The notes under the pieces: model-generated
Databases searched by the model: none
What the model was told of the DNA's origin: nothing
The model's input: the letters and a program-made list of their open reading frames with translations, nothing else
Part shown: one piece after another, positions 1 to 23,270 of the stretch
How the letters are laid out: the number at the start of each line of letters is the position of its first letter
Numbering within the stretch: position 1 is the first letter of the stretch
Made by a program: the position numbers and the translations under genes
From: Candidatus Micrarchaeota archaeon
GTDB taxonomy: Archaea; Micrarchaeota; Micrarchaeia; Norongarragalinales; SBBD01
Direction: 5' to 3'
NCBI GenBank assembly: GCA_038046605.1
Contig: JBBSVW010000026.1
Span: forward strand, 1 to 23,270
DNA: 23,270 nt

Positions 1-1
1 T

Positions 2-310
2 TCATTTGAGCACAGTATATTTTTTTAGTAAATAAACTAAACCGCAAGCAAGTAAATAAGGAAATAAAATATTATATATTGGTAGAAAGGTTAAGTCACA
101 ATCAGCAAACAAGTCGGAAAATAATGGTGCCGATTCTCTTGCCTTTATTAAACCGCCCGGATTTGCTTGAAAGGTAAATTCACAAGAATACAGTGGCAAG
201 AAAAAACCAATAAAAGCGGAGAAAACTATGAAATAAATCAGTTTAACCTTATTTGGTTTTAGAAATTCAATTAGATCGAAGGTTTTTTTGTTGTTCTTAG
301 ATTTTCTCAT
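2..310 (-). CDS. Small hypothetical membrane protein (2 predicted TM segments)
   Basis: 102-aa ORF with two hydrophobic stretches (LIYFIVFSAFIGFFLPL; FLPIYNILFPYLLACGLVYLL) and Cys residues in the loop. It lies 9 nt from the preceding gene on the same strand. Confidence 0.7.
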   Translation of the reverse strand: MRKSKNNKKTFDLIEFLKPNKVKLIYFIVFSAFIGFFLPLYSCEFTFQANPGGLIKARESAPLFSDLFADCDLTFLPIYNILFPYLLACGLVYLLKKYTVLK

Positions 311-319
311 TTTATCACT

Positions 320-688
320 TTATGGGCATATCATCTTTTCAAAAATAGTCCCGTTTTGATCAATTGCAACTGAATTTTCAAATGTCCAAGCTTCAACATA
401 TCTAAGTGGCCAAGAAGATAATTCTATTTCCTTTATTACAAATTTGGGATTTCTGAGTTTTTCAAGTAAATAATCTCTATTTCTCATACCTGAATTAATG
501 ACATATTTTTTAACTTCGTGAATTGCTTCATCATCAGTTGAAATTGCTTTATTTTGACTCAAACTTATAGAAAATGCGTTGGGGCATCCTTTTTGAGGTG
601 GACCGGTTACATAGTAAATGATTATTATTGCTAACACTAGTATCGCCGCCTTCATCAACAAAGATTTATTTATACTTAAACTCGCCAT
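320..688 (-). CDS. Hypothetical protein with N-terminal membrane anchor
   Basis: 122 aa; N-terminal hydrophobic helix AAILVLAIIIIYYV; two Cys (GCP ... ICP); 3 nt downstream of the 905-aa gene, so probably co-transcribed. Confidence 0.75.
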   Translation of the reverse strand: MASLSINKSLLMKAAILVLAIIIIYYVTGPPQKGCPNAFSISLSQNKAISTDDEAIHEVKKYVINSGMRNRDYLLEKLRNPKFVIKEIELSSWPLRYVEAWTFENSVAIDQNGTIFEKMICP

Positions 689-691
689 ATA

Positions 692-3409
692 CTACGCTAC
701 CTCAAGCAAAATTCTTTCTCTTTCTATCAATTTTCCACTCATTACAGTGATTTGAGGGGAATAGTTGCCTGGATTTGTATAATTTTGGTAAATGTAAATC
801 TGAATCGTTTCCATGGAAGAGAGATTGAAAGGAAACAGAGATGATTTATTGTCTTGTTGGGAATTGAAAATCCAAGATATATTTTGGATTGTGAAATTAA
901 GGGTATTTTTAACGTCAATTCTAAATATCCGTTGAGTCAGATTTGCATATACAATTGAGAACTTAGTCACATTCATATCGTTGTCAATTTCGAAAACGCT
1001 ATTGCTCGATGTGTTAGCTGTGTTAAAGCCATCAGTTGCAAGTACGGTAATGGTATAATTTTTACTGTCTTGCAAGGCAGAAGAATTTATTGAGTAAAAT
1101 GTGAGATTATAATCAAATACAAGAGTGGAATACGTTGAACCGTTATCCGCGCTGATTAGGACCGCATAAGAAAGATTATCGCCATCTAAATCAGAAGCGT
1201 TCCATGTCACGTTAAATATTTGGTTTGAAAAGAGTTCTCCCCCAATGGGAGAAATTAAGCTTATAGTGGGCTTGTTTGGAGTTTTATTTACTTGCAGCTT
1301 CACAGTATTATTTTCCTTGAATTGGACTTTAGTAACATTTTCACTATAAGCGAGCAGGAGGACAAACGGGCTTTCATTTGTTGAGGTTGAATTTCCGCCT
1401 GTTGGCAAATATTCGAATGAGAGATCAAATTTCGGATTAAGAAATATAGAATTGTTGCCATCTAAGAGTTCAAGCGAATAATTGCCAGAAGTAAAATCGC
1501 TCCTGTTATAGGCTTCTCCGGTCCCGAGTATGTAGAAGTTTCTGAGAGTAGCTTTTCCCGAAGATCTATTAAATAGCCCGCTGACAAGAATTCGCGAATT
1601 TGCTTGCTCGGGAGTCGAATGAGAGAATTTTTTTAGCAAATGTTCGTATGTGTCAGTTGCAACCCATTTATCGGCTTCAAATGTTTCGTTTTGGAGAGCA
1701 CCCATGAAATTATGCAAAGTTGTGCTTTCTTGAAATCCAGAAAGAGGCGCCAAAGTAGATGTATTGCAGCCAAACCTAAAACAAGCTAGATTAAATTGGC
1801 CACTACTATTTTTCGCATTGGGGCACCCTCCAAATAAACCAAATAGAAAACTATTTTGCTCATTCCACCGTTGAACATCATATTCTTCGCATAGACCGTA
1901 GGTATGCCCAAGTTCGTGAGCCGTTACTGTAGTGAATCTTTCATCTACTAGAATGGTGTCAGTAATCTCGCTGAATAAAGGCATCTGCAAACCAGAAGTA
2001 TCGTTACCTAAACCCGGCCATTGGTTAAACCAGCCATTTGGAACCACTCCAATATTACTTTCAGGAATAAAACCTGTGAAAAAAGTTGAAAGGAGAACAT
2101 TTGTTGCGATATCTAGTAGAACCAAATTTATTAAACGGAGTTCTGATCTAGGAACGTAGCTTGAATTATAAAAAGTGCCGCCGTTAATTTTTATTGCAGT
2201 ATCGGCTATGGGATATGTTTTTCTAATAAACTCCTTGGTAGCAACCAAATCGAAAGGAGTTCTCATAGTCTCGGTTGTTGTAATGTCCCGGTCGACATAT
2301 ATGAACGCTAATTTCAGCTCCCTCGTCTTGGTAACAGTCACATATTTTTCCAGAATCTCCGTCTGCTCATAGCCCTGCGCAAAATGAGTTATTTCGGCTT
2401 TTATCAAAGCATTAGCCTTTGGCTCAGGAGTGTCAAATGGGAAATAAATGGTGAAGTTGTTTCCTCCAACTAAAGTGCCATAATAAGCGTAGCCCACCTG
2501 CTTACCATCATATGTAAGATTTATTGTGATGTTCGTAACGGAGGAGTTTGATGCATTGTATTGCAAAAGGATTTTTGCGTAAGCAGTTTTATTTACGACG
2601 AAGTCCACATTTGGGATCACTTGTGCCGCGGTTAATGAGGCAGAAAGGGATGAAGATGAAACTACGTCTGATGAAACTCTTATGAAATTGAAGTCGTGTG
2701 CTGAAGTGCTTCCTCCAAAAGTTGCGCCATTGCTTTGCCTTGCTCTAAGAGCGATTGATCCCGACCCGCTTATTGAGTCATCTGTCAAGTCGAATACTTG
2801 TTTGGAAGGTATTAATTGCGTCTCGTCGGTAGTATTCCAAACCTTAATCGCATTTCCCTGCATCGAAACCGTGAAATTGAAAATAGTACCAGCTGCGTAT
2901 GAGGAGATTTGTCGTTGTGTCAGTACCGTGCGAACGCCCCCGATAAACTTGGAAAGCGTGACGAAATTAGATACATTATCGTTGATATTATCGATGCTTA
3001 GCATATAAGCATCTGAGGGTTCGGCAATCTGGTTTGTAAAGTTTCCCTTATTCCTAAATACAAAAGCGGCCTGTATATAATTTGAGGCGTGGACCGGCGA
3101 CTCACTTACGAATTTTATTTGGAAGGAAGCCTGGAAGTTCTCGAAATTCGACGCTTTGTAGGTGAATGCAACGCCCCAAGCAGCGAGGGAGGGGCTTGTA
3201 ACTGCAAGCCTCAACGCACTCCCGACCGTTATGACCCGGCTACCATCAGATGGACCGCAAACAACAACGCACTCAGTAGTTGAATTGTGCTCTTGCCATC
3301 GCGTTTGGAAAACAGAATAGTTGTAATTGAAGGTGTCTGTAAAAGTATATGCGCTTATTTTTGTTGAAAACATTAGAAGAAGGAAAATGATTAGAAATGG
3401 TTTATTCAT
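692..3409 (-). CDS. Large secreted multidomain zinc metalloprotease (zincin) with beta-rich lectin/Ig-like domains
   Basis: Signal peptide MNKPFLIIFLLLMFSTKISA; HExxH motif TAHELGHTYGLCEEY and a later Met-turn-like NFMG. The N-terminal region is beta-rich (lectin-like) and the C-terminal region is Ig/PKD-like (PTISLISPIGGE...WNASDLDGDNLSY). Many N-x-S/T sequons. Confidence 0.75.
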   Translation of the reverse strand: MNKPFLIIFLLLMFSTKISAYTFTDTFNYNYSVFQTRWQEHNSTTECVVVCGPSDGSRVITVGSALRLAVTSPSLAAWGVAFTYKASNFENFQASFQIKFVSESPVHASNYIQAAFVFRNKGNFTNQIAEPSDAYMLSIDNINDNVSNFVTLSKFIGGVRTVLTQRQISSYAAGTIFNFTVSMQGNAIKVWNTTDETQLIPSKQVFDLTDDSISGSGSIALRARQSNGATFGGSTSAHDFNFIRVSSDVVSSSSLSASLTAAQVIPNVDFVVNKTAYAKILLQYNASNSSVTNITINLTYDGKQVGYAYYGTLVGGNNFTIYFPFDTPEPKANALIKAEITHFAQGYEQTEILEKYVTVTKTRELKLAFIYVDRDITTTETMRTPFDLVATKEFIRKTYPIADTAIKINGGTFYNSSYVPRSELRLINLVLLDIATNVLLSTFFTGFIPESNIGVVPNGWFNQWPGLGNDTSGLQMPLFSEITDTILVDERFTTVTAHELGHTYGLCEEYDVQRWNEQNSFLFGLFGGCPNAKNSSGQFNLACFRFGCNTSTLAPLSGFQESTTLHNFMGALQNETFEADKWVATDTYEHLLKKFSHSTPEQANSRILVSGLFNRSSGKATLRNFYILGTGEAYNRSDFTSGNYSLELLDGNNSIFLNPKFDLSFEYLPTGGNSTSTNESPFVLLLAYSENVTKVQFKENNTVKLQVNKTPNKPTISLISPIGGELFSNQIFNVTWNASDLDGDNLSYAVLISADNGSTYSTLVFDYNLTFYSINSSALQDSKNYTITVLATDGFNTANTSSNSVFEIDNDMNVTKFSIVYANLTQRIFRIDVKNTLNFTIQNISWIFNSQQDNKSSLFPFNLSSMETIQIYIYQNYTNPGNYSPQITVMSGKLIERERILLEVA

Positions 3410-3470
3410 CAGATTAACCCCATCTAAAGATAATAGACCCTTGCCCCTAAATGCTGAGGATTAAAGTCAC

Positions 3471-3483
3471 TTTTAAAGGTTTC
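3471..3483 (-). promoter_or_regulatory. Putative BRE-TATA promoter of the protease cassette
   Basis: Minus strand reads GAAACCTTTAAAA, identical to the 13-mer at 14157-14169 (+) upstream of tRNA-Tyr. Both lie ~60 nt before the gene start. Confidence 0.5.
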
Positions 3484-3526
3484 TAAAGGAAGCTCTTTAC
3501 GGACGTTTGGTTGATTCAGTTGTTTC

Positions 3527-6500
3527 CTATGCATATTCCGCTAAGCTGAACTGTTTGACTTTTTCATCCTCAAAAATGCTTTTTATTTCGCGTTCAATTA
3601 GCATCAGCCTTTGCTTAAGGTAATCCGGCAGCTCATAGCGTTCTGAAAGCGATTTCGAGAGCTCCAAATATTTGATAATTCCCCCCTTATTAACCGTGAG
3701 CAGCAATTTGCCGCCGCACTTGAAGCATTTCCCCTGGAGGGGCACGCGGCGGAATTTCATGCCGCAATCAACGCAGCGGAATTTTTGCTTTGAGAATCTG
3801 CGAAGGTTGCCATAAAGATCCGGGAAGAAATGAGATAGGATGATCCGCTCGGTTGCATTGCGCACATCAACGGCGGCAATCCTGCCCATCAAACTAAGTT
3901 CCGCCTCCACCTTCTCATTCATATTGGTCAGCTGCACATACCTGGTTTCTATTGGCCCTTCCAATTTCGCAAAATGCGTGTAATCGATGTTTTCATACTG
4001 CGCAGCCGTTTCAAGCCGGTCCTGGACTTTCCCGATTTTTACCTCTCCGGGCGCTGCCAGATTCAGGCTTGCATGGTAGAATTCAAGGGGGTATTTGCGC
4101 ACGCAATCCATCGCATGCGCCTCATCGTCGATTTCATTGGGATCGAGAATCGTTGTAAGAACGAGAAGGGCGTCCATCTGCCCACCGCGGGTTTCGGGAA
4201 GGTAAAGTTTTGAAAAATTGATAAGCCCATCCAGCATCAGCATGTAGGAAAGCTCATCACCATCGCAGTTGCGCCTAGTTGCGCAGTGCAGGTAGGGATG
4301 CGCAATTATGCCACGCATCACGGAAATTCCAACAATGCGGCATATGATCCCTGCGGAAGTATGGGGGGCAATTGCAATTGCATATTTCCCGATAAGGTCG
4401 TTTGGTGTTTTGGCATTGTAAAATGCGCGCATGCCATATTGGTAAACAAGCAGGTCATCGATGAATTTTGAAACACGAAGGAAATATTCGGCGGCATAAT
4501 CCGAGATGATGATGTCCTGCGGGCGCATTTCCACGACCTGATCCAAATTTGCAATGGGATTCCCATCCAAATCGTGCCCGTAGCCCAATTCCTTTAGTTT
4601 TTCCAGGCTTATTGCCATTTCTGAAGGGATAAAATGGGTTCCAGGGATTTCAGTTGCATCAAACCTGCAGGTGCCGTCACGGAAAACCGAAAGGGAATGC
4701 TTGGAGCGAAGGATGCCTTTTTCCATGGGTTCGGGTGTTTTGGTCGCTGAAATCAGCCCCTGAACGGCCTTTACTTCCGTGGGGTCGAATTCCACCTTCT
4801 TTCTTGCCTTTTCGAATTCCTCCTTTAAATTCACAACCTGCTTTTCATATTTTTGCATTGCCGATCCGCATTTCCTGCATTTTTCCTCCTCCATCCCGCC
4901 GATCCTGTTGCATTTTTGGTTGATGCACTTGGAGCGCCGCTCCGATGGCTCAGAGCATGTTTGGCAAACCCTGCCATAAACGCGCTTTCCGCAAATCGGG
5001 CAGATGGATATTTCCATTTCAGCCTCAATCATCCCATTGCCCTTTTCGGAAAGCTCCTGGTGCGCCTTCACCAGGCCCCTTTGCCTTCCCCCCCACTGGC
5101 CAACCGGAAAGAGGGAATGCACTGGCGGCTTCATGCGCCTCTCCTTTGCCTTCTCGGGCCTTCCCTGCGAGGAGCCGATGTAAATGCCGGCCTTTTTTTG
5201 GATTTTTATTCCGCTTGCATCGTTTACTATTTCCATTGAATCCTTTTCCTCAAAAAAAGCAGAATTGAATTTATCCAACGCAAGATTATCCGTCAGCATC
5301 CCCAGGGTTTTTAGGAGGGCAATGGAATTATCCTTGTCAATTACGATTTCATTTCCCTCAACCTTATGGGGGATGCAAATGCGCTCCAGGAGCTCCTTTT
5401 TTCCCTTGGCCCCCTCCTGCATTGGAATCCTATAGCCCTTCACTTCGAACCATTCCTTGATTAGTTTTCCTCCGGAGAGGAATTGGGCCAGCGCCTGGAT
5501 TTCAATTGATGAAAGGTCGTGCCAAAAATAAGTGAATTTGGGCGCAAGTGGAACACCTAGTTTATGCGAGATGGAAAATGCCTCATCCGCGCTCATCGAT
5601 TCTATTTCAACAAGTGTTTTTGAAACACCCTTTGCCGCAAGCTCCTCCAAATACCACTCCTCGCACCATGCGGATGGGACAAGTGGATGGTTTGATTTCA
5701 GGAAATCCCCGTAATTTACAAGCAGGTCCCCAAGAAATAGGATTTTCTCGACCTCGGTCAATACCTCTTTCGCCTCTTTTTCATCCTTGATTTCGCGCAC
5801 TTCGCCGCTTTTGAGCTTGACTATCGGGCCCATTATTGTTGAGCACGGGGTTGCAATGCATCCTTTTCCGGGCCGCTCGATTTTAAGCTGAGTCCCAAAG
5901 GCGATGAAGCTATCAAGAATTATCATCGTGGCAGGATGCACTGCCTTGCTTGCAATTCCGGTGAATCTGGTCCGGCCATACCGCAATCTAAAGCCGCCCC
6001 TTGCCATGGGATAGGAAAATATCGGCCTTCCGGCAACAATTTCATCGATATATCTTTCCACCGGCCTAAGTTCGGTTTTTGTTGCCGCCTTCTTGGCTAC
6101 TTTAATTAGCGATTCAAGCCAGTCCCATTGCAAATGGTTCTTGCGGGCAATTTTTAGCACCTTGGCGGCCTTTAGGCAAATCCCCTCGGAAACAACAAGG
6201 CACATTCCGCCCCGCACCCGGTTGGATTCCACATTCAGCGTATCCTTGTTGACGTTTATCTCGTAGTCTTCCGTAGGTTCACCGGTTATGCAAACAGGGC
6301 AGCTAACAGTTATATGCCTGATTTCCTCGGCTGTAGGAACGTACTGTCCCGCCCTGGTTTTAACGGCGTAAAGATTGCTCTCCTCAATGTATCTGGCAAT
6401 TTCAGTTTCCGATGGCCGGTAATTGCCCACCTTCAGGATTTGCCTGCAAAAATCCGCAAGCAGGACGGAAAATGCCTGCCCGGTTCCTCCCGCCCCGCGG

Positions 6501-6970
6501 ATTGGCCCTGCAAAATATATTGCAAGGAAATCCGTGCCATCCGCATTCTGCTTGATTCTCACCTGTGAAATCCCTTCAATTGGCGCCGACACCACTCCTT
6601 CAGTGAACACGGCAAGCCCCGTGCGGACTGCCTGGTCGATTAGCTTTTCCTTCCTTTCGGTTTGCGTATCGTAAAAAGAGGGCTTGTATGCCCCCTCAAG
6701 GCAGATCTGCCTGGCAATTTCAAAAACCAGCTCCTCCCGCGACCTATTTTCGCTTAGTTTTTCCATAATTTCCGCAACGCCCTTTGGGCCAACAAGTCCT
6801 TCCACCCTGCTATAAATGTCCTTTGCAGGCCTTGTTTCCACGAAATCCTGGGGGTCTAGGTGCCTGCCCCTTGCCTGCGTTGCCAAGTTCCACTGCTCGT
6901 TAAACTTTCCTTCAAGTTCGGCGAAATACTTTTGCATTTCAGGCGATGCTTCCGGCATAAAAATTACCAT
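3527..6970 (-). CDS. polC: DNA polymerase D large subunit DP2 (start may be ATG at 6958)
   Basis: Motifs EGVVSAPIEGI, YFAGPIRGAGGT, GGFRLRYGR, GRPEKAKER, FRDGTCRFD, catalytic RRNCDGDE, Cys zinc fingers and a C-terminal PIP-like QFSLAEY. No intein. Confidence 0.97.
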   Translation of the reverse strand: MVIFMPEASPEMQKYFAELEGKFNEQWNLATQARGRHLDPQDFVETRPAKDIYSRVEGLVGPKGVAEIMEKLSENRSREELVFEIARQICLEGAYKPSFYDTQTERKEKLIDQAVRTGLAVFTEGVVSAPIEGISQVRIKQNADGTDFLAIYFAGPIRGAGGTGQAFSVLLADFCRQILKVGNYRPSETEIARYIEESNLYAVKTRAGQYVPTAEEIRHITVSCPVCITGEPTEDYEINVNKDTLNVESNRVRGGMCLVVSEGICLKAAKVLKIARKNHLQWDWLESLIKVAKKAATKTELRPVERYIDEIVAGRPIFSYPMARGGFRLRYGRTRFTGIASKAVHPATMIILDSFIAFGTQLKIERPGKGCIATPCSTIMGPIVKLKSGEVREIKDEKEAKEVLTEVEKILFLGDLLVNYGDFLKSNHPLVPSAWCEEWYLEELAAKGVSKTLVEIESMSADEAFSISHKLGVPLAPKFTYFWHDLSSIEIQALAQFLSGGKLIKEWFEVKGYRIPMQEGAKGKKELLERICIPHKVEGNEIVIDKDNSIALLKTLGMLTDNLALDKFNSAFFEEKDSMEIVNDASGIKIQKKAGIYIGSSQGRPEKAKERRMKPPVHSLFPVGQWGGRQRGLVKAHQELSEKGNGMIEAEMEISICPICGKRVYGRVCQTCSEPSERRSKCINQKCNRIGGMEEEKCRKCGSAMQKYEKQVVNLKEEFEKARKKVEFDPTEVKAVQGLISATKTPEPMEKGILRSKHSLSVFRDGTCRFDATEIPGTHFIPSEMAISLEKLKELGYGHDLDGNPIANLDQVVEMRPQDIIISDYAAEYFLRVSKFIDDLLVYQYGMRAFYNAKTPNDLIGKYAIAIAPHTSAGIICRIVGISVMRGIIAHPYLHCATRRNCDGDELSYMLMLDGLINFSKLYLPETRGGQMDALLVLTTILDPNEIDDEAHAMDCVRKYPLEFYHASLNLAAPGEVKIGKVQDRLETAAQYENIDYTHFAKLEGPIETRYVQLTNMNEKVEAELSLMGRIAAVDVRNATERIILSHFFPDLYGNLRRFSKQKFRCVDCGMKFRRVPLQGKCFKCGGKLLLTVNKGGIIKYLELSKSLSERYELPDYLKQRLMLIEREIKSIFEDEKVKQFSLAEYA

Positions 6971-7052
6971 TCAAAGGAAAATTGTTTGCAAATGATTTGC
7001 ATAAATCATACATTTCCCCAAATTCTGCTTTATTTTCAAAACATCATTGTTA

Positions 7053-7195
7053 TCCATTTTTCCATATTTTTAATAAATCCATTTTTCATTTTTTCATTCA
7101 TTTTTATCCCATTTTTTTATCCCATTTTTCATTTTTCATTCCCAATTTTGCATAATTCATTATTTATTTTTCCATTTTTTGCTATCCTTTTTTCC
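7053..7195. repeat. Degenerate low-complexity repeat (CATTTTT on +, AAAAATG on -) between DP1 and DP2
   Basis: Many imperfect (C)CATTTTT units; extreme pyrimidine skew on the + strand. Confidence 0.7.
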
Positions 7196-7197
7196 AA

Positions 7198-8721
7198 CTA
7201 ATTTCCTCCCCCTTCCTTGAAATTCATGTGGTCCAATTTTCCGGTGTGCATATTGTAATATGGGAAGATGCAGGGGGTTGGCATATGCCCAAGCCTAACC
7301 TGGTAATCGGTCCTATCCTGCCAGGTGCCCGAATTCACTATGAGCGTCCCGTTGTAGTTTTCGATGTGCCCGTTCTTATGCACATGCCCGAAATGGAACA
7401 TGTCGGGGGTTTCTTCTATCACAAGGTAATCCTTGGATTCTGGCACAAGGGGATCTTCCCCATATAGGGGGGAGAGGTGCTTTCGCTGAAGCAGCCCAAC
7501 AGCCACCTTTTCGGGATGATCGTAGCCATCCTTGTACATTGCGGTATGCGAAATAATCCCATCCAGCGAGGTTCCATGGTACATGAGAAGCTCAAGGCCG
7601 TGCACAAGGTGGGCGGATGGGTTGCCAACAAAATGGATGTTGGAATACCCTTTGAGGGATTCCCAGAATTCCTGCGATAATGCCGGCTGGGGCTCCGCCA
7701 CCCGAACCGCGTCATGGTTGCCAGGGGCAATAATGACTTCTATGTGGTCTGGAATGGTCTTGATGAATTCGCAGAATATCTCGTATTGGGTGTGGATGCT
7801 TTTTGTGACCAGCTGCTTTTCCTGCGAGGGGTAAACCCCAATGCCGTCTACCAGATCGCCGGCAAAACTTATGTATTTTATTTTTCCCGCAATCTCCCTT
7901 TGCTTTGGAGTGCCCTTCCCATTCAGGAATTCAAGCATTTTTTGGAAATTCTCCTGGAGGAAATACTTGGAGCCTACATGCGAATCCGAAAGGAAGCCGA
8001 TTAGCACCTCCTCTTCCGTAAGCTTTTTTGTGCGCTCCTGAAGGAGCCTTCCTGGCCGGACGAAATTTTTTGCGATCAGGAGGGAGGAATCAGTATGGTA
8101 GGTGTCGAATGCAATTACCTCGTCGTTTAGGATCTGGGATGCCTCATAGAAGATGCGGGAATCCTTTGGGACCAAAAGTGTTGCCGTGCTATCGCTATCC
8201 TCGATGTCAAACATCAGGTGGCCATTCTTGGTCACGCGCTTTTCATAAACCATCGCAATAATGCGCGCCTGCTTCCCCTTGAGATGGTTTTTCACATCCC
8301 GGATGGAATAGATGCCCCCGCTTTCCGTTGCCATGCCCCGAAGGCTTTTGCGGTGCTTGTCAAACCGGTCATTGAAATAGCGCACAAAATCCTCCACGCT
8401 TCCGGTGCAGCGGGAATTATTCGTTACGTCGTTCCTGATGGATAGGCTGATGTCGGATCCTATTGATTTAGCGGGAGGATCGTAAAAGGTTTGCTGCAAA
8501 ACCTCGACCTGAACGACCTTGCCCTCAATGGATATGCTTTCCACGATGTCATGGACATGCTGCCCATCGGCTATCATCAGGTTTCGCTTTGAGAGTTCCT
8601 CAATTATTTTTTCAGGTTCGGAGTATTCCATGATGCCAATTAGCGCCTCGGGCGAAACTATGACCTCCTTTTCCTTGAGCCTTTGAAGAATTTGGCCCCT
8701 GTCAAGTGCCATGATGACCAC
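7198..8721 (-). CDS. polB: DNA polymerase D small subunit DP1, proofreading exonuclease (start probably ATG at 8712)
   Basis: Calcineurin-like phosphoesterase motifs SDSHVGS, AGDLVDGIGVYP, PGNHDAVRVAEPQP, YHG, HFGHVH, NSGTWQ, plus an OB-fold region; directly upstream of DP2. Confidence 0.97.
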   Translation of the reverse strand: MVIMALDRGQILQRLKEKEVIVSPEALIGIMEYSEPEKIIEELSKRNLMIADGQHVHDIVESISIEGKVVQVEVLQQTFYDPPAKSIGSDISLSIRNDVTNNSRCTGSVEDFVRYFNDRFDKHRKSLRGMATESGGIYSIRDVKNHLKGKQARIIAMVYEKRVTKNGHLMFDIEDSDSTATLLVPKDSRIFYEASQILNDEVIAFDTYHTDSSLLIAKNFVRPGRLLQERTKKLTEEEVLIGFLSDSHVGSKYFLQENFQKMLEFLNGKGTPKQREIAGKIKYISFAGDLVDGIGVYPSQEKQLVTKSIHTQYEIFCEFIKTIPDHIEVIIAPGNHDAVRVAEPQPALSQEFWESLKGYSNIHFVGNPSAHLVHGLELLMYHGTSLDGIISHTAMYKDGYDHPEKVAVGLLQRKHLSPLYGEDPLVPESKDYLVIEETPDMFHFGHVHKNGHIENYNGTLIVNSGTWQDRTDYQVRLGHMPTPCIFPYYNMHTGKLDHMNFKEGGGN

Positions 8722-8819
8722 TAATTGTTATTTTTCCCTCCAACTATTAATTGCGTTTTTCCCGATTTTAAATAAGCAAAAGATACCTTATTAACCCCCT
8801 TTCCGAAAGTTTAAATCCC

Positions 8820-8846
8820 ATGATAATCCTAGGCTTTGAAAGCACG
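8820..8846 (+). pseudogene. Duplicate kae1 5' fragment (MIILGFEST), interrupted by the hairpin element
   Basis: ATG ATA ATC CTA GGC TTT GAA AGC ACG matches 8 of the first 9 residues of Kae1 at 9022 (MLILGFEST). The frame runs into the element and stops at 8862-8864. Confidence 0.75.
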
Positions 8847-8948
8847 ACACCCCATGGGGGCTAAGCCCCAACACCAAGGGGAAAGATTCCCCCTACCGTG
8901 TTGCCCTACCCCCTCAAGTGCGCCGCCTCCCCCTTATTTAGTCCTTCA
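8845..8948 (+). repeat. Hairpin element copies A (outer, 8845-8948) and B (nested, 8869-8913)
   Basis: Outer: CGACAC-cccat-GGGGGC-taa-GCCC[..]..caa-GTGCGCC-gcctccccc-TTATTTA-gtc-CTTCA. Inner: CAACAC-caa-GGGGAA-aga-TTCCCC-ctacc-GTGTTG-ccc-TACCCCC. Both align with the copies at 10951 and 14717. Confidence 0.8.
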
Positions 8949-9021
8949 AATCAATTGATGATGGGCATATTAACGAAAGCGGGCTTGAAATTAATATTGT
9001 TAAAAAAAACAGGGATTAAAA

Positions 9022-10197
9022 ATGCTGATCCTGGGTTTCGAATCAACGGCGCATACATTCGGGGCGGCTGTGGTTGAGAGCAAATTGGATTTGGGGAAGG
9101 CTGGAAAGAAGGGATATACATCCGGGAAAATACTTAGCCCATCGAATACCAAAATTATCGCCGAAACAGACATGAAATTCCCCGCGCTCAAGGAGGGATT
9201 CATTCCGCGCAAGCTTGCGGATTTCCATGCGAGGAATTTTGATGGAATTTTGGATGGGACGCTGGAAAAGGCGGGGGTTGGGCTTGGTGATTTGGATGCT
9301 GTTTGCTATTCATATGGCCCTGGCATCGGGCACACATTGCATATTGGCTTCATTGCGGCAAAAAGCATCTCCATTGCAAAATCCATACCGATGATACCAG
9401 TGAACCACGCGCTTTCGCATGTGGAAATCGCAAGGTTCCATTCGGGGATAATCGATCCGCTTGCTGTTTATGTCTCCGGAGGGAACACACAGATTATGGT
9501 GCTCGAAGGCCTGATGCATGGAGGGATAAAAAATGCAAAAAGAATGGGGGAGACTGAAAAATCCAATGGAAAGCACCCCGCATCTGCCCATTTGAAGCGA
9601 TACCATGTTTTGGGGGAAACCCTCGATATTGGCCTTGGCAATTATTTAGATCAGGTGGGAAGGCATTTCCGGCTTTCTCCACCAGATGCTGTGGGCGTCC
9701 TAAAGCAAGCTGCAAATGGGAAAAATCTGCTTCCACTCCCTTATATAGTGAAGGGGATGAACACCTCCTTTTCAGGCATGCTAACGGCAGTAAAAAAACT
9801 TGGGGCGAATTCAAATGGCGGCATAAACGGGAAAGGGCACAAAAATAATATCGATGGCACGAAGGCAGTAAATAGATTGCCGGACATTTGCCTCTCCGCA
9901 CAGGAATACGCCTTTTCGATGCTCCTTGAAACCGCCGAAAGGGGTTTGACACTGACCGGAAAGAAGGGGATAGTCGGAGTTGGGGGAAATTACCGCAACA
10001 AGCGCCTTCAGGAAATGACAATGGAACTATCAAAAGAGCATAAAATCAAGTGCCATTTCCCCACATTTGAACTTCTGGGGGACAATGCAGGGATGATCAC
10101 AATTACCGGGACGCAAGAGTTTGCATCAGGAATTTATCCGTCAAATCCAGCGCCCAACCAGAAGGCAAGGATTGATGGGGAAATTGTGGGTTGGTAG
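9022..10197 (+). CDS. kae1: tRNA N6-threonylcarbamoyladenosine synthesis protein Kae1 (KEOPS), not fused to Bud32
   Basis: LGFESTAHTFG, YSYGPG, VNHALSH (HxxxH), YVSGGNTQ, GETLDIGLGN, GDNAGMI. Confidence 0.95.
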   Translation: MLILGFESTAHTFGAAVVESKLDLGKAGKKGYTSGKILSPSNTKIIAETDMKFPALKEGFIPRKLADFHARNFDGILDGTLEKAGVGLGDLDAVCYSYGPGIGHTLHIGFIAAKSISIAKSIPMIPVNHALSHVEIARFHSGIIDPLAVYVSGGNTQIMVLEGLMHGGIKNAKRMGETEKSNGKHPASAHLKRYHVLGETLDIGLGNYLDQVGRHFRLSPPDAVGVLKQAANGKNLLPLPYIVKGMNTSFSGMLTAVKKLGANSNGGINGKGHKNNIDGTKAVNRLPDICLSAQEYAFSMLLETAERGLTLTGKKGIVGVGGNYRNKRLQEMTMELSKEHKIKCHFPTFELLGDNAGMITITGTQEFASGIYPSNPAPNQKARIDGEIVGW

Positions 10198-10283
10198 GCT
10201 AAAATTACAACCACGGTTGCATATCAAAAGGCCACCCTAGCGTTTAAATAAACTGGAAACTTGAATCTATTTCCAACAATAAG

Positions 10284-10766
10284 GTGCTAAACCATATGGA
10301 ACACAAATCTGATGAAGCTGTCAAGGAAAAACGTGAATCGTGGGACCACTATTTCATGCGCCTGGTGGAAGCCATCTCAACCCGCGCAACATGCAACCGA
10401 AGGAAATTTGGGGCCTTGCTTGCTAGGGATCATTTCATGCTTGCAACCGGCTACAATGGCTCCGCCCGGGGCCTTCCGCACTGCTCGGAGGTTGGCTGCA
10501 AGCTCATCCATGGACACTGTGTGCGGACAATCCATGCGGAGCAAAACGCGGTGATTTCTGCCGCGCGAAACGGCATCAATGTTAATGGCGCAACGCTTTA
10601 TTCTTCCGGATACCCATGCCTAATTTGCGCCAAAATCCTCTCGAATTTGGGGATAAAGCGGATCGTCTTCAAGGAGCTGTATTTCAAGGAGGAGTACAAG
10701 GAGGAATTCGAGTTCACTCAGGAGCTATTCAAGGAGGCCGGCGTTGAGACGGTTCATTTGAAGTAA
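10284..10766 (+). CDS. dCMP deaminase / ComEB family zinc deaminase (start may be ATG at 10296)
   Basis: SWDHYFM, RATCNRR, TGYNG, IHAEQNA and PCLIC motifs. Confidence 0.92.
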   Translation: MLNHMEHKSDEAVKEKRESWDHYFMRLVEAISTRATCNRRKFGALLARDHFMLATGYNGSARGLPHCSEVGCKLIHGHCVRTIHAEQNAVISAARNGINVNGATLYSSGYPCLICAKILSNLGIKRIVFKELYFKEEYKEEFEFTQELFKEAGVETVHLK

Positions 10767-10842
10767 TGCTAAAGCAATATTGCAATTTCAGCTGCCTGAT
10801 TAGTAATATATAGCATTGCCGCCAAAATAAGTACCTATTCCT

Positions 10843-10948
10843 GCAGGGGTGGCAGAGATTCCCGCAAGGGGACTGCAACTTGGTCAAATGCGCAGGGCTT
10901 AGGACCCTGTGCCTTAGGGCTGCAAGGGTTCAAATCCCTTCCCCTGCA
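10843..10948 (+). tRNA. tRNA-Leu(TAG) with a 21-nt D-loop intron (10858-10878, position 15/16)
   Basis: Acceptor GCAGGGG/CCCCTGC + A73; anticodon arm CAGGG-CTTAGGA-CCCTG; long variable arm; T arm AAGGG-TTCAAAT-CCCTT. Mature length is 85 nt after removing the intron. Confidence 0.93.
10858..10878 (+). other. tRNA-Leu non-canonical intron (BHB/BHL type)
   Basis: 4-bp helix GCAG(10852-55)/CTGC(10873-76) with 3-nt bulges AG|A and AA|C; inner stem TTCCC-GCAA-GGGGA with a GNRA loop. Confidence 0.88.
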
Positions 10949-11031
10949 CTCGACACCTATAGGGGAGTAACTCCCCTACTCGTGTCGCCTCTACCCCTTT
11001 ATTTACTTCAGCAAATCCCTTCCCCTGCACT
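10931..11031 (+). repeat. Perfect 20-bp direct repeat of the tRNA-Leu 3' end flanking a 61-bp insert
   Basis: CAAATCCCTTCCCCTGCACT at 10931-10950 and 11012-11031. Confidence 0.95.
10951..11011 (+). repeat. Hairpin element copy C
   Basis: CGACAC-cta-TAGGGGAG-taa-CTCCCCTA-ctc-GTGTCG-cctc-TACCCC-tttattta-CTTCA. Confidence 0.85.
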
Positions 11032-11105
11032 ATCCCTATTGTTCGATAACCTAGCCTGAATGCAAGCATAGTTCGAAAAAATAAATAAAAAGGCAAAAAA
11101 AGAAA

Positions 11106-12635
11106 TCAAAGCTTGGGGAACATCGCCTTTCTGTGCTGTTCCCGGTCAACTTCCTCCCTTGCAAGCGGCTGCTTCTTTTCCCCGGATCCCATCACAGTGC
11201 GGATATCCATCTCCTTGTTGTGGATGCCCCCGCTCCCGCCCTTCTTCCTGAATTTGACGATGTAAATCACGACTCCAATCAAGGTGGCAAGGACGACGAC
11301 AATCGCTACAGTTGTTGTCAAATCCAGCTCGTTTTGCCTTGAAGGAAGGCCAAGGGCGCGCCGGCCAATATCAATGAATTTGGCCTCAAGTTTTGCGAGC
11401 TCCGCAACAGTGACTACCGAATTGTTTGAAAGCCGTTTGTTTACATCATCCATTTCCGAACGGACAGATTTATGTTCGTTTGTTAGGTCGATTACGCGGG
11501 TATCATTTGCGGTATATTTTAACGCTGCAGCATCAATTGCCGCTTTAGCGTATTTTTCAGCCGATACGGTTTTGTTGTATGAAAACAAAAGACCATTTGG
11601 ATCGTCTATTATCGCTGCAAGTTCCCCATAACGCGTGTTCATGGTATTGAAATTATTGGAAGCGCCCTCGAAAGTGCTCGAATTCTTCAATTTTTCATAG
11701 GCTGCCTCAATTTCCTTGTATTTTGCATCAATTGGGGCGAATTTGACCGGCACAACCGATGTCTTGTTGATCGCCTTTTCCAGCACCTCCCTTCCCTGCA
11801 CCTGGAGCTCCTTGATTTTAAGCACATCCTTCCTTGAATTGTAGATTCGGATGATATCCAAGGCCTCCGTATTGATATCAGTGATCTTGTCCCTATAAGC
11901 CTCCCCGGATAGGCGGATTACCTCGTCCACATAGCCGTATTTGAATGCGCAGAATGGATCTTTTTCCATTGTCTTTCCAAGGAAATAGGCATAGCCAACG
12001 CCCGCATCGTCAAAATAAACCGTTTCGTTTTTAGCCTTTGTTCCCGCAATGTTTATTTGGGAAAGGGCGTCCCCTATCTGCTCCCTGCTTGCTGCCGTTT
12101 TCAGGAGCTGGATTTTTTCATCGTAAACATCCCACGATTCCTTCATGCGCTTCCGTTGGGCAAATACTGCATCGCAAACCCTGCCGGTTGAGGCATCAAC
12201 ACAACGGAACTGAGCCCAGAAGAAATTGGTTTCAACAAGGTCATAGAAGTAGAAATGGCATTTGTCAAATAGCACTTTTGATTCGTTGTAGTTTCTAAGA
12301 AGATCAGCTTTTGTAGCCTCGGTAAAGCCCGTGGCGCCGCTTTGGAGGTAATAATCCCTCAAAACCGAAACCAAAGTCGCCTCATCGGTTACCGGATCGA
12401 CTTTATCATTGAACACAAGCGAGCTCTTGCCATCTATCAAGACGACATAAAATACCTTCCCTTCGGATGTGTTCAGGATGAAATATTCGGCGCTTTCGCC
12501 CCTAAGCACATATTTCCTTGCCTCATCATCAACGTTTTTCGTTGCGGCATTGGAAAAGGCGGCAATTAGCAGCAAGAACAGCATTGCAAAACCGGCAAAT
12601 TTCATGTTAGTCTTCATAGGGATCACTATTCTCAA
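11106..12635 (-). CDS. Hypothetical surface protein: signal peptide, helical/coiled-coil ectodomain, C-terminal TM anchor (start may be 12617 or 12605)
   Basis: Signal MKFAGFAMLFLLLIAAFSNA; Ala/Glu/Lys-rich helical body; TM VAIVVVLATLIGVVIYIV followed by KFRKK. Confidence 0.85.
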   Translation of the reverse strand: MRIVIPMKTNMKFAGFAMLFLLLIAAFSNAATKNVDDEARKYVLRGESAEYFILNTSEGKVFYVVLIDGKSSLVFNDKVDPVTDEATLVSVLRDYYLQSGATGFTEATKADLLRNYNESKVLFDKCHFYFYDLVETNFFWAQFRCVDASTGRVCDAVFAQRKRMKESWDVYDEKIQLLKTAASREQIGDALSQINIAGTKAKNETVYFDDAGVGYAYFLGKTMEKDPFCAFKYGYVDEVIRLSGEAYRDKITDINTEALDIIRIYNSRKDVLKIKELQVQGREVLEKAINKTSVVPVKFAPIDAKYKEIEAAYEKLKNSSTFEGASNNFNTMNTRYGELAAIIDDPNGLLFSYNKTVSAEKYAKAAIDAAALKYTANDTRVIDLTNEHKSVRSEMDDVNKRLSNNSVVTVAELAKLEAKFIDIGRRALGLPSRQNELDLTTTVAIVVVLATLIGVVIYIVKFRKKGGSGGIHNKEMDIRTVMGSGEKKQPLAREEVDREQHRKAMFPKL

Positions 12636-12715
12636 TTAAGATGGGGGAGTTTTTAAATCTAAGCAGTTGGGAAGCTAAAAAAGTTCCGGTCAGAAATAAA
12701 GGCTGCCCCATTGAT

Positions 12716-14041
12716 TTATTCAAGTAAGGGATTTGCAACTTTCCCCATGAAGAGAATGACGCCGGTTGCCTTCTCCTGGATAAGGAAGATGAAGGGATGG
12801 TCGGCCTTGAATTCGGGAATGTATTGGGGCATTATTGCGGTTATGCCAACAACAATGCCAGTTGCAGCGGCGGCCTCAGTGCCTTCCTCATTAACCTCGA
12901 CAAACGCCTTGTGGTATGCTCCAGTTACTGAAAGGCCAAGGGTACCATCAATACCCGAAAGATCTGCACCCTCAGAAAATACGTCCCCGACACCCATGGC
13001 CATCAAATTCTCCTTTAATGAATAGCCGTCATCAAACTTGAATTTGGGGAAGATGAGGTCGATGCGGCGCTGGCTCATTCCAGATTTCCATTGGCCCAAC
13101 TTCTCAACAGTCAAGCTGCGCTCAAGACCAGCCAATTCACCATCCTTCGGAAGCAATACTAGCATGGAAAGCGAATCGCCCTTGTAGGGCATTTCAAGGA
13201 CCTGCAGCTGTTCATTTTCCATGTAATTAAACACGGCATCCTTGTCGTTCCGGTACATATATTGGGCTTTGGCCTTTTGCCCTCCCTCCAATCTGAATTC
13301 GCCTTCCAACGTATCCTTCTTATCAAATGCTTTTATCCAAGTGCCCTTGAAATAGATGGCATTGGCAATAACCAACCTAGTGCCAAAGTCAACTGATCCT
13401 TGTGGAAGCAAATCAACTATCTTATCGTTGGTTTTTTCTTCCACCCAATCATTTATCGTGTTTCTGGAACCCTCAGCATTGTTCTTGAAATCAACATTGC
13501 GAATTTCGCTCCCATAAAAATCAGATGCGGTTGCCTTGTAGGCGTTTAGGATGGGGTAGGTTTTTTCTATCCAAAGTGAATTTGCAACGCTTAGTTTGTA
13601 GGCTTCATTCCTGGCATTAAGCCTCGTATTGAGGTCCTTGAACCCGTTTTGCCTTATAGCGGAATCAGGATCAAGCCCAAAAACTCCCTGAAGCTCACTA
13701 GCCGTGATTCCTTTTGCACCCTCAGCCAGGATTGCAAACGCCTCGCTTATGCTGAAAGGTGAGAAAAAGAGGTTTCCGGCTTCCTTATCCTTTATTTGGG
13801 AGTAGAAATCAAATGCGAATTTGTTGTTCGCATCCGCCATTGCCAGGTCGGATGGGGAAATGGAAACAGAAGGAATGGATGTAGGGGATGGAATGGACGT
13901 AGGTATTGGCGTTGAACTTGGAATTATAGTTGCAGAGGGGGAAATTGTTGGAGTTGGGGATGGGATGGGCTGCATTTGATTTGTGCATCCAAATAATAGA
14001 AGCCCGGAAATCAACAAAAGTGCAATTAATGCAAATTTCAT
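12716..14041 (-). CDS. Serpin (serine protease inhibitor), lipoprotein-type signal and Pro/Ser/Thr linker
   Basis: NLFFSPFSIS, INDWVEEKTNDKI, NAIYFKGTW, hinge VNEEGTEAAAAT, FKADHPFIFLI, LFMGKV. Start moved to MKFALIALLLISGLLLFGC (ATG 14041, AGGTGG SD-like sequence upstream). Confidence 0.95.
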   Translation of the reverse strand: MKFALIALLLISGLLLFGCTNQMQPIPSPTPTISPSATIIPSSTPIPTSIPSPTSIPSVSISPSDLAMADANNKFAFDFYSQIKDKEAGNLFFSPFSISEAFAILAEGAKGITASELQGVFGLDPDSAIRQNGFKDLNTRLNARNEAYKLSVANSLWIEKTYPILNAYKATASDFYGSEIRNVDFKNNAEGSRNTINDWVEEKTNDKIVDLLPQGSVDFGTRLVIANAIYFKGTWIKAFDKKDTLEGEFRLEGGQKAKAQYMYRNDKDAVFNYMENEQLQVLEMPYKGDSLSMLVLLPKDGELAGLERSLTVEKLGQWKSGMSQRRIDLIFPKFKFDDGYSLKENLMAMGVGDVFSEGADLSGIDGTLGLSVTGAYHKAFVEVNEEGTEAAAATGIVVGITAIMPQYIPEFKADHPFIFLIQEKATGVILFMGKVANPLLE

Positions 14042-14156
14042 AACCATTCCACCTGCACAAATTAAGGGCGAATTTGTATATATACCATTTTGAAAGGTTA
14101 AAGATTGGCTTAACATCCGATTTTGAGCCTTGTTGCCTATGCGCTTCCCCCCCTTT

Positions 14157-14169
14157 GAAACCTTTAAAA
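14157..14169 (+). promoter_or_regulatory. Putative BRE-TATA promoter of the tRNA-Tyr/tRNA-Asp pair
   Basis: GAAACCTTTAAAA 61 nt before tRNA-Tyr; the same 13-mer occurs at 3471-3483 (-). Confidence 0.55.
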
Positions 14170-14261
14170 AAGAAGGATGGCATAAATCTATTCCATTCCC
14201 GAGAATACAGCATGTCGGGAAGTAGTTAATCCCGCAGTAGCTCAATCTGGCAGAGCGTCTG

Positions 14262-14355
14262 CGAGCCTCTTTTTCTTTCCCAAAAGAAAAAGACCCTCGG
14301 GAGAAAAAGGAAAGGGTTTTTATCTGGAATATGAATAAAAAGAGGTTACGGCGAA
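14262..14355 (+). other. tRNA-Tyr intron 1 (94 nt, position 30/31)
   Basis: BHB: helix CGTC(14256-59)/GGCG(14350-53), bulges TG|C and AA|A, outer AG/CT, inner stem AGCCTCTTTTT/AAAAAGAGGTT. Confidence 0.85.
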
Positions 14356-14362
14356 ACTGTAG

Positions 14363-14423
14363 TTCGGCTGATCTCGGCCTTCTTTAAAAGGAGTGCAAAA
14401 TGAGGTCGAATCGCTTACCAGAT
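14363..14423 (+). other. tRNA-Tyr intron 2 (61 nt, canonical 37/38)
   Basis: Relaxed BHB: CTGT/CCAG (one mismatch), bulges AG|T and AT|A; inner GATCTC/GAGGTC stem. Confidence 0.85.
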
Positions 14424-14445
14424 ATCAGACGGTTGCCAGTTCAAA

Positions 14446-14547
14446 AGGCCTTGCCTTTCTTTTAGTAAAAGAAAGGCGATGGCGCCGCCAAAGAAAACTC
14501 TTTTGCGGCTCCGCCGAATAATATTATTTATCCGGCTGGGCGGAAAA
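14446..14547 (+). other. tRNA-Tyr intron 3 (102 nt, T-loop 59/60)
   Basis: Relaxed BHB: TTCA/GGAA (one mismatch), bulges AA|A and AA|T, outer helix is the T stem. The exact boundary is ambiguous within the A runs, but the length is fixed by a 7-nt T loop. Confidence 0.8.
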
Positions 14548-14604
14548 TCTGGCCTGCGGGATTTTTGCCTTGGTAGTGTAGTGGTCCAGCATAGGGGCTT
14601 GTCG

Positions 14605-14695
14605 TCGAACCTTTTTCTTTTCTCGAAAAGAAAAAGCACTCCGGAAAAAGAAAAGGAAGTGTGTTTCGCGAATTAGAGAAGGAGGTTCTGCAAAC
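14605..14695 (+). other. tRNA-Asp intron 1 (91 nt, canonical 37/38)
   Basis: BHB helix TTGT(14599-602)/GCAA(14690-93), bulges CG|T and AC|A, inner GAACCT/AGGTTC. Confidence 0.88.
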
Positions 14696-14716
14696 AGCCC
14701 TTGACCCGGGTCCGAA

Positions 14717-14796
14717 TGACACAAAGGGGGATGTTTCCCCCTATCGTGTCGCCTTACCCCCTCTTGATTGAAGGGAAAATGGCGTTCATACGGAAA
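14717..14796 (+). other. tRNA-Asp intron 2 (80 nt, T-loop 59/60), containing hairpin element copy D (14717-14762)
   Basis: Helix TCCG(14711-14)/CGGA(14791-94), bulges AA|T and AA|T. The 5' part is TGACAC-aa-AGGGGGA-tgtt-TCCCCCT-atc-GTGTCG-cct-TACCCCC. Confidence 0.85.
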
Positions 14797-14811
14797 TCCC
14801 GGCCAAGGCGC

Positions 14812-14823
14812 TTTTTCTTTTTT
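14812..14823 (+). terminator. Oligo-T archaeal terminator after tRNA-Asp
   Basis: TTTTTCTTTTTT immediately downstream of the discriminator base. Confidence 0.6.
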
Positions 14824-14846
14824 AATAACACTAACCGCTAGTCGGT

Positions 14847-14945
14847 TCAAAACTCAATCGTCTTCCCTTCCTTAGGAATCCTCACATTCTTATGCAGTTC
14901 CTTGAAATCCTCTGCCCGATCCGTGTGAATTGGAATAGCAACAAG
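14847..14945 (-). pseudogene. C-terminal remnant of a probable MBL-fold/beta-CASP (RNase J-like) hydrolase
   Basis: Frame reads LVAIPIHTDRAEDFKELHKNVRIPKEGKTIEF*. IPIHT followed by a V-x-I-P-x-x-G-x-x-I-E-F end resembles that family's C-terminus. There is an in-frame stop upstream at 14979-14981 and no ATG. Confidence 0.5.
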
Positions 14946-14998
14946 CAAATTATTTGTTTTACCCGCAAGGGCAATTATTTAGGGTTAGATCCCTTTTC

Positions 14999-17080
14999 CT
15001 AAATGGAGTCTTCCATGCGCATTTCGGTTTTATCAATCAGCGGCACAATTATTTTATTTATTTTTTTTATGTAATTTTCGCAAATGCTAACGTCTTCCTT
15101 TGATTGGTTAATAATTCGACCGCTCGATCCGTGCCCATAGGGACCACGAATAAACGATATTTTACTTAAGGCTTGTTGTAATTCGCCTAAGTTTGCAAAT
15201 CCATTAGGTTTAACAAAAATATTTTCAAAACAATCCGTCCAATTATTTTTTTGGGAAATAATATTTATTTCCTGCCCTAGGTCGATAAAATCTTCAAATT
15301 GCCCATTTTCCTTTTTCTTTTTTTCATTTATATAACCTTGAATGTCGCCGGGGATTCTGCTTTTTTCCCATTTTGAATCAATTATTTGTAAAGTATTTCT
15401 TATCATTATACTTATATTTCTTTCAAGATTTTGAATTTTATCGAATATTTCTTCTTCCTCCATGCTCTCCCAGAAACTAACACCAACCTTCCGTTTGATT
15501 TCGACACCAATTTTTTTTGCTAGATCCTTCCTTGCTCCCTCATTGGTAGTACTTAATTTGATTTCCCTTATTGCGGTTTCATCCAATTCCATGAAATATT
15601 CGCCAATTACTTCCACATATTTCGATAATGCCTCTCTTGACGGTATTCGCTCAATATGAGACAAAATGGGTTCAAACAAATAGAGTAATACGGGCACACC
15701 TGCATTACCAAAAACATAATTTCGCGCGTTTTCTTTAGTTATTTTTTCATAGATAGATTTGAAATATCTGCTAATAGTATTTGCAGTCCTATTTCGTTGC
15801 GTCATTTTATTCTCGTCATAAAGGGGGTTATTGATCCCCCTTAAATTTGGAAGCAAATCTCGGGTTATTCTCGAGTTTTTTATACCCGAACAAAATGCAC
15901 TAATGGAAATTGACGATTCTGTTTTTTGCCCTTTTTTTGGAATGTAAATCATGTTTTCAAATGGATTGTTTTTTAAATCTGCAAAATTTGCAGGGGGGGA
16001 ATCTATCATTTTTACAATATTTGAAATTAACCCTTCTTCAGTTTCGCAATACGGATCAGCCTCACCTTCCAAGTCCCAGATTAAATCAGATGAAACAGGT
16101 TTTTGCTCCTTATTAATATCGAGAAATAAACTCCTCTCCTCATTTGGTTTAAGAAGAGTTAATGCTATACAAGGGACTAAATCAGATTGTTTTGCCCGTA
16201 CTGCACCAAATAACCTGTGTTGACCATCAATAACCCAACAATTTTGCCCGGTAATATTCAAAAAAACAAATTCCCAATCTGGTGTTTTTTTATATATTTT
16301 ATAATAATAAGAATCGTTGATGGGACCCCGTAAGGATAAAATAATATTTGATGGAAAATAACCTCCGGTATCAACATATTTCTCTATTCGCTTGAGTTTA
16401 TTTTTTTCGAGAGTCCTCTGATAAAATTCCTCGTCTCCCCGCCCTCTTCTTGCAACATATGATATTTTTATAAGGTCCAATGGATTTGCATAGAAAATAA
16501 AGGCAAAACGCCCACCAAGTTTCGTTTTGATCGCAGGGATTTGAAAAGGTTCACTAATAAAGGGTATATTGGAATATTTTGAAATTTCGTTAAGTATGCT
16601 ATAAACCGCATTTTCCTTAATCTTATCAGATAAATCGTTATAATAATCTAAAAACTGCTCATCGATCAAAAAGATTTTATCGGGACCATTTTGTAAAATT
16701 GTTTCCCCTTGAGGCGTAAGCCCCATTCGTTTTATTGCCAATATGGGAATTATTTTCTCAAAATCTTTGTCTTTTTTATTAGAAAAATGAGTAATTATCG
16801 TATTTACTTTATCCCGCCATTCACGTATTTCACTAACCTGCAATTTCTTTAATTTCCCCCGACTTTTACCAGATTTGCATTCAATAATAAACAAGTTTTT
16901 TCCAAATTTGGCTATGCAATCTATTTCAATTTCTTCCGATGAAATATGTATTGTTTCCTTTGTTTTAACTTCAGAAAAGCCAGCTCTTTCAAATAGACTT
17001 TTAATTTCTATCTCGAAGTTATCTCCAACTTCAACAGAAGATTCCTCATCCTCAACTTGGTCTTCCATGAAATCTACCAT
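14999..17080 (-). CDS. DGQHR (DndB/ParB-like) domain protein with N-terminal PD-(D/E)xK nuclease-like and C-terminal HEPN-like domains
   Basis: N-terminal FE...EIDCIAK...IIECKS; central YQR, FPSNII, VIDGQHRL, LFLDINKEQKPV; C-terminal LE..I..MI..L.....WEK..IP and RGPYGH (Rx4H). Confidence 0.85.
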   Translation of the reverse strand: MVDFMEDQVEDEESSVEVGDNFEIEIKSLFERAGFSEVKTKETIHISSEEIEIDCIAKFGKNLFIIECKSGKSRGKLKKLQVSEIREWRDKVNTIITHFSNKKDKDFEKIIPILAIKRMGLTPQGETILQNGPDKIFLIDEQFLDYYNDLSDKIKENAVYSILNEISKYSNIPFISEPFQIPAIKTKLGGRFAFIFYANPLDLIKISYVARRGRGDEEFYQRTLEKNKLKRIEKYVDTGGYFPSNIILSLRGPINDSYYYKIYKKTPDWEFVFLNITGQNCWVIDGQHRLFGAVRAKQSDLVPCIALTLLKPNEERSLFLDINKEQKPVSSDLIWDLEGEADPYCETEEGLISNIVKMIDSPPANFADLKNNPFENMIYIPKKGQKTESSISISAFCSGIKNSRITRDLLPNLRGINNPLYDENKMTQRNRTANTISRYFKSIYEKITKENARNYVFGNAGVPVLLYLFEPILSHIERIPSREALSKYVEVIGEYFMELDETAIREIKLSTTNEGARKDLAKKIGVEIKRKVGVSFWESMEEEEIFDKIQNLERNISIMIRNTLQIIDSKWEKSRIPGDIQGYINEKKKKENGQFEDFIDLGQEINIISQKNNWTDCFENIFVKPNGFANLGELQQALSKISFIRGPYGHGSSGRIINQSKEDVSICENYIKKINKIIVPLIDKTEMRMEDSI

Positions 17081-17451
17081 ATAATTTTCTTTTTAATAAA
17101 CGTATCTATTTGATGTTCCCATATGCGGATTACCCTCCAGCCAACTTTCTTTAGCCGCATTGTCTTTTCTTTATCCCGTTCAACATTCCTTTTCAATTTT
17201 GGGACCCAATATTTGCGGTTGCTTTTTGGGATATGACCGTGCTTAGGACAGTTATGCCAAAAGCATCCATCAATGAATATTGCTGTTTTTTTGGATGGAA
17301 TGGCAATGTCGATTTTTTCCTTGCCGTAATGAAGGCGATATTTGACCCCTGATTTCCTCAAGATTGCTCGAAACAGTTTTTCGGGTAGGGTATGCTTTGA
17401 CTTTATCGCGGACATTATTTTTGAACGTATTTTCTTTTTTACAGGATCCAT
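17074..17451 (-). CDS. vsr: Very short patch repair endonuclease
   Basis: MD......RSKIMSAIKSKHTLPE, IDIA, FIDGCFWHNCPKH, YWVPKLKRNVERD, GWRVIRIWEH. Start set at ATG 17451; the stop overlaps the DGQHR gene start (ATGGTAG). Confidence 0.95.
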   Translation of the reverse strand: MDPVKKKIRSKIMSAIKSKHTLPEKLFRAILRKSGVKYRLHYGKEKIDIAIPSKKTAIFIDGCFWHNCPKHGHIPKSNRKYWVPKLKRNVERDKEKTMRLKKVGWRVIRIWEHQIDTFIKKKIIW

Positions 17452-17458
17452 CCCCCAT

Positions 17459-18331
17459 TCACTTCTCGAATACCGATTCGATGAGCTTGTCAATTTTTGG
17501 GATCGTAGTATCCATTTTCACGCTTTGTTCAAATAGCCCCTTTGATGCCGTATGCAGCCTAAGGCTTAGGGTCAGCCCATTATCGAAATTAATCAATATT
17601 GTGCTATTGCTTGCTCTTGTTATTTCCATATGATCTGGCATGGGGATATTTGTAAAATCAATGATCTCGACTTTATGGGCAGAATTCTTGACCATGTAAA
17701 ACGGGATAGTGCCAGTTAAAAAATGGAAAAAGGTAGGCGCGCTGCTTTTGTTCAAATTCAAAAAATCCATAACCAATTTGGTCAGGGGGAAATACAATTT
17801 CTTATTTATAAACTCCATATCTTTGTTTTTTATCTCCTCGAAAGTCTTTGCTGCTGGGAATGATTTTTTTGCTTCAAGGTAAAACTTGGACCAAATCCCT
17901 TCATATTGCAAATCATATTTAGCCAATACGCGGGAGTCATTTACACCACATTGCTCAGGCAGCCTCGTCAGCCTCGGGTGCTTTAGCGCGGGATAGTTAT
18001 TTTTTATGGAAAGATTGATTGAGCGGCCATTGCTAAAAGCTAAACGTATATCGGTAGGGTCCCCAGTCACACCACTGCTATCTGGCAGCCTATCAAGAAT
18101 TACCTTGATTTTTCGGCTGCCAATTTTTTTCTCCAACCAACGGACAGTTATCTCCGCACACTTTGAAAAATTTTCCCTTATTTTATCACTTAATCTAGAG
18201 TAATACTTCTCGTCAACTGCATTGTCCTTTTTTGCCCGTTCAGTCAAATCGCATTTTTCAAAGTGCGCCAGTATTTCCTTGCAGATGATGTATTCCAATG
18301 TTCTTCCGTTATCATCAGATGCGGTTGGCAT
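17459..18331 (-). CDS. Type II restriction endonuclease, HaeIII family (predicted GGCC)
   Basis: SDDNGRTLEY, DSSGVTGDPTDI, LSIKNNYPALKHPRL and LRLHTAS resemble HaeIII-family motifs; divergent from a HaeIII-like MTase. Start set at ATG 18331. Confidence 0.8.
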   Translation of the reverse strand: MPTASDDNGRTLEYIICKEILAHFEKCDLTERAKKDNAVDEKYYSRLSDKIRENFSKCAEITVRWLEKKIGSRKIKVILDRLPDSSGVTGDPTDIRLAFSNGRSINLSIKNNYPALKHPRLTRLPEQCGVNDSRVLAKYDLQYEGIWSKFYLEAKKSFPAAKTFEEIKNKDMEFINKKLYFPLTKLVMDFLNLNKSSAPTFFHFLTGTIPFYMVKNSAHKVEIIDFTNIPMPDHMEITRASNSTILINFDNGLTLSLRLHTASKGLFEQSVKMDTTIPKIDKLIESVFEK

Positions 18332-18501
18332 AAGCCTCAACAGGGTATATTCTCCCGCGGTTTTTATTCGTATTGCTTGAAATCGCGATTTGTGGGGGGG
18401 ATCAAATACCACCAGAAATGACCTCCCGCAATGTACTTAAATAGGATAAACCCTCAAAATAAGTATGAGGTCGAGTGTGGGGGATGAAAAAGGCGCATAC
18501 A

Positions 18502-19515
18502 ATGAAAGTAATATCTTTGTTTACTGGCTGCGGCGGCTTAGACCTGGGTTTCGAACATGCAGGGTTCGAAATAGCTTATGCTAATGATTATGACCCTGTG
18601 ATGAAGGATACCTTTGAAAAGAACCATAGCGTCGAATTGGACCTTAGATCCATTGTCAATGTGAAATCTGACGAGATACCTGATGCTGAAGGCATAATTG
18701 GTGGCCCTCCCTGCCAAAGCTGGAGCCTTGCAGGTGCCATGAGGGGCATTGAAGATCAGCGGGGGCAATTATTTTACGAATATATCCGCATCCTAAAAGA
18801 TAAGCAACCCTTGTTCTTTGTTGCGGAAAATGTGCCCGGCATCGTTTCAACAACGCATATTGGCGAATTCACGAAAATATTGGAAAAATTCAGCAGCCTT
18901 GGCTATAATGTCAATTATGCCATCCTTGATGCACGGAATTATGGTGTGCCACAAGAAAGAAAGAGAGTTGTTGTTGTCGGATATCATAAGAAATTGGGAA
19001 AAACCTTTGCATTCCCCGAACCCAATAGCAAATGGATTACCCTTAAAGAAGCGATAGGGGATTTGCCAGATGCTAAACCAGCCAAGGAAAAAAACAAAAC
19101 AAATGGCGAATTAGGAATTGCTAACCAGGAATACATGAATGGAGGTTTCTCAACAATGTACTTGTCCCGAAATAGGCGCAGGGAATGGGGGGAACAGTCA
19201 TTTACCATCCAAGCTGGAGGCAGGCATGCACCACTTCATCCAAGCTCCTCAAAGATGAGGAAGGTTGAGGAAGACAAATGGGTTTTTGATGGCGACAACC
19301 CTAAATACCGCAGAATGTCAGTTCGTGAATGTGCCAGGATTCAAACTTTCCCAGATGATTTCATTTTCTACTACAACAACATTGCCGATGGCTACAAGAT
19401 GATAGGGAATGCTGTGCCAGTAAAGCTTGCGGAAGCGGTAGCAAAACAGATAATGTCAGATCTATCAAAGACCGATGTAGCAAAGGACACGCAAAAAATA
19501 AAAATTATCAATTAA
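18502..19515 (+). CDS. dcm: C5-cytosine DNA methyltransferase, M.HaeIII-like
   Basis: SLFTGCGG (motif I), GGPPCQSWS (IV), ENV (VI), QERKRV (VIII), RECARIQTFP, IGNAVP. The target-recognition region FSTMYLSRNRRREW..QSFTIQAGGRHAPLHP resembles M.HaeIII. Start could also be 18484. Confidence 0.95.
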   Translation: MKVISLFTGCGGLDLGFEHAGFEIAYANDYDPVMKDTFEKNHSVELDLRSIVNVKSDEIPDAEGIIGGPPCQSWSLAGAMRGIEDQRGQLFYEYIRILKDKQPLFFVAENVPGIVSTTHIGEFTKILEKFSSLGYNVNYAILDARNYGVPQERKRVVVVGYHKKLGKTFAFPEPNSKWITLKEAIGDLPDAKPAKEKNKTNGELGIANQEYMNGGFSTMYLSRNRRREWGEQSFTIQAGGRHAPLHPSSSKMRKVEEDKWVFDGDNPKYRRMSVRECARIQTFPDDFIFYYNNIADGYKMIGNAVPVKLAEAVAKQIMSDLSKTDVAKDTQKIKIIN

Positions 19516-19567
19516 CAATTCCTCATTCCAGTGAATAAAAGGCAAATAGCTATTAGGCGAGAGTTCG

Positions 19568-20638
19568 ATGAAAATATTGAACGTTATAAAAGAAAAACTC
19601 CCTTATGATTATTCATTAATTGTTTTAACATTCTTAACAGCAGCCATAATCATAATTTTAACCGCTTTTTATCCAAACCCTTACCTTATTGCAATCATAA
19701 GCGTTTGTGTTTTGATTTTAACAATGATGAAGGAATATAGAGATCAAAAAAAAGACGATATTGAAGAAGCTCTTTCAAAACTTTCAAATAAAAAAATGGA
19801 CGAAATTCATTCTCAAATTACAATCAATGAAATCGAAAGTAAAAAACGAGAAAAAGTAATAATGAAGTTGATGAAAAAAGGAGTGATTAATGAAGATGAC
19901 ATGATAGCAGCATTAAGCCAAGAAGCGTATTTTATTTTTTACCATTTTAACAGAGCATTTGATAATAAATATGTAAAATATTTACCCGAAAATAGAAAAT
20001 TGGCCGCTCGAATATTGGAAAAATTGGGATTTGTACCAGTAGGAGCATTTTCTGGATCATATTTTTTTCACATAATTAATTCAAGAGCATTGCCTACCGA
20101 TTTGCAAAATATTGGAATGCTAGAAGCGTACATAAAAAAAGAGGCAGTTAATCATTGGACTGAATTAGATTCAAACATTAAAACAAACCCATCATTATAC
20201 GAAAAATATACAGAAAATGATAAAACAAGAGGAAACTTGGTATATTTCCTCGGAAAAATATTTCCATCAAATTTAAGCATGGGGTATCTTAATTTTTCAT
20301 CATTCGATACGAGATTTTTACCTCATTTATCCAAATTTTTAAATTCAGAAAAAATAGAAATTAATGTTAAAAAATTTAATGATCTAATTTCCTTGGCTTC
20401 TCTTGATTTCTTTATTGATTCAATTGAACGAAAAGATAGGGCTAAAATTTTAGAAAATGAAACGGAAATGAGAGCTGAATTGGGAATAAAAAAAATCTAC
20501 GATTATGCAAATTTATCAAAGGAAGATTTAATTAGAGTATTATCAAAATATTTTACTAATGAAAAATCAATTAAATTTTCCGATATAATATTGCAATCTG
20601 CAAATGATTCCTGTCCGATAATCCAAGAATTCGCATAA
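19568..20638 (+). CDS. Hypothetical AT-rich protein with two N-terminal TM helices
   Basis: 356-aa ORF; hydrophobic LIVLTFLTAAIIIILTAFY and YLIAIISVCVLILTMM, then a charged linker and a soluble domain I do not recognise. Confidence 0.8.
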   Translation: MKILNVIKEKLPYDYSLIVLTFLTAAIIIILTAFYPNPYLIAIISVCVLILTMMKEYRDQKKDDIEEALSKLSNKKMDEIHSQITINEIESKKREKVIMKLMKKGVINEDDMIAALSQEAYFIFYHFNRAFDNKYVKYLPENRKLAARILEKLGFVPVGAFSGSYFFHIINSRALPTDLQNIGMLEAYIKKEAVNHWTELDSNIKTNPSLYEKYTENDKTRGNLVYFLGKIFPSNLSMGYLNFSSFDTRFLPHLSKFLNSEKIEINVKKFNDLISLASLDFFIDSIERKDRAKILENETEMRAELGIKKIYDYANLSKEDLIRVLSKYFTNEKSIKFSDIILQSANDSCPIIQEFA

Positions 20639-20993
20639 TTGAACAAGTGTTTTTTATATGGATTTATGGAGATTATTATTGCAAGGGCATGCAAATAAAT
20701 TATCAAACGAAAATAAAATAGTTCAATAGGTAGGTAAAAAAAGACTTGCTGAATTATTTTTTTGGGGGTTTTTGCATATTAAACGATATTATAACTTTAA
20801 ACTCAAACCGTTCGAAAAAATAAAACACATTTTTCTAAAAACCCATTTAAAGCTCCAATTCATTCCCTTTCCATTGGCAAATCCGATATCTTTCAGAGGT
20901 GAAAAAATGCCTCCATCAACCGTCAAAACTCTAACTGAATCGATTCCCCAAGTTAAAAAAATTTAGGATTCGAATTGGTTATAACCTCGCAAT

Positions 20994-21707
20994 CTATTTT
21001 CTTTTTGCCAAAACGTTTTCTATTGACCATTTCAAATCTAGATCCATGTCAAGAATATTTCCTAATGCCCAGCGAAAATAATCTTCAGGAATTTCAGAAA
21101 GTAGTTTTCCGCGGTGTTTTCCGAAAGGCATTTTTTGAATTATAATCGGTGAATCGATATAATCTATCATAGCCTTTAAACTGTCTTTTTCGCCATTTTT
21201 TAAATATAATTCGATTCCTGCGCCAAGAACTTTAGCAGTAACTAAAGCGTCAGGAAGTGCTCTATGCATATTTTTACCAGCTACATCAACCTTAAGTTTT
21301 AACCAGTATCGTAAAACTTGGTTTCCATATGCCGGTGCATTCGGCCAAAGATGTCTAGAGAGCCTATAAGTGCATATCCACGGTTGTTTGGCAATCATAG
21401 GTAAAAATGAGCGGTCAAATTCGGCATTGTGTGCTGCGATCGCCGTTACATTACCCACTAAGCTTTGTAAGTGTTCGGTAATTGATTCGATGCTGGGGCT
21501 TTTGGATACGTCCTCATCAGTCAAGTGGTGTATGGCAGAAGCTTCTGGCGGAATAGGTATACCGGGGTTAATGATTGATTCCCAGGTGTCTTCTATTTTC
21601 CCATCCCTAAGCAATACTACACCAATTTCTACAACTCGATCAACTTGCGAGTTTACCCCAGTTGTTTCAGTATCTACCACCAAATACGCATCGTCAGCTA
21701 TGCTCAT
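20994..21707 (-). CDS. DEDDh 3'-5' exonuclease, exodeoxyribonuclease X-like, with C-terminal MPFGKH domain
   Basis: VDTETTG, AHNAEFD, ICTYRL, HRALPDA; C-terminal KMPFGKHRGKLLSEIPEDYFRW. Confidence 0.9.
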   Translation of the reverse strand: MSIADDAYLVVDTETTGVNSQVDRVVEIGVVLLRDGKIEDTWESIINPGIPIPPEASAIHHLTDEDVSKSPSIESITEHLQSLVGNVTAIAAHNAEFDRSFLPMIAKQPWICTYRLSRHLWPNAPAYGNQVLRYWLKLKVDVAGKNMHRALPDALVTAKVLGAGIELYLKNGEKDSLKAMIDYIDSPIIIQKMPFGKHRGKLLSEIPEDYFRWALGNILDMDLDLKWSIENVLAKRK

Positions 21708-21763
21708 TTATCTCACATCTTTTTATTTTTCTTCCATCAATCTTATTTTTACCTTGAATAGGC

Positions 21764-23270
21764 CTATTTTTCTTTTTGATACTGCTCCACGATGCTCCGC
21801 CACAGTACCTCATCATTTACCGTTTCAACCAGCTGTTTAAGCAGAAGCTCAGGCTCTTTTTTCCAACCAAGAACAATGTTTGCATGGTTCTCAAAGGTCT
21901 CAAATACCTTTCCTTTAGGTTGGGCATCGTCCAGATCGGAATCAACCCTTCCAAGATTGATCCTCCCTCTTAATCCAACGAATCCCACAGCAACCTTTAT
22001 TTTTTCAGGTGCAATTCTAGCCATGATTGAATAAGCCCGTTTATAGATTTCAAGTTGCCTCCTGTGCTCCGAAGCCCGATCGGTATTTTTATCCGTCTTC
22101 CAGTCCACAAGCAAGTATTCGCCGCCCTTTCTGAAAACCGCATCTATCTTGCCTTTGAACTTCACCTCAAGATCAGTTTTCATCAATTTGCTAAGGGGCA
22201 TATCTATGTCAATCTCAGCACCAACAACCTCGGGATAGTCTTCCTTAATTTCCTTAACCATGCTTTCGATATTCTGTTCGAAGGCTTTTACGTCCGCATC
22301 AACCTGGTGCGGCTCGCCCTTTAAGATCTGCTCAGCTATTTTGTGTACTCTTGAACCTACGCCAAGCGCTGGTGAGAAATCAGTAATGCCAAGGATCCTA
22401 TCCTTGAAGTATTCGTAAGGGTCAGTTCTCAGCCCAGAAAAGGACAAATGGTCCAGCCTTTCAAAATGATTCTTGACAAAGTCAAGGAGCCATTCTTTCC
22501 TATCTGCGAGTAATTCCTGTGCCCCTTCCGTTTCTCCTGCCAGGAAAAGCCCATATGCTTTCTTTGCCCTCTCTGAATAATCTGCACGCTCAATTCCCTG
22601 CACTTCAATTGCTTTTTCTTCTATCATCGAGTTAAGGTAGACCTCTGGTTTATCAGTAAGGATTACAAGCTTGTTCTTGGCTCGCGTCATTGCCACAAAG
22701 TTGATTCTGAGAGTTTCCTCCTCGAGTTCTTCTCTTGCATCGATGCCCTTTGTGTTCAGAATAGCTTCAACAACGTAATCCTGGAAGTCTGTCCTCCCCC
22801 TAGGCTTGGATGGAAGGTAAATTACCGCATCGAATTCCAGCCCTTTGGCCTTATGGACTGTGGATACAGTGACTTTCTTCCTTGGTCCGCCCATATCTAC
22901 AATAAGATCTGATGAATTCAAGTAAGTCGTGAGGTTTTCCATATTCATCTTGTCAATGGCTCTCACGGCTTCCCTAAATGTCTTCTGCACTGAAATGGCT
23001 GCAAGAAGGTAGTCTTTTCCATAAGTAACTGAAACGGGATAGATGATCATTTCAAATATTTTGTCAATATCCTCGATCGTCTTGACTGACTCTTTCATTT
23101 TTCTGAAAGCCGGGCACTTTAAGTAAATTTCCTGGATCGTTAGTTCTTTAGAGGCCGATAGTGTGAAGGCGTCCTTAATGGGCATTGGGAAGAATGGCGT
23201 GAACATAGCCGCCCGTAAATCGTTCACATCATCAGTAACAAAGCTCCGCAGGAACCTGATTGTATGGTTT
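21764..23270 (-). CDS. UvrD/Rep-family helicase fused to PD-(D/E)xK nuclease (AddA/AdnAB-like); 5'-partial
   Basis: Helicase motif V STVHKAKGLEFD and VI FVAMTRAK; nuclease LSFS, GSRVH, GKIDAVF, LVDWKT, QLEIY. The frame is open to the window end. Confidence 0.9.
   Translation of the reverse strand, partial: NHTIRFLRSFVTDDVNDLRAAMFTPFFPMPIKDAFTLSASKELTIQEIYLKCPAFRKMKESVKTIEDIDKIFEMIIYPVSVTYGKDYLLAAISVQKTFREAVRAIDKMNMENLTTYLNSSDLIVDMGGPRKKVTVSTVHKAKGLEFDAVIYLPSKPRGRTDFQDYVVEAILNTKGIDAREELEEETLRINFVAMTRAKNKLVILTDKPEVYLNSMIEEKAIEVQGIERADYSERAKKAYGLFLAGETEGAQELLADRKEWLLDFVKNHFERLDHLSFSGLRTDPYEYFKDRILGITDFSPALGVGSRVHKIAEQILKGEPHQVDADVKAFEQNIESMVKEIKEDYPEVVGAEIDIDMPLSKLMKTDLEVKFKGKIDAVFRKGGEYLLVDWKTDKNTDRASEHRRQLEIYKRAYSIMARIAPEKIKVAVGFVGLRGRINLGRVDSDLDDAQPKGKVFETFENHANIVLGWKKEPELLLKQLVETVNDEVLWRSIVEQYQKEK

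Follow-up and report, generated by a model that had tools for sequence, protein, structure and literature searches.

A short structured repeat at gene ends, tRNA genes and tRNA introns of one Micrarchaeota family, probably spread as a non-autonomous mobile element

The locus shown here raises the question of why one small hairpin sequence recurs after a duplicated kae1 gene start, between duplicated tRNA ends and inside a tRNA intron, and how it came to be there. It lies in a window of 23,270 nucleotides from Candidatus Micrarchaeota archaeon (GCA_038046605.1, JBBSVW010000026.1:1-23270), the window being the whole stretch of DNA that was analysed. An earlier note on this DNA described four copies of a non-autonomous structured mobile element. 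The four copies are all there. Three of them (8845-8953, 10951-11018 and 14717-14782) match a covariance model trained on 27 copies of the source genome, and the inner copy (8869-8903 plus its tail) was found by pattern. The reading as a non-autonomous structured element that is, or once was, mobile also holds up, on the basis of the spread in copy number, filled and empty orthologous sites, flanking duplications and nesting.

Copies in the window and their structure

The features of the window are as follows.

8820-8846, plus strand: displaced copy of the first nine codons of kae1 (MIILGFEST), adjoining the element, with the last 2 nt (CG) common to both
8845-8953, plus strand: composite element, in which an inner copy splits the 3' hairpin strand of an outer one; the tail CGCCGCCTCCCCC and a T-rich stretch come next
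8869-8913, plus strand: inner short-type copy (hairpin and CCCTACCCCC tail), nested inside the outer copy
9022-10197, plus strand: kae1 gene, whose working start (9022-9048) is the downstream repeat copy
10843-10950, plus strand: tRNA-Leu(UAG), whose D-loop is interrupted by an intervening sequence of ~22 nt; the upstream repeat consists of its final 20 nt (10931-10950)
10951-11011, plus strand: type-1 element, with outer stem CGACAC/GTGTCG, 3x3 internal loop, apical stem and tail CGCCTCTACCCC
11012-11031, plus strand: downstream repeat, a copy of the tRNA-Leu 3' end that extends from T-loop to discriminator plus 1 and is 20/20 identical to 10931-10950
14567-14810, plus strand: tRNA-Asp(GUC), with exons at 14567-14604, 14696-14716 and 14797-14810
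14605-14695, plus strand: tRNA-Asp intron 1, at position 37/38
14717-14796, plus strand: tRNA-Asp intron 2, in the T-loop at position 59/60, with predicted ends
14717-14782, plus strand: short-type element that makes up the 5' portion of the T-loop intron (model match of 34.9 bits), its first base being the first intron base

The contexts that had been assigned to these copies are correct. At kae1, the composite element stands after a duplicated gene start of 27 nt and has a second copy nested within it. The two start copies (8820-8846 and 9022-9048) differ at 8 of 27 positions, with one amino-acid change. The model matches the composite element at 38.1 bits, with the outer copy read across its insert, and the same composite layout occurs at C76:12924-13012, C89:16793-16879, C55:12435-12546 and C89:9938-10049. 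The type-1 element lies between perfect 20-nt direct repeats of the tRNA-Leu 3' end. Its T-rich 3' part is shorter than the consensus, its model match (10951-11018) scores 82.5 bits, and it folds with a minimum free energy of -21.4 kcal/mol (z = -6.5 against mononucleotide shuffles).

The fourth copy does lie inside a tRNA intron: ARAGORN recognises a 73-nt tRNA-Asp(GUC) only once both introns are removed. Assumed T-loop intron lengths of 78-82 all give a tRNA across the junction, and the exact splice points given above are a reading of the predicted fold. This fold comprises the T-stem, a 3-nt bulge on the 3' strand and a 4-bp helix, with a 1-nt bulge or mismatch predicted at the 5' splice site, which is a relaxed bulge-helix-bulge form. 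With a removal that restores the tRNA and a junction that folds in this way, the copy at 14717-14796 is predicted to be an archaeal bulge-helix-bulge intron. Across the genome, an element copy lies on the same strand 1-5 nt past the 3' end of 4 of the 13 tRNAs found by ARAGORN, and three copies form the 5' part of T-loop introns (tRNA-Asp, tRNA-Gly(GCC) and tRNA-Gly(UCC)).

The element is non-coding and 60-130 nt long. Its 5' part folds into a hairpin, in which an outer stem of 6 bp that covaries is followed by a C-rich 3x3 internal loop and by an apical stem of a G-run and a C-run. Some copies have a further module: in the long type this is two extra hairpins, otherwise it is a short copy nested within. 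There is also a C-rich tail, and in the 3' part a T-rich block precedes a conserved TGCGAAT block reminiscent of a tRNA T-loop. The two ends, hairpin foot and T-rich/TGCGAAT block, are unrelated, and there are no terminal inverted repeats.

The stems had been proposed to covary, and this is borne out in two sets of copies. Among the 27 genome copies, 94.2% of cells are paired, a value reached by 0 of 500 shuffles. Among 55 further matches, mostly from relatives, 95.8% are paired (0/500 shuffles), in an alignment that had been fitted to the model. In this second set, both-side (compensatory) changes occur in 11 of the 14 hairpin pairs; one pair, for instance, is GC in 37 copies and AU in 11, and another is AU in 42 and CG in 6. 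The long type has three hairpins, and every one has compensatory changes. At the closing position, 25 copies have UG, 24 have CG and none has A-C. A closing pair that is U-G in half of the copies and never A-C indicates that the sense strand is the folding strand.

The earlier suggestion that the CCCC tail could contact the GGGG arm gains support from run lengths. The length of the G-run equals that of the tail C-run in 63 of 90 copies (permuted mean 29.5) and, among distinct hairpins, in 33 of 53 (permuted mean 14.8); neither value was reached in 5000 permutations. The contact may be a triple helix or a pseudoknot, and a pseudoknot fits the tail data as well as a triplex does. The TMECO/BoxC intrastrand triplex repeats, described as a G-run, a C-run and a second C-run and tied to genome instability (Holder et al. 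2015, PMC4666352), likewise have three G/C blocks; in our element the third block covaries in length with the G-run. Unlike these repeats as characterised in that paper, the element has a linker of ~16 nt before the second C-run. This linker includes a stem strand and falls outside the 1-6-nt loop rule given there. Nor does the element conform to the ITxF intrastrand triplex motif, which calls for three consecutive blocks (stems of 6-15 nt, loops of 1-6 nt): the G/C runs here are 3-6 nt and the second linker is ~16 nt.

Distribution of the family and its insertion sites

Searching for further copies with the covariance model yielded 90 matches in the source genome (1.64 Mb) at E<=0.01, which merge to about 75 loci on 46 contigs. 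This copy number is far above chance. All 10 of the same-family genomes carry the element, with 4-67 model matches each, and in other families of the order 2 of 30 genomes had a model match, one weak match apiece. A 17-mer scan of public genome contigs returned 39 stretches, 20 of them in Micrarchaeota, Norongarragalinales or 'archaeon' MAGs and the remaining ones single bacterial matches at chance level. The element is restricted to one Micrarchaeota family, and the public records that carry it are titled Candidatus Micrarchaeota or Norongarragalinales. The view that the family is not a described one agrees with an Rfam scan of the whole window against all 4227 families at E<=1, in which a tRNA at 10864-10948 was the sole match, and with a literature search, which found no description of the hairpin element.

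Gene calls in the genome were crude ORFs. Only 2 of the 75 loci lie inside crude ORFs of at least 150 aa, though about 91% of the genome is ORF. The copies had been said to lie all in the sense orientation of the local transcript. This is true of the window's copies but not genome-wide, where the 5'-side gene of 43 copies is on the same strand as the element in 20 and on the opposite strand in 22.

Empty orthologous sites are present in relatives at both ends of kae1, at tRNA-Leu and at a 775-aa gene. The kae1 5' site is filled, with the same arrangement, in G000 and G005 and is empty in the orthologues of G003, G004 and G006. In G005, perfect 41-nt repeats enclose an element at the kae1 3' end; the original TAA stop stays with the displaced copy, and the working copy uses a new stop supplied by the insert. 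In G000, the same gene end is a single copy without an element. The tRNA-Leu site is empty in G010, and in G005 it has an inverted copy between duplicated tRNA ends. For the 775-aa gene, which has four stacked copies in G000, the model matched in only 1 of the 7 orthologous loci searched.

Direct repeats of 14-73 nt flank 14 of 43 pattern-defined copies in the genome and 18 of 40 copies from relatives, that is, 32 of 83 (about 40%) in both sets together. In 22 of 33 repeat pairs there are at most two differences, and these pairs are at unique genes. The upstream repeat ends between 7 nt before the element's first base and 4 nt inside it, and the downstream repeat begins 2-92 nt past the tail. 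The 5' junction has an overlap of at least 1 nt in about 16 of 30 junctions (counted by hand), which seems only modestly above chance. Insertion with long and variable target duplication has been described by Nobusato et al. (2000) and Furuta et al. (2010; PMC2853133). [quoted passage not shown] 2010, including an empty site in a relative, and the 30 bp threshold of that study is reached by 19 of 33 repeat pairs.

How the element may move

We consider it probable that this is an orphan, non-autonomous mobile element of 60-130 nt, which spreads by copy-and-paste through a single-stranded sense-strand intermediate and makes long, variable target duplications. The fixed 5' end of the intermediate would be joined to the target with an overlap of 0-4 nt, its 3' end would be joined at a variable point, and 14-73 nt of target would be duplicated. 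Because the duplication is so long, a gene hit within a few dozen bases of either end would stay whole, and such an insertion would hence survive. In this compact genome, a burst of repeats would be tolerated in that the survivors are only those insertions that regenerate a gene end. Favoured targets would be tRNA genes, either immediately after the 3' end or in the T-loop at position 59/60, and T-loop copies would leave the RNA as introns of bulge-helix-bulge type. Insertion alleles, or gene ends adjoining an element, may later be exchanged between lineages, which would leave duplicate pairs differing mainly at synonymous sites. The intermediate may be RNA, derived from tRNA co-transcripts or introns, or ssDNA. 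The RNA route needs an RNA-copying polymerase, and none was found in 11 genomes (MAGs that are 68-97% complete).

No co-distribution with the element was detected for reverse transcriptase, tyrosine or serine recombinase, Cas1, TnpB, Y1 (HUH) or DDE transposase, and host replication or repair enzymes may be the engine. A more far-reaching possibility, which we hold to be rather unlikely, is that archaeal tRNA introns owe their mobility to this element, which would move without any enzyme devoted to it. Ordinary tRNA processing, by RNase Z or the splicing endonuclease, would cut a structured RNA or ssDNA at its 5' end, and the 3' end of this molecule would mimic a T-loop. Host replication or repair would then turn it into DNA where genes and tRNAs end, for instance through mis-priming or template switching with long-flap ligation. 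The outcome would be new T-loop introns and stacks of spare gene ends, swapped by lineages.

Movement by reverse transcription, as the earlier note proposed, would be a SINE-like or target-primed retroposition, in which element RNA freed by RNase Z or the splicing endonuclease is reverse-transcribed at a nicked target with variable duplications. The long and variable target duplications are consistent with this, as are a fixed 5' end that coincides with RNA-processing sites (1-5 nt past tRNA 3' ends, or the first intron base), the restriction of U-G pairs to the sense strand, and the T-rich stretch after the tail, which could terminate transcripts. However, RVT_1 was found in 0 of 11 family genomes (incomplete MAGs, from which divergent enzymes could escape). 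Target-primed reverse transcription of a sense RNA is expected to give a precise 3' end and a ragged 5' end, and the element is the opposite, precise at 5' and ragged at 3'. Nor was 3' transduction from a source copy found. Some copies have 3' fillers, unique sequences of ~70 nt between the tail and the downstream repeat; these were not found elsewhere in five genomes, and the 3' flanks of copies in the source genome are unique too, so read-through from a source copy is not supported. Taken with these points, retroposition seems improbable.

The remaining 11 of the 33 repeat pairs may point to a different origin for some gene ends. Here one codon phase accounts for 59 of the 82 differences (null 40.7 +/- 2.5), a pattern for which simple target duplication would not be an explanation; it is possible that in such cases the element arrived with a surrogate gene end. 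Generalised, this becomes a miniature integrative cassette: the element, together with the gene end of its previous host, would enter by recombination in the shared gene end, like integrative elements at tRNA genes, and displace the resident end. At C73:31300-31900 there are four stacked, intact, synonymously different copies of one C-terminus; at C18:5547 the stretch between tail and repeat is homologous to the displaced gene end, though diverged from it; and the tRNA duplications span the T-loop to the 3' end. All of these would fit such a cassette. Against it stand the 22 of 33 pairs that are identical or nearly so at unique genes, an insert of merely 60-130 nt, and the G005 kae1 3' end, where the native stop in the displaced copy and the new one in the working copy are predicted by target duplication. 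Extended homology between filler and flank was seen in just 2 of 14 cases. PF00589 (tyrosine integrase) had 0 matches in the genome, as against matches in all 14 control genomes, PF16795 also had 0 matches, and no serine recombinase was found in the genome. The same searches set aside an integrative element with a tyrosine integrase. We think a cassette origin of the family distinctly improbable. At the gene on C86, a by-eye comparison of the four copies in G000 and G005 gave no sorting into working and displaced pairs. The stacked gene ends, which differ from one another at synonymous sites, suggest that lineages often exchange gene termini.

It is very unlikely that the repeat is an immobile terminator or RNA-processing hairpin with slippage repeats. 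Its position at gene ends, followed by a T-rich stretch, would suit one, but genomes differ in whether an orthologous site is filled or empty, relatives have 4-67 matches, copies are nested, and both orientations relative to neighbours occur. Equally unlikely is a variant in which it is a MITE moved by a long-duplication DDE transposase like IS1634, which has been reported with long variable direct repeats; terminal inverted repeats are absent, and DDE_Tnp_1 occurs in 6 of 10 family genomes and also in families without the element. MITE membership was set aside on the same grounds and on the unrelated ends, the duplications of 14-73 nt and the lack of a multi-copy protein in the genome (no family with more than two copies at >=60% identity). 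Least likely of all, and then only by a small chance, is a REP/REPIN-like or IS200/IS605-derived repeat moved in trans by a Y1 (HUH) transposase, as the earlier note had also suggested: the repeat is a many-copy intergenic hairpin and the genome has a single Y1_Tnp gene, but that gene is GC-rich, IS200-like, of foreign GC content and flanked by its own GC-rich hairpins unlike the element, Y1 occurs in 5 of 11 element-bearing genomes and was not found in G002 (67 matches), G005 (38) or G006 (31), and 32 of 83 copies have flanking repeats, although such systems insert without target duplication.

Comparison with known systems

REP/REPIN sequences with their RAYT enzymes and the palindrome derivatives of IS200/IS605 are short, abundant, structured hairpin repeats outside genes that act through single strands. 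Our element resembles them as a short, abundant, structure-conserved extragenic hairpin, and differs in its long target duplications, extra C-rich tail and T-rich 3' block and in lacking a co-distributed Y1; REP/REPIN-RAYT membership was rejected on the Y1 distribution and the dissimilar hairpins of the Y1 gene. Rickettsia palindromic elements are small structured repeats of reduced genomes, for which we know of no transposase; their presence next to or within genes, RNA genes included, is tolerated. They insert in frame within genes, whereas the hairpin family preserves genes through duplicated ends.

The insertions described by Furuta et al. 2010 and Nobusato et al. 2000 share with the element target-derived repeats of tens of bases and variable length, often at a gene 3' end or tRNA, and, as presented there, the lack of a mobility gene. 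Those inserts are bacterial restriction-modification units of kilobase size and single events, whereas the element is a 60-130-nt non-coding archaeal family with dozens of copies per genome. It thereby adds an abundant archaeal case of long target duplication without a mobility gene.

The closest parallel within Archaea is with tRNA introns. Transposing tRNA introns of Thermoproteales are near-identical intervening sequences in different tRNA genes (Fujishima et al. 2010, as summarised in PMC4090602), and the T-loop introns at 59/60 of ARMAN-2, which belongs to the same phylum as the element's hosts, are cut by the epsilon2 endonuclease (PMC3239211). Like the transposing introns as summarised there, the element has near-identical copies in different tRNA genes, some at 59/60 with a relaxed bulge-helix-bulge. 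It differs from archaeal tRNA introns in that most copies are at the ends of protein genes or just after tRNAs, with long flanking duplications and a conserved hairpin-plus-tail core. In the review PMC4090602, the mechanism by which archaeal non-canonical tRNA introns are gained or moved is called unknown. These related genomes show one and the same element in three states: newly inserted between intact duplications, trailing the 3' end of a tRNA, or within a tRNA as a T-loop intron. With all three at hand, the steps from insertion to intron are directly comparable.

Copies in the window and distribution of the element

The earlier note had described three clean copies of the element in the window and one outer, interrupted copy, all of which were present in a pattern search and sequence check. 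Three of these are listed here, and the copy at 14717 forms the 5' part of an 80-nt T-loop intron of tRNA-Asp(GUC).

8845-8953, (+), composite element 3' of a 27-nt copy of the kae1 start
8869-8913, (+), nested short-type copy inside the 3' hairpin strand of the outer copy 8845-8953
10951-11011, (+), element copy between identical 20-nt copies of the tRNA-Leu 3' end

The tRNA-Leu 3'-end repeats (10931-10950 and 11012-11031) each span from the T-loop to the discriminator plus 1.

The pattern search identified 43 copies in the source genome (G000, 1.64 Mb). A covariance model built from 27 of these was run against G000 and related genomes, as the earlier note had proposed, and further copies were found. 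In G000 there were 90 model matches at E<=0.01, which merge into 75 loci on 46 contigs; this locus count leaves aside 9 of the 90 matches, which are second hits on listed loci (some on the other strand, some on the tail portion of long-type copies). The copies take three forms:

type 1, about 65-75 nt
long type, in which two extra hairpins separate the first hairpin from the tail
short type, some copies nested at a fixed point within the 3' strand of another copy's first hairpin

The element was detected in all ten other genomes of the same family, with 4-67 matches each (E<=1e-4). Outside this family, 30 genomes representing ten more families of the order were searched, and two gave a single weak match each. 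Among MAG stretches, 20 titled Micrarchaeota, Norongarragalinales or 'archaeon' contain a 17-mer from the element. The same 17-mer had no matches in viral_contigs, and a viral origin was rejected. An Rfam scan of the window (E<=1) matched tRNA-Leu alone, leaving the element without an Rfam family, and no description of it was found in the literature on Micrarchaeota or DPANN repeats, MITEs or introns.

Hairpin structure and the C-rich tail

The stem covariation claimed from the window copies holds on both sets of sequences analysed. Across the 27 copies, 94.2% of cells are paired, a value reached by none of 500 shuffles. For 55 further matches, mostly from relatives, the value is 95.8% in an alignment fitted to the model (0 of 500 shuffles), with changes on both sides in 11 of 14 pairs. 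Pairing falls to 38-62% when the structures are slid by 1-3 columns, again in the alignment fitted to the model. The stem variants ACCC/GGGT and ACAA/TTGT are additional compensations, and the long type covaries in all three hairpins. Fold energies of the window copies are well under those of shuffled controls (z -6.5 and -4.9). U-G closes the hairpin in 25 copies and C-G does so in 24. Because the U-G pair would be a C-A mismatch on the opposite strand, the sense strand is the folded strand.

Tail C-run and hairpin G-run are of equal length in 63 of 90 copies, against a permuted mean of 29.5, and in 33 of the 53 distinct hairpins, against 14.8; none of 5,000 permutations of either set reached these values. 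This agreement in run length backs a predicted contact between the tail and the G arm of the hairpin, in line with the pairing of CCCC tail and GGGG arm that had been suggested previously. The tail could act as a third strand in a triplex, or it could be a pseudoknot or alternative pairing partner. Holder et al. (PMC4666352) put forward the third-strand idea for G-run/C-run/C-run blocks. The T directly after the tail is nearly invariant, so the bases flanking the runs do not separate a triplex from a pseudoknot.

Flanking repeats, empty sites and neighbouring genes

Direct repeats of 14-73 nt flank 14 of the 43 G000 copies and 18 of the 40 analysed from relatives, and 22 of 33 repeat pairs have two or fewer differences. 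The upstream repeat stops between 7 nt short of the element's first base and 4 nt within the element; the downstream repeat starts anywhere from 2 to 92 nt past the tail. The 5' junction is thus precise, and the 3' junction is ragged. In three cases (tRNA-Leu, C76:3119 and C55:21480) the start of the repeat resembles, by eye, the continuing 3' consensus of the element.

Orthologous sites were compared among the genomes, as had also been proposed, and filled and empty versions were found at both ends of kae1 and at tRNA-Leu. The kae1 5' insertion is filled in G000 and its relative G005 and empty in G003, G004 and G006. At the kae1 3' end, G005 has an element between perfect 41-nt repeats, with the original TAA kept by the displaced copy and a TAG from the insert taken by the working copy; G000 has one copy of this gene end, without an element. 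The tRNA-Leu site is empty in G010, and G005 has an inverted copy between duplicated tRNA ends. A four-fold stack of elements 3' of a 775-aa gene (C73:31300-31900) has a model match in one of seven orthologous loci. A look for RNA runs covering 8000-15000 of the window found none, and over this region the contigs from four DNA runs are interrupted at the repeats, with no clean empty-site joint. A spliced mRNA intron appears unlikely as an explanation of the kae1 copy, with no exon-exon pairing seen by eye.

We found no sign of 3' transduction, in that the 3' flanks of the 43 copies have no second copy beside other elements in G000, with the exception of a separate repeat adjoining C9:23058. 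Two fillers of about 70 nt in G005 match nothing but themselves in five genomes, and extended homology between filler and 5' flank occurs in only 2 of 14 cases. At the tRNA-Leu locus of G007 (stretch L070, contig C7), a different insert of ~85 nt, unmatched by the model, separates two diverged copies of the tRNA-Leu 3' end, so that gene-end duplication in this archaeal family extends beyond the element.

Two of the 75 loci fall inside crude ORFs of at least 150 aa in a genome that is about 91% ORF, and orientation relative to the 5'-side gene is mixed (20 same strand, 22 opposite). Among the 14 repeat-bearing G000 copies, seven have their tail at most 18 nt from the stop codon of an ORF on the opposite strand (one of these, C9:23058, is also a tRNA copy, and its 65-aa ORF looks spurious), three more are in the stack behind the 775-aa ORF, two are at tRNAs, and the window kae1 copy and one other are upstream of a gene start in sense orientation. 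The intact gene is on the tail side in these copies. The element often provides the stop codon, through the TGA in TGACAC or through CCCC-TTA read in reverse complement.

Of the 82 differences in the 11 repeat pairs that have at least three, 59 share one codon phase (null 40.7 +/- 2.5; 0 of 5,000 permutations reach this value). Between G000 and G005, the displaced kae1 starts show 9 differences over 27 positions, and both encode M(I/L)ILGFEST. At a gene on contig C86, the element lies between two intact-looking gene ends in both genomes, and by eye the four gene-end copies do not group as working versus displaced. These patterns are unlike a decaying duplicate; each repeat copy must have belonged to a working gene until recently. 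We infer that lineages have exchanged insertion alleles or gene ends, or that deletion and re-insertion have occurred in cycles. It is also possible that some units bring a surrogate gene end along. An unrelated repeat of ~94 nt at L160:719-812 (G000:C86:18018-18111) has at least 15 copies in G000 at 86-93% identity and is also found in G005, G010 and G001.

tRNA genes, candidate enzymes and mechanism

ARAGORN identified only 13 tRNA genes in G000, since interruptions at non-canonical positions appear to affect most of its tRNA genes. Four of the 13 are followed by an element copy 1-5 nt past the 3' end on the same strand, and there are additional copies of this kind just 3' of tRNAs. In tRNA-Asp, tRNA-Gly(GCC) and tRNA-Gly(UCC), a copy makes up the 5' portion of a T-loop intron, and in all three the element's first base is the first intron base. 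The 73-nt tRNA-Asp of the window is called by ARAGORN only with 14605-14695 and about 14717-14796 taken out. Its junction folds into the T-stem, a 3-nt bulge and a 4-bp helix, a predicted relaxed bulge-helix-bulge at 59/60. The window T-loop intron shares this position with ARMAN-2 pre-tRNA-Cys, as described in PMC3239211. The TGCGAAT(C) block conserved at the 3' end of the element resembles, by eye, the T-loop sequence TTCGAATC.

Other features were observed at tRNA genes. Within 10843-10950 of the window, tRNA-Leu(UAG) starts at 10843 rather than at 10864, where ARAGORN and Rfam place the start. Its D-loop holds an intervening sequence of about 22 nt (about 10858-10879), and a full tRNA-Leu is obtained after taking 21-27 nt out of the D-loop region. 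A second short repeat, 'aaagaaagg...cgatggcgccgcc', lies beside or inside tRNA genes, at about 14450-14500 and 14610-14660 in the window and in the 3' flank of C9:23058 in G000; the C9:23058 version, whose likeness to the window sequence was judged by eye, matches at least nine other contigs. On stretch L073 of contig C9, a 277-aa ORF (472-1305, minus strand) with two LAGLIDADG-like motifs, identified by eye, is directly upstream of a tRNA-like sequence and a long-type element, and may be a putative homing endonuclease within an interrupted tRNA gene.

RVT_1, Phage_integrase, Phage_integr_3, Resolvase, Cas1, TnpB zinc ribbon, Y1_Tnp and DDE_Tnp_1 were tested as a partner and none tracks the element. 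G000 has no matches to the first six of these. The tyrosine recombinase (PF00589) not found in G000 is present in 14 of 14 control genomes, and RVT_1 is found in none of the 11 genomes of the family. DDE_Tnp_1 is present in 6 of 10 relatives in the family, and families that lack the element have it as well. Y1 transposase genes occur in 5 of the 11 genomes, with a single gene in G000:

G000:C9:24252-24698 (L073:1456-1902), IS200-like Y1 transposase, 148 aa

This gene, flanked by GC-rich hairpins of its own within a GC-rich island, looks like a recent foreign insertion. No G000 protein family has more than two copies, and there are only five paralogue pairs (a winged-helix protein, an AAA ATPase and similar, named by eye).

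The best-supported reading is a copy-and-paste element with a single-stranded, sense-strand intermediate and a long, variable target duplication. The intermediate would be single-stranded, of the sense strand and with a fixed 5' end, and insertion would duplicate a long, variable stretch of the target. One candidate intermediate is RNA cut from tRNA co-transcripts or introns, which would need an RNA-copying polymerase. Another is single-stranded DNA handled by replication or repair, with mis-priming or template switching and flap ligation. In yeast, failure of flap processing gives rise to duplications of comparable size. Among described phenomena, the nearest are the tRNA introns of Thermoproteales, which transpose by an unknown mechanism according to PMC4090602, and an insertion that duplicates a long stretch of the target and is without a mobility gene, described in PMC2853133.

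Follow-up and report, generated by a model that had tools for sequence, protein, structure and literature searches.

The 5' end of kae1 is present twice in the stretch of DNA analyzed here (the window, 23,270 nt, which is contig C26 of a 1.64-Mb genome in 106 contigs that is 91% complete), and a structured element without open reading frames lies between the two copies. The locus is one case of a genome-wide pattern. We consider it probable that the copy at 8820 is the original 5' end of the gene, stranded when the element inserted together with a copy of its target, that the copy at 9022 is now the working one, and that other alleles have since overwritten parts of the pair.

The kae1 locus

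The upstream copy (8820 to 8846, plus strand) reads ATG ATA ATC CTA GGC TTT GAA AGC ACG and encodes MIILGFEST; the downstream copy (9022 to 9048, plus strand) reads ATG CTG ATC CTG GGT TTC GAA TCA ACG and encodes MLILGFEST. Direct reading confirmed the claim of an initial annotation that the differences between these two N termini are synonymous save for one I/L exchange: 8/9 residues and 19/27 bases are identical, and the 8 base differences produce that single change, with serine encoded by AGC in one copy and by TCA in the other. Third positions are identical at 4/9 codons, which is the level found between species within the genus, and synonymous differences are saturated. The hairpin element starts with GACAC at 8846, its first G being shared with codon 9 of the upstream copy, and the first copy does end, as had been described, at the element start. 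The frame that opens at 8820 enters the element and ends after 14 codons, and we call this copy the orphan. The downstream copy opens a 391-aa open reading frame, kae1 itself (TsaD/Kae1 family; 9022 to 10197, plus strand; PF00814, E = 3e-50), whose product carries the TsaD domain at full length, aligns with its relatives from residue 1, and is 70 to 71% identical to its full-length matches in genomes G005 and G001. The divergently oriented neighbor upstream (7198 to 8721, minus strand), previously labeled polB, is actually the small subunit DP1 of DNA polymerase D (PF04042/PF00149), and the large subunit DP2 comes after it.

The element in the kae1 locus is a composite (8846 to 8992, plus strand). 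Its outer copy (8846 to 8869 and 8916 to 8992) is split by an inner core of the subtype found in T-loop introns (8870 to 8915, plus strand), which is matched by nhmmer and forms repeat family D1 with 10955 to 10999 and 14719 to 14763. A T-rich stretch, CCCCCTTATTTAG, lies within the composite near 8930 to 8943 on the plus strand, and a 29-nt filler (8993 to 9021, plus strand), similar to none of five relatives' upstream regions, separates the element from the working start. Both TATA-like motifs named in the initial annotation are at the positions it gave: TTATTAA at 8788 to 8794 (plus strand), 26 to 32 nt 5' of the orphan ATG, and TTAATA at 8991 to 8996, the latter inside a longer putative TATA-like region, AAATTAATATT (8988 to 8998, plus strand), that straddles the 3' end of the element 24 to 34 nt 5' of the working ATG.

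Such a layout might be an artifact, arising by chance or from two strains joined into a chimera during assembly, and the source is indeed a short-read metagenome assembly with about 60 copies of the element. Against this, Logan contigs from two samples bridge the region: one from run X1, which may be the source sample, spans copy, element, and copy from 8300 to 9311 with 0 differences, and one from run X2, another sample taken in the same study, does so from 8300 to 9143, again with 0 differences. A genome-wide null likewise leaves just the two kae1 copies, as these are the only 2 sites among 3,266,066 six-frame 9-mer positions in the whole genome that reach at least 7/9 identity to MLILGFEST. 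Moreover, the same target-element-target layout occurs in the 7-contig genome G003 and on other metagenome contigs. Neither of the refutations foreseen in the initial annotation has thus held up, and we find an artifact scarcely credible. The kae1 pair is visible at the protein level only; it is not significant on DNA alone and falls outside the 19 nucleotide-level duplications described below. The contigs of run X3 end at 8726 and resume at 9046, which may mean another haplotype or only a gap in coverage, and RNA run X4 yielded two short contigs only (8645 to 8832 and 9102 to 9302).

A structured element family

The core of the element measures about 45 nt and consists of RACAC, a 4x4 internal loop, a G/C-rich hairpin, and GTGTY, followed by GCC..CTACCCC. 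Many copies run on with TTTATTTACTTCTGCGAAT, and in longer versions additional hairpins separate GTGT from CGCC; nested copies like that in the kae1 insert were also seen at C89:16770, C76:12986, and C55:12520. A regular expression recovered 21 copies in this genome, and a profile built from these gave 64 nhmmer matches at E ≤ 1e-3. Among 46 distinct cores from three genomes, the first core base and the final base of GTGTY vary in concert (G-C 28, A-U 17, G-U 1) and two inner-stem pairs alternate between G-C, A-U, and C-G. The RACAC/GTGTY helix closes just the 5' two-thirds of the core. A plain copy, the one that follows tRNA-Leu, folds at −21.5 kcal/mol (z = −6.4), and the z score of the kae1 insert is −1.8.

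The core pattern was found in 10/10 other genomes of the same family (f1, four genera) and in 1/57 genomes of the order's other families, and a reversed control pattern matched once, in one genome from outside f1. A 25-nt version of the pattern had 0 matches in viral contigs and 16 loci in metagenome contigs, 12 of them from the source assembly. Rfam reported tRNAs and no other family in the window. The base that precedes the element is a pyrimidine in all but 2 of the listed sense-strand copies, and beyond that pyrimidine no target consensus was seen. In some cases the sequence at the 3' junction is suggestive of microhomology.

Element copies in tRNA genes

Three tRNA genes carry the element in their T-loop, directly after GAAT or AAAT. 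Removal of the T-loop segment restores cloverleaf tRNA-Asp(GTC), tRNA-Gly(GCC), and tRNA-Gly(TCC), two of which ARAGORN did not detect unspliced. A test for the bulge-helix-bulge motif (two 3-nt bulges with a 4-bp helix between them) was passed by the T-loop copies only. On contig C31 the motif reads T-stem, TTCA, AAT, GACAC..GTGTC, TGAA, AAT, T-stem, and its 4-bp H helix covaries with the T-loop (TTCA/TGAA on C31, TCCG/CGGA at 14714 to 14797, and TTCG/CGAA on C55). The window itself holds the tRNA-Asp(GTC) gene (14567 to 14811, plus strand), with a 91-nt canonical intron at 14605 to 14695 and an 80-nt element-type T-loop intron at 14718 to 14797; the H helix of the latter is TCCG/CGGA with AAT bulges, and ARAGORN called the tRNA only after the T-loop segment had been cut out. 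The genome encodes the splicing endonuclease EndA (broad-type; PF01974, two matched stretches in one 395-aa frame) and RtcB (PF01139, E = 2e-171). T-loop introns at the noncanonical position 59/60 have been documented in ARMAN-2 (PMC3239211).

Further copies lie 2 to 5 nt beyond the 3' ends of tRNA genes. The parallel that had been drawn between kae1 and the tRNA-Leu site holds: behind tRNA-Leu(TAG) (10864 to 10949, plus strand, coordinates as called by ARAGORN and Rfam), a second site (10931 to 11031, plus strand) comprises the 20-nt tRNA 3' end (10931 to 10950), an element (10952 to about 11010), and a perfect copy of those 20 nt (11012 to 11031).

The kae1 insert is related to the true introns. 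It aligns end to end (8846 to 8992) with the 142-nt T-loop intron of tRNA-Gly(TCC) on contig C55, the alignment taking in the nested inner copy and a 3' GCTYGAAATT; the 3' third alone gives z = 2.9, with 8/500 shuffles as good. We nevertheless did not file the kae1 copy as an intron, because its outer helix has decayed to 3 pairs and no bulge-helix-bulge motif can be drawn at 8846 and 9048.

Duplicated flanks across the genome

A flank test with 200 shuffles per copy found duplications at p ≤ 0.005 for 19/47 element copies examined in this genome and for 11/20 copies sampled in two others (for G003 every one of its 7 distinct pattern sites, for G002 the first 13 in the list). The left repeat ended no more than 6 nt from the first base of the element in 30/30 significant cases. 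The duplications copy 18 to 60 nt of the adjoining gene end, and some are perfect or near perfect over 36 to 58 nt, noncoding bases included; two more perfect or near-perfect cases were found on other metagenome contigs. In most duplications other than that of kae1, the element is antisense to the gene.

Several cases take the form element-X-element-X, in which the 3' end of a resident element precedes the left copy and the two elements are of different subtypes. The extreme is contig C73, where four orphan ends stand in a row behind a secretion-ATPase gene, each with frame and stop kept. The intact gene body lies on the 3' side of the element at 17 loci and on the 5' side at 4 (17/21 classifiable; p of about 0.007, two-sided, by hand calculation), as counted by reading of the listing with nine rows unclear, two of which are tRNA loci whose tRNA lies 5' of the element. 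When the 45-nt segments to the left of the element copies were searched for a second match, none lay beyond about 1.1 kb, so these repeats do not bound any large element.

Ancestry of the two kae1 starts

The initial annotation had suggested aligning the region upstream of kae1 across relatives to learn which N terminus is ancestral, and the outcome was divided: the promoter evidence favors the orphan and the peptide consensus favors the working copy. The 98 nt before the orphan ATG (8722 to 8819, plus strand), of which about 80 can be aligned, match the kae1 upstream region of G005 (z = 9.4; 0/300 shuffles as good), and DP1 adjoins kae1 upstream in G001, G002, G004, and G006. On these two grounds the orphan stands where kae1 ancestrally began, behind the ancestral promoter. 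The 77 nt that precede the working start (8945 to 9021) gave z scores below 0 against all five relatives' kae1 upstream regions. MLILGFEST, on the other hand, is the start peptide of kae1 in 5/5 same-genus genomes in which the start was found (G001, G002, G004, G005, and G006).

The distance from the TATA-like box to the kae1 ATG in relatives equals that from AAATTAATATT to the working ATG, which suggests that kae1 transcripts may be leaderless. Since the working copy stands behind unrelated sequence and its TATA-like box spans the 3' end of the element, it is plausible that the insert supplied a new promoter. To this extent the proposal that the insert brought a new promoter and a recoded N terminus survives: a promoter from the insert is plausible and the split into orphan and working copies is there to see, but the sense in which it was meant, that of an integrative element, found no support. 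In G002 an independent element lies 26 nt 5' of the kae1 ATG, flanked by TTTATTAAA, and G001 has a 77-nt insert near kae1 with a 16-nt promoter repeat on both flanks, so the kae1 intergenic region is a recurrent target.

Synonymous divergence of the orphan ends

Recoding of the kind seen in kae1 is common to these duplications. Twelve diverged pairs, two of which have their working copy in common (C73) and one of which is of uncertain frame (C9:8701), together show 58.3 synonymous differences over 78.8 sites and 29.7 nonsynonymous differences over 350.2 sites (pS = 0.74, pN = 0.085, ratio 0.11), where free one-sided decay of the orphan would give a ratio of about 0.55 by our own calculation. 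Because the differences are almost all synonymous, the orphans look like former working ends, or copies of working genes, and not like decayed copies. The differences are often mosaic; at locus L065, for example, 20 identical bases are followed by 5 third-position changes. The alternative put forward in the initial annotation, that a diverged allele had replaced the interrupted original, agrees with this pattern insofar as synonymous-only recoding fits a diverged allele on one side.

Comparisons between genomes bear on where such alleles may have come from. Both junctions at the archease gene are common to three organisms, yet within each species the orphan resembles the working copy, even to an indel that the two have in common; this shows homogenization within lineages. 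The Hsp20 junctions differ between G000 and G003, and the two insertions are therefore separate events. At the ATPase gene, G003 has the same junction as G000, and 5 synonymous base changes are the only differences within its pair. Orphans of Hsp20 and of the ATPase carry residues found otherwise only in this genome's own working copies, so they are not foreign in the wide sense. As for a particular donor lineage, DP1 and Kae1 are about equally distant from all same-genus genomes (third-position identity 0.26 to 0.53). Nor does G005 stand out as donor for the C73 array, whose orphans are no nearer to G005 than the working copy is (39 to 44/54 bases, hand count). Diversity-generating (DGR-type) mutagenesis was also rejected; the differences between the kae1 copies are not adenine specific.

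Origin of the arrangement

In the account that we favor, a 147-nt copy of the family-specific structured element would have landed directly behind codon 9 of kae1. It is followed by the 29-nt filler and by a second copy of codons 1 to 9 joined to the body of the gene, from which Kae1 would be produced, most likely from a leaderless transcript begun at the TATA-like box that spans the 3' end of the element. The old promoter would be left driving a 14-codon dead-end frame into hairpins and a T-rich stretch. Insertion would regularly go together with tandem copying of 18 to 60 nt of the target, so that a hit straddling a gene end would spare the gene. Each copy would remain contiguous with one flank, and recombination with working alleles from relatives or from element-free cells could overwrite it; these separate histories and the overwriting would explain why the copies diverge as orthologs do, with synonymous sites saturated and the protein kept. 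Several observations count against this account. Ordinary homologous recombination between alleles so distant should be rare, and the synonymous sites of kae1 are saturated; no donor lineage was identified among the same-genus genomes, and no element-free kae1 allele was seen in the assembled contigs. The 29-nt filler is left over, and the bias of 17 loci against 4 is not predicted by symmetric duplication.

Nor was an insertion enzyme found in this 91%-complete genome. It had 0 matches to reverse transcriptase (PF00078), which led us to reject a retroelement acting by target-primed insertion, 0 to TnpB, and 0 to tyrosine integrase (PF00589); the inserts contain no open reading frame. The single Y1_Tnp gene (C9:24253-24699) is flanked by GC-rich hairpins unlike the element. 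A 5-copy gene family, the only one in the genome, was considered as mobilizer and dismissed, as it has no Pfam match and does not adjoin the elements. The insertions have a distinct anatomy, namely an exact 5' end at the helix base with a preceding pyrimidine, a variable 3' junction, long and variable target copies, and a pull toward resident copies. These features suggest a route through host replication or repair, in which joining would take place at the 5' end of a hairpin-protected strand and extension at its 3' end. It is a tentative further possibility that the element is a DNA-level mobile form of the archaeal bulge-helix-bulge intron, inserted by host replication and repair enzymes. 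Extension of the strand's 3' end would then copy 18 to 60 nt of the target, a hit in a T-loop would yield an intron and a hit at a gene end an orphan, and resident copies would draw further copies into arrays. If this were true, the mobile form would be the missing arrival route of archaeal tRNA introns, and each orphan would preserve a gene end as it stood at a given date, so that together they would document gene flow between DPANN lineages.

The most serious competitor, which we nonetheless think unlikely, holds that the element carried its own recoded kae1 start and promoter, landed at codon 9, and orphaned the resident start, as a miniature of those integrative elements that restore the gene they interrupt. 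It would explain why the native promoter stays with the orphan and unrelated sequence precedes the working copy, why at most classifiable loci the body of the gene follows the element's 3' end, why the divergence is ortholog-like, and why successive ends are arrayed behind one gene, as on C73. Moreover, genera whose genes have reached synonymous saturation still have nearly the same cores, which implies that the element has spread between species. Many of the duplications, however, are perfect copies of the local target, noncoding bases included, from which it follows that the end was copied on site, at least at first, and orphans share lineage-specific residues with their own working copies. 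About 20 targets would require about 20 specialized cassettes, and there is no integrase match, cargo, long-range repeat, or viral-contig match to go with them; a classical integrative element, as entertained in the initial annotation, gets no support from the same findings. In our own reading, an imported start accounts better for the side bias than stranding by target copying does, and worse for the perfect local copies.

Two other explanations take the element to be either incidental or active at the RNA level. The 5' region of kae1 could have been duplicated in tandem independently, for instance by replication slippage, with the element inserted later or by coincidence. Tandem duplications are common, though nothing specific speaks for one here, and we regard this as improbable when the left copy abuts the element in every significant case, about 30 loci across three genomes have this layout, and the kae1 loci of relatives show no element-free duplication save for the G001 insert. 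Alternatively, both starts could be used, either because EndA splices 8846 to 9049 or because two promoters give MIILG and MLILG isoforms. The host does encode RtcB and an EndA of the broad type, tRNA genes hold the element as a genuine intron, and use of both starts would account for purifying selection on both copies. It is a still more remote idea, given that a 4-bp helix with 3-nt bulges could not be fitted to 8846 and 9048, that the kae1 outer helix is decayed and the fold weak, and that the element is mostly antisense to the gene elsewhere; no joint across the insert appeared in the assembled contigs, which as a test for joints has almost no power.

Relation to known systems

Archaeal bulge-helix-bulge introns resemble the element in the strict helix-bulge-helix-bulge-helix structure at three tRNA T-loops, in the presence of related copies in different tRNA genes, and in a host with EndA and RtcB. 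Unlike these introns, most copies of the element lie outside RNA genes, at the ends of protein-coding genes, with long target duplications. The closest precedent is "intron transposition," inferred in Thermoproteales (Fujishima 2010, as cited in PMC3239211 and in preprint 10.64898/2026.10.13.758758), for which such a DNA-level footprint has not been described; the preprint says of the introns' arrival route that it "remains open." Literature searches covering main texts found no published description of such elements. In the present case, a single sequence family occurs both as genuine T-loop introns and as dispersed inserts that leave a clear footprint on the DNA. The exact 5' end, the long variable target copies, and the reinsertion beside residents make the question of how tRNA introns arrive testable in these genomes. 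The family also accounts for short "pseudo-starts" and "pseudo-ends" beside essential genes in annotations of DPANN genomes, and it shows that a gene can survive the exchange of its promoter. In organisms for which laboratory crosses are not yet possible, the purely synonymous divergence of the orphans provides a population-genetic trace of recombination, or of import, between lineages.

Integrative elements that bring a replacement gene end include tRNA-integrating archaeal plasmids and viruses, as well as e14 and phage 21 at icd of Escherichia coli. In a model for Caldiarchaeum, tRNA disruption is attributed to a recombinase-bearing element (PMC3293823). Both share with our loci the target-insert-target order, an intact gene, a displaced orphan end, and tRNA 3' ends among the targets. 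They differ in that the inserts here are 45 to 150 nt long without integrase or cargo, many targets are used per genome, and the repeats are variable (18 to 60 nt) and, when fresh, copy the local target. An integrase-type element should show an identical att core and one target per family; there are about 20 targets here, and the kae1 repeats are identical at only 19/27 bases.

Small structured noncoding repeats include MITEs and REP/RAYT-type hairpin repeats. The element likewise is small, noncoding, and structured, is present in tens of copies that are mostly intergenic, and has no enzyme of its own; it differs in lacking bounding terminal inverted repeats and in duplications that are not of a fixed short length. 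A MITE was rejected on these points, as the helix closes only part of the core and the duplications are long and variable, and an IS200/IS605-derived or REP/RAYT element was rejected since the hairpins of the Y1 gene are unlike the element and target duplications are present. Orphan C-terminal arrays behind a working gene are known from rhs and cdiA genes. The four orphans of C73 resemble these as serial displaced ends behind a working gene, although the C73 ends encode the same peptide, with no functional diversification, and a hairpin element stands before each.

Insertions at the kae1 and archease genes

The region upstream of kae1 is also occupied in other genomes of the genus. In G002 (locus L006), an independent element lies 26 nt 5' of the kae1 ATG, with TTTATTAAA on its flanks, and in G001 (locus L003) the same region holds a 77-nt insert that lacks the element core and is flanked by a perfect 16-nt promoter repeat. 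Comparison of the Kae1 protein (window 9022-10197) with its relatives showed two additional segments (approximately residues 164-191 and 262-286) that are present in G000, the genome under study, and in G001 and G005 and are absent from the remaining same-genus genomes.

Another protein-coding gene, that for archease, a cofactor of the tRNA ligase RtcB, has the element after codon 14-16 (G000 contig C90:12775-12940; locus L052 of the related genome G003; loci L085/L088), and both element junctions fall at the identical place in the three organisms.

tRNA introns and duplicated tRNA ends

The tRNA-Asp(GTC) gene at window 14567-14811 carries two introns, a 91-nt canonical intron and an 80-nt T-loop intron; neither ARAGORN nor Rfam detected this gene on the native sequence. 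At tRNA-Leu, the 5' strand as called (from 10864) has one mismatch against the 3' acceptor strand, with which GCAGGGG at 10843, just 5' of the called start, pairs perfectly. This arrangement (window 10843-10870) could represent either a D-arm intron or a duplicated tRNA 5' end.

Duplication of a tRNA 3' end, here around a long element variant, was found on G000 contig C9 (23160-24700) beside a GC-rich IS200-like Y1 transposase gene that has its own hairpins. The transposase gene also adjoins a 277-aa open reading frame with a putative LAGLIDADG-like motif.

Repeated and accessory genes

Only one protein family has at least four copies in G000: five open reading frames of 120-206 aa, on contigs C101, C47, C79, C89, and C9, without a Pfam match. 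Within the window, two 509-aa open reading frames lie in tandem on the minus strand (11106-14245): one without a Pfam match, followed by a serpin (PF00079, E 8.5e-119). Adjacent genes at 14999-19515, which encode a DndB-like protein (Pfam score under the cutoff), a restriction enzyme of the HaeIII type, and a C-5 cytosine methylase, likely form a defense cluster. This putative cluster directly follows the intron-bearing tRNA-Asp.

Follow-up and report, generated by a model that had tools for sequence, protein, structure and literature searches.

The locus at 14231–14561 of the window (the whole 23,270-nt stretch of DNA analysed here) raises the question of whether a gene in which 257 of 331 nt are intronic can encode a working tRNA-Tyr and, if it does, in what order its introns leave the transcript. 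The first-pass annotation had proposed a tRNA-Tyr with three introns and a 7-nt micro-exon carrying the anticodon. All of its exon and intron coordinates hold on direct reading of the sequence and scripted joining (Table 1), and the proposal itself is borne out by the 74-nt product of the four joined exons, which ARAGORN called as tRNA-Tyr(gta), a perfect cloverleaf with all stems intact, and by 18 orthologues in related genomes. On this evidence 14231–14561 is a real and conserved tRNA-Tyr gene of a tiny archaeon from groundwater; it adds one more well-supported case to a practice already known in archaea rather than a new mechanism.

Table 1. Coordinates of the tRNA-Tyr gene, its parts and the adjoining tRNA-Asp gene in the window.
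Feature	Coordinates	Strand	Length	Description
tRNA-Tyr(GUA) gene	14231..14561	+	331 nt	four exons (31/7/22/14 nt), three introns (94/61/102 nt)
Exon 1	14231..14261	+	31 nt	tRNA nt 1-30: acceptor 5' strand, D-arm, anticodon-stem nt 27-30; kept in 19/19 genes
Intron 1	14262..14355	+	94 nt	position 30/31; holds a dispersed family-1 module at 14265-14320
Exon 2 (micro-exon)	14356..14362	+	7 nt	ACTGTAG; tRNA nt 31-37, including anticodon GUA
Intron 2	14363..14423	+	61 nt	canonical position 37/38; relaxed motif
Exon 3	14424..14445	+	22 nt	tRNA nt 38-59
Intron 3	14446..14547	+	102 nt	at 59/60 in the T-loop; holds a dispersed family-3 module at 14448-14521
Exon 4	14548..14561	+	14 nt	tRNA nt 60-73, last base discriminator A; CCA not encoded
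T5 spacer	14562..14566	+		between tRNA-Tyr and tRNA-Asp; possibly a terminator or a processed spacer
tRNA-Asp(GUC) gene	14567..14810	+		two introns; spliced 73 nt is tRNA-Asp by ARAGORN
tRNA-Asp intron	14605-14695	+	91 nt	position 37/38; module family 1
tRNA-Asp intron	14717-14796	+	80 nt	position 59/60

Gene structure, conservation and detectability

The spliced molecule has the anticodon GUA, the first pair C1:G72 and A73, which are identity elements of the archaeal/eukaryal TyrRS. C1:G72 is present in 19/19 genes of the set described below, and two class Ib synthetase genes were found in the genome. The junction of intron 3 can be slid leftward by up to 3 nt (to 56/57) with the product unchanged, because there are A-runs on both sides.

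To place the gene among its relatives, 40 related genomes were searched at the DNA level, matches to exon 1 were fetched, and 19 genes could be parsed, the window's own included. Once the introns are taken out, each of the 19 leaves a tRNA-Tyr of 74 nt; across the set, 398 of the 399 stem cells are paired, and double-sided (compensatory) changes occur in 9 of the 21 stem pairs. Within the genus (five genomes), exons and mature sequence are 96–100% identical to those of the window while introns share only 21–84% identity, and across the whole set the micro-exon ACTGTAG is invariant (19/19) despite the divergence of the introns that flank it. The gene is probably functional and essential. The exon-1 search gave a single match in each of 13 relatives and a weaker second match in G028 and G037; the genus genomes G001 and G002 yielded no tRNA-Tyr match in the same search of 40 relatives.

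The expectation that standard annotation may miss such a gene proved true for the two finders that were run. On the window, ARAGORN and Rfam both passed over the tRNA-Tyr, the sole match of each being a tRNA-Leu at 10864. Over the whole 1.64-Mb assembly, the Rfam tRNA model (Infernal) gave 16 matches, the tRNA-Tyr gene not among them, and ARAGORN with its intron option reported 21 tRNA genes and no Tyr. The first-pass annotation had also called for a check that the genome holds no other tRNA-Tyr: Rfam, ARAGORN and BLAST with the spliced sequence found none in the assembly, which at 90.7% completeness leaves room for a second copy. A weak tRNA-Tyr-like BLAST match at C30:1676-1705 is actually a tRNA-Phe(GAA) with a T-loop intron, and a broad scan for anticodon arms that read GUA and are interrupted at 37/38 returned 1367 uninformative hits and was dropped. 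Both the tRNA-Tyr and the neighbouring tRNA-Asp are invisible to these finders, which recover just 16–21 tRNA genes here; with tRNA genes missed in this way, inferences on genome quality and codon usage in such archaea can be wrong.

Contigs assembled from sequencing runs of two other studies match 14313-14557 and 14299-14450 with zero differences, which rules out that the layout arose as an artefact of a single assembly. Contigs from four DNA runs showed no joint within the tRNA-Tyr; they break or pile up at the intron modules, and no single listed contig spans the gene. The runs listed for 14200-14830 included none of RNA.

The adjacency of tRNA-Tyr and tRNA-Asp is kept in relatives, with the 5' end of tRNA-Asp recognisable in 13 of the 19 tRNA-Tyr loci. 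In a low-depth contig in X1, 80 nt of the tRNA-Asp 37/38 intron are replaced by 24 other letters.

Repeat modules and the history of the introns

The introns of this gene are long because they carry repeat modules, which belong to two families. The intron-3 module and a T-loop intron on contig C73 share 96% identity over 72 nt, and nhmmer, which replaced a loose regular expression whose 1218 hits were mostly noise, placed its relatives at about 20 loci of the genome. There are also copies in relatives from the same genus, family and order. Of 12 loci shown with their flanks, four further ones (C73, C75, C30, C1) read as whole tRNA genes of other identity and five more (C61, C70, C27, C62, C106) as tRNA T-arm or acceptor pieces. 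The tRNA genes with this module in a T-loop intron include those for Leu, Asn and Phe, and the second family, represented in intron 1, also occurs in introns of tRNA-Asp and tRNA-Cys; similar intron sequence is in this way shared across tRNA genes of different identity, as in a common tRNA-intron family. Some introns contain two module copies in inverted orientation, predicted to fold as one long hairpin. Rfam, searched over 14150-14900 at E values up to 5, gave chance-level matches only and no family for the intron modules.

Both families are built alike: a pyrimidine run comes first, followed by a purine run complementary to it, a small hairpin and another purine run. The small hairpin of family 3 has a conserved loop of nine bases on a covarying stem (GGC/GCC, GC/GC, GGTGC/GCGCC, CGGC/GCTG). 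The second purine run mirrors the first in 16 of the 38 family-3 copies and repeats it directly in none, with 17 symmetric and 5 unparsed; among the 14 copies of family 1, 8 are mirror, 0 direct and 4 symmetric, and 2 could not be parsed. One of those two is the copy in intron 1 of the present gene, whose mirror layout was read by eye. Mirror layouts were seen across several run patterns, in copies that are related and do not count as independent events.

The order of blocks (pyrimidine, pairing purine, mirror purine) is that of the class II intrastrand triplex motifs described in prokaryotic genomes by Holder et al. (2015, PMC4666352). Unlike those motifs, the modules have as second spacer a hairpin of 8–19 nt in place of a 1–6-nt loop, and they lie in tRNA introns. 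According to the same paper, purine-motif triplexes do not form in RNA. A non-B DNA structure of the module, or a U.A-U RNA triplex from the opposite strand, might drive its spread or stabilise the excised intron. In its full form this idea would make the modules mobile, order-wide elements of intrastrand-triplex type that colonise existing tRNA introns as safe havens and enlarge them, with the non-B DNA or RNA triplex being active; we consider it doubtful. If it were true, a structured mobile element of a new kind would reside in the tRNA introns of this lineage. A literature search turned up no work that connects tRNA introns with triplex motifs.

The three introns differ in their distribution over the 19 genes. 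The 37/38 intron is present in all of them (19/19), while the 30/31 intron is restricted to the window's family (9/9 in the family, 0/10 outside it). The 59/60 intron occurs in 5/5 genes of the genus and in 3 of the 10 genes outside the family (G028, G024 and G017, from other families). Within the family, the 30/31 intron varies in length between 17 and 106 nt. Four genomes of other genera have it as a short hairpin (17–39 nt), and it measures 31 nt in G004, against 92–106 nt in the window, G003, G005 and G006, where the extra length is the repeat module. The same module also sits in the 37/38 intron of the adjoining tRNA-Asp, including in relatives that still have a short intron 1 in tRNA-Tyr. 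The simplest reading, drawn from these comparisons, is that the module was copied into a pre-existing short 30/31 intron. The sequence of events would then start from an old 37/38 intron, followed by the gain of a short 30/31 intron in one family and its later enlargement by the module, T-loop introns probably having been added in the genus and, separately, elsewhere. Read in this manner, the 19-gene series would be an unusually clean stepwise record of intron evolution.

Splice motifs and the order of intron removal

The splice motifs were examined in a BHB register with, on each strand, an outer helix, four central pairs, a three-base bulge and an outer helix, the cut falling after the second base of the bulge. 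In all nine genes of the family the intron-1 motif has a complete central helix (4/4 bp) and two 3-nt bulges. The central helix is formed by C25 G26 U27 C28 with GGCG or GACG at the 3' end of the intron, the terminal hexamer being GGCGAA in the window and G[A/G]CGAA in 9/9 family genes while the rest of the intron varies. The outer helix has only 2 bp (G24:C32 and A23:U33), and the inner helix is interrupted, its second pair being mismatched in the genus. In the window's gene, introns 2 and 3 each have 3 of 4 central pairs; in the 59/60 register, intron 3 has only 1–2 of 4 in three of the four genus orthologues and 4/4 in the remaining one (L004). All three motifs are relaxed BHB forms, none of them strict, which fits an EndA of broad specificity.

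A single EndA gene was found in the genome (C20:292-1458, 388 aa, two endonuclease domains), and its product matches PDB 4FZ2 end to end (E 3.5e-126). This structure is the epsilon2 EndA of ARMAN-2, reported to cut strict as well as relaxed motifs (Fujishima 2011, PMC3239211; Hirata 2012, PMC3488258), in a host for which 56% of the tRNA genes are described as disrupted. RtcB is likewise encoded (E 2.4e-171). The gene would be transcribed as a precursor of ~331 nt, the motifs at 30/31, 37/38 and 59/60 would be cut by the single epsilon2-type EndA, and RtcB would join the exons into the 74-nt tRNA, to which CCA would then be added.

The first-pass annotation had noticed that the CT of exon 2 serves two motifs, and the motif register agrees: C32 and U33 pair with G24 and A23 in the outer helix of intron 1, and with the 3' end of intron 2 as part of the central helix of that intron. 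U27 and C28 have two roles as well, in the central helix of motif 1 and in the anticodon stem, which is the outer helix of motif 2. Motif 1 furthermore takes A23, G24 and C25 from the D-stem. Through these shared nucleotides motif 1 excludes both motif 2 and the cloverleaf. By taking C25-C28 into its central helix and pairing A23/G24 with C32/U33 in its outer helix, the intron-1 motif is incompatible with the D-stem, the anticodon stem and the intron-2 motif, so that the precursor would have to refold between cuts.

It had further been claimed that the anticodon stem exists only after removal of intron 1. This does not hold in the predicted minimum free-energy fold of the full precursor, in which 27-30 pair with 40-43 (four of the five anticodon-stem pairs) and intron 1 protrudes as a hairpin. 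We modelled the order as the free-energy cost of forcing each motif relative to the full ensemble, for each splice state. With all three introns present in this gene, the cost was 9.8 kcal/mol for motif 1, 8.4 kcal/mol for motif 2 and 5.2 kcal/mol for motif 3. Across splice states it ranged over 6.4–9.8 kcal/mol for intron 1, 1.6–8.4 kcal/mol for intron 2 and 5.0–6.2 kcal/mol for intron 3. In the models the BHB motifs are not the dominant fold of this precursor, and the intron-1 motif was never the favoured fold in models of this gene. The cost of motif 3 stayed within its narrow range irrespective of the other introns, and the models suggest that intron 3 is removed independently of introns 1 and 2. 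In nascent transcripts ending just past exon 2, motif 1 was not favoured either (3.2–11.6 kcal/mol, 11.6 kcal/mol in this gene), and co-transcriptional formation of the intron-1 motif was set aside, since nascent-transcript folding gave it no help.

The obligatory order of intron 1 and then intron 2 put forward in the first-pass annotation is not shown by these models. In the two-intron precursor of this gene, motifs 1 and 2 tie at 8.4 kcal/mol each, and with the outer-helix requirement lifted motif 2 costs less (3.7 vs 5.1 kcal/mol for motif 1). Support for 1 before 2 comes from the orthologues: in 7 of nine two-intron precursors motif 1 is cheaper than motif 2, by 3.6–10.6 kcal/mol, with a near-tie in G005 (8.3 vs 7.9 kcal/mol). 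Once intron 1 is gone, motif 2 costs 1.3–6.1 instead of 7.7–15.7 kcal/mol in 9/9 orthologues, and since motif 2 becomes so much easier to form, removal of 1 before 2 appears the more likely route, as a preference and not a structural necessity, and an equivocal one for this copy. Removal of intron 2 also eases motif 1, from 5.1 to 0.7 kcal/mol in G003 (L003) and from 4.6 to 0.5 kcal/mol in G004 (L027). The same gene and introns might be processed with no preferred order, the epsilon2 EndA cutting whichever relaxed motif forms first. The tie in this gene, the cheaper motif 2 without the outer helix and the four anticodon-stem pairs that can form beside intron 1 all speak for such indifference, as does the reported ability of ARMAN-type EndA to cut motifs lacking one bulge or one helix. 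The advantage of motif 1 in most orthologues and the effect of intron-1 removal in all of them speak against it, and the 37/38 intron of a three-intron tRNA gene in the red alga C. merolae is reported to leave last (PMC3728597). We regard processing in either order as a serious possibility, if not the one that we would choose. Very probably, the gene is functional, the only tRNA-Tyr(GUA) so far found in this genome, with three protein-spliced introns of which the first is preferably, not compulsorily, removed before the second. It offers a natural substrate in which an epsilon2 endonuclease meets two mutually exclusive motifs, and in which one may ask whether RNA refolding enforces order.

Two other readings would deny the gene this role altogether. 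It could be a decaying pseudogene overrun by repeat insertions, with a working tRNA-Tyr in the unassembled 9% of the genome. The incompleteness of the assembly leaves space for that, dispersed repeat modules do lie inside introns 1 and 3, and two genomes of the genus (G001 and G002) gave no match. Decay would hardly have left exons nearly unchanged among the five genus genomes while the introns diverged, nor compensated stems, conserved motif-building 3' ends of the introns and the same three-intron layout in all 5 genus genes found; moreover G003, an assembly of only 7 contigs, has the layout and a single exon-1 match. We think a pseudogene highly improbable. Alternatively, the inserts could be MITE-like DNA insertions and not BHB introns, removed by another route or never. 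Modules occur in both orientations, a full element is a long, imperfect palindrome whose ends are inverted, and the splice motifs are minority folds in the models, all of which would suit such insertions. Each insert, however, sits precisely at a site that allows 3-nt bulges and a helix of 3 to 4 bp, at what we take to be archaeal tRNA intron positions (only 37/38 and the T-loop being confirmed from the literature). In the four family genomes with a short intron 1 (17–39 nt), that intron is free of the module and has a near-canonical motif, an EndA of matching type and RtcB are encoded, and no result points to another removal system. DNA insertions of this kind therefore seem to us a very remote explanation, and we retain the reading of a functional tRNA-Tyr gene with protein-spliced introns.

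Relation to known tRNA genes

Triple-intron tRNA genes had been described in the first-pass annotation as known mainly from Thermoproteales, a statement that is out of date: genes with multiple introns, up to three, are on record from that order, and multi-intron genes are listed for ARMAN-1/2, Korarchaeum and others (PMC4033280), with further reports from a red alga and Asgard archaea. A search of the literature on Micrarchaeota tRNA introns, with its sources consulted in part, returned no paper on such genes. Nested introns whose motifs form in order have been published (Sugahara 2007, Tocchini-Valentini 2009, as cited in PMC3728597 and PMC3978253). For the nested pre-tRNAs of Thermoproteales (Sugahara et al. 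2007, 2008; Tocchini-Valentini et al. 2009), motifs that can form only after another intron has been processed are described, to which the easing of motif 2 by removal of intron 1 may correspond, and the host endonuclease is of broad specificity, as it would be here. They differ from the present case in several respects: here the lineage is probably Micrarchaeota, the enzyme is of the epsilon2 and not the (alpha-beta)2 type, the introns are long (61–102 nt), and the relation between the two motifs is one of mutual exclusion, strict nesting not being demonstrated.

ARMAN-2 (Candidatus Micrarchaeum acidiphilum; PMC3239211, PMC3488258) shares with this genome the same type of EndA over its full length, and, like here, many of its tRNA genes are described as disrupted at non-canonical positions, the T-loop included, some of them by more than one intron. 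The text of these papers mentions two introns in one T-loop and no three-intron gene or micro-exon between 30/31 and 37/38, although ARMAN-2 may have a tRNA-Tyr of this layout. A parallel in intron placement is the tRNA-Ile(UAU) of Cyanidioschyzon merolae (Soma 2013, PMC3728597), which also has three introns: one in the 5' part, one at 37/38 and one in the T-loop. It is eukaryotic, its first intron lies in the D-stem, unlike here, and its three motifs fold independently and are stated not to be nested; by RT-PCR, the order of removal in that gene was reported to track motif stability. Shared intron sequences among unrelated tRNA genes of Thermoproteales have been described as intron transposition, with near-identical introns in non-orthologous genes, as found for intron 3. 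In the present genome, by contrast, the shared unit is a module of 50–75 nt, which occurs also inside older introns.

A second interrupted tRNA gene beside tRNA-Tyr

The tRNA-Tyr gene has as its neighbor a tRNA-Asp(GUC) gene that was detected neither by ARAGORN nor by Rfam and carries two introns, of 91 nt at position 37/38 and 80 nt at 59/60. Of the 19 Tyr loci compared, 13 have the 5' end of a tRNA-Asp adjoining tRNA-Tyr, and these span genus, family and order relatives. Across all contigs of this 90.7%-complete genome Rfam matched only 16 tRNAs, and ARAGORN with its intron option only 21, so that most of the tRNA genes are probably interrupted in ways that neither tool can read.

Features of the region around the tRNA-Tyr gene (window coordinates)
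Feature	Position	Strand	Remarks
ORF, 509 aa	11106-12635	-	second 509-aa ORF, just upstream; no Pfam match
Serpin-domain ORF, 509 aa	12716-14245	-	full Serpin domain, E 8.5e-119; abuts tRNA-Tyr
Intron-module copy	14265-14320		in tRNA-Tyr intron 1
Intron-module copy	14448-14521		in tRNA-Tyr intron 3
tRNA-Asp(GUC)	14567-14810		begins 6 nt past tRNA-Tyr
DndB-like protein, HaeIII-type restriction endonuclease, C-5 cytosine methyltransferase	14999-19515		grouped together

Position 55 and the T-loop intron

Position 55 of tRNA is a near-universal U. Spliced in silico, the T-loop of this tRNA-Asp (14711-14717) reads TCCGAAT, with C at position 55, and it is this C that makes the central helix of the predicted splice motif perfect (TCCG paired with CGGA). 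Among the genus relatives, C55 recurs in the tRNA-Asp of G006, which likewise has a T-loop intron, and the tRNA-Asp of G003 and G005, both lacking that intron, reads TTCGAAT; L021 and L022, from more distant relatives, keep T55 despite a T-loop intron. Within the same genome, TCCGA is also present in two other tRNA genes with T-loop introns, near 9140 of contig C61 and near 12260 of contig C70.

Variation and structure of the introns

Some contigs from DNA sequencing runs depart from the window at the 37/38 intron of tRNA-Asp. One low-depth contig from run X1 has 24 other nucleotides in place of 80 nt (14607-14688), and contigs from runs X4 and X6 diverge just past 14604/14605, the exon-intron border. 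Taken together, these contig sequences indicate that intron content differs among co-occurring or related populations.

The modules in tRNA-Tyr belong to two dispersed families, with some 20 further loci in the genome and a common layout: a pyrimidine run, a purine run, a small hairpin and a mirror purine run. Over the informative copies of both families the second purine run was a mirror in 24 and a direct repeat in none; the block order matches that of class II intrastrand triplex motifs.

Flanking protein genes

The TTG start listed for the Serpin ORF overlaps tRNA-Tyr by 15 nt, and the real start is therefore probably further inside. The gene group at 14999-19515, directly downstream of the tRNA pair, probably forms an islet for restriction-modification or defence, the DndB-like assignment being a weak match under the Pfam cut-off.

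What the first reader, a model, noticed from the sequence alone, without database searches (positions are those of the whole stretch)
14262..14695. Homologous intron bodies at different positions in different tRNAs
Seen: Tyr intron 1 (30/31) and Asp intron 1 (37/38) are collinear: CGAGCC/CGAACC, CTTTTTCTTT, AAAAGAAAAAG, CTC(C)GG, AAAAAG(G/A)AAAGG, GAAT, GAGGTT; lengths 94 and 91 nt. The 4-nt BHB partner is tuned to each host exon (GGCG vs GCAA). Tyr intron 3 has a related hairpin, GCCTTTCTTTT-AGT-AAAAGAAAGGC (14453-14477). Inference: a second mobile module that moves between splice positions, or a structured cargo that repeatedly invades introns as safe sites.
Basis: partly seen in the sequence, partly recalled or inferred. 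Interest (0 to 1): 0.7.

Follow-up and report, generated by a model that had tools for sequence, protein, structure and literature searches.

The report
Shared triplex-type repeat inside tRNA introns
Two neighbouring tRNA genes of a tiny groundwater archaeon are interrupted at different places by copies of one small folded repeat that is scattered through the introns of many tRNA genes in its relatives, which gives a concrete handle on how archaeal tRNA genes acquire and reshuffle introns.

Summary
Tyr intron 1 (14262-14355, 94 nt, position 30/31) and Asp intron 1 (14605-14695, 91 nt, 37/38) are homologous: 70 of 85 aligned bases identical, and 0 of 3000 dinucleotide shuffles reach the score. 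Removing the predicted introns gives canonical tRNA-Tyr(GTA) and tRNA-Asp(GTC).

The organism is a Micrarchaeota (DPANN) MAG with an ARMAN-2-type epsilon2 splicing endonuclease. The shared body, "module A", is a dispersed repeat. It gives 10 strong hits in this genome and matches in 26 of 41 related genomes. In introns it sits in the D-arm, at 27-31, 37/38, 53/54 and in the T-loop, always in the sense orientation. It also lies in a tRNA leader, tRNA trailers and a 16S rRNA gene.

Between close relatives the body is swapped or replaced, while the short host-specific tail that builds the bulge-helix-bulge splice motif stays.

Each module holds a pyrimidine/purine hairpin followed by a purine tract that co-varies as the mirror image of the hairpin's purine arm. 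That is the signature of class II intrastrand triplex repeats.

Intron families shared between tRNAs are published for Thermoproteales. This scan has already noted triplex-type tRNA-intron repeats in other DPANN genomes. Verdict: a real new variant of a known kind; how it moves is unresolved.

The parts
14231..14561 (+). tRNA-Tyr(GTA) gene with three introns. Exons 14231-14261, 14356-14362, 14424-14445, 14548-14561.
   Evidence: The exons joined by coordinate fold as tRNA-Tyr(gta) in ARAGORN. Neither ARAGORN nor Rfam finds the unspliced gene.
14262..14355 (+). Tyr intron 1, 94 nt, position 30/31; a module A copy of subtype A1.
   Evidence: nhmmer E 1.2e-16; 68.3 bits.
14268..14293 (+). Module A hairpin in Tyr intron 1: pyrimidine arm 14268-14278, loop 14279-14282, purine arm 14283-14293.
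   Evidence: Perfect 11-bp hairpin.
14299..14316 (+). Second purine tract (Pu2) of Tyr intron 1, the mirror image of the purine arm; linker 14294-14298.
   Evidence: mirror score 10, direct score 6.
14350..14355 (+). Host-specific 3' tail of Tyr intron 1: a 4-nt partner of exon bases 14256-14259, then two bulge bases.
   Evidence: Read. The tail is kept in orthologous Tyr introns of G003-G008 whatever the body.
14363..14423 (+). Tyr intron 2, 61 nt, position 37/38; not module A.
14446..14547 (+). Tyr intron 3, 102 nt, T-loop (59/60; the boundary can shift by 1-2 nt). It holds module B: hairpin 14453-14477 and mirror purine tract 14490-14497.
   Evidence: (nhmmer E 2.3e-22).
14567..14810 (+). 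tRNA-Asp(GTC) gene with two introns. Exons 14567-14604, 14696-14717, 14798-14810.
   Evidence: The exons joined by coordinate fold as tRNA-Asp(gtc).
14605..14695 (+). Asp intron 1, 91 nt, position 37/38; a module A copy of subtype A3.
   Evidence: E 6.4e-17; 62.2 bits.
14611..14636 (+). Module A hairpin in Asp intron 1: pyrimidine arm 14611-14621, loop 14622-14625, purine arm 14626-14636.
   Evidence: Perfect 11-bp hairpin.
14643..14659 (+). Second purine tract (Pu2) of Asp intron 1, a perfect mirror of the purine arm; linker 14637-14642.
   Evidence: mirror score 12 over 12 bases, direct score 8.
14690..14695 (+). Host-specific 3' tail of Asp intron 1: a 4-nt partner of anticodon-loop bases 14599-14602, then two bulge bases.
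   Evidence: Read. The tail is kept in G003-G007 and in the metagenome variant that lacks the body.
14718..14797 (+). Asp intron 2, 80 nt, T-loop; a third family (module C).
   Evidence: The same module is in the T-loop introns of C31 and C55 and behind the window's tRNA-Leu.

Best explanation
The two introns are ordinary protein-spliced (bulge-helix-bulge) archaeal tRNA introns. Their bodies are copies of one dispersed repeat of about 80 nt, here called module A.

A module consists of:
- a perfect 9-12 bp pyrimidine/purine hairpin;
- a 4-8 nt linker;
- a second purine tract that mirrors the hairpin's purine arm, the layout of a class II (purine-motif) intrastrand triplex repeat;
- a small covarying stem;
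- a purine-rich 3' part that pairs back to the 5' end.

Because the module folds on itself and its two ends pair, it extends the inner helix of the splice motif without disturbing it. A few host-specific bases at each junction, above all a 4-nt partner of the last exon bases, build the motif. The epsilon2 splicing endonuclease, which tolerates non-canonical positions, should then remove the whole insert.

The module persists only where the transcript is discarded: introns, leaders, trailers and rRNA inserts. Between close relatives its copies are gained, lost, truncated and overwritten by one another. I take this turnover to happen in DNA, by ectopic recombination or gene conversion between copies and by an unknown insertion route.

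Shown: homology, splice positions, spread, body swapping under fixed junction pieces, mirror covariation, presence of the endonuclease.
Inferred: splicing itself, turnover at the DNA level, a three-stranded fold.
For: Homology well beyond chance. The spliced exons give canonical tRNAs.

Census:
- 10 nhmmer hits with E < 1e-4 in this genome; 9 lie in tRNA genes in the sense orientation and 1 does not.
- The covariance model matches 26 of 41 related genomes, with 10-25 copies per genome in the genus.
- Of 67 curated copies in seven genomes, 58 lie inside tRNA genes, all in the sense orientation, at about 24 host sites. The other 9 lie elsewhere.

Body versus junction pieces:
- Orthologous Tyr and Asp introns keep their tails but carry different subtypes or no module.
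- Of 39 full-length copies that have an ortholog in the set, 16 are most similar to a copy at another site and 23 to their ortholog.
- The G003 Tyr copy and the G004 Asp copy differ at 3 places in about 83 nt, read. The orthologous T-loop introns of the same two genomes differ at about 12 of 112 places, read.
- Metagenome contigs show a replaced body with kept junction pieces, and a different subtype behind 75 identical bases.

Mirror rule:
- 46 of 55 distinct tract pairs score higher as mirror than as direct repeat, 7 lower, 2 equal.
- The mean mirror score is 9.58. Re-pairing the tracts gives 7.73 (sd 0.20), and 0 of 2000 re-pairings reach the observed value. The direct score shows no signal: 1525 of 2000 re-pairings reach it.
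- In 19 more distant genomes, 22 of 27 distinct pairs are higher as mirror, 1 lower, 4 equal.

Endonuclease: a 388-aa protein matches the ARMAN-2 epsilon2 enzyme, PDB 4FZ2, over its full length at E 3.5e-126.

DNA-level hints: an antisense copy lies in the 5' leader of tRNA-Ser(GGA) on C62. No reverse transcriptase was found in this 90.7%-complete genome.
Against: - No RNA data exist, so neither splicing nor the fate of the intron was observed.
- All 58 intronic copies are in the sense orientation. This is also what an RNA-level function or an RNA-mediated route would give.
- 23 of 39 copies are closest to their ortholog, so much of the pattern is plain vertical descent.
- The short module-less introns of G004, G007 and G008 may be collapsed modules and not empty sites, so the direction of change is unknown.
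- Copies are related by descent. The counts are not independent events, and the orientation and mirror tallies overstate their significance.
- Host assignment for several copies rests on my own simple tRNA finder or on reading by eye. For three host labels the position was not determined.
- RNA folding gives only modest z-scores (-2.0 to -4.0). RNAalifold on 14 copies found no convincing consensus.
- Purine-motif triplexes are, from recall, poor in RNA, and the fold is untested in either nucleic acid.
Confidence: 0.65

Rival explanations
1. Convergent low-complexity hairpins. The two introns only look alike because both hold a T-rich/A-rich hairpin that helps the splice motif fold.
For: The hairpin arms are low-complexity. 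Weak reverse-strand and cross-family hits show how easily such tracts match.
Against: The alignment stays significant after the hairpin is removed: z = 4.75, 0 of 3000 shuffles. The blocks are collinear over the whole length in 14 or more copies. Profile hits reach E 1e-15 to 1e-18.
Confidence: 0.03
2. Whole-intron transposition, as proposed for Thermoproteales. [quoted passage not shown]
For: [quoted passage not shown]
Against: The junction pieces are specific to the host and are kept when the body changes. Copies also occur outside any splice motif, in a leader, in trailers and beside unknown RNAs. Truncated forms with only the hairpin and the second purine tract are common.
Confidence: 0.12
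3. The module is a functional RNA carried by introns, for example a stable circular intron RNA or a folding aid for splicing. It is kept by selection at the RNA level and spreads only by duplication of host genes and gene conversion.
For: 58 of 58 intronic copies are in the sense orientation. The small stem after the hairpin keeps pairing through different sequences in at least five subtypes, read. Single-sequence folds are more stable than shuffles, z = -2.0 to -4.0.
Against: Turnover is high, with frequent truncation and outright absence in close relatives. There is an antisense copy in a leader. The co-varying mirror tract has no ordinary base-pairing meaning in RNA. No Rfam family matches.
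Confidence: 0.15
4. The module is a miniature transposon moved by a resident transposase or integrase.
For: It is a dispersed short repeat with pairing ends. One IS200/IS605-type Y1 transposase gene lies about 1 kb from a tRNA gene with a duplicated 3' end. Duplicated tRNA 3' ends bracket other modules.
Against: Across the 40 relatives searched, the Y1 transposase was not found in G001, G002, G003, G005 or G006, which have 10-25 copies. It is present in G008 and G010, which have none. Its flanks are G+C-rich hairpins unlike the module. No tyrosine integrase and no reverse transcriptase were found in this genome. I saw no target duplication around module A. Other transposase families were not searched.
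Confidence: 0.05

Closest known systems
Transposed tRNA intron families of Thermoproteales (Fujishima et al. 2010, Mol Biol Evol 27:2233). The paper itself was not seen; it is known to me through PMC4090602 section 17 and PMC3239211 section 17 (passages) and through the re-analysis in bioRxiv 10.64898/2026.10.13.758758 section 2.5.
   Same: [quoted passage not shown] Broad-specificity splicing endonuclease. Mechanism unknown.
   Different: The lineage (Micrarchaeota, DPANN) and the enzyme type (epsilon2, not alpha2-beta2) differ. Here the exchangeable unit is the intron body and not the whole intron. Copies also lie in a leader, trailers and an rRNA gene. The body has a triplex-type mirror architecture.
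Disrupted tRNA genes of ARMAN-2 (Candidatus Micrarchaeum acidiphilum) and its epsilon2 EndA (PMC3239211, passages; PMC3488258, passages; PDB 4FZ2).
   Same: Same phylum. The endonuclease is a full-length homologue. Intron positions 37/38, 53/54 and 59/60 recur.
   Different: The ARMAN-2 introns described in those passages are short (13 and 25 nt). The passages I read mention no shared repeat family. Here introns are 60-250 nt and built from repeat modules.
Class II (purine-motif) intrastrand triplex repeats of bacteria: PIT / TMECO (Holder et al. 2015, PMC4666352, passages read).
   Same: Pyrimidine arm, loop, purine arm, loop, then a second purine arm that mirrors the first. A dispersed multi-copy repeat tied to local sequence variability, sometimes in inverted pairs.
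   Different: TMECO is G+C-rich with 9-nt arms, lies between genes in proteobacteria, and was shown to form a DNA triplex in vitro. These modules are A+T-rich with 9-13 nt arms, archaeal, sit inside stable-RNA genes, and their fold is untested.
tRNA gene disruption by integrating elements (Sugahara et al. 2012, PMC3293823, abstract read).
   Same: Extra copies of tRNA ends beside inserted DNA occur in this genome too.
   Different: No recombinase lies between the repeats here. The inserts are 60-200 nt modules, and this concerns modules B and C more than module A.

Membership tests
Archaeal bulge-helix-bulge tRNA introns | Removing the insert restores a canonical cloverleaf tRNA. | tested here: met
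   ARAGORN calls tRNA-Tyr(gta) and tRNA-Asp(gtc) on the exons joined by coordinate.
Archaeal bulge-helix-bulge tRNA introns | Two 3-nt bulges holding the splice sites, separated by a 4-bp helix and flanked by helices. | tested here: met
   Read. In Tyr, 14256-14259 pairs with 14350-14353. In Asp, 14599-14602 pairs with 14690-14693. Each helix has one G-U. The inner helix has one bulged base (Tyr) or one mismatch (Asp). No program scored the motif.
Archaeal bulge-helix-bulge tRNA introns | A splicing endonuclease able to cut at non-canonical positions is encoded. | tested here: met
   One 388-aa EndA gene. It aligns over its full length to ARMAN-2 epsilon2 EndA, PDB 4FZ2, at E 3.5e-126. I did not check the specificity-loop lysine.
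Archaeal bulge-helix-bulge tRNA introns | The intron is actually excised from the transcript. | not testable with these tools
   No RNA run holds the stretch.
Transposed tRNA intron families (Thermoproteales type) | Closely similar introns in tRNAs of different isotypes within one genome. | tested here: met
   Module A lies in the Tyr, Asp, Cys, Pro, Val, Arg, Leu and Ser genes of this genome.
Transposed tRNA intron families (Thermoproteales type) | The related introns sit at different positions. | tested here: met
   Positions 30/31 and 37/38 in the window. D-loop, about 27, 53/54 and T-loop elsewhere. Positions outside the window are approximate.
Transposed tRNA intron families (Thermoproteales type) | The whole intron is the repeated unit. 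| tested here: not met
   The junction pieces are host-specific and are kept while the body changes.
Class II intrastrand triplex repeats (PIT / TMECO) | Pyrimidine arm, loop, complementary purine arm, loop, then a second purine arm that mirrors the first. | tested here: met
   46 of 55 distinct pairs favour mirror over direct. The re-pairing control gives 0 of 2000. In other genera, 22 of 27 pairs favour mirror.
Class II intrastrand triplex repeats (PIT / TMECO) | Forms a three-stranded structure in vitro. | not testable with these tools
   No tool here predicts triplexes. Oligonucleotide CD, NMR or melting is needed.
Class II intrastrand triplex repeats (PIT / TMECO) | The G+C-rich TMECO consensus of proteobacteria. 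| tested here: not met
   The arms are A/T-rich with single G/C interruptions. Same architecture, no sequence relation.
Miniature transposons (MITEs / IS200-IS605 derivatives) | A cognate transposase whose presence tracks the copies. | tested here: not met
   The distribution of the Y1 transposase does not follow module counts. Other transposase families were not searched.
Miniature transposons (MITEs / IS200-IS605 derivatives) | Terminal inverted repeats with a fixed target-site duplication. | tested here: inconclusive
   The module ends pair, but that is also what the splice motif needs. I saw no duplication at module A. The T-loop introns of family B repeat 4-5 bases of the T-loop at their 3' end.

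The most novel reading that the evidence does not exclude
The module is an archaeal, A+T-rich counterpart of bacterial intrastrand triplex repeats. Its three-stranded fold would form in DNA that is single-stranded during heavy tRNA transcription or during replication. That fold would provoke breaks, template switches or gene conversion, which copy the module into the hairpin loops of other stable-RNA genes. On this reading the repeat is the vehicle by which DPANN tRNA and rRNA genes gain and enlarge introns, and the tolerant epsilon2 endonuclease makes each insertion harmless.
Probability: 0.25. Interest if true: 0.85.

Novelty: new variant of a known kind. Interest (0 to 1): 0.58.

Why it matters
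How archaeal tRNA introns arrive is an open question. [quoted passage not shown]

This genus of Micrarchaeota offers a second, cleaner system:
- The repeat unit is short and well defined.
- Its junction pieces can be told apart from its body.
- Near-identical strains differ in which subtype fills one intron.
- The unit carries a testable structural code, the mirror purine tract.

That turns "intron transposition" into experiments that can be done with oligonucleotides, with the already crystallised endonuclease, and with long-read population metagenomes.

Practical point: the standard tRNA finders miss these genes altogether. ARAGORN and Rfam found 1 tRNA in the window, which holds at least 3.

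Tried and rejected
- Rfam at gathering and at E <= 10 over 14150-14900: no family fits, only chance microRNA-like hits. Rfam on five loci with non-tRNA copies: only the 16S rRNA was recognised.
- RNAalifold on 14 copies gave a weak 8-pair consensus at -1.4 kcal/mol, which I do not trust because the low-complexity tracts are misaligned. Column-wise covariation counts were therefore not run. I used per-copy tract extraction instead.
- Y1 transposase as the mobiliser: rejected on its distribution and its flanks.
- Reverse transcriptase and tyrosine integrase: none found in this 90.7%-complete genome.
- Sequencing runs: no RNA holder is listed, so nothing can be said on expression, splicing or circular introns.
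- My first tRNA finder gave 4543 candidates and was useless until filtered to 68. Even then it misses genes with unusual T-arms, so "no tRNA found" rows were read by eye.
- I first took the equal numbers of sense and antisense module B hits (9 and 10 of 24 rows) as proof of inverted DNA insertion. I dropped that argument.
Their splice positions therefore rest on reading by eye.
- The identity and exact intron position of the tRNA on C55 (minus strand) could not be resolved by eye.
- Literature searches for triple helix or mirror repeats together with archaeal tRNA introns found nothing relevant. Searches for tRNA introns in Micrarchaeota or DPANN found no description of intron repeat families. 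Supplementary tables of the cited papers could not be seen and may hold intron lists that bear on this.
Full report
WHAT IS THERE

The window is contig C26 of a 1.64-Mb, 106-contig genome that is 90.7% complete. The large subunit of DNA polymerase D at 3527-6970 is 61-79% identical to proteins of MAGs titled Candidatus Micrarchaeota, one of them titled Norongarragalinales. The host is therefore a DPANN archaeon, not a member of the Thermoproteales.

ARAGORN and Rfam see a single tRNA in the window and nothing at 14150-14900. Reading the sequence shows two heavily interrupted genes:
- tRNA-Tyr, 14231-14561, with three introns;
- tRNA-Asp, 14567-14810, with two introns.

Joining the exons by coordinate gives canonical tRNA-Tyr(gta) and tRNA-Asp(gtc) in ARAGORN.

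At both introns the last four exon bases before a 3-nt bulge pair with four bases near the 3' end of the intron, and a second 3-nt bulge follows. This is the standard bulge-helix-bulge layout (read).

The genome encodes one splicing endonuclease of 388 aa. It aligns over its full length with the ARMAN-2 epsilon2 enzyme, PDB 4FZ2, at E 3.5e-126. That enzyme was shown to cut both strict and relaxed motifs at non-canonical positions (PMC3239211 and PMC3488258, passages read).

IS THE RESEMBLANCE REAL

Yes.
- The two introns share 70 identities in 85 aligned columns; 0 of 3000 dinucleotide shuffles reach the score (z = 6.2).
- After the low-complexity hairpin is cut off, the remaining 3' parts still give z = 4.75 and 0 of 3000.

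A DISPERSED REPEAT

A profile of the shared body ("module A") finds 10 places in this genome at E < 1e-4.
- Nine lie inside tRNA genes, in the sense orientation: Tyr, Asp, Cys, Pro(TGG), Val(CAC), Arg(CCT), Leu(CAA), Ser(CGA) and one unresolved long-arm tRNA.
- One lies elsewhere.
- Weaker copies sit in Pro(CGG) and in a tRNA on C54.

A sequence-only covariance model matches 26 of 41 related genomes at E <= 0.001.
- The seven genomes of the genus hold 10-25 copies each.
- Three genomes of other families in the order hold up to 37-39.
- The two genomes of a sister genus, G008 and G010, hold none. G010 is only 68% complete.

I fetched the listed places of G001-G006 and curated 67 copies: 11 from this genome and 56 from fetched loci. 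This is not a full census of those genomes.
- 58 copies lie within tRNA genes, all in the sense orientation, at about 24 host sites.
- By offset from the 5' end or by reading, the sites fall in the D-arm (about 12-21), the anticodon stem (27-31), 37/38, 53/54 and the T-loop. For three host labels the position was not determined.
- Nine copies lie elsewhere:
  - one antisense copy between a promoter-like box and the 5' end of tRNA-Ser(GGA) in this genome (C62);
  - two between a tRNA 3' end and the start of a hisS-like gene, at the same place in G005 and G006;
  - one inside the 16S rRNA gene of G006, confirmed as SSU rRNA by Rfam;
  - one flanked by a duplicated promoter plus tRNA 5' fragment;
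  - four beside sequences I could not name.

One tRNA gene holds three module A copies in G001 and G006 but one in this genome.

BODY VERSUS JUNCTION PIECES

The orthologous Tyr-Asp loci of relatives are the most telling evidence.

The Tyr intron at 30/31 is present in all seven relatives examined, always with the same kind of 3' tail.
- It holds module A in G000, G003, G005 and G006, in three different subtypes.
- In G004 it is only 31 nt, in G007 20 nt and in G008 39 nt.

The Asp intron at 37/38 carries:
- subtype A3 in G000 and G006;
- A2 in G003;
- A1 in G004 and G005;
- a 62-nt short form in G007;
- no intron at all in G008.

In G003 the Tyr intron has A1 and the Asp intron A2; in G005 it is the reverse.

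The G003 Tyr copy and the G004 Asp copy differ at three places in about 83 nt. That is closer than the orthologous T-loop introns of the same two genomes. G004 is also the genome whose Tyr intron has lost, or never had, the body.

Among 45 full-length copies, 39 have an ortholog in the set. Of these, 23 are most similar to their ortholog and 16 to a copy at another site (the two Val copies carried different labels and are counted as orthologs).

Public metagenome contigs add two cases.
- In run X6, a contig identical to the window over 14530-14604 continues with a different module subtype.
- In run X1, a low-depth contig (depth 2.7, 30 letters on its shorter side) replaces 14608-14687 by 24 other letters and keeps both junction pieces.

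Contigs of mixed communities can come from relatives and not from strains, so these two cases are supporting evidence, not proof.

Together this says that the intron site and its few host-specific bases are the stable part. The roughly 80-nt body is exchangeable cargo.

ARCHITECTURE

Every module starts with a perfect 9-12 bp hairpin, with a pyrimidine arm 5' and a purine arm 3'. Several versions exist: the interrupting C/G sits at different places, and both arms always change together.

After a 4-8 nt linker comes a second purine tract. It is not a copy of the purine arm but its mirror image.
- Of 63 copies with a perfect hairpin (4 of 67 had none), there are 55 distinct tract pairs.
- The mirror score beats the direct score in 46 pairs, is lower in 7 and equal in 2.
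- Re-pairing first and second tracts among copies lowers the mean mirror score from 9.58 to 7.73 (sd 0.20). 0 of 2000 re-pairings reach the observed value.
- The direct score shows no specificity: 1525 of 2000 re-pairings reach it.
- In 23 loci of 19 genomes from other genera and families, 22 of 27 distinct pairs favour the mirror, 1 the direct reading, and 4 are equal. Further arm patterns appear there.

Copies are related by descent, so these are not independent trials. But at least nine different asymmetric arm patterns obey the rule.

Copying cannot create a mirror repeat, so it has to be maintained. The one nucleic-acid structure I know that demands it is a purine-motif triple helix, in which the third strand runs antiparallel to the purine strand.

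This is the layout of the bacterial class II intrastrand triplex repeats (PIT / TMECO). Those form a DNA triplex in vitro and mark variable regions (PMC4666352, passages read).

Ordinary RNA folding prefers a long closing helix between the 5' pyrimidine tract and a 3' purine tract, plus an inner hairpin (z = -2.0 to -4.0). That would prolong the inner helix of the splice motif.

The small stem around the second purine tract keeps pairing through different sequences in at least five subtypes (read). It cannot co-exist with a full triplex. More than one fold is therefore likely, and none has been tested.

MECHANISM

The best-supported reading: the module is a self-folding repeat that is harmless wherever the transcript is thrown away. 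The tolerant endonuclease removes it together with the intron. Copies are gained, lost, truncated and overwritten at the DNA level.

Evidence for a DNA-level process:
- the antisense copy in a leader;
- the copies outside any splice motif;
- the absence of a reverse transcriptase.

Evidence that leaves an RNA-level role open:
- the strict sense orientation of the intronic copies;
- the covarying stem.

A resident Y1 transposase is not the mover. It was not found in five of the six relatives in the genus, which are rich in modules, and it is present in the two genomes without modules. Its flanks are unrelated. No tyrosine integrase was found. Other transposase families were not searched.

I cannot tell whether the short module-less introns are empty sites or collapsed modules. 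The 20-nt Tyr intron of G007 looks like the two ends of a module joined together.

WHAT IS KNOWN

Intron families shared by different tRNAs at different positions were described for Thermoproteales and called intron transposition. I know this only through reviews and a re-analysis.

Highly disrupted tRNA genes and the epsilon2 enzyme are known for ARMAN-2. The introns described in the passages I read are short (13 and 25 nt).

My literature searches found no description of repeat families or of triplex-type architecture in Micrarchaeota tRNA introns. Supplementary tables were not available.

Within this scan the phenomenon is not new. Earlier notes on other DPANN genomes describe hairpin-plus-purine-tail modules in tRNA and rRNA introns, and several already read them as triplex-type repeats. 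Two notes on another piece of this same genome report related introns and copies of tRNA 3' ends. I reached the mirror rule before reading those notes and tested it here on this genus. One of the notes made me drop my inversion argument for module B.

VERDICT

The feature is a new variant of a known kind: tRNA-intron families shared between genes, here with an exchangeable triplex-type body, in a phylum where this is not in print as far as my searches reach. The mechanism and the three-stranded fold remain inferences.

Noticed in passing
window 10843-11029: tRNA-Leu(TAG) appears to start at 10843, with an insert of about 21 nt in the D-loop. ARAGORN's call from 10864 would then start inside that insert. 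The complete gene is followed by a copy of module C and then by a second copy of the last 17 bases of the tRNA (11013-11029). The same layout (complete tRNA, module, repeated 3' end) occurs on C57, C68 (two extra copies) and C9.
   Followed up: partly
window 14446-14547 and 14718-14797; G000 C1, C27, C62, C70, C30, C79, C106: T-loop introns of 80-250 nt are built from further repeat families. One is a two-armed palindromic family (module B); its left and right arms each hold a hairpin plus a mirror tract. Another is a G/C-hairpin family (module C).
   Followed up: partly
G000 C62:1-250, C70:12125-12366, C30:1675-1884, C27:6074-6461, C79:12515-12788, C106:10288-10543, C62:3356-3743: A double-hairpin unit of about 50 nt sits nested exactly in the apical loop of the pyrimidine/purine hairpins of modules A and B, apparently in either orientation. 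It is a repeat inside a repeat inside an intron.
   Followed up: no
L091 (G006 C17:18800-20150), L044 (G001 C69), G000 C54:7048-7302: One tRNA gene seems to carry four or five inserts in G006 and G001: at about 12/13, about 31, near the anticodon, 53/54 and 59/60. Three of them are module A copies. The same gene in this genome has one. This rests on reading by eye only.
   Followed up: partly
G000 C106:16906-17307 and C1:1-1797: The 16S rRNA gene is broken across two contig ends just where G006 has a module copy. Relative to G006 it also has two inserts of about 640 and 700 nt (C1:157-797 and 959-1675), possibly rRNA introns. A tRNA-Ala with a 141-nt T-loop intron follows at C1:2346-2558.
   Followed up: no
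L083 (G006 C14:78580-79650): A short module A copy is flanked on both sides by the same promoter-like stretch plus the first 19 bases of a tRNA. Only the second copy continues into a whole gene. This mirrors, at the 5' side, the duplicated 3' ends.
   Followed up: no
window 14999-23270: Directly behind tRNA-Asp lies a low-G+C stretch (0.29-0.39 in places). It holds a DndB-like protein, a C-5 cytosine methyltransferase and a UvrD/PD-(D/E)XK helicase-nuclease. It looks like a defence island next to a tRNA pair.
   Followed up: no
G000 C9:24297-24650: A solitary IS200/IS605-type Y1 transposase gene (149 aa) has G+C-rich flanking hairpins and no TnpB partner. It lies about 1 kb from a tRNA with a duplicated 3' end and is unrelated to the modules.
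   Followed up: yes
L108 (G004 C42), L086 and L089 (G006 C3, C5), L101 (G005 C12), G000 C89:47190-47245: Module copies sit inside or beside conserved non-coding stretches that Rfam does not recognise. One has box C/D-like motifs upstream. These may be other small RNA genes that host the repeat.
   Followed up: partly
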